Of a stretch of DNA of 64,000 nucleotides, positions 1-64,000 are shown one piece after another (positions within the stretch are counted from its first letter, which is position 1; every line of letters begins with the position of its first letter). This stretch comes from the human T2T-CHM13v2.0 reference genome, Homo sapiens. The translations under genes and the position numbers were made by a program. Where the stretch lies: assembly GCF_009914755.1 (NCBI RefSeq), contig NC_060941.1. One strand, given 5' to 3'. The notes below the pieces were generated by a model. The model did no database searches, was not told where the DNA came from, and was given only the letters and a program-made list of their open reading frames with translations.

Positions 1-3000
1 TGGTGATATCACCTTTATCATTTTTTATTGCATCTATTTGATACTTCTGTCTTTTCTTCTTTATCAGTCTTGCTAGTGGTCTATTAATTTTGTTGATCTT
101 TTCAAAAAGCCAGCTCCTGGATTCATTGATTTTTTGAAGGGTTTTTTGTGTCTCTAGCTCCTTCAGTTCTGCTCTGCTCTTAGTTATTTCTTGCCTTCTG
201 CTAGCTTTTGAATGTGTTTGCTCTTGCTTCTCTAGTTACTTCAACTTTGATGTTAGGGTGTCAATTTTAGATCTTTTCTCCTTTCTCTTGTGGGCATTTA
301 GTGCTACAAATTTCCCTCTACACACTGCTTTGAATGTGTCCCAGAGATTCTGGTATGTTGTGTCTTTGTTCTCATTGGTTTCAAAGAACATCTTTATTCC
401 TGCCTTCACTTTGTTATGTACCCAGTAGTCAATCAGCAGCAGGTTGTTCAATTTCCATGTAGTTGAGCGGTTTTGAGTGAGTTTCTTAATCCTGAGTTCT
501 AGTTTGATTGCACTGTGGTCTGAGAGACAGTTTTTATAATTTCTGTTCTTTTACATTTGCTGAGGAGTGCTTTACTTCCAACTATGTGGTCAATTTTGGA
601 GTAAGTGCGATGTGGTGCTGAGAAGAATGTACATTCTGTTGATTTGGGGTGGAGAGTTCTGTAGATGTCTGTTAGGTCTGCTTGGTGCAGAGCTGAGTTC
701 AATTCCTGGACATGCTTGTTAACCTTCTGTCTCATTGATCTGTCTAGTGTTGAGAGTGGGGTGTTAAAGTCTCCCATTGTTACTGTGTGGGAGTCTAAGT
801 CTCTTTGTAGGTCTCTAAGGACTTGCTTTATGAATCTGGGTGCTCCTGTATTGGGTGCATATATATTTAGGGTGGTTAGCTCTTTTTGTTGAATTAATTC
901 CTTTACCGTTATGTAATGGCCTTGTCTCTTTTGATATTTGTTGGTTTAAAGTATGTTTTATCAGAGACTAGGATTGCAACCCCCGCCTTTTTCTGTTTTC
1001 CATTTGCTTGGTAGATCTTCCTCCATCCCTTTATTTTGAGCCTATGTGTGTCTCTGCACGTGAGATGGGTCTCCTGAATACAGCACACTGATGGGTCTTG
1101 ACTCTTTATCCAATTTGTCAGTTTGCATCTTTTAATTGGAGCATTTAGCCCATTTACATTTAAGGTTAATATTGTTATGTGTGAATTTCATCCTGTCATT
1201 ATGATGTTAGCTGGTTATTTTGCTCATTAGTTGATGCAGTTTCTTTCTAGCATCGAAGGCCTTTACAATTCAGCATGTTTTTGCAGTGGCTGGTACTGGT
1301 TGTTCCTTTCCATGTTTAGTGCTTCCTTTAGGAGCTCTTGTAAGGCAGGCCTGGTGTCACAAAATCTCTCAGCATTTGCTTGTCTTTAAAGGATTTTATT
1401 TCTCCTTCACTTGTGAAGCTTAGTTTGGCTGGATATGAAATTCTGGGTTGAAAATTCTTTTCTTTAAGAATGTTGAATATTGGCCCCCACTCTCTTCAGG
1501 CTTGTAGAGTTTCTGCTGAGAGATCCACTGTTAGTCTGATGGGCTTCCCTTTGTGGATAACCCAACCTTTCTCTCTGGCTGCCCTTAACATTTTTTCCTT
1601 TAATTCAACTTTGGTGAATGTGACAACTATGTGTCTTGGAGTTACTCTTCTTGAGGAGTTTCTTTGTGGCATTCTCTGTATTTCCTGAATTGGAATGTTG
1701 GCCTGCCTTGCTAGATTAGGGCAGTTCTCCTGGATAATATCCTGCAGAGTGTTTTTCAACTTGGTTCCATTCTCCCCATCACTTTCAGGTACACCAATCC
1801 AATGTAGATTTGGTCTTTTCATGTAGTCCCATATTTCTTGGAGGTTTTGTTCATTTCTTTTTATTCTTTTTTCTCTAAACTTCTCTTCTCACTTCATTTT
1901 ATTCATTTGATCTTCAATCACTGATAGATTTCTTCCAGTTGATCTGAAGCTTGTGCATTCATCACGTAGTTCTTGTGCCATGGTTTTCAGTTCCATCAGG
2001 TCATTTAAGACCTTCTTTACACTGGTTATTTTAGTTAGCCATTCATCTAATCTTTTTTCAAGGTTTTTAGCTTCTTTGCGATGGGTTCGAACTTCCTCCT
2101 TTAGCTCGGAGAAGTTTGATCGTCTGAAGCCTTCTTCTCTCAACTCATCAAAGTCATTCTCCATCCAGCTTTGTTCCACTGCTGGCGAGGAGCTGCATTC
2201 CTTTGTAGGGGGAGAGGCACTCTGATTTTTAGAATTTTCAGCTTTTCTGCTCTGTTTTTTTCCCCATCTTTGTGGTTTTATCTACCTTTGGTCTTTGATG
2301 ACGGTGATGTACAGATGGAGTTTTGGTGTGGATGTCCTTTCTCTTTGTTAGTTTTCCTTCTAACAGTCAGGATCCTCAGCTGCAGGTCTGTTGGAGTTTG
2401 CTGGAGGTCCACTCCAGATGGTATTTGCCTGGGTATCAGCAGCAGAGGCTGCAAAAGAGCGAATATTGCTGAACAGCAAATGTTGCTGCCTGATTTTTCC
2501 TCCGGAAGCTTCTTCTCAGAGGGGTACATGGCTGGGAGAGGCGTCAGTCTGCCGCTACTGTGGGATACCTCCCAGTTAGGCTACTCTGGGGTCAGGGACC
2601 CACTTGAGGAGGCTGTCTGTCCATTCTCAGATCTCAAACTCTGTGCTGGGAGAACCACTAGTCTCTTCAAAGCTGTCAGGCAGGGACATTTAAGTCTGCA
2701 GAGGTTTCTGCTGCCTTTTGTTTGGCTATGCCCTGCCCCCAGAGGTGGAGTCTACAGAGGCAGGCAGGCCTACTTGAGCTGCGGTGGGCTCCACTCAGTT
2801 TGAGCTTCCTGGTCACTTTACCAACTCAAGCCTCAGCAACGGTGGGTGCCCCTCCCCCAGCCTTGCTGCCACCTCGCAGTTCAATCTCAGACTGTTGTGC
2901 TAGCAATGAGTGAGGCTCTGTGGGCATGGGACCCTCCGAGCCAGGGGCAGGATATAATCTTCTGGTGTACCGTTTGCTAAGACCATTGGAAAAGCGCAGT

Positions 3001-3284
3001 ATTAGAGTGAGAGTGACCTGATTTTCCAGTGTCATCTGTCATGGCTTCCCTTGGCTAGGAAAGGGAATTCCTGACCCTTTGCACTTCCTGGGTGAGGCGA
3101 TGCCTCACCCTGCTTCAGCTCATGCTCGGTGGGCTACACCAACTATCCTGCATCCACTGTCCAACAAGCCCTAGTACCAGTACCTCAGTTGGAAATGCAG
3201 AAATCACCCATCTTCTGCATCACTCATGCTGGGAGCTGTAGACTGGAGCTGTTCCCATTCAGCCATCTTGGAATCGCCATTCCC
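1..3284 (-). mobile_element. LINE-1 (L1PA family) 5' half: 5'UTR, ORF1 and ORF2 endonuclease start, degenerate; continues beyond the window's left edge
   Basis: Reverse strand begins ...CAAGATGGCTGAATGGGAACAGCTCCAGTCTACAGCTCCCAGC (L1PA 5' end/YY1 site). ORF1 ATG ~2267 and stop ~1263; ORF2 ATGACAGGA at ~1199. ORF track shows fragmented ORF1 (MKRPNLHWIGVPE, MEQSWMENDFDEL) and EN peptides (GDFNTPLS, YSKIDHIVGSK). Confidence 0.96.
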
Positions 3285-4789
3285 TTTGGCGTCTTTGTCT
3301 CTGCTCTGCTTTGCCTGTATCATTATGGACTATCCCTAGGGGAGAATCTGGATGAACACAGGTGGTGGCTGAGTTCTCCACAGCCCACCTGCAGTGAGTG
3401 AGGACCTGCCTCTTCTCCTGAATGGTACCTCTTTAACCATCAGTTGGGCACATTTGTCTCTCAGCCTGGATCTTCTAAATGTGTCCAAGAAGTCTTAGTG
3501 CCAGTTGTTTCTCCAGGACTGTGGGAGGCTGTGGCAGCTCAGGGGCTGATTGGGAGATCATCTCTTTTCCAACCTTTCCCTCTATGAGTTCCAACTTCCA
3601 TGAAGCCTGTGTCTTCTCAGAAGAGATGGGAGAGGTTTCTTTTTCTCATCCAGCCCACAGCCTCAGCAAGGGATCGCCCATATCAGTGGCTATCATGGGC
3701 CCAGGCATGAGGTGACCACAGGAGTTGGGGCTGCATGAGACACTCACCTTGCAGTTGGTGGCAGGTGTGTCCTCAGGGGAGTCCTGTCAGCCAGCACTCC
3801 AGGTGCGGGATGCAGGGCAGGGCAGCCTTCAAGGATAGCAGAAGAGTGGGTTGGGTTGGAGAGGGCAAGGAGGAATCACTTATGTATGCTCCCTAGTTTT
3901 AAACCTACTAAAATGTTTATAGGATAGACCTGAACAGTCTGATCATTTCAAAAGGTAAATAAAACTCTCCTTACAATCCTTGTCCTCAAAGTCCTTAGCC
4001 CCGCACACACAGGATTGTGCGCAATGAGGGAAGCTGCACCTGCCAGCCCAGGCCTGTGGAGTTCTGGGCGTTGCTTCATCACTTTGTGTCACTCCATAAG
4101 GGACTGTTCACGTGTATTTGTTCAGCTTCGCTCTCCAGAAGGCCCTTCAACTATTAGTCCATTGTATCTCTCAACTCTCCCAACAGATTGTTGAAGCATT
4201 TCACAGAGGAGGAACCCGAGGCTCCTATGAAGGAATAGTTCACCCAGAGTCATGGTTGATAGGCCACAGGTCATGGGGATGGCTTGCCTTGGGATGAGTG
4301 TGTAGATTGACTTTAAATTTCTAAGGAGGGGAGTTTAGATATGTATTCCCAAAACTTACCATCGCCATCTGGAAGTTTGAATTACCATCTTACTGGGAAC
4401 TGTCCAGGTGACCTCACACTAGAGCTCATGTGATATCCGTTTATGATGAGGTGGTTGTGTGCTCAGGGTGCACACATATCTCTGAGTGGGTGTGAGGCAC
4501 ATGCCAGGTGGGCACAGAGACATCCACCTGGAATCCCAGAATGGTTTGAACCCCTCTACATATAGACCTTTCCTTGGTGCTGGGAAGTCAATTGTCCTCT
4601 CCGACCCTTGAGAGGGAAGGTCCTGGGTGGCCCATAATGTTTCAGATGTTTTAGGTATCAGTAACCTTTAAGGACATTACTGTGGATGCCACCCAGGAAC
4701 AGTGGGCCCTGTGAGGCCCAGCCCAGAGGTGCCATGCTGGAGAACAATGGTCCCCTGGGCCTAGTGGGTGAGTCTGTCAGCACTGATTG

Positions 4790-5265
4790 ATTTATTCATT
4801 TATCTTTAATAATTTCAACTTTTCTTTTCGATTCAGGGGGTCCTTGTGCAGGTTTGTTACATGGGCATATCATGTGATGCTGAGGTTTGGGGTACGATTG
4901 ATATTGTCACTAAAGCAACGAGTGCACATGGTACACAACGGTTAGTTTTTCAACCCTTCCCCCCTTCTTCTCTTCCTTCCCCCTCTTGAATTCCCCAGTG
5001 TCTATTGTTCCTATCTTTATGCCCATGTGTACTCAACATTTACCTCCCACTTGTAAGTGAGAACATGCAGTATTTGGTTTTCTGTTCCTGAGTTAATTCA
5101 CTTAGGATAATGGCCTCCAGCTGCATCCATGTTGCTGCAAAGCACGTGATCTCGTTCTTTTTATGACTGTATGGTATTCCATGGTGTATATGTACACATT
5201 TTCCGTAGCCAGTTCACCATTGAAGGGCAGCTAGGTTGGTTCCCTGTCTTTGTTATCGTGAATAA
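4790..5265 (-). mobile_element. Old L1 3'-end fragment (L1PA13-16/L1PB-like)
   Basis: GTGCAGGTTTGTTACATGGG...GAGAACATGCAGTATTTGGTTTTCTG...GGCCTCCAGCTGCATCCATG is the reverse complement of an L1 3'UTR; T-rich tail at left. Confidence 0.85.
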
Positions 5266-6429
5266 CGATGATTTATTTTTTGAACATGTGTCCACGACAG
5301 CTTGGCCACACCCCTCCTCTCAGCCCTCAGTCACACTGGTTCTTTCACAGCACAAAGGACTACCTGAAGGAAGCTTGTTAATGTCTCTACATCTGGCTTG
5401 TCACCCACCAGAGCATCATCTTCCCATTGCAATGTCATGCCTTTCTGGCTGCTAGATCTCCAATACCCAGAACACTGTGGCTATCTTTAAAAAATAAATC
5501 ACTAGATTAAATTTTTACCAAGCAACAACTCTGTTCTGAGCACGAAGCTAGCGTTTGAGAGCATAGCAGGAAAAATAACTGGCCCTTGCCTTTTTCTTGC
5601 AAAACTGAGATTGTGCTGGTGGAGCTTTCATTGATTGGATTATTATGAAAATAAAGGTCAGCCAGCTGTGGAATCTTCCTTCACTCTGCTCTGAGCCTGG
5701 CCATGCAAACCAGCAACATGAGCTCCCACTGCCTGGAGATCCGAGGCAGGACTCCCTCCTGTCCTGTGAGGGACACTGGTGTCCTCAGGGTCAGGGTGCT
5801 CTTCCCTGGCTGCCCTTGGAAGCCCACCTCATTCTTCCTCAGGAGCCTGCCCTGAACCTGAGGCCCATGCTTGGTTCTGGCATAGGATTCAAATCCCTGC
5901 AGCTTCACTGCAGAGCAGGAGCTCTGCCAGAGAGAATTTCCCAGGTGGAGCAAGGACAGGGCTGTGGAGGGCAGGGAAGGTCCTCCCTGGGGCCTGAGTC
6001 CAGGTGAGCCGCAGACAGGTGTGCTCCTGGGAGGACCTAGCCAGGGAGGGAGCAGGGTCTTAGTGAGCGCGGTGCGGAGTTCCAGGAATGGTGTTTTCAG
6101 GTAGTATGGGGGCTGCTGGTTGACCGGTTCCTTTGAGGTCATATTCCTCATGCGTATCAGTCTCCCTTCCTATATGTTCCTGTCCTCCTGGGCGTCGGAG
6201 TTTCCCGTTGCAGCCTCTGCCCTGACCCTTGCCCTTGGACCGTTTCCCTCCCCTTTCATCCCTGAAATCCCAGATCTATTCTATTTTTCCTCTTATATCA
6301 ACCCTGAAAATGTTGTCTGTCCGTTTCCTAAGTCGTGTTTCCACTCGCTGGTGTACGGATTGTCAGGTTCTACCCCATGCAGCTGGGTGGGCCTCTCCGG
6401 CTCCTTCCTGCTCCTGTAGGTTTCATCCC

Positions 6430-6910
6430 CCACCTCCCCCAACAGCGGCTTTTAGCTGCCTGGGGCCGCCCGCCTGACCCTAGGACGAGTGCGGAATGAC
6501 CCCCTCTCCACGCGGAGCCCTGAGCGGGAGGCGGCAGGGGCCCAGGCAGCAGGAACTGGGAACAAGCCGCCCGGCAGGAAGTTTCGGGTGGCTGGAATTT
6601 AGGAAGAAGCTAGCCTGAGCTCAAAACCTCCTGCTAAACAAACCTTAAGGCGCGCATCCGGCTCTGTTTCCCACCTGCAGGTTCCGCATTCCTTAGCCCA
6701 GCAGGCGGGGAGGCGGGAGCGGGGTCAGAATTGGTGGAAGGCTGGGGTTGCGGGGTGCAGAGAGTGCTGAGCCATGAAGACTTGGGGCAGCGAGGCCGAG
6801 TGATGGCAGAGCCTGGGGAGGCGTCCAGGCTGCGGGGGAGCAGGGACTTTGGAGCAATGACCCTGGGGGGACACTGAGCACAGGGCCAGGGTGGCGTCCA
6901 GGGGTCTCGG
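6430..6910. promoter_or_regulatory. CpG/GC-rich segment, promoter/enhancer-like
   Basis: Local CpG enrichment (GGGCCGCCCGCC, GCGCGC, GGCGGGAGCGGG) and an ETS-like CAGGAAGT at ~6575; no linked gene identified. Confidence 0.35.
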
Positions 6911-7574
6911 GTAGGCCTGGACTAAAGAGGCCTGGGAAGAGAGACGTGGGGAGGTCAAAGGGCCCTGGTGAGTCTGGATGAGGAGCAGAGGATTGAGTCC
7001 CCCCAGAACTGAGTCCAATGTTTTTGGGGGGAGGGACAAGGAAACAGTGAGGGGGTGGGGGCCATGTGCCACTGTTCGAGGGACAAACCCAGCTCAGAGG
7101 AAATAAGGCACGGGGGTGAGGTGACAAGGGACATGGGGGTGACAGGGCCATGAGATGAGGGGTGTCGAGGTCGGGCCAGGAAAAGATCAACTAAACAGCC
7201 GGGGGAAGTGGGGACCCAGGGAAGCAAGACATGGAGGCATGAGGGAGAAAAAGGGAGGAGGGGGAGCTCAGCAAATCAGTCACTGCCAGGCGCCTCTAGG
7301 AGTCTGATTTTGTGGCACCTTAGTCATGTTTTCAGAGAAGAGGTTCATAGTCTAGAGGATCCCATGGCCACATGGCCAACACAGGGAGGAAGTGGGGTGA
7401 AGAGCTGGGGTGCCCATCTGTGGCCCCGCTTCCTTGTGAGGTTCCCACAGGCCCTGTGGGCACACAGCCCAGCTCTGCCCTGAACTCAGGGCCTGCCTGG
7501 GTCCTGTCTCTTCCCTCCTGTACTTTCTGTCTCAGCTGAGCTGTTCTTGCCTGCACCTTAGCACCTCAGGCTGA

Positions 7575-8250
7575 GTGGGAGGGAGAATCCTAAACTGGCC
7601 CTCAAGATTCTGCCCCCTGGGGAACAGCCCTGTGTATAGAATCCCTTTCACCAGGGTGGCCTGGATCTCTGAATACTTTGGGATCTCACTCCCCAAGTTA
7701 CATGACTTTACATTGCAGTTAGGGGGTTTTGAAGATGTAATTACAACCCCTAATCAGTCTACTGTAAGTTCATCAAAAAGGAGATTTTCCTGGAGAGGCC
7801 TGGTCTAATCAGGTGATCCCTTTCAAAGAAGGGCTGGAGGCTGGGCATGGTGGCTCACGCCTGTAATCCTAGCACTTTGAGAGGCCAAAGCAGGAGGTTC
7901 ACTTGAGCCCAGGATCACTTGACCCCATCTCTACAAAAAATACAAAAATTAGACGGGAGTGGTGGTTGTATGCCTATAGTCCCAGCTACATGGGAGGCTG
8001 ACGTGGGAGAATCACCTGAGCTCAGGGAGGTTGAGGCTGCAGTGAGCTGTGATTGCACCACTGCACTCCAGCGTGGGCAACAGAGCAAGACCCTGTCTCA
8101 AAAAAAATAACAGGAAGAAGAATAAAAAAGTGGGCTGGAGGTCAGAAGCAGAAGGGATCAGCGTGATGCAAGGCAGACAGTCTCCTGCAGGCCCTGAAGA
8201 GGCCACCTCCTGTGCTGTGCTGCTGTGCCACCGCTATGCTGCTCTGCCAC
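7575..8250 (+). mobile_element. MaLR LTR (MLT1-like) interrupted by an Alu
   Basis: GATGTAATTACAACCCCTAATCAG...AAAAAGGAGATTTTCCTGG...CTAATCAGGTGATCCCTTT resembles MLT1 LTR; the similarity resumes after the Alu. Confidence 0.6.
7839..8129 (+). mobile_element. Alu (AluJ-like) with TSD
   Basis: GGCTGGGCATGGTGGCTCACGCCTGTAATCC...GAGCAAGACCCTGTCTC plus A tail; near-perfect TSD AAAG(A/T)-GGGCTGGAG at 7825-7839 and 8127-8140. Confidence 0.93.
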
Positions 8251-10006
8251 CTTGTGGAGGGCCTCCAGGAAGGTTTCTGAAGCTGCTGCGTGTGTGGCAA
8301 TTGGTTACGTAGCAGCAGAAAACAAATGCAGCTTTCTACTCCTCCCTCTCCTACCCCACCCCTGGATCTAACCAGTTCCTGATATTCTCTAACCAAGGAT
8401 CACCCTGCACACTCCTGGACAGCCCTGGTGTGAACCCTCACTCACCCTGGGTGGCTGAAGATGGTTTGGGATAATAATGATAATAGTGGCTCCTGATATC
8501 TGTTGGGCACTAACTACTGTGCAAGTATTTTATGCCCATGAAGCCATCCCATTTTCACAACAACTGCATAAGGAGGCATATCTAGAAGAGGATCTAGCAG
8601 CCTTCCAGTTCAACTTCATTTAGACATCAGGATCCCAGGCCCAGAGGCACAGGTCATGGTTTCCAAGCCCCATAGGGCGCTGTTTTCAACTGTTAGGATA
8701 ATCCAGAACACCTGGAGGGCGCTCCTATGTGCTATGAGCAAAGCAAAAACATCCTTCATTCAACAGACTCTCCCCAGGCTGAGCCTGCAGACCCCCTCTT
8801 GTGATAGGGTCAGAATTCAGTTTTTAAAGAGCTTAGTGTGTAGATACTATTGATGATCTTTGGGAGCTGAAGTGTTCTTGAACTCCAGGCATAGTAACAT
8901 GTTTTAGGTTCATTTATTTGAAGCATTATGAAAGGAAAATATATGTTACACCTCAAAAGGAGTTTAGATTCTCTGTAGTTATAACTACTGTATAGTCACA
9001 TGACTATTTTCTAAATTTTAAGCTAAATATTCAGTGTGATAAGATACTCATTTTTGTACATGTTATATCCACTTAACTATTAAAGCTGGTCATTTATTAC
9101 CTCACATGCAGTGTTAAGATAATGAGTAAATTGTTCATAAATTTTCACTACTATTATTGGGAAGCATCATGGCATGTAATAAATCATCTTTTTTATACAT
9201 AGAATGAAATCAAGGCTAGGGAAGGTACATACTACTCCATTCGTGCTGTGTGGCTAAGAATGGATCTCATCGATTGTGTATAATGGCAAGATGAGTACTA
9301 AAAATATTTGTAGGATCAATACTTGAATGTTCATAAGCAAGATGTCACAAATATCCCACCATTCCTACAAATTAAAATAATTTTAGTATAATTTTTAGAC
9401 AGCACATTTATAAACATGTGCCAAATAGAACATAGCCACCTAGCACAGTGACTGGATTGGATGTAGTACGTCTCTGGATTCCTCCTATGTGTTTACTGGA
9501 GATGTTTGGGAAGTCACCTAGTCCTTTGATTGTTCATATTCTTTATCCATGTATTAGAATTTCATAGTAACTGCTTAGCTGATGTGTTTCATGTAAGTTA
9601 CAGAATTGTCTATTAAACATGCTGTGCTCATTACCTATTATAGGATATTGATTTTTGTCTGTATATTTGCCCTTCTTTAAAACATTCTAGTACTTTTACT
9701 TTTTAGAACATGCAGGAGAATACGTAGCAGGAGGAGAGCAAAGATGACACCAACTTTTTTCATTTCTTAGCCCTTTTGATCTATGTTATGGATGAAGATA
9801 TAGATGAAAATTAAGGCTGAGATATCTGATATCCTGATATCTGTTGGGCACTTTTAATCTGTTGAGAATTTTAATTGTTAGATATTTTACTTCTGATTAT
9901 GTGAACATATACAATTTAATGATTAAAATATTATAAATTTCATGCTTAATAATAAATGTCTTTCATATATGACTCCATCAAATCTTTAAACTTTGCATAT
10001 TTATAC

Positions 10007-10400
10007 TGTGAAAAAAAATGAATTAACTAAGCCTCCGGCTTTCTAAAATGGAAGCAGGAGAAGCACTCAAATCTGCTAAAGGTCAAGCCACAGAATGTTC
10101 CAGTAGACTTGGATAAACAACTGAAGCCAATGTCCACCAGCCTTCAGCATCTTTCAGCTGGGAGTGGCCTCGTTAACTGACCAATCAAAACGAGTTTACA
10201 ACTTCGGATTTCTGCCCAACAAATCAACTGCCTTTAAAAATAACTTTTGTGGAAATCCTTGATTCAAAAATGTTTCCTGCACTTGCCTTACAAGACACTC
10301 TTCAGGGCCGCCCTGACTCACTGTACCTGAGTTGCAATTCTTTGTTTCTCAAATAAATGCTATTTCCTTTGACCTCCATGCCCATCTTTTTTAGTGAACA
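10007..10400 (+). mobile_element. Possible solo ERV LTR remnant
   Basis: TG...CA ends, GACCAATCA box, and GTTGCAATTC...CAAATAAA poly(A) context typical of LTR 3' ends; family not recognised. Confidence 0.3.
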
Positions 10401-11989
10401 GCACAGTATCGTAACTGTTATTGGTATCCATTATTAAGACTGTTGGACCTTTCATTGCTTCATAGAATTATCTTTATCTTGGGCAAGAAAGTGAAAATTA
10501 TCCATAGTTTCTTTAAAATAGTAATATTTTAAGCCACTCAAAATAAGAAAAAGTTAAAGTTCACAATAAAAAGATCCTGATTTACCTGAATAAGACTTGA
10601 AAAGTGAAGAACAATTCCTTCTACCTGAAAAGGGTGTTGACCCAGAATCCACCTTGGACGACCCTCTAGAGCTGGCAAGTCAGCGTCATCCCCAGTGCAC
10701 CTGTGACTGACAACACATCTCACCCAGCTGCCATAGGGATGTCAAAGACACAGGATACAGTGCTGGAAAGGGAAAAAGCATCAGTGCAAAAGTAGATTTC
10801 AGGATTTGGAGCACGGAGGCAAGTGCCCTCTCCTGGCATCCCTGCATGGGGCCATAGTGAGGAGGCTCTGCAGTCTTCCAGGAGGACTGGACCATGGATA
10901 GGAAATACCCAAGACATGGATTCTCTAGGGACATGGGCGATTCCAAAAGCACCGAGGAGCGTGCCCCTAGAGAAGCAGTCCACTGGGTCCGTAGTAAAAT
11001 CTCATGGCATAACCAATGTGGAGACCAGAGACTAAAAATCTGTAACGTCCTTGGTGTCCATGGACCTCAAAGCCAAACACAACAGCCCCACGAGTATCTG
11101 TCATCCAGGCACGGAGAGCTAGGGGCGAGCTTCTAAGGGTAAAGGAGGCTTCTTCCCTGTCCAGATGTGTGGACGCTTGGGTTTACAGATAATGGAGGTG
11201 TCTATGTATGTTGTCATGAAAATATAAGGCAAGTGGCACCAAATATGATTTAGTGGTCCCAGAAATTCGGTGCTGTGTGCTTTCTGCACGACATTAATTT
11301 TAATTATATGGACACAGAAGGAGAAAATTTAAAACTTAAATGTCTTATCATTGCTAGAAAAATAAAAGTTTTTTCCCTACGAGTTAGAAATCTTGATCTC
11401 TGCGTTTTTCTATGGATCGATTCTCAAAGTTTGTGCAAATACAGTTGGTGTTTCTTTCTAAGTGTCTTTGGTTATGAACTAAGGATGTAACCAACTCCTG
11501 CTTATTAGGTAAAGGGATGAGGCAAGAGAGATCCAGCAACAGGGTGTGTTTTTTTTTCAATCTTTGGCAACATTTTTCTGTGATGTCCAAAGTAGTGAAC
11601 TCCCTGACTAGGGTTTCAGACATGGAGTGTTCTAATCCACCAAACACCAAAGGGCTGGGAAGAAGTGATTTGGACATGGATAACCAGTGTCACCTACAAC
11701 ATGGAACAGAGGGTCATCAAAGTGGTCTGAGTCACTTTAATATGTGGCTGGAGAGATGCAAGAACAACAGAAAGAGCCCTCAGGAGGCATCCCCACCCAA
11801 GGGCAGTGAAGCTCAGTGCAGCTGCGGGGTGTGGGGTCATAGGGTGACCAGGTGACAGGGCTGATGGGGAGGAGAAATGCTCTGTTAAGGGTGTTGTCTC
11901 TGTCACTTCTTCAAAAAGCAGCACAGTCTCAGGCACATGCTCCCTCCTGCCCCACCCCACCCACAATTGATCCACTGCAGCTCTTCCAA

Positions 11990-12720
11990 GATGCTTCCCT
12001 CCATTCTAGTACCTCCCCTTACTCCTGAGCCCCTGTGGCCTCTATCTTACTCCCTCTCTCCAGTTCTTTGTACCTTCCTCCTCTCCCTCACTCACCTCCC
12101 CTCCCATGCAAAGCCCCTACTGGTTCCCCCCTCCCCACTTCACCTCCACTCACACTCCATCTTCACCCTCCATTCCAGTCCTTCCCTTCCTCTCCTCACT
12201 CTGACTCCACCGGTGAACTCACTTCCCATCCCTTCTGTCCATGTCCCTGCCTCAGTTTACCTCCCTTCCCCTCTCCTCACCTTCCTTGGATGCACCTGAC
12301 CTCTCCTGCCTCCCTCCCCTTCATTCATGCCCTTCCTTTCTTCTCTCTCCAGTTCCATCTCCTCCAACATGCTCCCCTCCCCCTTTCCTTCAGCCTCTGT
12401 TGACCTCTCCACCCTCCCACAGTCCCCTGCACTCTCCTGCCAAGGACATCCCTCCCAGCCATCCCCGCCCTCCTCACCTCACCTCGTTTGGCTCCATGTC
12501 CCTCAGCTCCCCTTCCCTCCCTCTTCCCTGTCCCAAGAGCCATCTGGGTTTCCTTTCCAGTCTCCCTCTGCTTGTGTGCTTTCTTCCCCTTCCCTGACTT
12601 CCCCTGCTCTATCTTCTCCTCAGTTCCCCGCCCTCCCTCTCTGCACCTGCCCAGTTTCCCCCATCTCCCCTCCATGCTCCCTTTCTCAGTTTCCCTCCCC
12701 AGCTCCTGAGTTGGACCACC
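11990..12720 (+). repeat. Pyrimidine-rich (C/T) low-complexity tract
   Basis: ~700 bp dominated by CCT/CTCC/TTCCC, which produces spurious Pro/Ser/Leu ORFs. Confidence 0.85.
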
Positions 12721-13705
12721 TCAGCTCAGCGCCCTACTTCCTGTGCCTGCCCCTGCCTGCTGCCCACCCTCCCTGCACACAGCTCACTTCTCCCTCTGGC
12801 CCTCCTGCTGAGCAAGTGGCTCCCCGACTGCCCTGGGCCTGCCCACTTTCCCCAGCCCCCGCAGTCAAGGCTCTCCACATCACCGGGGTGAGGGCCGAGA
12901 TGCACCCTCTCCAGGGCTCTGCTTCCTCCAGCAGGTCCCAGATCCTCCCTCCAAGCTAAGCTCCATGGCCCATCCCTCCCCTGGGGGCAACACCACAGGG
13001 ACCTTTTGCCCACCTTGCCAGGCTTTTCAGAGGCCTCGAAGCTGTGGTCAGGCAGGCAAGTGGGGAGCAAGCCAGGAGTTACAGATCCAGAGCTTGGGGC
13101 AGTCCAGGCAGCGGGGGCTGTGGTCCCCTGTGACCACTTCTGTGACCTTGCCACTTGAACCCTCCAGGGCCTATGTCCTCACCTCCAACGTGAAGATCAG
13201 GCTGGGCCATTATTGCAAAGCTGTGCTGAGTGTTGACAAAGGTGCATGTCACGCTTTATTACAGGTAGCTGGTGTTTCCTGAGCATTTGGAAACAACGCC
13301 CTGTAAAATACTGTGAACTAATCGCAGAGCTGGGCACAGCATGCTTCATGATCTTATTTTATACTGACGTGTTTTGTCATCGTGCTGTCAAGTATTCTCC
13401 AGCCACATCATTTGTTAGTAGTTTGACCTGCATAGGAGGGCAGTGTCACCCTCCTTCCTGCTGTGCTGATTTCAGCGAGGGCCTCCGGGCCAGACTGCCC
13501 CGTGCGCCCCCTGTTGACTAACCTGGGAATCGCCCGCCGCCTGCCTTGAGCCTTGTGATGTGGGCAGGACGGGGCCGGGGCAGGGCCAGGAGCCTGCGGG
13601 GAGGCGCGGGGCCAGGCGCCTGCAGGAGTGGAACCTGCCCAAGATCTAGGAGTAGCTCGGTGCAGGACCAGGACAGAGTTCACACCCCTGGCTTCACGTA
13701 CACGT

Positions 13706-14148
13706 ATTTTTTTTTTTTATACTTTAAGTTCTAGGGTACATGTGCACAACGCGCAGGTTTGTTACATAGGTATACATGTGCCATGTTGGCTTGTTGCACC
13801 CATCAACCCGTTATTTACATTAGGTATTTCTCCTAATGCTATCCCTCCCCCAGCCCCCCATCTCCCTGACAGGCCCTGGTGTGTGATGTTCCCTACCCTG
13901 TGTCCAAGTGTTCTCATTGTTCAATTCCCACTTATGAGTGAGAACATGCAGTGTTTGGTTTTCTGTCCTTGTGATAGTTTCCAGCTTCATCCATGTCCCT
14001 GCAAAGGACATGAATTCATCCTTTTTTATGGCTGCATAGTATTCCATGGAGTATATGTGCCACATTTTCTTAATCCAGTCTATCATTGATGGACATTTGG
14101 GTTGGTTCCAAGTCTTTTCTATTGTGAATAGTGCTGCAATAAACATAC
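13706..14148 (-). mobile_element. L1PA 3'-end fragment (5'-truncated)
   Basis: Poly-T then ATACTTTAAGTTCTAGGGTACATGTGCACAAC; reverse [32 protein letters not shown] matches the ORF2 C-terminus. Confidence 0.95.
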
Positions 14149-15429
14149 AGACCTACACATAAATTAACCGGTGTGTGTCAGGTGTAGATACCAGCCAAGA
14201 AGAAAAGACAAAGTCAGCGGGGGCAGCTCTAGGACAGCGATGACCTGGGTCGCTTCATTCTGTGCCTGGGGAAGAACCAAAGCCACTTGGAGATTAACGC
14301 CATGACAAAAACAAGGGATGACGTGTGTGCAGTTGTGGGTTTCATGTTTACTTTCCACGACTCTAGAGGACTTGCCCACCTGTTCATACATAAACCAGTG
14401 CCCAGGGCCCCACTGCCCGGTGAGGGCTCCATCTCCCCTATCACCCCACCCCCTGCTTAGCTCCTGGCCCGCCCCAACCATCCCTTAGTTGATGAGTTGG
14501 TGAAGCTGCCCCCTTTTTCCTCCCTATACCTTCTCTTCTCTCCCCCAGGTCCTGCTGGGCCACAGTCTTCGGTCTCTCTGCCCCACCTGCCGAAGGACCC
14601 CCCTGGTCTCTTGGGTCCTCACCTGCATGCTCCCGAGCTCACCTCTAAGTTGTGTCTGCCCTTCACAAGGCTGGCCCCCTGCAGCCCACCCCCTCACCTG
14701 GGGCACCAGGGCCATCCACTTCCTCCACTCTCCTCACACTCCCGAAGTGACTCAGGGCTCCCCTGAGCAGCTGGGCTGGAGTCCTCCCACCAACTCCCTC
14801 AGTTATACCTGCTCCCGTCCCCTCAGACCCAGCCCCCCAGGTCTCCAGACCCATTCATGGACGTGGCCTCCTAGGCCTCTCAACACTCACCTCCCAGCAA
14901 CCCCTCAGCCCTGCCCTCCCCAGGCACCAACTTGGGACCCCCACAGAGGCAGAGACACCTATTCCCACTTGGGCTCATGTCACCCTGGCTCACTGGGGAT
15001 GCTGAGCCTGTGAGCCCAATCTTGCTCCATCCCTCCAGTTCCTTTCTCCAATCCAAGTTCTCTCAGACCTGTGGTGTCACTCCCAGAAGCCATCTGGACA
15101 CCCAAGGCACTGCCTGACGGAGATGGCCATGCTCTTCCCTGTAGGGATGGACAAGGGACACCTGCAGTGCACAGGTCACAGTCTCAACCTTTGGAATGGT
15201 GTGGCAGGCTGTGCCCTAGTAGGGCCCCCACCAGGGCCCCTGAATGGCTGCTCCCCATCAGTAACAAGGAAGACCCTTGATGATCATCCCCACTGCCTCT
15301 GAGATGGGCCCGGAAAGGCGTGAGCTTCTCAAGCACCTGGGTCACCATCTGGGAAATGGCAGTCATGATCAAGTCAATCCCTTGTGCCCCAGAGACACTG
15401 TAACTCCCCAGTAGAATCCCACAGGGATT

Positions 15430-15612
15430 GAGGCCACCCTAGGCAACATAGCAAGGTTCCATCTCTACAAAAAATAAAAACATAGCCAGGAGTGGTGGCA
15501 CACACCTGTAGTCCCAGCTATTCGGGAGGCTGAGGCGGGTGGATCACTTGAGGCCAGGAGTTCGAGGCTGCAGTGAGTAGTCATTTTGCTACTGCACTCC
15601 AGCCTGAGTGAC
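15430..15612 (+). mobile_element. Partial Alu (mostly right arm, AluJ-like)
   Basis: CCTGTAGTCCCAGCTATTCGGGAGGCTGAGG...CTGCACTCCAGCCTGAGTGACAGA. Confidence 0.85.
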
Positions 15613-15792
15613 AGAAGGGGAGGAGAGGGAGAGGGGAAGGGAGGGAGGAGTGAGGGGAGGGAGGGAGAGGAGGGGAGAGGAGGGGAGGGAGAGAGAGAAG
15701 GAGAGGAGGGAAGGGGAGGGCAGGGGAGGGAGAGAGAGAAGGAGAGGAGGGGAGGAAGAAGAGGAGAAAGAAGGAAGAAGGAAGAAGAAGAA
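15613..15792 (+). repeat. Purine-rich (GGGA/GAGG/GAA) simple repeat in place of the Alu tail
   Basis: Almost pure G/A run directly after the Alu 3' end. Confidence 0.9.
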
Positions 15793-17499
15793 TTCCAGAG
15801 AGTGAAGAGCCACCAAGGGTATCCCCACACTCTGTGCAAGCGTCTATCTGCCTGAAACATACATGTGTGAAACTCACTGTTGGCAGCACAATCAAGACGG
15901 AAAATTAGACCTGAGAGCAGCCTCTGTGGTCTTTGAGAGGGACCCAGGGGATGACCAGAGGCAGGGAGGCTCCATGGGAGGGAGAAACACAAGTAGATGG
16001 CCTTCTCTGTGGCTTCCAGCCTGGGGCAAAGGGTGGTCAGTCTCGAGATGCCCAGTAGGGGAAAGGCTCGTGTGGGAAAAGGGAAATCAAAAATCCTGCC
16101 ACCTGCACAGCACAGGGGAATCACCCAAGGCTCCAAAGGGTCATTACTGTGATGTCTGTAGCATAACATCCACATCGCTGTAACATCCACAGGGGCCTCC
16201 TTAACACCATCAGGCTCTGGAATCGGAGAGCAGAAGCTTCACAGCTGTAGCTGAAGTGGGTCTGAGTACAGACTAATCTCTATCGTGCAGCTTACTATTA
16301 TCCCTCCTTTAGGGACATGGTCATTTTAAAATATTTTATTTTGAAATAATTATAGAACTTATAGAAAACTGCAATAGCAGCATAATGGGTGCCTGCTCCC
16401 TTCACCCAGCTCCCCCAGGGCTTCTAGTTTTGCCATGTGTCCCCACCTCGCTGACCAGCCCCAGTAGACGGCACCAAAGGCAGGCAGGATCACACACTCC
16501 TCTTTGCTCAAAACACTCAGGGATCCTTCCTGCCCCACACACCCTCTCCATGCACCCACATTCTCTGCCCAAGGGTGGCCTGGCCCCCAGGCCCAGCTCA
16601 TCCCCAGCATGTGACTCCTTTCACTCAGGCTGTGGATCTCATGTATTGCAAATGTGGTTTAAACTTTGAGAACAGCAATTCTGGTTTGTAGAAAAAAAGT
16701 GAGGATCTAGGCGTTTGCAGTCATGCACATGTTCGTATTTTAAATACAGGCCAATGAGCTGCTGCCTAGTGTGCCTACCAGAGACACACCTGTTGTTAAA
16801 CTACAACTGGATTTACTGTTCCATTCTGCAAAAATACGCCATGGTGCTGTGGAGGGTGCAGTGAGAGGCTTGGAAGAGCCTTGCCACAGGCTGTGTGTGT
16901 GTGCCAGCTGGCCATGGGTGGACTAACTGGAGAGGGGCTGGCTCTGAGTTGAGCACTGTTAGGAAGCAGGAGGAGGTAGGTATACACTGGAATCTTCATA
17001 AACCTCATCCCCGGGGAGGCCTGACACGGGCAGGACAGGCTATCACCAAGGCCAAAGCGGCAGTCATCATGTGGGCTGGGAGAGGACACGGCTGGCACTC
17101 CTGGCCTGAGAGATGCTCCCATCTGTCTGTATTCAGACAGGATTCTGGAGTGGCTTGTCTTTGTCTTGATCAGACCATCTGGGGTCTTGCCTGCTGCTGG
17201 TGTCCTGAGGGACAGTTTGTGTTCTCCAGGAGAGCCCCACAACCTCACTGAGGGTGCCAGCCCAGCTCCTGGGACACAGCCACCCTCCTCCTTCTCAAGC
17301 TTTAATGAGAAACGGGCAGGAGGTTGCCGGAGAACCACTGCCCATCTTCCGGGGTGCTAGGGGTGTCTGCTGGCAGTTGTGGTCTAGGGCAAAAAGAGAA
17401 GGGAAGGGAAAATCTTTCAGAAAATAACGGAATCACAATGGGGCTGCAGGCGAGATGAGCAAACTGGGCTGGTGGCATCCAGGGCGTTAGCAAAGAAAA

Positions 17500-18180
17500 A
17501 AGCACCAGTGTTCAGGCAGCCAGGGAGCCCAGCCGCTCTCTTAGGGTCACCCCCTCCCAGCCCTCCGGAGGCCACCCTTGTCCCGCCCTGCCCCAAGGGC
17601 ACAGCCCGCGCCCCTCCCCCAGTCCTCTCCCTGCTGGGCTGCCCCCTCCCGCGGCCGCATCCCTAGTCAGTCCCTGAGACCGTCCAGAGTTCAGTCCCCG
17701 GGATCAGGCTTGCAGTGTTGGGCCGCCCTCCTTGCCAGATGCCGCCCTGGAGAGGGCAAGGGCGCAGAAAGGGCTGAGCGTCCCGGGTCCCTGCGTGGCC
17801 GAACGGCATGTGAGCACATTCCAGGAATAAGGAAACGAGAGGAGTAGGCATTTCTACCGTCTAAGGCACTTTGCATGAAATCCCGTGGCACTGGAAAAGT
17901 AGTTCAAACAAAGTAACGCTGGCTTTTACGATGCAGATAAACGGATAAGCGGCGTAGGACTCAAGTAGGAGGGCTCCGTGCACACCAGGCGCAGCCCAGC
18001 GGGGATTTGCCTGCGCGTCCCAGCGCACAGGGAGGTCGCTGAGTCCCAGGGAAGCCCCCTGGGCTCGCGCTGCAAACTCAGGCAGCCTCTGCTCCTGCCC
18101 TACGGCTTTGAGGGCACGTGCTCCTCCGGGGAGGCACAGCTTCCTCTAATTTCCCACTTCCTCATCCGGCCCTTAATTCA
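17500..18180. promoter_or_regulatory. CpG-island-like segment
   Basis: Many CpGs, NotI site GCGGCCGC at 17651-17658; ends abruptly at AT-rich DNA ~18190. Confidence 0.45.
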
Positions 18181-18565
18181 CTAAAGACTAACAGGGAATG
18201 ATGTTCATTACCAAAGTAGGTGCTCCCCCTAGTGTAGCACAGAACGCGGCGCTGTTCTCACTATTGAATTGGAATAATATTTTTAGTATCAAAATTAATT
18301 CTAGAAATCTATTACAGTTCATTTTCCAGAAAACAAGGGTAGCAAAAATAGTATAGGTTTGTTTCTTAATTTCTTTATGACACACATCACTGGTTCATGT
18401 GATAACGTGTGGATTCTCACCTGGAAGACACAAGAGGAATAAAATCACCATATTTTAAACTCTATCTCAAGTCTCTCAACATTTCAGGCTGTGCTCATTT
18501 ACACACTACAGAATGATGAGTATTCAGTGGAAACTTTTGCAGAACAATTAAAATTGCAAAATCGG

Positions 18566-18710
18566 AGCCGGGCGCGGTGGCTCACGCCTGTATTCCCAGC
18601 AGCACTTTGGGAGGCCGAGGTGGGAGTATCGCTTGAGCCCGGGAATTCAAGACCAGCCTGGGCAATATAGTGAGCCATCATCTCTAAAAAAAAAAAAAAG
18701 AAAAAGAAAA
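18566..18710 (+). mobile_element. Free left Alu monomer (FLAM_C-like) with TSD
   Basis: GCCGGGCGCGGTGGCTCACGCC...CAGCCTGGGCAATATAGTGAG plus poly-A; TSD AAAATTGCAAAAT at 18550-18562 and 18709-18721. Confidence 0.88.
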
Positions 18711-18985
18711 AATTGCAAAATTACCTAAAATGAAATGCATACATTGAAACGCCCACAATTATTATGAAAATTAAAGTTAATATTAACAACATATGACATG
18801 AGCCACAAGATTTACATTAAAATAGTCTAGTTGACAATAACTTGAATATTTAAATAAAGTCCTCTTTATCTCTAAATAATATATTTACAGTCTGCCATTA
18901 TATGAATCACTTAAAATTCAGATGAGGATATTAATCAATATTGACAATTTCTTCAGGAATATCAAGTGAATAATAATGATTTCAC

Positions 18986-19288
18986 TTTTTTGTTTCATTT
19001 TGTTTTTGACATAAGATCTTGTTCTGCTGCCCAGGCTGGAGTACAGCAGCAGGATCGTGACTCACTACAGCCTCTGCCTTCTGGGCTAAAGCAGTCCTCC
19101 TACTTCAGCCTCCTGTGTAACTGGGACCACAGATGCACACCACCAGGCCCAGGTAATTTTTTATTTTTTGGTAGAGACAGAGTCTTATTATGTTTCCCAA
19201 GCTAGTCTTGAACTTCTGGGCTCAAGCAAGCCTCTCACTTCAGCCACCCAAAATGCTGGGATGACAGGCATGAGTCACCATGCCCAGC
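18986..19288 (-). mobile_element. Alu (AluJ-like, diverged)
   Basis: CCCAGGCTGGAGTACAG...GCTGGGATGACAGGCATGAGTCACCATGCCCAGC. Confidence 0.9.
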
Positions 19289-19382
19289 ATAAAGATTTTA
19301 TTATGTGGAAATAAAAGGACATTAAAATATAACTTGAAATAACCCATTTCTCGCAAGTATTTATTTTTCCACCAGTTAATCA

Positions 19383-19710
<328 letters not shown>

Positions 19711-19779
19711 TAATCCCACATGGATTACAACCACGACCAATGATATGAGAAACCATCATTTTATTTCGACTATAAGAAC
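19711..19779 (-). tRNA. mt-tRNA-Glu NUMT copy
   Basis: Position between ND6 and CYTB; sequence similar to mt-tRNA-Glu. Confidence 0.85.
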
Positions 19780-19783
19780 ACCA

Positions 19784-20922
19784 ATGACCCCAACATGTAA
19801 AACTAATCCACTAGTAAAAATAATCAACCACTCACTTATCGATCTCCCCGCCCCATCCAACATCTCCATATGATGGAACTTCAGCTTGCTTCTTGGTGCC
19901 TGCTTAACCCTTCAAATTATTACAGGACTATTCCTAGCTATACGCTACTCACCAGACGCCTCAACCGCCTTCTCCTCAGTCGTCCACATCACTCGAGATG
20001 TAAACTATGGCTGAATCATCCGCTACCTCCATGCCAATGGCGCCTCAATATTTTTCATCTGCCTCTTCCTACATATTGGCCGAGGCCTGTACTATGGCTT
20101 ATTTCTCTACCTAGAAACCTGAAACATTGGCATCATTCTCCTACTCACAACCATAGCAACAGCCTTCATAGGCTAGGTACTCCCATGAGGCCAGATATCC
20201 TTGAGGGGCCACGGTAATCACAAATCTACTGTCCGCCATTCCTTATGTCGGAACAGACCTGGTGCAGTGGGTTTGAGGTGGTTATTCAGTAGACACACCC
20301 ACTCTCACACGATTCTTCACCTTCCACTTTATCCTACCTTTCATTATTACAGCCCTAGTAGTCTTACACCTACTATTTCTCCATGAGACAGCATCAAATA
20401 ACCCCTCAGGAATCTCCTCCCACTCCAACAAAATTACCTTCCACCCCTACTACATGACCAAAGATATCCTAGGCCTATTTCTCCTCCTTCTCACCCTAAT
20501 AACACTAGTACTGTTTTCACCCGACCTCCTAACTGATCCAGATAACTACACCCTAGCCAACCGCCTGAATACTCCACCCCATATTAAACCCGAATGGTAT
20601 TTTCTATCTGCCTACGCAATCTTATGATCCATCCCCAACAAACTAGGAGGCGTACTGGCCCTCCTACTATCAATCCTCATCCTAGCAGCAATTCCCACAC
20701 TTCACATGTCCAAACAACAAAGCATAATATTCTGTCCACTAAACCAATTCCTATATTGACTCCTAATTACAGATCTCCTTATCCTCACATGGGTTGGAGG
20801 ACAACCAGCAAGCTACCCCTTCATCACCTTCGGACAAACAGCATTCGTAGTTTACTTTGCTACAATTCTAGCCCTGATACCGCTTGCCTCCCTACTCGAA
20901 AACAAAATACTCAAATGGACCT
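19784..20922 (+). pseudogene. MT-CYB: Cytochrome b NUMT pseudogene
   Basis: ATGACCCCA...; PEW motif (CCCGAATGG); premature TAG at 20174-20176 and a 2-bp deletion at ~20200 (1139 vs 1141 nt). Confidence 0.97.
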
Positions 20923-20988
20923 GCCCTTGTAGTATAAACCAATATATTGGTCTTGTAAACCAGAAATGGAGACTCTCTCCCAAGGACA
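20923..20988 (+). tRNA. mt-tRNA-Thr NUMT copy
   Basis: GCCCTTGTAGTATA...CTTGTAA anticodon loop...CAAGGACA. Confidence 0.88.
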
Positions 20989-20990
20989 AC

Positions 20991-21058
20991 TCAGAGAAAA
21001 AGTACTTGACTTCACCATCAGCACCCAAAGCTAAGATTCTAATTTAAACTACTCTCTG
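20991..21058 (-). tRNA. mt-tRNA-Pro NUMT copy
   Basis: TCAGAGAAAAAG...CACCCAAAGCT...CTCTG. Confidence 0.88.
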
Positions 21059-22244
21059 TATTCTCATGAGGGAGCCATTTTGGGTACAACCCAAGTATCG
21101 ACCCACCCCACCATAATTTTATATATATCGTGAATTTCTGCTAGCCACCATGAATATTATATAGTACTATAATTGCTTAACTGTACATAGTACATATCAA
21201 ACGAAACTCAACAACAACTCCTCCCCACGACGCTTACAAGCAAGGACTAGAATACCTTAACTAACGGTAACACATTAAACCCACCCTCCAAAAGAAACTT
21301 CTCAACCACAAGCGTACCAAAAAACACTATATATCCTTGAGTACATAGTACATCTAATCGCTCATGGTAGATAGCACATTCCAGTTAAACAAGTCCTCGT
21401 CAATACGGATATCCCCCTCAGATAGTGGTCCGTTGTTCACCATCCTCTGTGAAATCAATATCCTGCAGAAGAGTGCTACTCTTCTTGATCCAGGTCCATA
21501 ATACTTGGGGGTAGCTATAATGAACTGTATCCGGCATCTTGTTCTTACCTCACAGCCATAAAGTCAAGACCAACCACACGTTCCCCTTAAATAAGACATC
21601 ACGATGGATCACGGGTCTATTACCCTATTAATCAGTCACGGGAGCTCTCCATGCATTTGGTATTTTAATCTGGGGGGTGTGCACGCGATAGCATTGTGAA
21701 ACGCTGGCCCCAGAGCACCCTATGTCGCAGTGTCTGTCTTTGATTCCTGCCCCATCCCATTATTGATCACACCTACATTCAATATCCCAGGCGAGCATAC
21801 CTATCACAAGGTGTTAATTAATTAATGCTTGTAGGACATAACAATCAGTAAACACACCCACGGCCGCTTTTCACATCAACTCTACAATAAAATTCTGCAA
21901 ATCCCCTTCCCCCATCTTTGGCCTCACCAACCCAGGAAAAGACATCTTTGCCAAACCCCAAAAACAAAAAGCCTTAATCCAACTCAACCAGAGCCCAAAT
22001 TTTTATCTTTAGGCTGTACGCATTTTTAACAGTCACCCCTCAACTAACACGTCTTTTTCCCTCTTAGCCTCACTTCACAGACTCTACAAATTTAGTTATC
22101 CCTTTTTCAGCCATCCCATTCAACGCATGCCCGACCACTACTAAACCAACACCCTAAACTAACCCAACCCCAAAGGCAAGGCTTTCCCCCCTACCCATTG
22201 CTTGTATGCCCATCCCCTAGCCTTGCTTACACTGTGCAATCACA
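21059..22244 (+). promoter_or_regulatory. Complete mitochondrial control region (D-loop) copy with TAS, central domain, CSB1-3, LSP/HSP regions
   Basis: TACATAGTACAT; CCCCTTAAATAAGACATCACGATGGATCAC; CSB1 TTAATTAATGCTTGTAGGACATAA (~21819-21842); degenerate CSB2 (~21898-21916); CSB3 TGCCAAACCCCAAAAAC (~21949-21965). Confidence 0.95.
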
Positions 22245-22315
22245 GTCTATGTAGCTTAATGACCCAAAGCAAGACACTGAAAATATCTAGATGGGCCTAC
22301 ACTGCCCCATAGACA
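22245..22315 (+). tRNA. mt-tRNA-Phe NUMT copy
   Basis: GTCTATGTAGCTTAA...CTGAAAA...CCCCATAGACA. Confidence 0.88.
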
Positions 22316-23235
22316 AATAGGTTTGGTCCTAGCCTTTCTATTAACTCTTAGTAAGATTACACAAGCAAGCATCGCCACCCTGGTGAAATAACCCTCTAAA
22401 TCACTACAATCAAAAGGAGTAAGTATCAAGCACGCATTAGTGCAGCTCAAAACACTTTGCCTAGCCACACCCCCACGGGAGACAGCAGTGATAAACCTTT
22501 AGCAATAAACGAAAGTTTAACTGAGCTATACTAACTTTAGGGTTGGTTAATTTCATGCCAGCCACCACGGTCATACGATGAACCCAAGCTAATAGAGACT
22601 GGCGTAAAGAATGTTTTACATTATCCCTCAATAAAGCTAAATTTCACCTAAGTTGTAGAAAACCCTAGTTGATATAAAACAAACTACGAAAGTGGCTTTA
22701 ATATTTCTGAATACACAATAGCGAAGATTCAAACTGGGATTAGATACCCCACTATGCTCAGCCCTAAACTTCAACAGTTAAATCAACAAAACTGCTCGCC
22801 AGAACACTAGGAGCAACAGCTTAAAACTCAAAGGACCTGGCGGTGCTTCACATCCCTCTAGAGGAGCCTGTTCTATAATCGATAAACCCCAATTCACCTC
22901 ACCACCTCTTGCTCAACCCATATACCGCCATCTTCAGCAAACCCTGACAAAGGCCACAAAGTAAGCACAAGTATCTACATAAAAATGTTAGGTCAAGGTG
23001 TAGCCTATGAGGTGGCAAGAAATGGGCTACATTTTCTACCCCAGAAAATTCTACAATAACCCTTATGAAACCTGAGGGTCCAAGGAGGATTTAGTAGTAA
23101 ATTAAGAACAGAGTGCTTAATTGAATAGGGCCATAAAGCACGCACACACCACCCATCACCCTCCTCAAGTATATTTCAAGGACTATCTAACTAAAACCCC
23201 TATGCATTTATATAGAGGAGATAAGTTGGATAAAC
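22316..23235 (+). rRNA. MT-RNR1: 12S rRNA NUMT copy (pseudogene) with 3' terminal deletion
   Basis: AAACTGGGATTAGATACCCCACTATG, GGCTACATTTTCTAC; the terminal helix is missing at ~23226. Confidence 0.95.
23007..23075 (+). CDS. MOTS-c-like small ORF, 22 aa (MRWQEMGYIFYPRKFYNNPYET); expression unknown
   Basis: Manual translation from ATG 23007 to TGA 23073-23075; first 14 residues identical to MOTS-c (MRWQEMGYIFYPRKLR). Confidence 0.35.
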   Translation: MRWQEMGYIFYPRKFYNNPYET

Positions 23236-23304
23236 CAAGGTGTAGCTTAACATAAAGCACCCTGCTTACACCTGGGAGATTTCAATTTAATTTGACCACC
23301 CTGA
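23236..23304 (+). tRNA. mt-tRNA-Val NUMT copy
   Basis: CAAGGTGTAGCTTAAC...CTTACAC anticodon loop. Confidence 0.88.
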
Positions 23305-24267
23305 GCTAATTCTAGCCCCAAACCCAACTAATTCTACTACCAAATAACCTCAACTAAAACATTTACCCAAATAAAGTATAGGCGATAGAAATGATATCTC
23401 GGCACAATAGACATAATACCGCGATGGAAAGATGAAAAAACATAACCAAGCATAAAGTAGCAAGGACAAACCCCTATACCTTCTGCATAATGAATTAACT
23501 AGAAATAACTTTACAAAGAGAACCAAAGCCAAGACCCCCGAAACCAGACGAGCTACCTAAGAACAGCTGAAAGAGCACACCCATCTATGTAGCAAAATAG
23601 TGGGAAGATTCATAGGTAGAGGTGACAAGCCTACCGAGCCTGGTGATAGCTGGTTGTCCAAGATAGAATCTTAGTTCAACTTTAAATTTATCTACAGAAC
23701 CAGCTAATGCCTTTGTAAATTTAACTGTTAGTCTAAAGAGGGACAGCTCTTTAGACACTAGGAAAAAACCTTGTAGAGAGAGTAAAAAATATAACTTCCA
23801 AAGTTGGCCTAGAAGAAGCGATCAATTAAGAAGGCGTTCAAGCTCAACACCCAACCACCCAAAAAATTCCAAACACATAACTGAACTCCTCACATCACAT
23901 TGGACCAATCTATCATTTCATAGAAGAAATAATGTTAGTATAAGTGACATGCAAACATTCTCCTCCGCATAAGCCTACATCAGACCAAAATACTTCACTG
24001 ACAATTAACAGCCCAATATCTATAAATAATCAATGAAACCATTATTACCCACACTGTTAACCCAACACAGGCATGCTTACAAGGAAAGGTTAAAAAAAGT
24101 AAAAGGAACTCAGCGAATCTTACCCCTCCTGTTTATCAAAAACATCACCTCTAGCATTACCAGTACTAGAGGCACCACCTGCCCAGTGACATATGTTTAA
24201 TGGCTGCGGTACCCTAACCGTGTAAAGGTAGCATAATCACTTGTTCCTTAAATAGGGACTTGTCTGA

Positions 24268-24342
24268 ATGGCTCCACGAGGGTTCAGCTGTCTCTTACTT
24301 TCAACCAGTGAAATTGACCTGCCCGTGAAGAGGCGGACATAA
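24268..24342 (+). CDS. MTRNR2L1: Humanin-like peptide ORF, 24 aa MAPRGFSCLLLSTSEIDLPVKRRT
   Basis: ATG GCT CCA CGA GGG...AGG CGG ACA TAA. Differs from humanin (L12S, A24T) and matches my recollection of humanin-like 1. Confidence 0.8.
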   Translation: MAPRGFSCLLLSTSEIDLPVKRRT

Positions 24343-24624
24343 TACAACAAGACGAGAAGACCCTAAGGAGCTTTAATTTATGAATGCAAACAAGACCAAA
24401 TAGGCCCGCAGGCCCTAAACTACCAGACCTGCGTTAAACATTTCGGTTGGGGCGACCTCGGAGTATAACCTAACCTCCGAGCAACATATGCTGAGACTAT
24501 ACCAGTCAAGGCGAATATCCACATACAATTGACCCAATAATTTGACCAACGGAACAAGTTACCCTAGTGATAACAGTACAATCCTATTCTAGGGTCCACA
24601 TCGACAGTAGCATTAACGACCTCG

Positions 24625-24687
24625 ATGTTGGATCAGGACATCCCAATGGTGCAGCCGCTATTAAAGGTTCGTTTGTTCAACGATTAG
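24625..24687 (+). CDS. SHLP6-identical small ORF, 20 aa MLDQDIPMVQPLLKVRLFND; expression unknown
   Basis: Manual translation from ATG 24625 to TAG 24685-24687. Confidence 0.35.
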   Translation: MLDQDIPMVQPLLKVRLFND

Positions 24688-24864
24688 AGTCCTATGTGAT
24701 CTGAGTTCAGACCGGAGTAATCCAGGTTGGTTTCTATCTATTCTACATTTCTTCCAGTACGAAAGGATAAGAGAAATGGGGCCCACTTCATAAAGTGCCC
24801 CTGCCCCATAGATGATATTATCTCAGCATTTTACTGTACCCACACCCACCCAAGAACAGGGTTT

Positions 24865-24939
24865 GTTAAGATGGCAGACCCCAGCAATTGCATAAAATTT
24901 AAAACTTTACAACCAGAGGTTCAACCCCTCTTCTTAACA
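24865..24939 (+). tRNA. mt-tRNA-Leu(UUR) NUMT copy
   Basis: GTTAAGATGGCAGA...TTCTTAACA; MTERF1 site altered (TGGCAGACCCCAG). Confidence 0.88.
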
Positions 24940-24941
24940 AC

Positions 24942-25897
<956 letters not shown>

Positions 25898-26104
25898 AGA
25901 AATATGTCTGACAAAAGAGTGACTTTGATAGAGTAAATAATAGAGGTTTGAATCCTCTTATTTCTAGGACCATAGGAATTGAACCTATCCCTGAGAATCC
26001 AAAATTCTCCGTGCCACGTGTCACACCCTATCCTGGAGTAAGGTCAGCTAAATAAGCTATCAGGCCCATACCCAGAAAATGTTGGTTATATCCTTCCCGT
26101 ACTA
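25898..26104 (+). tRNA. IQM tRNA cluster copies: Ile 25898-25966(+), Gln 25964-26035(-), Met 26037-26104(+)
   Basis: AGAAATATGTCTGA...; TAGGAC...GAATCCAAAATTCT; AGTAAGGTCAGCTAAATAAGC...CCCATACC. Confidence 0.9.
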
Positions 26105-27140
26105 ATCAATCCACTGGCCCAACCTGTCATCTACTCCACCGTTTTCACAGGTACACTCATTGCAACATTAAGCTTGCACTGATTTTTTACCTGGACAGGA
26201 TTGAAAATAAACATACTAGCTTTTATCCCAATTTTAATTAAAAAAATAAACCCCCGCTCTACAGAAACTGCTATCAAATACTTTCTCACATAAGCAACCA
26301 CATCTATAATCCTCATAATAGCTATCCTCTCCAACAATGTACTCTCCGGACAATGAACCACAACCAACACCACCAACAAATACTCATCATTAATAATCAC
26401 AACAGCCCTAGTAATAAAACTAGGAATAGCCCCTTTCCGTTTCTGAGTCCCAGAAGTCACTCAAGGAACCCCTCTAATATCCAGCCTACTTCCCCTCACA
26501 TGACAAAAATTAGCCCCTATTTCAATTATATATCAAATCTCCCCATTAATAAACATTCTCCTTACCCTTTCAATCTTATCCATTATAGTGGGTAGCTGGG
26601 GTGGACTGAACCAAACCCAACTATGTAAAATCCTAGCATACTCCTCAATCACCCATATAGGCTGAATAATAGCAGTACTAGCATACAACCCAAGTATCAC
26701 CATTTTCAACCTAATCATCTATATCATTCTAACAACCACCACATTCCTGGTACTCAACTTGAACTCTAGCACTACAACCCTACTACTGTGCCGCACTTGA
26801 AATAAACTAACCTGACTAATACCCCTAATCCCATCTACCCTACTATCACTAGGAGGCCTTCCCCCACTAACTGGCTTTCTACCCAAATGATTTATCATTG
26901 AAGAATTCACAAAAAATAACAACCTCATTATCCCCACTACCATAGCCATTATTACTCTCTTTAACCTATATTTTTACATACGCTTAATCTACTCTGCTTC
27001 AATTACACTATTCCCCATATCCAACAACGTAAAAATAAAATGACAATTTGAAAATACAAAATCCACACCACTCTTCCCCACACTCACTGTCCTTACCACC
27101 CTCCTCCTACCAATCTCTCCACTTACACTACCCACCTCAT
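26105..27140 (+). pseudogene. MT-ND2: ND2 NUMT pseudogene
   Basis: ATC AAT CCA CTG GCC CAA...; premature TAA at 26291-26293; ~6-bp deletion near 26555. Confidence 0.95.
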
Positions 27141-27512
27141 ATAAATTTATGTTAAACGCAGACTAAGAGCCTTCAAAGCCCTTAGTAAGTTAATAATACT
27201 TAATTTCTGCAGCACCCAAGGACTGCAAAACCCTACTTTGCATCTACTGAACGCAAATCAGCCACTTTAATTAAGCTAAGCCCTTGCTAGATCAATGGGA
27301 CTTAAACCCACAAAAATTTGGTTAACAGCTAAATACCTTAATCAACTGGCTTCAATCTACTTCTCCCGCCGCAAGGGAAAAAAGGCGGGAGAAGCCCAGG
27401 CAGGATTGAAGCTGCTTCTTTGAATTTGCAATTCAACATGAAAGGCACCTCAGGGCTGGTAAAAAGAGAGTTTTTAGATTTACAGTCTAATGCTTTGCTC
27501 AGCCATCTTACC
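27141..27512. tRNA. WANCY cluster copies: Trp 27141-27209(+), Ala 27217-27285(-), Asn 27287-27359(-), Cys 27392-27457(-), Tyr 27458-27512(-, internally deleted)
   Basis: Canonical order and sequence between ND2 and COX1. Confidence 0.9.
27360..27394. other. Light-strand replication origin (OL) hairpin copy
   Basis: Perfect 11-bp stem CTTCTCCCGCC / GGCGGGAGAAG with an A-rich loop. Confidence 0.95.
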
Positions 27513-27517
27513 CACTA

Positions 27518-29058
<1,541 letters not shown>

Positions 29059-29198
29059 CAAAAAAGGAAGGAATTGAACCTCCTAAGGCTGGTTTCAAGC
29101 CAGCCTCATAACCCCTATGACTTTTTCAACAAGATATTAGGAAAACTATTTCATAACTTCGTCAAAGTTAAGTTACAGGTTAAACCCCGTATATCTTA
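29059..29198. tRNA. mt-tRNA-Ser(UCN) 29059-29127(-) and tRNA-Asp 29131-29198(+) copies
   Basis: GGTTTCAAGCC; AAGATATTAG...TCGTCAAAGTT. Confidence 0.88.
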
Positions 29199-29878
29199 AT
29201 GGCACACGCAGCCCAGCTAGGTCTTCAAGACGCCACATCCCCTATCATAGAAGAGCTAATCGCCTTCCATGATCACGCCCTCATAATCATCTTTCTTATC
29301 AGCTTTCTAGTTTTATACGCCCTCTTCCTAACAATTACAACAAAACTAACACTAACATCACAGACGCCCAAGAAATAGAAACTGTTTGAATGATTCTACC
29401 TGCCATTATCCTAGTCCTAATTGCCCTTCCATCCCTACGTATCCTGTACGTAACAGATGAAATCAATGACCCTTCTTTTACCATTAAATCAATCGGACAC
29501 CAATGATACTGAACCTATGAATACACCAATTATGGAGGATTAATTTTCAACTCTTATATACTTCCACCACTATTCTTAGACCCAAGTGACCTTCGACTTC
29601 TTAAAGTTGATAATCGAGTAGTCCTTCCAATTGAAGCCCCTGTTCATATAATAATTACATCACAAGACGTCCTACACTCATGAACTGTCCCCACATTAGG
29701 CTTAAAAACAGATGTAATCCCCGGACGCCTAAACCAAACCACATTCACCGCCATACGACCAGGAGTATACTACGGTCAATGCTCAGAAATCTGCGGAGCT
29801 GACCATAGCTTCATAACCATCATTCTAGAACTAATCCCGCTAAAAATCTTTGCAATAGGACCTGTATCCACTTTATAG
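29199..29878 (+). pseudogene. MT-CO2: COX2 NUMT pseudogene
   Basis: ATGGCACACGCAGCC...; GGTCAATGCTCAGAAATCTGCGGA (GQCSEICG); 4-bp deletion at ~29350. Confidence 0.96.
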
Positions 29879-29905
29879 GCTACCGCCCACTCTCTTAATA
29901 AGGTT

Positions 29906-29975
29906 CACTGTAGAGCTGACCCAGCATTAACCTTTTAAGTTAAAGACTAAGAGAATCGCTATCTCTTTACAGTGA
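29906..29975 (+). tRNA. mt-tRNA-Lys NUMT copy
   Basis: CACTGTAGAGCT...CCTTTTAAG...TTTACAGTGA. Confidence 0.88.
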
Positions 29976-29976
29976 C

Positions 29977-30183
29977 ATGCCTCAACTAGACACCACCATA
30001 TGACCCACTATCGTCGCATCAATACTCCTCACATTATTACTCATCATTCAACTAAAAGTACTAAACACAAACTACCATCTGCCTACCTCACTAAAAATTA
30101 TTAACATGCAAAACCACAATAATCCTTTAGAGTCAAAATGAACGAAAATCTGTTTACTTCATTCATTGCCCCCACAATTCTAG
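29977..30183 (+). pseudogene. MT-ATP8: ATP8 NUMT copy (open in mitochondrial code; TGA at codon 9 stops it in the nuclear code)
   Basis: ATG CCT CAA CTA GAC ACC ACC ATA TGA...; 207 nt. Confidence 0.93.
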
Positions 30184-30817
30184 GCCTTCCAGCTGCAGTG
30201 CCAATCGTTCTATTTCTCCCCATGCTGATTCCAGCTTCCAAACACCTTATCAACAACCGATTAATTACCACTCAACAGTGACTAATTCAACTCACCCTAA
30301 AACAAATAATAACAATAAATAACATTAAAGGACGAACCTGATCCCTCATGCTAATATCCCTAATTATCTTCATTGCTACAACCAATCTCCTCGGGCTCTT
30401 GCCCCACTCATTCACACCAACTACCCAACTGTCATAAACCTGGCCATGGCAATCCCCCTATGAGCAGGTGCAGTAATTACAGGCTTCCGCTTTAAAACCA
30501 AAAATACCTTAGCCCATCTCTTGCCACAAGGCACACCCTCACCCCTCATTCCCATACTAATTATTATCCAAACCATCAGCCTATTTATCCAACCAATAGC
30601 CCTAGCCATGCCCCTAACTGCTAATATTATGGCAGGCCATCTGCTCATACACTTAATCAGAAGCGCCACACTAGCGCTATCAACTATCAACCTCCCCACA
30701 ACCTCAATCATCTTCACAATTTTGATTTTACTGACGATTCTCGAAATCGCTGTCGCCCTGATTCTAGCCTATGTTTTCACACTCCTAGTGAGCCTCTACC
30801 TACATGACAATACATAA
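30138..30817 (+). pseudogene. MT-ATP6: ATP6 NUMT pseudogene
   Basis: ATGAACGAAAATCTG...YLHDNT*; 1-bp deletion at ~30434; essential Arg159 motif VRLTAN changed to MPLTAN. Confidence 0.96.
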
Positions 30818-31600
30818 TGGCTCACCAATCACATGCCTATCACATAGTAAAACCCAGCCCATGACCTCTAACAGGGGCCCTTTCAGCCCTCCTAATGACA
30901 TCCGGCCTAGCTATATGATTCCACTTTTACTCTACCACCCTACTAACACTAGGCCTACTGACCAATGCACTAACCATATACCAGTGATGATGTGATGTTG
31001 TACGAGAAGGTACATACCAAGACCACCACACAGTACCCGTCCAAAAAGTCCTTCGGTATGGAATAATTTTATTCATCATCTCAGAAGTCTTTTTCTTCGC
31101 TGGATTCTTCTGAGCATTCTACCACTCCAGCCTAGCCCCCACCCCTCAACTAGGAGGACACTGACCCCCAACAGGCATCACTCCACTCAACCCCCTAGAA
31201 GTCCCACTCCTAAACACATCTGTACTACTCGCATCGGGAGTTTCAATTACTTGAGCTCACCATAGCCTAATAGAGAACAATTGTAATCAAGCAATTCAAG
31301 CACTACTTATCACAATCTTACTAGGCATCTACTTCACCCTCCTACAAGTTTCAGAATACTTTGAAGCCCCCTTTACTATCGCCGATGGTATGTATGGTTC
31401 AACATGTTTTGTAGCTACGGGCTTCCACGGGCTCCCCGTCATCATTGGTTCAACATTCCTTACTGTTTGCCTTATCCGCCAACTATTATATCATTTTACA
31501 TCCAAGTACCACTTCGGCTTCGAAGCCGCTGCTTGATACTGACACTTTGTAGATGTAGTTTGACTATTCCTATATGTCTCTATCTACTGGTGAGGATCTT
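30817..31600 (+). pseudogene. MT-CO3: COX3 NUMT pseudogene
   Basis: ATGGCTCACCAATCACATGCC...TGATACTGACACTTTGTAGATGTA (WYWHFVDV); 784 nt. Confidence 0.96.
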
Positions 31601-31668
31601 ACTCTTTTAGTATAGACAGTACCACTGACTTCCAATTAACTAGTTTCGATAACACTCGAAAAAGAGTA
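31601..31668 (+). tRNA. mt-tRNA-Gly NUMT copy
   Basis: ACTCTTTTAGTATA...CTTCCAA...AAAGAGTA. Confidence 0.88.
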
Positions 31669-32013
31669 ATAAACCTGGCACTAGCCCTAACAGTCAACAC
31701 CCTCCTGGCCCCATTACTAATAACCATCACATTTTGATTACCACAACTTAATATCTACATAGGAAAGTCTAACCCTTATGAATGGGGTTTGACCCACTAT
31801 CCTCTGCTCGCATTCCCTTCTCCATAAAATTCTTCTTGATTGCTATCACCTTTTTATTATCTGACCTAGAAATTGCCCTATTACTACCCCTACCGTGAGC
31901 CCTCCAAACAACCAATCTACCACTAACAGTTGTATCATCACTCACATTAGTTACTATCTTAATCCTAAGTTTGACTTATGAACTATCCCAGAAAAGGTTA
32001 GACTGAGTCAAAT
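31669..32013 (+). pseudogene. MT-ND3: ND3 NUMT pseudogene
   Basis: ATAAACCTGGCACTA...GACCTAGAAATTGCCCTA (DLEIAL); 1-bp deletion in the YECGFDP region ~31785. Confidence 0.94.
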
Positions 32014-32081
32014 TGGTAAGTAGTTTAACAGACAAAAACAATGATTTTGACTTGTTAGATTATGATAGTCATACTTACAAA
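32014..32081 (+). tRNA. mt-tRNA-Arg NUMT copy (degenerate)
   Basis: TGGTAAGTAGTTTAA...; anticodon TCG decayed to TTG. Confidence 0.8.
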
Positions 32082-32378
32082 ATGCCCCTCATCTACATAA
32101 ACATTACATTAGCATTTACTACCTCACTGTTAGGAATACTAATCTATCGCTCACACCTAACGTCCTCCCTACTATGCCTAGAGGGGATAATATTATCTCT
32201 ATTCATCGTAAACACCCTCATAACCCTAAACACACACTCTCCCTTAATTAACATCATACCTATCACCATATTAGTCTTTGCTGCCTGTGAAGCAGCAGTG
32301 GGCCTCACCCTACTAGTCTCAATTTCTAACAGATACGGTCTAGATTATGTACATAACTTAAACTTACTCCAATGTTAA
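32082..32378 (+). pseudogene. MT-ND4L: ND4L NUMT copy, full-length 98-codon ORF open in the standard code
   Basis: [12 protein letters not shown]...ACEAAVGL...HNLNLLQC* with no stop or frameshift. Confidence 0.95.
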
Positions 32379-32721
32379 AATTAATTATCCCTACAATCAT
32401 ACTACTTCCAACAACATGACTCTCTAAAAACCATATAATTTGAATTAACATAACCACTCACAGCCTAATTAACAGCTCTATCCCACTGTTATTTTTCAAC
32501 CAAGCCAACGACAATCTATTTAGCTACTCTCTTTCTCCTCTGACCCCCTGATGACACCCCTTCTAATACTAACAGCCTGACTTCTACCTCTTATGATCAT
32601 AGCGAGTCAATGCCACTTATCTAACAAGTGCCCCTTACGGAAAAAAACTTTACCTGTCTGTACTAATCACCCTTCAAATCTCCCTGATCATAACATTCAT
32701 GGCCACAGAACTAATCATATT
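32372..32721 (+). pseudogene. MT-ND4: ND4 NUMT pseudogene, 5' ~350 bp, truncated
   Basis: ATGTTAAAATTAATTATCCC...GCCACAGAACTAATCATATT, then the junction. Confidence 0.94.
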
Positions 32722-32972
32722 GATTATTAGTGGTGTAGTTGGGTGTGTTATTATTCTGAATTATGGGGGAGGTTATATGGGTTTAATAGTTTTTTAAATT
32801 TATCTAGGAGTATGATGGTTGTTTTTGGATATACTACAGCAATGGCTATTGAGGAGTATCCTGAGACACGGGGGTCAGGAATTGAAGTCTTGGTGAGTGT
32901 ATTAGCGGGATTATCAATGGAAGTGGGGTTGGTCTTATGAGTGAAGGAGTATGATGGGGTGGTGGTAGTGGT
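32718..32972 (+). pseudogene. MT-ND6: Inverted internal ND6 fragment (copy B)
   Basis: Translates [31 protein letters not shown]; reverse complement of 19401-19620 plus ~35 bp more. Confidence 0.96.
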
Positions 32973-35900
32973 CACATTCTTTGCTGAACAAACGGTACCT
33001 CAAATAACTTCATACAAATACTACTGGGAAACTTAGCATTTTATTAAAATGTTTAAATTTCCTATTTTATCAAATCTAACATATTAGTAATAATATATTC
33101 CTTTTATTCAACTTTAAAGTTCTATTCAACAATAGCAATTTATAATTTTATATTATTAAATGTTATTCATACAGTTTAATAATTTTATAATTTAGCATTA
33201 ATGAAACCAGCACAGACAATATAATGTTCATGATATTTTATGTATATGTTTAACATACACATACATAATTCAACATTAATGGCTTCCTTAATTACCATTA
33301 ATATTATAATTTTATATTATCATTTAAGTTTGCCCTTCTATTTTAATATTAGATGTCTTAGCATCCATCAGTTCTATCAAGCTCTTCTCACTGGTTCTTC
33401 TTTGAATTCCAGACATGGCCACAATCTTCTCTTCTAAAATTCTAAAATCTGAGGGCTCTCGCTGGCTGGGTGCTGCTGGAAGAACTGTAACTTGGTTGTT
33501 ATCTCAACGGTATTTTATTTTAAATGTTTCAATTAAAAGAAGTTTTTAAAAATGTGGAAATCCCTGAGAATATTCACTTTTTTAAATACAATGGGAATGT
33601 ATTTAATGTATGGCTGAAGTCTGTTTCTCCTCGTTTGATCCAGGGGTGCTTCTGAGAACTCTTCCAAGTGCCAGATCCTGGGCCGCTGGCAGCTTGGCCC
33701 CAGTGGCAGTTCAGTTACCCCATCACGGCTGGGGCACCAGGGGAGCCCCACAGGTGGGCGAAAATTACCGTAGATTAAAACCTAGGCAGTTTAACACAAG
33801 CAGCCAGCACCAACATCACGGTACTTGATCTTCCAACTTCCTGCACTACCAATTCTATGTCTCATCACATTCTCCTCTGGCCTCTCGGCCCCCAGCACAC
33901 AGGCTTCAGCCTCTGTTTCTGCTGAAGCCCTTTCTTCATACACTCTAGAACATAGAACATAGGACAGAGAGAGAGACTTTAGTAGGAATACTGACATTTA
34001 AAAACTTATCAGAGATATGAAAAATCAACTACATGAAGTACGGCGGTATATTAAGGCTTTGTGAATAAAAACACAGTAAAGGGTGGGTGTGTAAAGCTAT
34101 TTTCCAACCATCCTTCCAAACCAAGGCTTTTGAGGGCACAAGTCCTCCCAGCAGGTGGCAGGATGGGCCCAGCAGTGTCTTCAGCCCATTGCTGTCATGA
34201 GTTAGGAAAGGCTGAATTCTATTTTACATACAAAAGAAAACATTTATTTAATTAAAGATTCAAGCTACAATACAGTTCTTCATAAAACACTACAATATTT
34301 TGATTATCAATGTTTTTCTGTTGCTTTTTCTCATGAAACATGATTTGCCTTTGTGAAATCTGAAGTTTCCTATTCTATCAATGAGAAGGTGTATCAAATG
34401 GATAGTCCATCCAGTGTATCCGACATCAATTACAAAATGCCTCCCTTTTTCTTAATTTTGCCTTTTTTCCCTTTGTCATTCTTGAGTCTCTGTTAGTGCA
34501 CTGAAGAAGTGAAGACATGTACTTAAAGAAATGCCAACATCTGCTGAAGATCAGATTCCGTATTTTGTATTTTAGTTGATGTAATGATGACTTTAGTTAT
34601 AATGACTTTAGTTGATGTAATGATTCTAATGAACAAGAAAGATTTTGTTTCCCATTTTAAAAGATATCATTAAGTCATGCAGAATATTTTTCAATTTATT
34701 ATGGGTGTGTATGCAAGGGGTTGCCATTTCACCTGCTTCAGTCTTCCCTCTAAACCAATCCTAAGACACACCTAGGCTGAATTCATATCACATGAAAATT
34801 CATCACATGATGTCCTACTAGGTCAAAAAGTATAAAAACTGACATTACGGAGAAAGACTTCATTGAAACCAGGACAGAAAGACACTAAGGCACACAGTGC
34901 TCAGAGCGGCATGCTGACAAGATCTCTGGTGGGAGGCCATTGCCTGGACACCTGCTGGGTTTTGTCCTGGACACCATTCATTCACTTGAGCATGTTTGGT
35001 ACCCAGGGTATTTTTCAATAATAGGCAAAATAGAATGAGTTCTTCAAACCTTGTGGATTTTATACTGAAAACTTCCAGAGATATATCTTAGGTAATTATA
35101 AGACCAAGCACAACAACAACAACAAAATCCTAACTTGAATCCATCAGTTGCAGATTTCATGGTTGACTACATCAAGAGGAAGTTGCAAGCTCTAAAAGCT
35201 GGAAGACCAGTCAATATCAGGAACTCCTCAGAAGTGAAGGAAAAGTGGTTTAAATTTGTTTAACAAAACCATGTTTTCAAACTTACTTTAATTTATGCAT
35301 GAGGGCCATTAAATTTGTTCTTTTTAAAAAGGAAACTTCTTAATTGGAACTAAATCATTCATTATTCACTGTGATACGGGTTATATACCCTTAGGTTCCA
35401 TGTGATTATTCACATGTTCAGCTGACAGAAAGGAGAAAAAGCTACTCTAATGACTTAGCTTCGCTTTGACTCACTGGTTTTTATCTCATTTTAACTTCCA
35501 ATCTCGGTTACAGAGAGTGTTAAAGCTGGAAGAAATAACATTTTGGTAGATGGTAAAGGATAAGTACGAGTCATTTCAAGTTGTTGAAGCTTTCATTAAA
35601 CAAAGCAAGCTATTTGAAATCTTAAAGCTATTTAAATAAAGGGCTAAGACTTTTCCGTTTTATTTACTTAAAAGCTTAAAAGATACTGTTGAAAATTTAA
35701 CAGTTAATCTATTGTAGGGTGTGGTTAGACACTTATTTTGACAGTGCTCACTGAAAATTCAATTATACCCCCGGAGTCAAACTTGCCAGTCATCAAAATG
35801 TCTAACGATCTGAGTGTTCACGGGGTAATAACAAACCCCATACTAAACAGTTTGCTAGAAATCTGTCCTATAACATCTAAACGGAACAATTGGGTGGTTG

Positions 35901-36129
35901 TCTAAGACACCTAAGCTCAATATGACATTTCAGCTAAAAAGAGTGAACTTATAACTAAGCACTTCATGCAAGTTACCAAAAGAGAAGATATTCTTTAATA
36001 AAAAAGTACATTTGTAGAATCAAAGAATCTCAGTGTTGTAAGAAATATTTGAGATCATTTCAGTTAGGCTTTTCATTTCTTAAATTTGAAACTGAAGCTG
36101 AGATTAAACAGCTAATAAAAAGACAAAGC

Positions 36130-37347
36130 CGATCCATGATATTGGTTTGGGCAATGATTTCTTAGATATGACCAAAACGCACATACAACAAATGAGATTA
36201 CATCAAACTAAAGAGCTTCTATACAGCAAAGAAAACAATTAACAGAGTGAAGAGTGACAACTCACAGACTGAGAAAAAATATTTGCAAATCATATGTTTG
36301 ATAAAGAGCTAATACACAAAACATACAACGAATTCAACTCAATAACAATAAAACAACCTTGTTAAAAAATGGGCAAAAGACCTGGACAGATATTTCTCCA
36401 AAGAAGACATACAAATGGCCAGAAGAGATATTAAAAGGTGTTCAATATCACCATTGATTAGGGAAATGCAAATTAAAATGAGATTTCACCTTACTCATTT
36501 TAGAATGGCTATTACAAAAAAAATGAAAGACAAGTGTTGGTGAGGATTTGAAGAAAAGAGAACACTTGTAAAATGTTGGTGGGAATGTAAATTAGTGCTG
36601 CCACTATGGAAAACAGAAGGGACGTTTCTCAAAAATAAAAATACATAATTACTATATGACCCAGAAATTCTACTTCTGGGTGTATATTCAAACGAGTTAA
36701 AATCAGTATGTTGACTAGATATCAACACTTCCATGTTCATTGCAGCATTATTCACAATAGCCAAGATATGGAAGCAATCTAAGCGCATATCAAGGGATGA
36801 ATGGATAAAGAAAATTATATACACATATTTATAGTGTATACACACAATGGAATACTATTCAGCCTTTAAAAAGGATACAATTCTGTCATTTGTGAAAACA
36901 AAGAAAAATCTAGAGGATCTTACATAAAGTGAAATCAGTCAGGTACAGAAAGACAAATACATCATGATCTCACTTACATGTGAAAAGTAAAAAATGTCAG
37001 ACTCATAGAAGTAAAGAGTAGAATGATGGTTACCAGAGGCTGGAGGAGGCAGGATAGACAGAAAAAAGAAGATTAATTTGTTAAATGGTACAAGGTTCAG
37101 CTAGATAGAAGAAATAAGTCCTAGTGATCTATTGAGCAATAGGGTAATTATAGTTAATAATAATGTATTATATATTTCAAAATTGTGGAGTATATTTTAA
37201 GCACTCTCACCATAAAGTAGTGATAAATACGTGAGTTGAAAGATATGTTAATTCACCTGATGTAAATGTTCCACAATGTATACATGTATCTAATCATCAT
37301 ATTGTATGCCATAAATACATACAATACTTAATTATCAAATAAAAAGT
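36130..37347 (+). mobile_element. Old L1 3' portion (L1MA-like)
   Basis: ATGTTCATTGCAGCATTATTCACAATAGCCAAG...CACAATGGAATACTATTCAGCC...GGTTACCAGAGGCTGG...AATAAAAAG. Confidence 0.88.
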
Positions 37348-38049
37348 TAAGATGGAGCTGAGCCAAGAATCCAAGTCTCTGAATTTAGATTTTTCATTTT
37401 CTATTATGCCAAAGTGTTTTCTGAAAATTAAAATTGAATATGGCATGTCCAAAAGAATATGTCATAAGAAGACAGGAATGGGGGGACTGCTGCATATAAT
37501 CTCATATTTTTAGTCAGTTTTGTAACATATTATTAGGAGAAGAAAATCAAATATTTTAAGAAAATTTTTATAACTCCTGTAATACTGTAATTTTATGGCA
37601 AACCTAAAACCTTCAAAACACAGAGTTTTTTTAAAAAAGTGAATCATATATATGCAAAGTTTTTATTGAGATTATTAAAGCAAAATCCCTCAAAGTAGCA
37701 AAACATAAGTATATGTTTTAGACTGTACTATGCAGAATAGCAGAATGGTACCAATGGCAAAAAATCTTTCAAAAGACATAAAAATTATTGAGGTCTCATC
37801 CCAGCTCTACTAATCTATGTCTTAGCAACCTAGTGTAATTCCTACAAGTTCTGAACACTGCCTTTAATGTATCTGCATGGTTCCCATATCATTTTATAAA
37901 CTTCAAATATTCACACTTTATAATTGAAACAATATACAAACTTTATTATTAAATAAGCTATGGGATGATATTCTCCATCTACCCTATAAGGATACTATCT
38001 TCCTGTCAGAAAATCTGAGACTCTCCAATACATATTTACTCCCCAGATC

Positions 38050-38143
38050 TTTTCTTTTTCTTTTTTTTTTTTTTTTTTGAGACGGAGTCTCTCTCTGTCG
38101 CCCAGGCTGGAGTGCAGTGGCACAATCTTGGCTCACTGCAAGC
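38050..38143 (-). mobile_element. Severely 5'-truncated Alu with TSD-like flanks
   Basis: Poly-T then GAGACGGAGTCT...GCTCACTGCAAGC; flanks ACTCCCCAGATCTT / ACTCCCCCATATCTT. Confidence 0.85.
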
Positions 38144-38874
38144 ACTCCCCATATCTTAACTGTGGAATCTCCAGACCATGTCCAGTCAGTAATCCATTAT
38201 TAGTTTTGTCTCATGTGCCCTAACCACCTTCTCTTTACCTTCTATTTCAGCCCCAAATAAAAGTTACTATTCTTGGCTCAATTCTCCAAATCCTTTGAAG
38301 GTAACTGGTGACACTATAGCTTTTCTTTATGTGCCACCTTGTGATCCAGGCTTCCTAGTTATCTGTGAATATTCACATCAGGTTACCTGGACTCCATAGA
38401 GGCAGCACCAACAAAAAACATAATTGGGATATACACCACTTTTAGACTTTCGATTACATGCCCCACCTTATAATGTGTGAACTGATTTCACTTCTAGACA
38501 TTCAACTTTCAAACAGGTATGCTCTGTATTAAACACCAACATCCTCCTTCCCTTTCACTCAAGGGACATCGGGAAAACAAAAAGATGCAATGCAAAGTTC
38601 ACATATAAGGATAATTATTTGTGATAATGGTGACAATGATCCCTATTTCTTTTCCTGCTCTTATGAATTTGCAAATGTCCTACAAACTGTATTAAATGAG
38701 TCTGTGAAAGTTCATCTAAGTCCCTAGTATTATTATTTTTTAACTCTCTAGAAAGTCCTAGCCACGTAGCTCAAAGCAAAATAGAAAAGATCCAAATCAT
38801 TCATAGGACAAGTGTTGAGGCAACTTTCAATTACTAAATATATTTTTAGCCATTTAAAACTAAAAGAAAAGTAA

Positions 38875-39180
<306 letters not shown>

Positions 39181-40166
39181 TTATGATTTAAATTTTATTT
39201 TAGGTTTGAAAAGTGAGCTATATATCACTTAACAGTCAGGAAGCGTGCAGTAAACTCAATCTCTGAACCGACGTTACCTAAATCAAAGATGTTCGTTTTC
39301 TCATACTCATCTCTAAAACAGAGGTAGACAGAGAAAGTGCTTCTTTTTCCGAGATTGTAATGAATTCAAACCTATTCATTAACTTTATAGCAGTTATTTT
39401 GGTTTCACAGTGAAACATAAAAAGTTCTATTTTATTGGAAAGAAAACCAAGTAGCTATCTAAGTAGTTCATGAGAAGGAATTTGTTCTACTGTTTTAAGT
39501 GCATGAGGGATAAAGCAAGACTTAGAAATATTTTTGTTAGACCATTTCATTTTAATAGTATTTTCTATTATAACAGAAATGACCTACAGTAAAATAATTC
39601 AAAATACCCTTACTTCTGAAGGTTATTTCCACATAAAATTGTAACATTACTATGATCTAAATTTAAATAAATTTTCTATTGATGTTAAAAGTTTGATAAT
39701 ATACAGTTTGTTAAAGTGGTTTGGTCACTATTTGGGCACGATCGACTTCAAACCATAGGTGTTTAAATGAACCAAAGTCTTTTGTTTATTTCTATAGCTT
39801 TTTGCCTAGTTTGATTAATAACTAGTATACCAGTCATTCACATATAGTCATAACTGGCCAACCAAGGTTTACTTGGTAGGAGGGTGACAGTTTACCCTTT
39901 AATACCACCTGATTAAAATACACAAGATGTTCTACACAAATAACAACAAATTGTTTATTTCTAAGAACATAATTTTCCTTTTATAGGAAGCTCTCAACTT
40001 TAATTTGGAGTCACATTTTAATTTTATAATGTAATAATTCAATAAATGGTCATTAGATATTGGGTTATTTGGAAAACTGCAAAAAATCAAACTTCTGACA
40101 ATGTCCTTTAAAATAATTAACTCAGCTGGAAATAGTTAAACAAGACTTAAAAATACAAATCATAAT

Positions 40167-40459
<293 letters not shown>

Positions 40460-40914
40460 AAAATACAAATCATAACGTGAATATTCAAATGATTGTACAG
40501 TGTAACAATTGTATGCAAATAATTAAGAATAGTGACTATAATAAAAAAGTTTAATAGATTTGACATCAACATTTAAAGAATATAACTTACATATACGAAA
40601 ATAAGCCATCAAAACTTGAAGCTGTCAAATTGTGAAAAACAGTAGTAAACAATAAAAATCACTGACTCATTGGAAACACTGCAAAATGTCATGAAAACAT
40701 TTCAGAAATGAAGGTACGTTAATGAAAAATAATCATAGTTTTAAATTCAGTCTCACCTCACCTTTAAGAAACAGTGTAAAACAGCAATAAATGGGATAAT
40801 TTATATTACTGCAATAAAATGCAAATATATATATATTGTGTACTAGCACCCTCTCTTCAATGTATACTTTAACCCAATAGCTTTCTACCACTGGAAATTT
40901 ATCATAAGAAAATA

Positions 40915-41215
40915 ATGGTGGCTTACACCTATAATACCAGCACTCTGGTAGGCTGAGGCAGTAACGTCAGTTGAGCCTAGGAGTTCCAGATCAGCCTGGG
41001 CAAAATAGTGGGATTCTGTCTCTACCAAAAAAAAAAAAAAATGCCAGTCATAGTGGCTGGCACCTGAATCCTTGCTGCTTGGGAGACTCATATGGACCTA
41101 GGCTGATTTGAGCAGGGGTATCATTTGAGCACAGGAGGTCAAGTCTGCAGTGAGCTATGATCATTCCATCGCTGCAGCCTGGGTGACAGAGCAAGACCCT
41201 GTCACACACGCAAAA
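40915..41215 (+). mobile_element. Diverged Alu (AluJ-like) with TSD AAGAAAATAAT
   Basis: GGTGGCTTACACCTATAATACCAGCAC...GCCTGGGTGACAGAGCAAGACCCTGTC. Confidence 0.85.
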
Positions 41216-42077
41216 GAAAATAATTCAGAATGCGCCCAAAAATATATAAATATATTTCTGAAAGCTGCATTTGTAATACTGCAAAATCAATGCCACATTG
41301 AGACAGGGGTACCAAGATTAAGGTAGAGTCACCAATGACAATTAAAATCTGGAGTCAGAATGCTGTATCTAAGTAGGACAACAATTTCTCTGCTGCAGCC
41401 TACCATTACCATGCAGCAAAGTTGCTCTATTACTTCTGAATTTTCCACATTCTTAAAGAAAAGCAGAAAATCCAGTTTCTAAGACAAAAATCAAGTTATA
41501 AGTATTGACAGAAAAATCACTTTTAAATAATTGTAAAAGTAACAACACACTATAACAGTAAATCTAATTCAGCCTGATACCAGGCTGTACCAATAGATAT
41601 AATGAAACTGCATAATATTGGTAAAACAATTGTATGGTAGAAAAATACTGGCATAAAAATGTTCATAGCAAATTCATAAATGGAAAAAGTAGTCTGTTTT
41701 ATTTAAATAAAAAGGAGCTAAATGAATGGCAGACAACTACAAATTAATAGTTTATACCTTTCAAGTTTAGAATTAAGGATATATTTTTCTTTATTTTTTG
41801 TTTTCATTATTGTGATGTATTATGCTGAAATTAGCAAAAAAAAAAAAAAAAAAAAAAAAAAAGAGAGTATCTGACCAATACAGAAATTTGTATTGAGAAG
41901 TAAGGTGTGTCCCTAACAAACCCACCTATGAGTCAGTTTGAAGGTAGCAAGAAAATTTTTATCACTGTCATATACTTCAGAAGTATTTGTGTACCTAATG
42001 ATTTCCAGTGTCATCAAACATAGGTAAGAACACTGAGTATTAGCACTGGTTGATATTTGGTCTCTACAATAGTGAGT

Positions 42078-42145
42078 ATGGTGGTTAATTTTAGATGTCA
42101 ACTTGAATGGACTAAGGGTTGCCTAGAGAGCTAGTAAAACCTATT
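42078..42145 (+). mobile_element. MLT2-like LTR 5' fragment
   Basis: TGGTTAATTTTAGATGTCAACTTGAATGGACTAAGGG resembles the MLT2 start. Confidence 0.5.
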
Positions 42146-45100
42146 AAAGTATTATTTAATATAGTATTGTAGAATATACGTTAAATACATTATGTTACAT
42201 GTATTCTAATGCAACACATTATAATATATTAAAGACATTATTCCATTAATACAGTACTTAGTATAGTATTACTTAATACATTAAAATGGTAACTAAGCTT
42301 GACGAATCCCTGAGCAAAGCCAGTTAGACCTCATAAGCAGCCTCTCAACCTTGCTTGTTTTGCAAACATTAACAAAACTTCAGGTATTTTTTGTAAATGC
42401 CTATATGAAAGAAAAACAGAACTTTCTTTTTCTTTCCAAATAGGAGTGTTTACTATAGTTTTCCTGTTCCTGTATCACATTACACACTGAATGTGTGGGA
42501 GAGCAGAGAGATTTAATTTACAAGTTTTAGATCAAGAGAGCATAACCAGATCCCAGGTTAAGACTTAACACTACAGAATACTCATGTTAGTAATACTCGT
42601 CCTATAAAAAGATACACTTTTCACTGTAATTGCTGCAAACAATAAAATACTGTAAAATAATATGCAGTGTGTTTGTGAAAGGTCAATAACATGTTTATAT
42701 TTTTGCTGTTGAAAAACTACACAAAAACAAATGACTACAACAGCAGATCAATTAGTATCAGTAGAATTATACCATCAAAAATTCCACTGAGCTTGAATGT
42801 AAGATCTGACATAACCAGATAATTCCATGGCAGGGGAATAAACTGCATTTACATTCTCTTTCTAACAATTAGTGCAAGCATATCCAGATAAACTATATTG
42901 ATTCTACATTATCTTAGAGTGAAATCACCTAATAACTTCTTCAGTAGTCTTTCTTTTAATTTTTATCCTAATTATCCGTCTGAAAATGATCTTTTAAATT
43001 GGGAAAACTCTGATTACATTACATCCTTCAGTTCAGAGTAGCATTGGGTAAAGACATTTTGGCTGCAGACAAATCACTCTTTCATAGTCATCAGCTTTCA
43101 GAACATTCTAAGACTTTATTTTCCATCTAAACTTTTCAGTTAATTTGACTCTAACTTTTAATTGATGTTACTGAGCAGCAAAGGAGCCTGAAGGACACTG
43201 CTTTGTTTGGAAAAATGAAGAAAGAAAGGAATGTAAATCCTGTAAATGTAATTCTAACGAAATCAAGATAAAATATAGTGTTTATAAAAGGAAATACAAT
43301 TATTTCTAATAACTGTACTTTCATTTCAAATAATTTTCAACAAATTAGTGATGTAGAATAAATACAATTCCAGAAGAATCCAGGATTTTTTTTCTATTGC
43401 ATGGCTTTTTATTAAATTATAGCTACTTGAAGGCTTTGAGAAATTGAACACCAGTAAAACTGCCCTTCTTTTGTTAATATGTTTTGTTTTCTTTTTTCAT
43501 TTTTAATTCAACTAGTCATTCACAAGAAAAAATTCACTCAGGTAAACTTTTTTGATTATTCTTTCATAGCATTTAACGCGTGTTATTTATTGTAGTCTTT
43601 TGTCTATGAATCTATTAATGCTAAGAAACTGAACATTCCTAGGAGTGTCCTAATAAGAAAGAAACATTAACAATTTCAGCTGTATTTTTACTTAAATAAA
43701 TATTCATATAGTTTACCTTTCAGGATCATAACAAACACTTTAATTATATAAGAAGGTTTTTGTATATACATCAGACTACCAAGAAGTCATATCTGATTTT
43801 GTGCTTTTCTACTACTCTTCCCCCAAACACTTGTTCAAAAAGTTTACTTTTAAAGGGTCTGAACTGTGTGTCAAGCACTGACATCAGCATGTTACCTGAA
43901 TTAACTCATTAAACTCTTGTGATACTCATGTGGTATTAGCAGTGAAGAAACTGAAGCACAGAAGCTTCAAGTAAAATGTCCGGTTTTAGAGCAACTGAAC
44001 AGTAGAGTATGGAAGCCCAGTTACTGACCTTGTACCATTGCCCAGTATTGTGAACTGACCTAAAAAGGCCTATGAGATATCAACCCATTAAGATCCATGA
44101 CATAAAGAAAATTGTTTGTCCTACAATATCCCAATCTGGATGAAGGCACATAAAGAGAATATGCTTAAGCATGATGACAAAAAAATAAGAAAGAACTGTG
44201 AATGAACTTTACAAAACAGAAAAGAACACAAGGGACTTTGGAACCAAGTTGAAAATTAAATATGTTCATGTGCACATAACAAAAGAGTGATCATAAATAA
44301 ACTGTGTCAACACTGTACTATGAAGGTGAAACTTTCTTTTTAGGATTAGTTAAACCTTGTATAAGTTGTAAAAAAATGCAACCACATATATTGATGTACT
44401 AAACCCAATGTTTCTTTTGGCTTATATACTAAAAACAGGAATTCCTTCCTGTAATGAAGAAAAAACACAGGCATCAAGGAGTAACAAAATTAATGTCTTA
44501 GAATCTAAAATATAGAAACACCAATTAAGGCTTTTTTTACATAATACATGCAAAAACTGCATCAGAATTTACAAAAAATCTACAGCGTAATTGGTTCTGG
44601 CAATAAGCAGTCACATTCTGCTGGAGGTAACTTTAGTAACGTCAAGCAAAGGTCTTAAAATTATGACAGGTGGTATTCATTTAAAATACTCTTAAGAGCT
44701 CTTAGAAATCAAGAACACAGTATCTGGACCCTTATCCACACTCAATCTCTTTCTAACTGGGAAATTTTGGGCAAAGTTTTAAACTTTCTTGAACATAAAA
44801 TGCCTAGCTAGCAATAACTTTAGAAAATACTAGGAGTTTGTAAAGTTACAAGAATCAAATGAGTTAATAAATGTAATGTACTTAATGTAATAATGTGCAA
44901 AATAATAATTCATTATTTTAATATCTAAATTCTCTAGCTTGTAGTTATTTTGAACAGATAAATATATATAATTAAAATTTCTAACATGTGTTTTTGATTA
45001 CTTATCATGTAGAAAAATACAGCTTTCCAGATGAAAATATAGTATATAATGTAGAAGTCACAAATAATATTTATTAAACTGGAATGCTATCATTTTAAAT

Positions 45101-46623
45101 TATTTTGGAGCTCATTAAAGTAAGTCTGCACTGGCCAACTTTTTATTTATTAATTAAATTTTTGCCTAGCACAGTTAATCTCCTTTTCTAAGACTTAATT
45201 CCCAAATCTATAGCCTTTCTTTTCCCATTTGGAGATGAGTGGGAGTACTGTTCCTTTCTTGCCAATCCCTTCCTCTATTTTCATTATAATAACCAATATG
45301 CCCTTGCCTAAGCATATGCCCCCAGTTAATAATACAGATTCACTGTACTGTCTCACCAAATTTAACCTGTTATTTTTGGAAACAGGGTTTGTTTAAAAAT
45401 GGGTTTGTTATTTCTTAATACATGCCAAATGTCATCAGTATATCGTGGTCCAGATGTATTCTAAATACCAATTGAAAAACATTCTTAAAGCTAAGAACAC
45501 ACAACATACTTCACAGAGTGAACAACTGTGAGAAGCCTGGGGATTGTAGGCATTCTTGGAAAACTATTATTTTTTTTTCCATGTGTGTCAAGCATTTGCA
45601 TAGGTTATATGTTTTATAGCTCCAGTTATAAAAATAGGGAATAAATTATATTCCCTCACATCTGTACAAAATAGCAAGAATACACATCTACAGAAGTTTA
45701 AAGTATTTACTCTTTTTTTTTAGTTAATACGTTTCAGAACCTTAAAGAGAGCAAATCATAATACCCATTGATTATAATGTCACATTTTAGTTATTACATT
45801 ATTACATTTACTTATTATAACTTTTAGAATTTTAGGAGGGAAAAAATAATTCTGAGTGTGAAATTTGAATATTTGCACCCTAAAAATTTCCAATTCCATT
45901 TTCAATAATTTAGTAGAATGTTTCTTAGAGAAATAAGAAGACAATTAAAAATATGAAGTACTACTAGGTTTTCAAGTATATTGCAAAGCCATAAATAATA
46001 TATAATCTATCAGTGGTACAATAATTAATATATTTTTTCAATTATATTCAGTTGTAAGAACTCAATGCTCCTAAAATTTTTAAATAATACTATATAAAAG
46101 CAACTCAAATGATATCAGCTCAAATTCATGTATACATCTTTGCAGCTAACGTCTTTTAAAATTAAAAATAATTTAAAATTTTGTCATACATTTATGAACC
46201 CATTTTAAAGAACATAACATGTCATACAAATGTTAATTTAATACACAATGCATTAGTAAAAACTGTTCTGTATACATATGTTTATGTTAGAAAACTATTT
46301 TTAAACAGCAATTCGATTCTATTGATTCATCAAATTATTAAATCACAACATTGCTAAACTCAATTTTTACTCTCCTAAGCATATTGGAATCTATGAGAAT
46401 ATACAGTAGAGATAATAATTTGAATAGAATTTAACTTATATGTTTTAGCAAAGAAGAAATAAAAACTGGAATATTATGGGTTTCTAACATGCCTATTTGT
46501 TTGTTAGTTTTCCTTTTAAAAATTTCTTTATAGAAGCATTTTGAGTGAAGCCCACAGATTATTTAATAACTTATTAGTTATTTAAAAAAGTCTGCCTTGT
46601 TGACAATGTGGAAAACACCATAG

Positions 46624-46999
46624 AGTGGGGTCCCCCACCCCAGGAGCTGCAGACCAGTTAGCTGCTCATAACCTGTTAGGAACTGGGCCTCACAGCAGGA
46701 GGTGACCTGCGGGACAGGTAATGCTGGGTGGCATTACCACCTGAGCTCCGCCTCTTGTCAGAACTCAGAGCGGCATTAGATTCTCATAGGACCAGGAACC
46801 CTACTGTTAACTGCGCATGTGAAGAATATAGGTTGCACACTCCTTATGAGAATCTAATAACTAATGCCTGATGACGTAAAGTGGAAGAGTTTCACATACT
46901 CCCCCATCCCCACAACCCACTCACCCAGCCATCCCTGGTCTGTGAAAAATTTTCTTCCACAAAACTGGTCCCTGGTGCCAAAAAGTTTGGGGAATGCTG
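46624..46999 (+). mobile_element. MER1B-like hAT-Charlie DNA transposon (non-autonomous)
   Basis: GGGGTCCCC...CTGAGCTCCGCCTC...GCGGCATTAGATTCTCATAGG...CTGGTCCCTGGTGCCAAAAAGTTTGGGGA, with TIR-like ends. Confidence 0.85.
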
Positions 47000-47199
47000 T
47001 GTTAAGGTGAAAAAGGGTACATGTGGTAATTGTAAAAAAAAAAAGTTCAATAAATATAGGAAAAAACTCTAACATCATATGTATATGTGGACATATATAC
47101 TTACATATACATGATTTTCTGATTTGAAGAATGTATAAAAAATGAGAAAATGACATTGAAAACCTTTTTAAGGATCATTCATTAATATACTCTCGCTCT

Positions 47200-47562
47200 C
47201 TCTATATATGTATTATATACTATATAGTATATATAATATATAATACATATAATATATAGTATATTATATATTATATGTAATACATATAATATATAGTATA
47301 TAGTATATATATTATATACATATAATATATAATATATAGTATATATATTATATACATATACTATATAATATATAGTATATATATTTATTATATACATATA
47401 TAATATATAGCATATAGTATATAGTATATATTTATATACATATATTATATATTTTATATAATTTATATTTATATACATATATATTATATATAATTACATA
47501 TTCATATATGTATATATAATATATAATACATGTTTTATATATATTATATATATACATTTTAT
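47200..47562. repeat. (TA)n-rich low-complexity expansion adjoining an Alu monomer
   Basis: ~360 bp of TATA/TATAG/TACATA units. Confidence 0.92.
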
Positions 47563-47675
47563 ATAGACAGGGTCTCACTATGTTGCTCAGGCTGGTCTTA
47601 AACTCTAGCTCAAGTGATCCAGTCTTGGCCTCCCAAAGTGCTGGGATTACGGGCATAAGCCACTGTGCCTGGCCC
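47563..47675 (-). mobile_element. Alu left monomer/FLAM
   Basis: AGACAGGGTCTCACTATGTTG...CCCAAAGTGCTGGGATTACGGGCATAAGCCACTGTGCCTGGCC. Confidence 0.88.
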
Positions 47676-48330
47676 ATAGTTAAGTACTTAAGTCAAAACT
47701 GATCATTGTACCTCCTTTCTCTTCCTCGCTTCATTCTTGAAAGGAATTCAACACTGAAAAAGAGGTGGAGACTTAACTGAGTCATTCACAAATAAGAACT
47801 TTAGAAAAGTGAAAAAACATAGTTATACAAATCATTTCCAATGATTTGTTCATCTTTAAAACATAGGCCAATATTTCTATTTTACCCAACTTTACTCAGC
47901 TGTAGGATGCAGTCCAGAAACATCTTAGTGTAAGAGTATTTTTTCATAAAATGTAAGATATTTTATTCAAATTGAATGGCTGATCAGCCATAAGAATTCC
48001 ACTGTAAAGTAACCAAAGAAGTACAATTCTTACAAAACAATCATGAAATAGTTTTAAGAATTAAAGAAAAAGTAATCACTTTTCACCAGGAATCAAACTT
48101 TTAGTTGGCATAGCATAAAATAATTTCTCACACTGGCAAAAGGAAAACCTCCAGAAACCTCCAGGCAAATGTCCTTTCCCCACTCCCACTCCTAAAGAAA
48201 ATATGGGCTAGACCGAGGCACCATGATCTCTCCTGCCTCTTGGATTTGCTCTCTGTATCCCAGGGCTGTCTTCTAGTCTAATCTCACTCATAAAGCTGAG
48301 CAAATGGCATACCAAGACAGAGGATCTAAC

Positions 48331-48474
48331 ATGTGTTTGACCTTTTGGAGGCATCTCAAGTCCCTGGATTCCACCTCCTGTTCTCCGTATTTTCAAACAT
48401 GTTCTCGAATATGTGTTTGACCTTTCTGAAGTATCACTAGTCCCTGGATTCCACCTCCTGTTCTATATATTTTG
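48331..48474 (+). repeat. Diverged tandem duplication, period 80 bp
   Basis: ATGTGTTTGACCTTT...AGTCCCTGGATTCCACCTCCTGTTCT occurs at 48331 and 48411. Confidence 0.9.
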
Positions 48475-51394
48475 TAATGTTAATGTCCAATTTCATTTTT
48501 AAAATGTGAGTTTCTACACAAGTTGTTTCTTATTTGTACCCGAAGACTTTGAATAGGCTCTGGCACTCCCAGACATGGGATATCAAACAGATGCAGGCCT
48601 TAAGTAGGTCATAGGACTGGACTTACATACAAGTGGCTGTGGCTTGTGAGACTAGGTTGTAGTGGTTTTTTTGTTGTTGTTTTGTTTTTTCATTTTGTCT
48701 AAGGACTTGAAAACCTTCAGGGGAGACGTGAGTTAAGATTTGTCTTCTTCTAGTGATCTTCTTTTAAAACACAAATCAATCCTGTTAAGGAATCCATTAA
48801 ATTACTATTAGTGCGAATGGACTTTTTTAGGTAGCATGGATGAATTCAATGTAAATGCAAATGTAGTATGTGGAAGAAGAGCCATTCTCATTCTATGAAC
48901 ATAGGACAAGGATGAGAATATATATAACCTATAGTTAATGAAAAATATATATTTCTGATTTATGTGAAATCAATTTAAGAGATTACATAAATATATTCTA
49001 TAGATATAATATGATTTTCATCAGAGCACAGAGGATGAAGAGAGAAGAGAGAAGATAGGAGTGGTGGCTACTAGATCCTTTTGGGGGATTATTTTTAAAA
49101 AGGCAGTTTTTGGCAATAAAAGGGGACTAACACCTTCTAATAGATATCCACTGGCTTGCAGAAAACAAAGTGTCAGAAAATTTATCATTGGAGAAAAGTC
49201 AATGTTTCCATTAGTATTAATGTGGCTAAAGATGGCTCAAGGGTAAAATTATTCAAAATACTATGCATCACAATAGTGCCACCCTGTGGACTACTCTCTC
49301 TCTCACCCTATGGGGAAAGGGGCTATGTGAAAAGAAAAAGAATTTCTAGCGCAGCAAAACAAAATTCTTTAATTTTTTTACATAGAAATTGATAGTGTTT
49401 GCTATCAGTGATGTAATTATTTTACAAAGAAGCCCTTGAACTATGGCAGAACTTCTGGATGCTCTGTCACTATGTGTCAATCTCAATATATCAATCATAA
49501 CACGTGTGATTTGGGGTTAATATGAAGGAAAAACAAACTTCTCTTCGGTTAAGTATATTTTCCGAGATTTAAATTAGTTTCCCAATTTTTTTCCCCAGGT
49601 TTCCAAATTCTTAGTGTAACACCAACCAAATATCAAAATAGATTATTAGAGTTTCGATACAATAAATAAAATTAAAGAGTAAGCTTATAATTCACATTAT
49701 TTAATTACATGCATTATTAGAGAGGACATTTCATTAAAGCATGCAAGTTGCATTTTTTTTTTTTAAATTTTGACATGTAGATAGTTTAAACTAAAAGCCA
49801 GCCAACACTTTGATATAGCAGAAGACAACTGGGAAATGTCAGTTGACTAAAGTGGTTATTTAAAGAAAATAAGGAAACACAATATTCTTTTTGTCTATTG
49901 ATATGTGATGCTGTACTGTTATTGGGCAAACTTTTTAAATAATAGAAAACTCTAATGCTTACGATGACAAAAACATGTTCTGTAAAATAGCACTGTATAT
50001 GAAAATAGTACAAAAGGGGGAAATTAGAACTCTGACACCACAGTATCAATGAACATCACACAGACTGAAGATCACAGTAGTGAATGACCAACATCTTTAG
50101 GCTGGAAAGAGTGGGAAAAATTAAGAATTTCATGGAGATGTTATTTTCAAAAATAGACTCAATAAAATCACCAAACTCACCACTGGGTTCAGAATGTGAT
50201 CAACCATCTCTTTCACTTTTATGTTACCTTTGTGGAGTTTTATTAATGGAAATGAAGAAATTTACTAGAAAAACATGATTGCAGGCACTGTTAAATTTAC
50301 TTTCTCTTTGTATAATTTCATGAAAGTGACCTGAACTGCTTTGCAGCATTAGTAGGGAAAAAGATAAATTTATGAAATTAAAAGGTGAGAATACATAAAA
50401 AGTTTTTATCTTTCCAGTGAGAAAGTGATAATCATAATGTTTAGTTAAAGCTATCATCTAACCAAACCCATCAGTACGCTAATTGTTTTTAACTTGAGAT
50501 TTTAATAATGCTGAAGTATTTCCGTCACCTCAGTATTAGTGCTTCCTTGTTTAAATCTCAAAGGGCCACCATCCAAGGCTGCAAATATACAAATGATAAA
50601 ATTTTGGTATTTAAGAATACCCATCTTCTAGTAGGACAGCCATGACAATAATAATGGCTTTGATAGAAGAAAACAAGAAAATTTCAAGAAGATAAATACT
50701 AGGGAAAGTTTTTAGATTAACATGCAAGTATGATACCCTCCCTCACAAAAATAAAGTTCATTAACACTAAGCCTGTAAATTTCATAGAATACTTCTTGAA
50801 CTAGGAGAACTGGAATCACCCATCCTGTTAGAATGCAATTAATTGGACCCTCTTGAACCCGTATCTTGTGTGTCAGGAGTTGTAAATCTGTTAAGCATCT
50901 TCAGGCACTAAACAAGATCTGAATACTAATGGGTTCATTTATTTCACTGATTACTGTATGCAGATATGAAATTCCAGGCACTGATTTTTCATTAAACCAC
51001 TCTCTTAAGGTTAACTTGCCCCTCTCTTTTCACCTGAATCCATATGCTTGCCACGTAAATTGTAATATTGATTTTTAACATTTCCCCACAGTTCAAAAAT
51101 ATTGTTTGCAAAAAATCAAGGGCCTTTTCTAACAATTCATGTAATTCCTGTTATTAGCTAATGTGTAAGAGTAGGGAACAATTAAACATACTGTATACAA
51201 AATCTTACCATCCTGAATTGCACCCAAGATATTAGTTCAGTCATCCTTCAAATTACCTCACAACTAAAAAGGATCAGATACTTAAATAAAAACTTCAGGC
51301 AAGGTAGGAAAGAAGTCTTTTATCATCCCTGTATATTGCAAAAGTGTTCCATTCTCTCTAAATTCACATTATATTTATTAATGAGCAGCACATG

Positions 51395-51500
51395 GAAAGA
51401 AAGAAAATGAGAGAGAGAGAGAAAAAGAGAAAGAAGGAAGGAAGGAAGGAAGGAAGGAGAGAAGGAAGAGAAGAAAAGATAAAGAAGGAAAGAAGTCAGG
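51395..51500 (+). repeat. GA/GGAA purine microsatellite
   Basis: (GA)n and (GGAA)n runs. Confidence 0.85.
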
Positions 51501-52089
51501 ATGGTAGGAAAGTGAGAGACAGAAGGAGAGCTAGAGATAACGATGAGAGAATTAAAAGAGGGAAACTCTAATGTCTTTGATATCCCCCAATTTAAAAGAG
51601 AAGGATGTGACCCCCTCCCCCGTTTACATATAATGGAACAAGCCAAGTCTCCATTCACTGCATGTGGACAGTAAGAAAACTTGCATGGGGAAAACTTTTG
51701 GGGGGAAATGAAGGTGATTTCCGAGCTGCTACTGCAGTTATATATGACACTGACATTTATTTCCCATAATTCTTGCCCACAGGAAACACATCCTTTAAGA
51801 AACTGAATAAAATCAAGTTTGACATTCTCATAATCTGCAAGGTATCAACTTCCCTGAGAAGCTCACATTCCCCCAAAACACACACATGTATGTAAGGAGC
51901 GAGACATTCAGGAGATGAGCTGTGAAAGGTACTTCCACATTGTGAGGGTGCCAAGGATTTGGTTATTCCTGAACCTGAATCCGAAAAGCGGGGGTGGGGT
52001 TTGCGATGACAAATGAGGGTGAGAAGAATGTTTCCATGAAACCAGACACCCTTTTGGAATCTAGGCTGAGAATCAGGATCCCACCCCCT

Positions 52090-56106
<4,017 letters not shown>

Positions 56107-58695
56107 AGAAAACAGATCTGGTGGCGCTGCTGAGTGTCAAACCCTGGAGCCCATCATCAAGACGTTATACTGGTGGCAGTTCTGCTGTGAGTGCACTTGC
56201 CGAATTGAACAGAGCCAGAGCTGCGTGGAGAGAGAGCTGGCCACTCTGCACGCGCGCAGCCAATATTGGGTTACCAAGGAGCTCAACACCTGGTTTTTAG
56301 AAAAAAACACTTCTCTCTTTAACTCTGGTTTGAGTCAGTATTCTGATTTGCTTCTGAAAGTTAGTTGAAATCCATCGAGATGTCTTTCACAAGAAAGGGA
56401 TTAGACTTTCCCGTCTTGGAATTCCAATCAAGATAATACTTAATCTTTCCTTAACCCCCACTGTGTACTTCCTAACTCACAGTCACAATGGATGAAAGTA
56501 TTCAAGCATCTTCAAATGACCATTACCCTGCATTCTAAGACGATTTGCCTACTTAGACGTCCTTTAGTAACTGCAAATTATATTTTTTCAAGTTCGTTTG
56601 CCAGCTGGCTTCAGATCAGGTTCAGTCAATGAAAACTGGTGTGTAGGAAATTGGCCGGTGCCCAAAGAGTAACAGTTAGGTTGTTCCTCCTCCTTTGCCT
56701 CTGCTATGGGTGACATCTACACCATTACCTGTCCTCTAAGTGGTTCTAGCTTCCATCAGGGAATGCTGGCTCCTTGTCTTTAGTAGCTTGACCTTCCCCC
56801 TTTATACTTTCAACCTGTTTCTGATTATAATTTGACTTCTCATATAATCAGAGGGAGACAATTTACTGATTTCAATCAATTACTATTCTCTATATTTTAT
56901 TTATCATACTATAAGACTGCATTTTATGTGTGTTTTAAGCATGATTCAGCCACTCAAAATTTGACAAGAGCAGCATTGGTATCTTCCAAAAGGAAGGTCA
57001 AATCCTGCTGTGTGGTAAACTAATTACCATAAGATCTACAAACTACAGGCTTAGGGTTTTACTTTGATGACTGTTATTTTTATAATTCTGAGTATCAGTG
57101 TTCAACATATTTGATGGCTATCCTCATCAAATGATCCTAATTTATTTATTCACTAATTTATGTACTCTTTGAAAATATGTATTGACATCTTCTGTATCCC
57201 TGTCCTCATACATCTCTCAGTTTTGTTGCAACAGAGGAAAGAATATGGTGAAACAAGGAGTTGGCCCCTTCTTGACAACTTGTGCAGACACAAGTGCTTT
57301 GAATGGGGAAGAGACTGGGAATGCAATTTTCTTAGTGTGGTGAGCTATTCTGCAATATTATAACAGATTCAATATCTAAAGAGCTGCAACTCAAAATGAA
57401 TAAGATAAATTGAAGTGTTGTGATTTAAGTGCAAATTAAACTCTCAAAAACATTAAAATACAGGTTTTGCCTGTAATTAACAAAGCAAAGAGAGAGTGTA
57501 AATCTTATGCAGCAATTAGATTGGTCCATGGTAAAACGGAGGTAGCTGGTAATTTATTTTTCTATGTTGGGGAAGAAATTTAAAAACAAATATAGTAAAC
57601 AGCAATTAATGTTTTATGATTTGTAAATAAAGTTATATTTTTAAGATTGAAGCCTCTCTTACCATTCTCAAAGAGCCATTTCAAGCCTTGAATCTCTCAG
57701 GGCTTCAGTCTGAATTATTATAACTTTCCAGTTTGAGAACATTTTTCATTTATTCAACACTTAAATTGTATGAGATTATATTTTCAGGAACAATTATGTT
57801 TATTTTTTATATGAAATAAAAGTGGACAAAATATTAACTGATAATTGTAAAAGTATTACAAGAAATACAAGGCATATTATAATTATGTGTCAATAAAAAG
57901 AGAAATGCCTGTAAAATTATAATAAATCATTCAAATATCTTAAAAGCAAAATGCATAAAATGTAGAATGTATATATTTTCATTTGAATGACCATTTTTTA
58001 ATTAAAAAAATAAAAGGATTCTTAAAACATTCAATTAGAAACTACGGATTTTCAGCTTTTCCCGATTCTATTAGAAATGTAAAACAAAATAAATTTAAAT
58101 TCAAAAACATGACAGACCCTTCATAATGTTTTCTCTGCCTACTCATTCCATGTCACTTCTAATTTCTCCCTCCATACAAAATATGTTGAAATCATACTAA
58201 ATCTTTGCCTTCTGTGCTTTTATTGTAACACACTCCATCATCTTTACAGTTGCAATTTTCTGTTCATATAATTTGCCTTCTTTCTTCCATTTTATGGCTT
58301 AGCATCTTTTTATCTTTCTTGGATCATCTAAGGTTTAGTTTTCTTGTGGAAATTTACATTGGCTGCACTTCCTAGATATTCCCATTGGGCGTTGATTTCC
58401 TCTTATAGCACTTCCTCCACTGCGATGTGTTGCCACACTAACTAACATAGCTAACCTGTTATACAGTAAGAACTGTTAGGAGAGAGTTAGGATAAAAAGA
58501 CTAAAGTGGGTAGAGTTAGGGTTTGGGTTACAATACTAGCTGTATCTTGATTTGCTAGCATAGCATACATACTAGTCAACAAGTATATATGTATTGAATA
58601 TACCTATAAATAAATCAATAATAACTTTTAAAACATAGACCTTTGGTTTGTATCTTATAAAAAGCTTCCCTAAAATGTATGAAAGGTCTCACTGA

Positions 58696-59034
<339 letters not shown>

Positions 59035-59194
59035 CCTTGCTCTGATCTTAGTCTTCTTAGGCTCTGGTCCTTAATATTTGAGAATGTCTGACAGGACCCG
59101 TGAATTTTATTTTTTAAAAATTGTATATGCCCAAAATTTGCATGCAGTTTGTATGGAATTTTGCAAAATGTATGGAAATCCTGAAGTCTGGCTT

Positions 59195-59501
59195 GTTTTT
59201 TTCTTTTTTTTTTTTTTGGCAGGGTCTCGTTCTGTTACCCAGACTGGGATGTGGTGGTGTTATCGTAGCTTACTACCTTGAACTGCTGGACTCAAGCAAT
59301 CCTCCAGGCTCAGCCTCTGAGTAGCTGAGATTAAAGGCATGTAACACCATGCCCAGCTTATTTTATTTTATTTTTTTCAGAGACAAAATCTTGCATTGTT
59401 GCCCAATCTGGTCTCAAACTCCTGTCCTCAAGTGATCCTCCTGTCTAGGCCTATTAATCCCAAAGGGCTGGGATTCCAAACATGAGCGGCTGTGCTCAGC
59501 C
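59195..59501 (-). mobile_element. Diverged Alu (AluJ-like)
   Basis: Poly-T, CAGGGTCTCG...GACTCAAGCAATCCTCC...CAAAGGGCTGGGATT...TGCTCAGCC. Confidence 0.85.
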
Positions 59502-59879
59502 TTGAGGTTCTGGCTGTAATCTGGCTGTTATTTATGGAAACAACAGAAGTTCTTGGTATTAGCAGCAGTCATTCTTCTTGAGAGAGTCACCCCACAAGAC
59601 TGAGATGAATATATTTAAGAACCCAAAATGAGGTCATTATGGCAGAACAGAATTGATAGTGCACATTAAAAGACATTACACACTTTGGGTGATTCAACTA
59701 AATCATAGTCTGAAATGCAGTTACAAAGTGGTAATGTTCAAAAGATCATCTATTAGTCAAAGTTACAAGGAAAGTCCTGGTTATGTTGGTAAAAATTGAT
59801 ATCTGTGATTATCCATCTTCAAATGATTTGTTAAATGTTTATTAAGATAAAAAAGTTACATTTCAAAAGTATTTATATT

Positions 59880-60390
59880 ATTTGTCAATTCCTCCATAAC
59901 AAATTATCCCAAAATAAAGTATAATAATAAAATTTAAAAAAAGATGAGAAACATATTCTTCACCACAGGAAAAAAAAAACAACCTTTATTATCTCAAAGT
60001 TTCTGTGGTGCAGGAATCTGGGCATGGCTTAACTGGGTCTTCCATTCAGAGACTCTCACAAGTTATAATCAATCTCACTCACATGCTTGATGGTGTATTC
60101 AGTACTTTGACAGCTGTTGTCCAGAATTCCATATAATGTGAGCCTCTTCGGTATGGAAGGTTTCTTCATCAAAATGTGCCAAGCCAAAAAAAAAAAAGCT
60201 ATTGAAAAGAGTCCAAGACAGAAGTCACATCTTTTGTCACCTAATCACAGAATCAACCTCTCATCATGTTTGCTGTATTCTATGCAACAGCAGCAAGCCT
60301 ATAGATCCAGCTGACACCCATGGGGAAGGTATTAGACAAGGGTTGGAATCCCAGGAGATGGAGACCATTAGAAACAATATTAATCTGCTG
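59880..60390 (-). mobile_element. MLT1-like LTR remnant
   Basis: CATAACAAATTATCCCAAAA...TTATCTCAAAGTTTCTGTGG...CAGGAATCTGGGCATGGCTTAACTGGG. Confidence 0.6.
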
Positions 60391-61334
60391 ATTACAGTAG
60401 TTTGCCAAAGAATCCTGAGATAATAATTCTGGGCTCAAAATTCTTATGAGGCACTGAGGCAGGACAATAAAGGAACAGAAAATAATACTATATTAATTTT
60501 AATGATTTATTAATACTAATATACTGGTATAATGTGCTAAAATAGTATACTACATTTTTGGTAATTTGTCCAGGAGTAATAGAAACAAATCCAAATATTA
60601 AATATCAAAGCATATTATAATTCTATGATAATTAACTCTGTAATTTAAAAAGTCTAATATAGGAATATACCAAAAAAGAAAGTTTTAAAAATATACTTTA
60701 TTTCCTAATATATCAAAATGGAGCCTTCACATATGAAATTAGTAAAATATTTTTGACCTAATAATTTCATTTTTAGCTTTTCTCTTAAGAAGTCATATTG
60801 TTTGCAAAAATGTTATGTACCAAGGAGTTTATAACATGCAGTTGTAGTCAGGAAAAATTTTAAATTAAAAATGTGCAATAAATATATGTAAAAACAGAAT
60901 AATATAGGCATCTAAATAGCCCTATATAAAAAGACAAACATAACATTACAAATTAGCATTAACCAAAAATATGCTCTGAAGTACATCCCTTGATTAAATT
61001 TACTTAAGTTTCTTTTGGAAAAAAATAAAAATAATTGTATTTGCTAGTAAGAGAAGGTAGAACATTATTTGCCCATTTGTTTTCAGAAGTAAAACAAGAC
61101 ATTTATGTTTTCAGAAGTAAAACAAATACAATATTTTCTAAGTAATAAGGTTGAGACAAGAAAAAAACAGCAATGAGTAAAAATGTCTATTTACATGCTT
61201 TTACAGGAAAACAAGACTTAACTACTTTCTTCCAAAAAAAAATTTAAGTAGAAATGTTATTGTTTTACTAAAAGTAAATACATTTTACATACTTCTCTCA
61301 TAATTTTAATCTGAAGTTCAGTTATGGTGATCAT

Positions 61335-61712
61335 ATTAGTCAGTGTTTTCCAGAGAAACAGAACCAACAGGAGAGAAAAAGAGACAGGGAGATGAAATAA
61401 GGCATTGTTTAGCATGATTATGGGGGAAAAGACGTCCCAAGATCTGCAGTCAGCAATCTGGAGACTCAGGAGAGATGGTGGCATAGCTCCAGTGTGAAAG
61501 CTGGCAGGTTTGACACTCAATGAAAGCCAAAGTTTCAGTTTGAGTCCAAAGGTGGGAAGAAACCAATGTCCCATCTCAATGCATTCAGGTAGGAGGAAGT
61601 TCCTTCTTACTCCTAGGAAATTCAGCCTTTTTATTCTATTCAAGATTTCCACTGATTGATGGGACCCACCCACATCATTGGGGAAGTCTACTTTACTCAG
61701 TCTATGAATTCA
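61335..61712 (-). mobile_element. MLT2-like LTR
   Basis: ATTAGTCAGTGTTTTCCAGAGAAACAGAACCAACAGG...CTTTACTCAGTCTA. Confidence 0.75.
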
Positions 61713-62026
61713 ATAGAGAAAAAGATATACATAAGCTATCATTTAAATTTTTAAAAAATCATTTCTAATCAAAATGTAGCATTTTAATTGTGTTTTTAGA
61801 GTTTTGTAAGTGTCCTTAATTTTTCAGCTTATTCTTAAAAAATCAATTTCACTTTATTCAAAATTCCCTTTTGGAAAACATTAAATGGTGGCCCATATAA
61901 TCTTAGACTTTACATGCTTTTTGATAAATATAACATTAAAAGTAGCATGTGTAGTAATTTAAATTACATATATAAGATGTACATATATTATTCTCCAGAG
62001 GAAATAAAACTGTTAAGAACTCTGAT

Positions 62027-62064
62027 TTAGTCAGGGTTCTCCAGAGAAACAGAAGTGATAGAAG

Positions 62065-62099
<35 letters not shown>

Positions 62100-62100
62100 C

Positions 62101-62133
<33 letters not shown>

Positions 62134-62281
62134 CAGAGAGCGAGAGAAGAAGTGAAGAGAAGACATTTATTAGGAGAATTGGCTTATCTGATTTCAGAGG
62201 CTAAGAAGTCTCATAATAGGCCATGTGCAAGCTGGAGAACCAAGAAAGTTGTTAGCATGGCTCAGTCCAAATCCAGAGGCC
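62027..62281 (-). mobile_element. MLT2-like LTR fragment containing a compound (TG)n(TA)n(GA)n microsatellite (62066-62140)
   Basis: TTAGTCAGGGTTCTCCAGAGAAACAGAA...GGCTAAGAAGTCTCATAATAGGCC...CAGTCCAAATCCAGAGGCC. Confidence 0.8.
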
Positions 62282-63377
62282 TTTCCAGACTTTACCACTA
62301 ATCAATACACTATATTTAGAAAGGTATCATAATAAGTCTCTATTTCAATTTAAAATTCTCTATTTTCAGAGACAATGAAGGACAAAGGGTCAAATTTTAC
62401 AATTATTGTGAAAAGAGATTATAGAGAAAGGGCCTGGATAATACCAAAAATAGAAGAAAGAACCATCCATCTGGGGCAGAGAATCAGCAGTGATATTACT
62501 TGAAATATGGAAATTAATAATATGTAAGGTTGAGTTTAAGATCTAAAATATAAAAGTTAAATTTAAATCTAACATATATGATTTAACTCTCTAGAATATA
62601 TCTACTCAATTATATGAAACAAGCGGGCTGATTCTCAATACTTTATCAATAATAAAGGTTTTTCCAAATAGTTTTGAAGAAATATCAAAGTGTCTAAAAA
62701 AAAAGCCTTAGACCATGAACCATAGAGAAAAAGACAAGGTTTGCCATGAAAAGTGAATAACCTTTTTATTTCCAGTTGTGATGTGTTGATACAAACCATT
62801 AGCACTTTCATTTCAGTGAATTATGCCAGTTCTTGCTTTACCTTGTCAAGATTATATATATGATTATATAAGCCAAACATGCTTCCAAGCTGTAACTCAC
62901 ACCAAAATAATAAAGACTGCGAATGAACGACTATATTTAATAAAAAACAAAATCATACACTTATTTTAGATTTGAAAATGTTTGGGCAATAGGTTAATTA
63001 GATCTCTTTTGAGTGTTTTGTTTGGGATGTGTGTGCATATGAATCTGAGTGTATGTCTTTGTGTGTGTCATCAGCTCAACCCACCTTGAAGAAAAAAATA
63101 TGATAAAATAAATAAATAAAATATATATTATCAGAATTCGGTACAGATAAAAAGTACAAAATTTGATGAAGATCTCTGTCTTGTTTATCATTACACAAGA
63201 AAGGAAAAAATTGGAATATAAGGCAAAAATTGTTTGTTCATACTAGCTACTTTTGAACACTGCTCTGCCCAACAATTTTGCATCCATTAAAATAAATATA
63301 AGAATCAAATATTTCAAAGCAATGCTATAAAATACTTGTATGTAGAAATTTGTTGATGCCCTCCTCAGCATCCTGTC

Positions 63378-63840
63378 CATGTCTTATTTTATATCAGCAC
63401 AATTCACAATTGCAAAAACATGTAACGAGCCCAAATGCCCATCAATAAGTAGATTAAGAAATTGTGATATAAAAAAATAAATATATGGGGATACTATTCA
63501 GCCACAAAACGAAAAAATAATGGGGATTCACAGCAACCTGGATGGAATCAGAGACTATTATTCTAAGTGAAGTAACGTCAGAATGGAAAACCAAACATCG
63601 TATGCCCTCGCTCGTATGCGGGAACTAAGCTATGAGGATGCAAAGGCATTAGACTACTACAATGGACTTTGGGGACTTGGGAGAAAGGGTGTGGGGCGTG
63701 AGGAATAAAAGACTACAAATTGGATAGTGTATACTGCACAGGTGTTGGGTGCATCAAAATCTCACTAATCACCTCTAAAGAACTTACTCTTATAATCAAA
63801 CACCACCTGTTCCCTAAAAACCTATGGAAATAAAATAAAA
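63378..63840 (+). mobile_element. L1PB-like 3' end
   Basis: CACAATTCACAATTGCAAAA...GAATGGAAAACCAAACATCGTATG...CACCACCTGTTCCC...ATGGAAATAAAA. Confidence 0.85.
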
Positions 63841-64000
63841 TGAAGAAATTTTGTGTATGCATACCACATATTTTTTAACTTTTTTCACAGGTTCATTGAG
63901 ATATAATTTATATATTATTTAATTCACTCATATAAAGTATAAAATTCAATTTTTTAGTGCATTAAGTGGGTGAATATGCAATCACCACAACATAATTCTA

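What the first reader, a model, noticed from the sequence alone, without database searches (positions are those of the whole stretch)
23007..23075. MOTS-c paralogue with intact N-terminal core and a new C-terminal tail
Seen: MRWQEMGYIFYPRK-FYNNPYET*. The first 14 aa equal MOTS-c (MRWQEMGYIFYPRKLR), including the YIFY hydrophobic core. Two extra bases after AGAAAA shift the frame, replacing the basic LR end with an 8-aa polar/acidic tail. Inference: if translated, it would cross-react with N-terminal MOTS-c antibodies and could differ in charge-dependent properties. The Kozak context is weak (C at -3).
Basis: partly seen in the sequence, partly recalled or inferred. Interest (0 to 1): 0.72.

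Follow-up and report, generated by a model that had tools for sequence, protein, structure and literature searches.

The report
Old nuclear copy of MOTS-c frame
The MOTS-c-like reading frame is really there, but it is a leftover inside an old, decaying nuclear copy of mitochondrial DNA, and its odd tail is the ancestral monkey-type reading, not a new invention.

Summary
The ORF exists exactly as described: window 23007-23075 (+) reads MRWQEMGYIFYPRKFYNNPYET*, and its first 14 residues equal published MOTS-c. It lies in the 12S rRNA pseudogene of a large nuclear mitochondrial insertion (NUMT) on chr17.

Primate mtDNA rows from Gruschus 2023 show the two "extra" bases are the ancestral catarrhine state. 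By my eye count, 16 of 16 hominoid rows have a 2-base spacer, and 0 of 86 Old World monkey rows do (61 have 4 bases, 25 have 3). Three macaque rows carry the same TTCT and read rKFYENPYE. Hominoid mtDNA lost two bases, which created the LR* end.

The window copy branches before two younger ape-stage copies (100/100 support). It has decayed at the background rate: 3 private changes in the ORF against 2.75 expected. CpG is depleted and there is a private 32-base deletion.

An intact N-terminal core is common: 7 of 43 nuclear copies keep it.

I found no evidence of translation. The start context is weak, a better-context out-of-frame ATG lies 22 bases upstream, and the ORF is outside the MTRNR2L1 span.

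Verdict: an ordinary pseudogene relic of minor evolutionary interest.

The parts
23007..23075 (+). 22-codon ORF plus stop, MRWQEMGYIFYPRKFYNNPYET*. This is the MOTS-c-homologous frame of the 12S pseudogene.
23049..23056 (+). Base 23055 is a private G>A change at a former CpG (ACGA>ACAA) and turns D into N.
23071..23075 (+). End of the ORF, with two private changes. 23071 T>C changes I to T. 23074 A>G changes TAA to TGA, so the stop stays at the ancestral position.
   Evidence: alignments
22985..23059 (+). Overlapping out-of-frame 24-codon ORF. Its ATG lies 22 bases upstream of the MOTS-c-like ATG and has A at -3. A scanning ribosome would meet it first.
22316..23235 (+). 12S rRNA (MT-RNR1) pseudogene of the NUMT. 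Bounds are approximate, taken between the two flanking tRNA-like matches. It holds 14 CpG with observed/expected 0.38.
   Evidence: Rfam SSU_rRNA_bacteria match at 22311-23287, 145 bits
23225..23226 (+). Site of a private 32-base deletion. It removes the 3'-terminal part of 12S that all 7 compared copies keep.
22245..22315 (+). tRNA-like pseudogene in the position that tRNA-Phe holds in mtDNA. The name comes from recalled gene order.
   Evidence: Rfam tRNA, 41 bits; ARAGORN did not report it
23236..23304 (+). tRNA-like pseudogene in the position that tRNA-Val holds in mtDNA. The name comes from recalled gene order.
   Evidence: Rfam tRNA, 38.5 bits; ARAGORN did not report it
23621..24869 (+). 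MTRNR2L1 (the 16S-derived part), the nearest annotated unit. Its span starts 546 bases downstream of the ORF's stop.
   Evidence: hub gene table in the task; Rfam LSU match at 23425-24758
19401..32979 (.). Extent of the NUMT, judged from the annotated MT pseudogenes (ND6P35 through ND6P34).
   Evidence: hub gene table in the task; mtDNA_ssA control-region match at 21059-21163

Best explanation
The ORF is an untranslated relic inside the 12S rRNA pseudogene of an old NUMT. The insertion most likely happened in the stem of catarrhines or of hominoids, before living apes diverged. At that time the mitochondrial 12S sequence, read in the MOTS-c frame, gave about 22 codons: MRWQEMGYIFY-x-RK followed by an FY(D/E)NPYE-type tail, with a stop at the same place as in the window. 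The nuclear genome then froze that state, because it changes far more slowly than mtDNA. Later the hominoid mtDNA lineage lost two bases after AGAAAA, which brought TAA/TAG into frame and created the 16-residue ...RKLR* form known as human MOTS-c. The first 11 residues match because that stretch of 12S is well conserved in old and young copies alike. The match at P12 falls on a hypervariable position: gorilla and orangutan mtDNA have F there. Shown here: the ORF, its NUMT setting, the distribution of spacer lengths, the branching order among nuclear copies, and neutral-rate decay. Inferred: the timing, and the absence of a peptide product.
For: 1. Setting. Rfam finds SSU rRNA at 22311-23287 flanked by tRNA-like hits, LSU rRNA at 23425-24758 and a control-region element at 21059-21163, in mitochondrial gene order.
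2. Polarity. In sheet S8 of the Gruschus 2023 supplement (counted by eye), 16 of 16 hominoid mtDNA rows have a 2-base spacer between AGAAAA and ACGA. Of 86 cercopithecoid rows, 0 have 2 bases, 61 have 4 and 25 have 3. The platyrrhine rows I checked have 3 to 6. The M assamensis, M radiata and 'M leucogenys' rows carry the window's TTCT, and the authors translate them as rKFYENPYE. Older nuclear copies carry the 4-base TCTC.
3. Order. The window copy is sister to two ape-stage copies, L002 and L003, with SH-aLRT 98 on 476 bases and 100/100 on 2.1 kb. L002 and L003 have the 2-base form and read M(R/S)WQEMGYIFYFRKLR*. A branch of 0.067 leads to them.
4. No constraint. There are 19 window-private changes in 476 bases, and 3 fall in the 69-base ORF against 2.75 expected. 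Two change residues and one changes the stop codon from TAA to TGA.
5. Decay. CpG observed/expected is 0.38, against 0.70 in L003. A private 32-base deletion sits at the 12S 3' end.
6. Commonness. 7 of 43 nuclear copies keep ATG plus MRWQEMGYIFY.
7. Poor translation prospects. The start has C at -3 and A at +4, an out-of-frame ATG with A at -3 lies 22 bases upstream, and the ORF lies outside the annotated MTRNR2L1 span (hub table).
Against: The ORF is intact, and nothing here measures RNA or peptide, so translation is not excluded. The neighbouring MTRNR2L1 is reported as transcribed in several tissues and diseases, though the same review warns that reads can be mis-assigned among near-identical loci. 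Indels recur in this rRNA loop. Tarsier mtDNA rows also show a 2-base spacer. One older nuclear copy, L032, reached the same 22-codon frame although it groups with older copies in the 476-base tree, where only 47% of its columns were filled. So spacer length alone is a homoplasy-prone character. The held assembly has 24 contigs and no mitochondrial contig, and no ape or monkey nuclear genomes were available. The branching order therefore rests on nuclear copies only, and the comparison with living mtDNAs rests on 78-base rows. The age estimate uses substitution rates that I recalled.
Confidence: 0.9

Rival explanations
1. The ORF is a working nuclear MOTS-c-like micropeptide gene. [quoted passage not shown]
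For: The ATG-to-stop ORF is intact. The first 14 residues equal MOTS-c. MTRNR2L1, 546 bases downstream, has reported transcript signals. Gruschus 2023 notes R13-K14 as a possible dibasic cleavage site, after which the tail might matter little.
Against: Private changes fall in the ORF at the background rate, and two of the three change residues. The start context is weak and a better-context out-of-frame ATG lies 22 bases upstream. The ORF is not inside any annotated transcript (hub table). The surrounding pseudogene is CpG-depleted and carries a private 32-base deletion. Six other nuclear copies also keep the N-terminal core (7 of 43 including the window). Reviews state that MOTS-c is not of nuclear origin and that no NUMT-derived variants have been identified. 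I recall that the 2015 discovery paper reported loss of the signal in cells without mtDNA, but that paper is not held. The peptide strings were found in 0 papers of the searchable library.
Confidence: 0.04
2. One reading: the source mtDNA had the human-type short form, and two bases were inserted in the nuclear copy after integration, creating a new tail.
For: Relative to the human mtDNA row the window is two bases longer. Indels recur in this loop: tarsier rows are also short, and L032 has its own one-base difference from its relatives.
Against: The window's TTCT and its flanks match living macaque mtDNA rows. 0 of 86 cercopithecoid rows have the short form, while 16 of 16 hominoid rows do (eye count). 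Older nuclear copies also have 4 bases. The window branches off before the long mitochondrial branch that leads to the short-form copies. This reading would need a deletion followed by a re-insertion of macaque-like bases at the same spot.
Confidence: 0.04

Closest known systems
Human MOTS-c (16-residue ORF in mitochondrial MT-RNR1)
   Same: It is the homologous stretch of 12S rRNA in the same reading frame. The first 14 residues are identical, and by eye the first 42 bases are identical to the H sapiens row.
   Different: The window copy is nuclear, not mitochondrial. It has a 4-base spacer instead of a 2-base spacer, so it runs 22 codons and ends FYNNPYET* instead of LR*. There is no evidence of expression.
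MOTS-c-frame reading of Old World monkey mtDNA (for example the M assamensis, M radiata and S concolor rows of Gruschus 2023)
   Same: Same spacer length, same frame after RK, and nearly the same tail. The macaque rows read rKFYENPYE and S concolor reads PrKAYDSSYE, against the window's PRKFYNNPYE.
   Different: Most cercopithecine rows have a stop at codon 4 of the long frame, shown as x in MrRxKMGYIF. The window keeps the hominid-like MRWQE start.
Other nuclear copies of the same 12S segment in this assembly (L002-L043)
   Same: All are the same kind of object. 7 of 43, including the window, keep ATG plus MRWQEMGYIFY. L032 (C9:5.097 Mb) has the same 22-codon frame, MRWQEMGHIFYPRKSHDNLYEI*.
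   Different: L003 (C11:10.59 Mb) reads MRWQEMGYIFYFRKLR*. That equals the gorilla mtDNA reading and is one residue from human MOTS-c, so it is closer to MOTS-c than the window copy is. Most older copies read ...FY(T/V)QKISRQPL*, 20 codons.
MTRNR2L humanin-like loci (NUMT-borne 16S ORFs, including MTRNR2L1 in this same NUMT)
   Same: Each is a short ORF of a mitochondrial-derived peptide carried into the nucleus inside a NUMT. MTRNR2L1 lies 546 bases downstream in the same insertion.
   Different: The MTRNR2L loci have names, annotated spans and reported transcripts. The 12S ORF has none of these, and endogenous peptide evidence is lacking even for the MTRNR2L loci.

Membership tests
MOTS-c (mitochondrial-derived peptide) | Encoded within the mitochondrial 12S rRNA gene MT-RNR1 | tested here: not met
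   The window is nuclear, at chr17 of the assembly (hub note; one search places it at G000:C17:23188001-23252000). The 12S copy is a decayed pseudogene.
MOTS-c (mitochondrial-derived peptide) | 16-residue sequence MRWQEMGYIFYPRKLR followed by a stop | tested here: not met
   Residues 1-14 are identical. Residues 15-16 and the stop are replaced by FYNNPYET*.
MOTS-c (mitochondrial-derived peptide) | Detectable peptide or transcript product | not testable with these tools
   No expression or proteomics data are on hand. The peptide strings were found in 0 papers.
NUMT-borne MT-RNR1 pseudogene | Homology to small-subunit rRNA, flanked by elements in mitochondrial gene order | tested here: met
   Rfam finds SSU at 22311-23287, tRNA-like hits on both sides, LSU at 23425-24758, tRNA-Leu at 24864-24941 and the control-region element mtDNA_ssA at 21059-21163. 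The hub table lists MT pseudogenes in order.
NUMT-borne MT-RNR1 pseudogene | Signs of neutral decay after nuclear insertion | tested here: met
   CpG observed/expected is 0.38 against 0.70 in the young copy L003. There is a private 32-base deletion. There are 19 private changes in 476 bases, spread evenly over ORF and flanks.
Nuclear genes for mitochondrial-derived-peptide-like products (MTRNR2L type) | ORF lies inside an annotated or reported transcript | tested here: not met
   The ORF ends at 23075 and the MTRNR2L1 span starts at 23621 (hub table). No row of the table covers 20916-23620.
Nuclear genes for mitochondrial-derived-peptide-like products (MTRNR2L type) | Evidence of purifying selection on the ORF | tested here: not met
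   3 private changes were observed against 2.75 expected, and 2 of them change residues. With only 69 bases this test has little power.

The most novel reading that the evidence does not exclude
The chr17 copy, and possibly the closer chr11 copy L003, is occasionally transcribed and translated. Human cells would then make MOTS-c-like peptides independently of mtDNA. These would share the N-terminal epitope and would contaminate MOTS-c immunoassays, a field in which mass spectrometry reportedly failed to find the circulating peptide despite ELISA signals (Knoop 2019, as cited). Separately, and much more likely (about 0.8): this copy is a dated fossil showing that the 16-residue LR* form of MOTS-c arose only in stem hominoids through a two-base loss.
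Probability: 0.04. Interest if true: 0.6.

Novelty: already known. Interest (0 to 1): 0.15.

Why it matters
As a gene candidate it matters little, because it is a pseudogene relic.

Two side points have some value. First, the fossil copy together with the primate mtDNA rows shows that the C-terminal LR* of human MOTS-c is a hominoid novelty created by a two-base loss. The older reading ran eight residues further. This fits the published view that only the middle of MOTS-c is conserved, and it bears on which form of the peptide is biologically relevant.

[quoted passage not shown] This assembly nevertheless holds at least 43 nuclear copies of the segment, several with open MOTS-c-like frames and one a single residue from MOTS-c. 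Anyone designing primers, probes, antibodies or read-mapping for MOTS-c should take these copies into account.

Tried and rejected
- Own-genome search for a mitochondrial reference: the held assembly has 24 contigs and no mitochondrial contig. I used nuclear copies and the published primate rows instead.
- The first own-genome search did not complete. The same request was repeated and answered.
- The discovery paper (Lee 2015, PMC4350682) and three related papers (PMC6185997, PMC5116416, PMC8224472) are not held. What I say about their NUMT check and their mtDNA-less cells is recalled, or taken second-hand from reviews.
- Literature search for MOTS-c in mtDNA-less cells (passages): nothing direct. 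One review mentions decreased MOTS-c in a cybrid/Rho0 setting.
- ARAGORN did not report the two tRNA-like pseudogenes flanking 12S. Rfam did.
- A special-conservation reading of the N-terminal block was rejected. The block is no more conserved than a fifth of comparable windows.
- Protein database searches, folds and complex prediction were not run. A 22-residue rRNA-derived ORF gives them nothing to work on, and the question was settled at the DNA level.
- I did not put the supplement's mtDNA rows into scripts. The spacer counts are by eye from the printed rows and could be off by a row or two.
- The PDF supplement of Gruschus 2023 could not be read.

Full report
**Observation**

Window 23007-23075 on the + strand reads ATG...TGA and translates under the standard code to MRWQEMGYIFYPRKFYNNPYET*. 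Published MOTS-c is MRWQEMGYIFYPRKLR (review text; H sapiens row of the Gruschus 2023 supplement). The first 14 residues are therefore identical. By eye, the first 42 bases equal the H sapiens mtDNA row in sheet S8 of that supplement. After AGAAAA the window has TTCT and then ACAA, where the human row has CT and then ACGA. The start context is weak, with C at -3 and A at +4.

**Setting**

- Rfam places a small-subunit rRNA match at 22311-23287 (145 bits).
- It is flanked by tRNA-like matches at 22245-22315 and 23236-23304.
- A large-subunit rRNA match follows at 23425-24758, and a tRNA-Leu at 24864-24941.
- A mitochondrial control-region element lies upstream at 21059-21163.

With the hub's gene table (MT-CYB, MT-RNR2-like, ND1, ND2, CO1 and so on, in order), this is a long nuclear insertion of mitochondrial DNA (NUMT). 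The ORF lies in its 12S rRNA pseudogene. No row of the table covers the 12S part. The nearest unit, MTRNR2L1, begins 546 bases after the ORF's stop.

**Which state is ancestral**

The held assembly has 24 contigs and no mitochondrial contig. I therefore used two other sources.

*Nuclear copies.* Two searches of the window's own genome and one fetch gave 43 nuclear copies of the segment, counting the window.
- Two young copies, L002 (C5:81.1 Mb) and L003 (C11:10.59 Mb), have the short human-type form. They read MSWQEMGYIFYFRKLR* and MRWQEMGYIFYFRKLR*.
- Older copies have a 4-base spacer, mostly TCTC. Most also have one more base before AGAAAA and read ...FY(T/V)QKISRQPL*.

*Living primate mtDNAs.* The spreadsheet supplement of Gruschus et al. 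2023 (PMC10465549) prints 78-base rows of this very segment. Counting the rows by eye:
- 16 of 16 hominoid rows have a 2-base spacer between AGAAAA and ACGA.
- Of 86 Old World monkey rows, 0 have 2 bases, 61 have 4 and 25 have 3.
- The New World monkey rows I checked have 3 to 6.
- The M assamensis, M radiata and 'M leucogenys' rows carry the same TTCT as the window. The authors' own translations of them read rKFYENPYE.

The window's tail, FYNNPYET, is therefore the old catarrhine reading. It is altered by private changes at 23055 (a CpG G>A, giving D/E>N) and at 23071 (I>T). The stop is at the ancestral position, changed from TAA to TGA (23074). The human LR* ending is the derived state, made by a two-base loss shared by all sampled apes.

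A caveat: tarsier rows also have a 2-base spacer. Copy L032 (C9:5.097 Mb) reaches the same 22-codon frame, MRWQEMGHIFYPRKSHDNLYEI*, although it groups with older copies. Length changes recur in this loop.

**Branching order and age**

- On 476 bases and 43 copies, the window is sister to L002 plus L003 with SH-aLRT 98.
- On 2.1 kb and 8 copies, support is 100/100. The window's terminal branch is 0.059, a branch of 0.067 leads to L002/L003, and their own terminal branches are 0.013-0.020.
- L003's segment is almost the gorilla row.

The window copy therefore left the mitochondrial lineage well before the great-ape stage and before the two-base loss. Using recalled nuclear rates of about 1-2 x 10^-9 per site per year, the terminal branch suggests roughly 30-60 million years. 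This is an inference and is not calibrated here. It fits a stem-catarrhine or stem-hominoid insertion.

**Is the intact N-terminus special?**

No.
- 7 of 43 nuclear copies keep ATG plus MRWQEMGYIFY.
- Using 24 representative copies, the first 11 codons have a mean minor-base fraction of 0.062, against 0.086 for the region. 21% of all 33-base windows are at least as conserved.
- The window carries 19 private differences in 476 bases. Three fall in the 69-base ORF (2.75 expected) and none in its first 42 bases (1.68 expected; Poisson P about 0.19 by my calculation).
- P12 (CCC) matches human and chimpanzee. Gorilla and orangutan have TTC, and gibbons and monkeys vary widely. That match sits on a hypervariable position.

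**Decay**

- The 12S pseudogene has 14 CpG with observed/expected 0.38. The young copy L003 has 33 CpG with 0.70.
- A private 32-base deletion removes the 3'-terminal part of 12S between 23225 and 23226. All 7 compared copies keep that part.

**Translation prospects**

- An out-of-frame ATG at 22985, with A at -3, opens a 24-codon ORF that overlaps the MOTS-c-like start.
- Five ATGs lie upstream within the 12S part, and four of them have a purine at -3.
- MTRNR2L1 next door has reported transcript signals. The same review stresses that reads are mis-assigned among near-identical loci and that endogenous humanin-like peptides have not been confirmed.
- Reviews say MOTS-c is not of nuclear origin and that no NUMT-derived variants are known.
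- I recall that the discovery paper compared NUMT readings and found the signal lost in cells without mtDNA. That paper is not held, so this point is recalled only.
- The peptide strings appear in 0 papers of the searchable library. The roughly 1.7 million PubMed Central articles that are readable only by id were not searched.

Nothing here measures RNA or peptide, so translation is unlikely but not excluded.

**Comparison with known things**

The object works like, and is, a NUMT-borne rRNA pseudogene. It is not a member of the MOTS-c family as defined, because it is not mitochondrially encoded and is not the 16-residue sequence. Its closest relatives in sequence are:
- the MOTS-c-frame readings of macaque and colobine mtDNAs, for the tail;
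- human MOTS-c, for the first 14 residues;
- its sister nuclear copies.

L003 is a closer nuclear look-alike of MOTS-c than the window copy, at one residue's distance.

**Verdict**

The ORF is real, but it is an ordinary pseudogene relic whose 'new' tail is the ancestral one. Interest is low. The modest take-home is evolutionary: the LR* end of human MOTS-c is a hominoid novelty. There is also a practical point. This genome holds many nuclear copies with MOTS-c-like frames, which sits awkwardly with the review statement that none have been identified.

Noticed in passing
L003 (G000:C11:10592171-10595792); ORF region near C11:10593915-10594011, minus strand: This young nuclear copy carries an open 16-codon frame, MRWQEMGYIFYFRKLR*. 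It is identical to the gorilla mtDNA reading and one residue (P12F) from human MOTS-c, so it is a closer nuclear look-alike than the finding. L002 (C5:81.1 Mb) reads MSWQEMGYIFYFRKLR*.
   Followed up: partly
L032 (G000:C9:5096900-5097650): Another nuclear copy has the same 22-codon frame and the same stop position, MRWQEMGHIFYPRKSHDNLYEI*. In the 476-base tree it groups with older copies, with only 47% of its columns filled. Its frame may have arisen by an independent one-base loss.
   Followed up: partly
L007-L025 (19 loci on C1, C2, C3, C4, C9, C13, C14, C15, C20, C21, C22, C24): A family of 19 near-identical copies of a roughly 525-base 12S fragment, equivalent to window 22650-23175. They sit in what look by coordinate like pericentromeric and acrocentric regions, which points to one old NUMT fragment spread by segmental duplication. 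All share a one-base loss in the GGGCTAC stretch that breaks the YIFY core.
   Followed up: partly
window 23225-23226: A private 32-base deletion removes the 3'-terminal part of the 12S copy just before the tRNA-Val-like element. L002, L003, L004, L005, L026, L028 and L029 all keep that part.
   Followed up: yes
window 22985-23059 (+): A 24-codon out-of-frame ORF, MLGQGVAYEVARNGLHFLPQKILQ*, starts at an ATG. L003 has ACG at the aligned position, while L002 also has ATG.
   Followed up: partly
literature (PMC12788896): [quoted passage not shown] At the DNA level this assembly holds at least 43 copies of the segment, several with open MOTS-c-like frames.
   Followed up: partly
Gruschus 2023 supplement, sheets S7/S8: Most cercopithecine mtDNA rows have a stop at codon 4 of the long MOTS-c frame (MrRxKMGYIF...). 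In those monkeys only the internal Met-6 start could give a peptide.
   Followed up: no
window 22245-22315 and 23236-23304: The two tRNA-like pseudogenes flanking the 12S copy are found by Rfam (41 and 38.5 bits) but not by ARAGORN. They are not in the hub's gene table.
   Followed up: no
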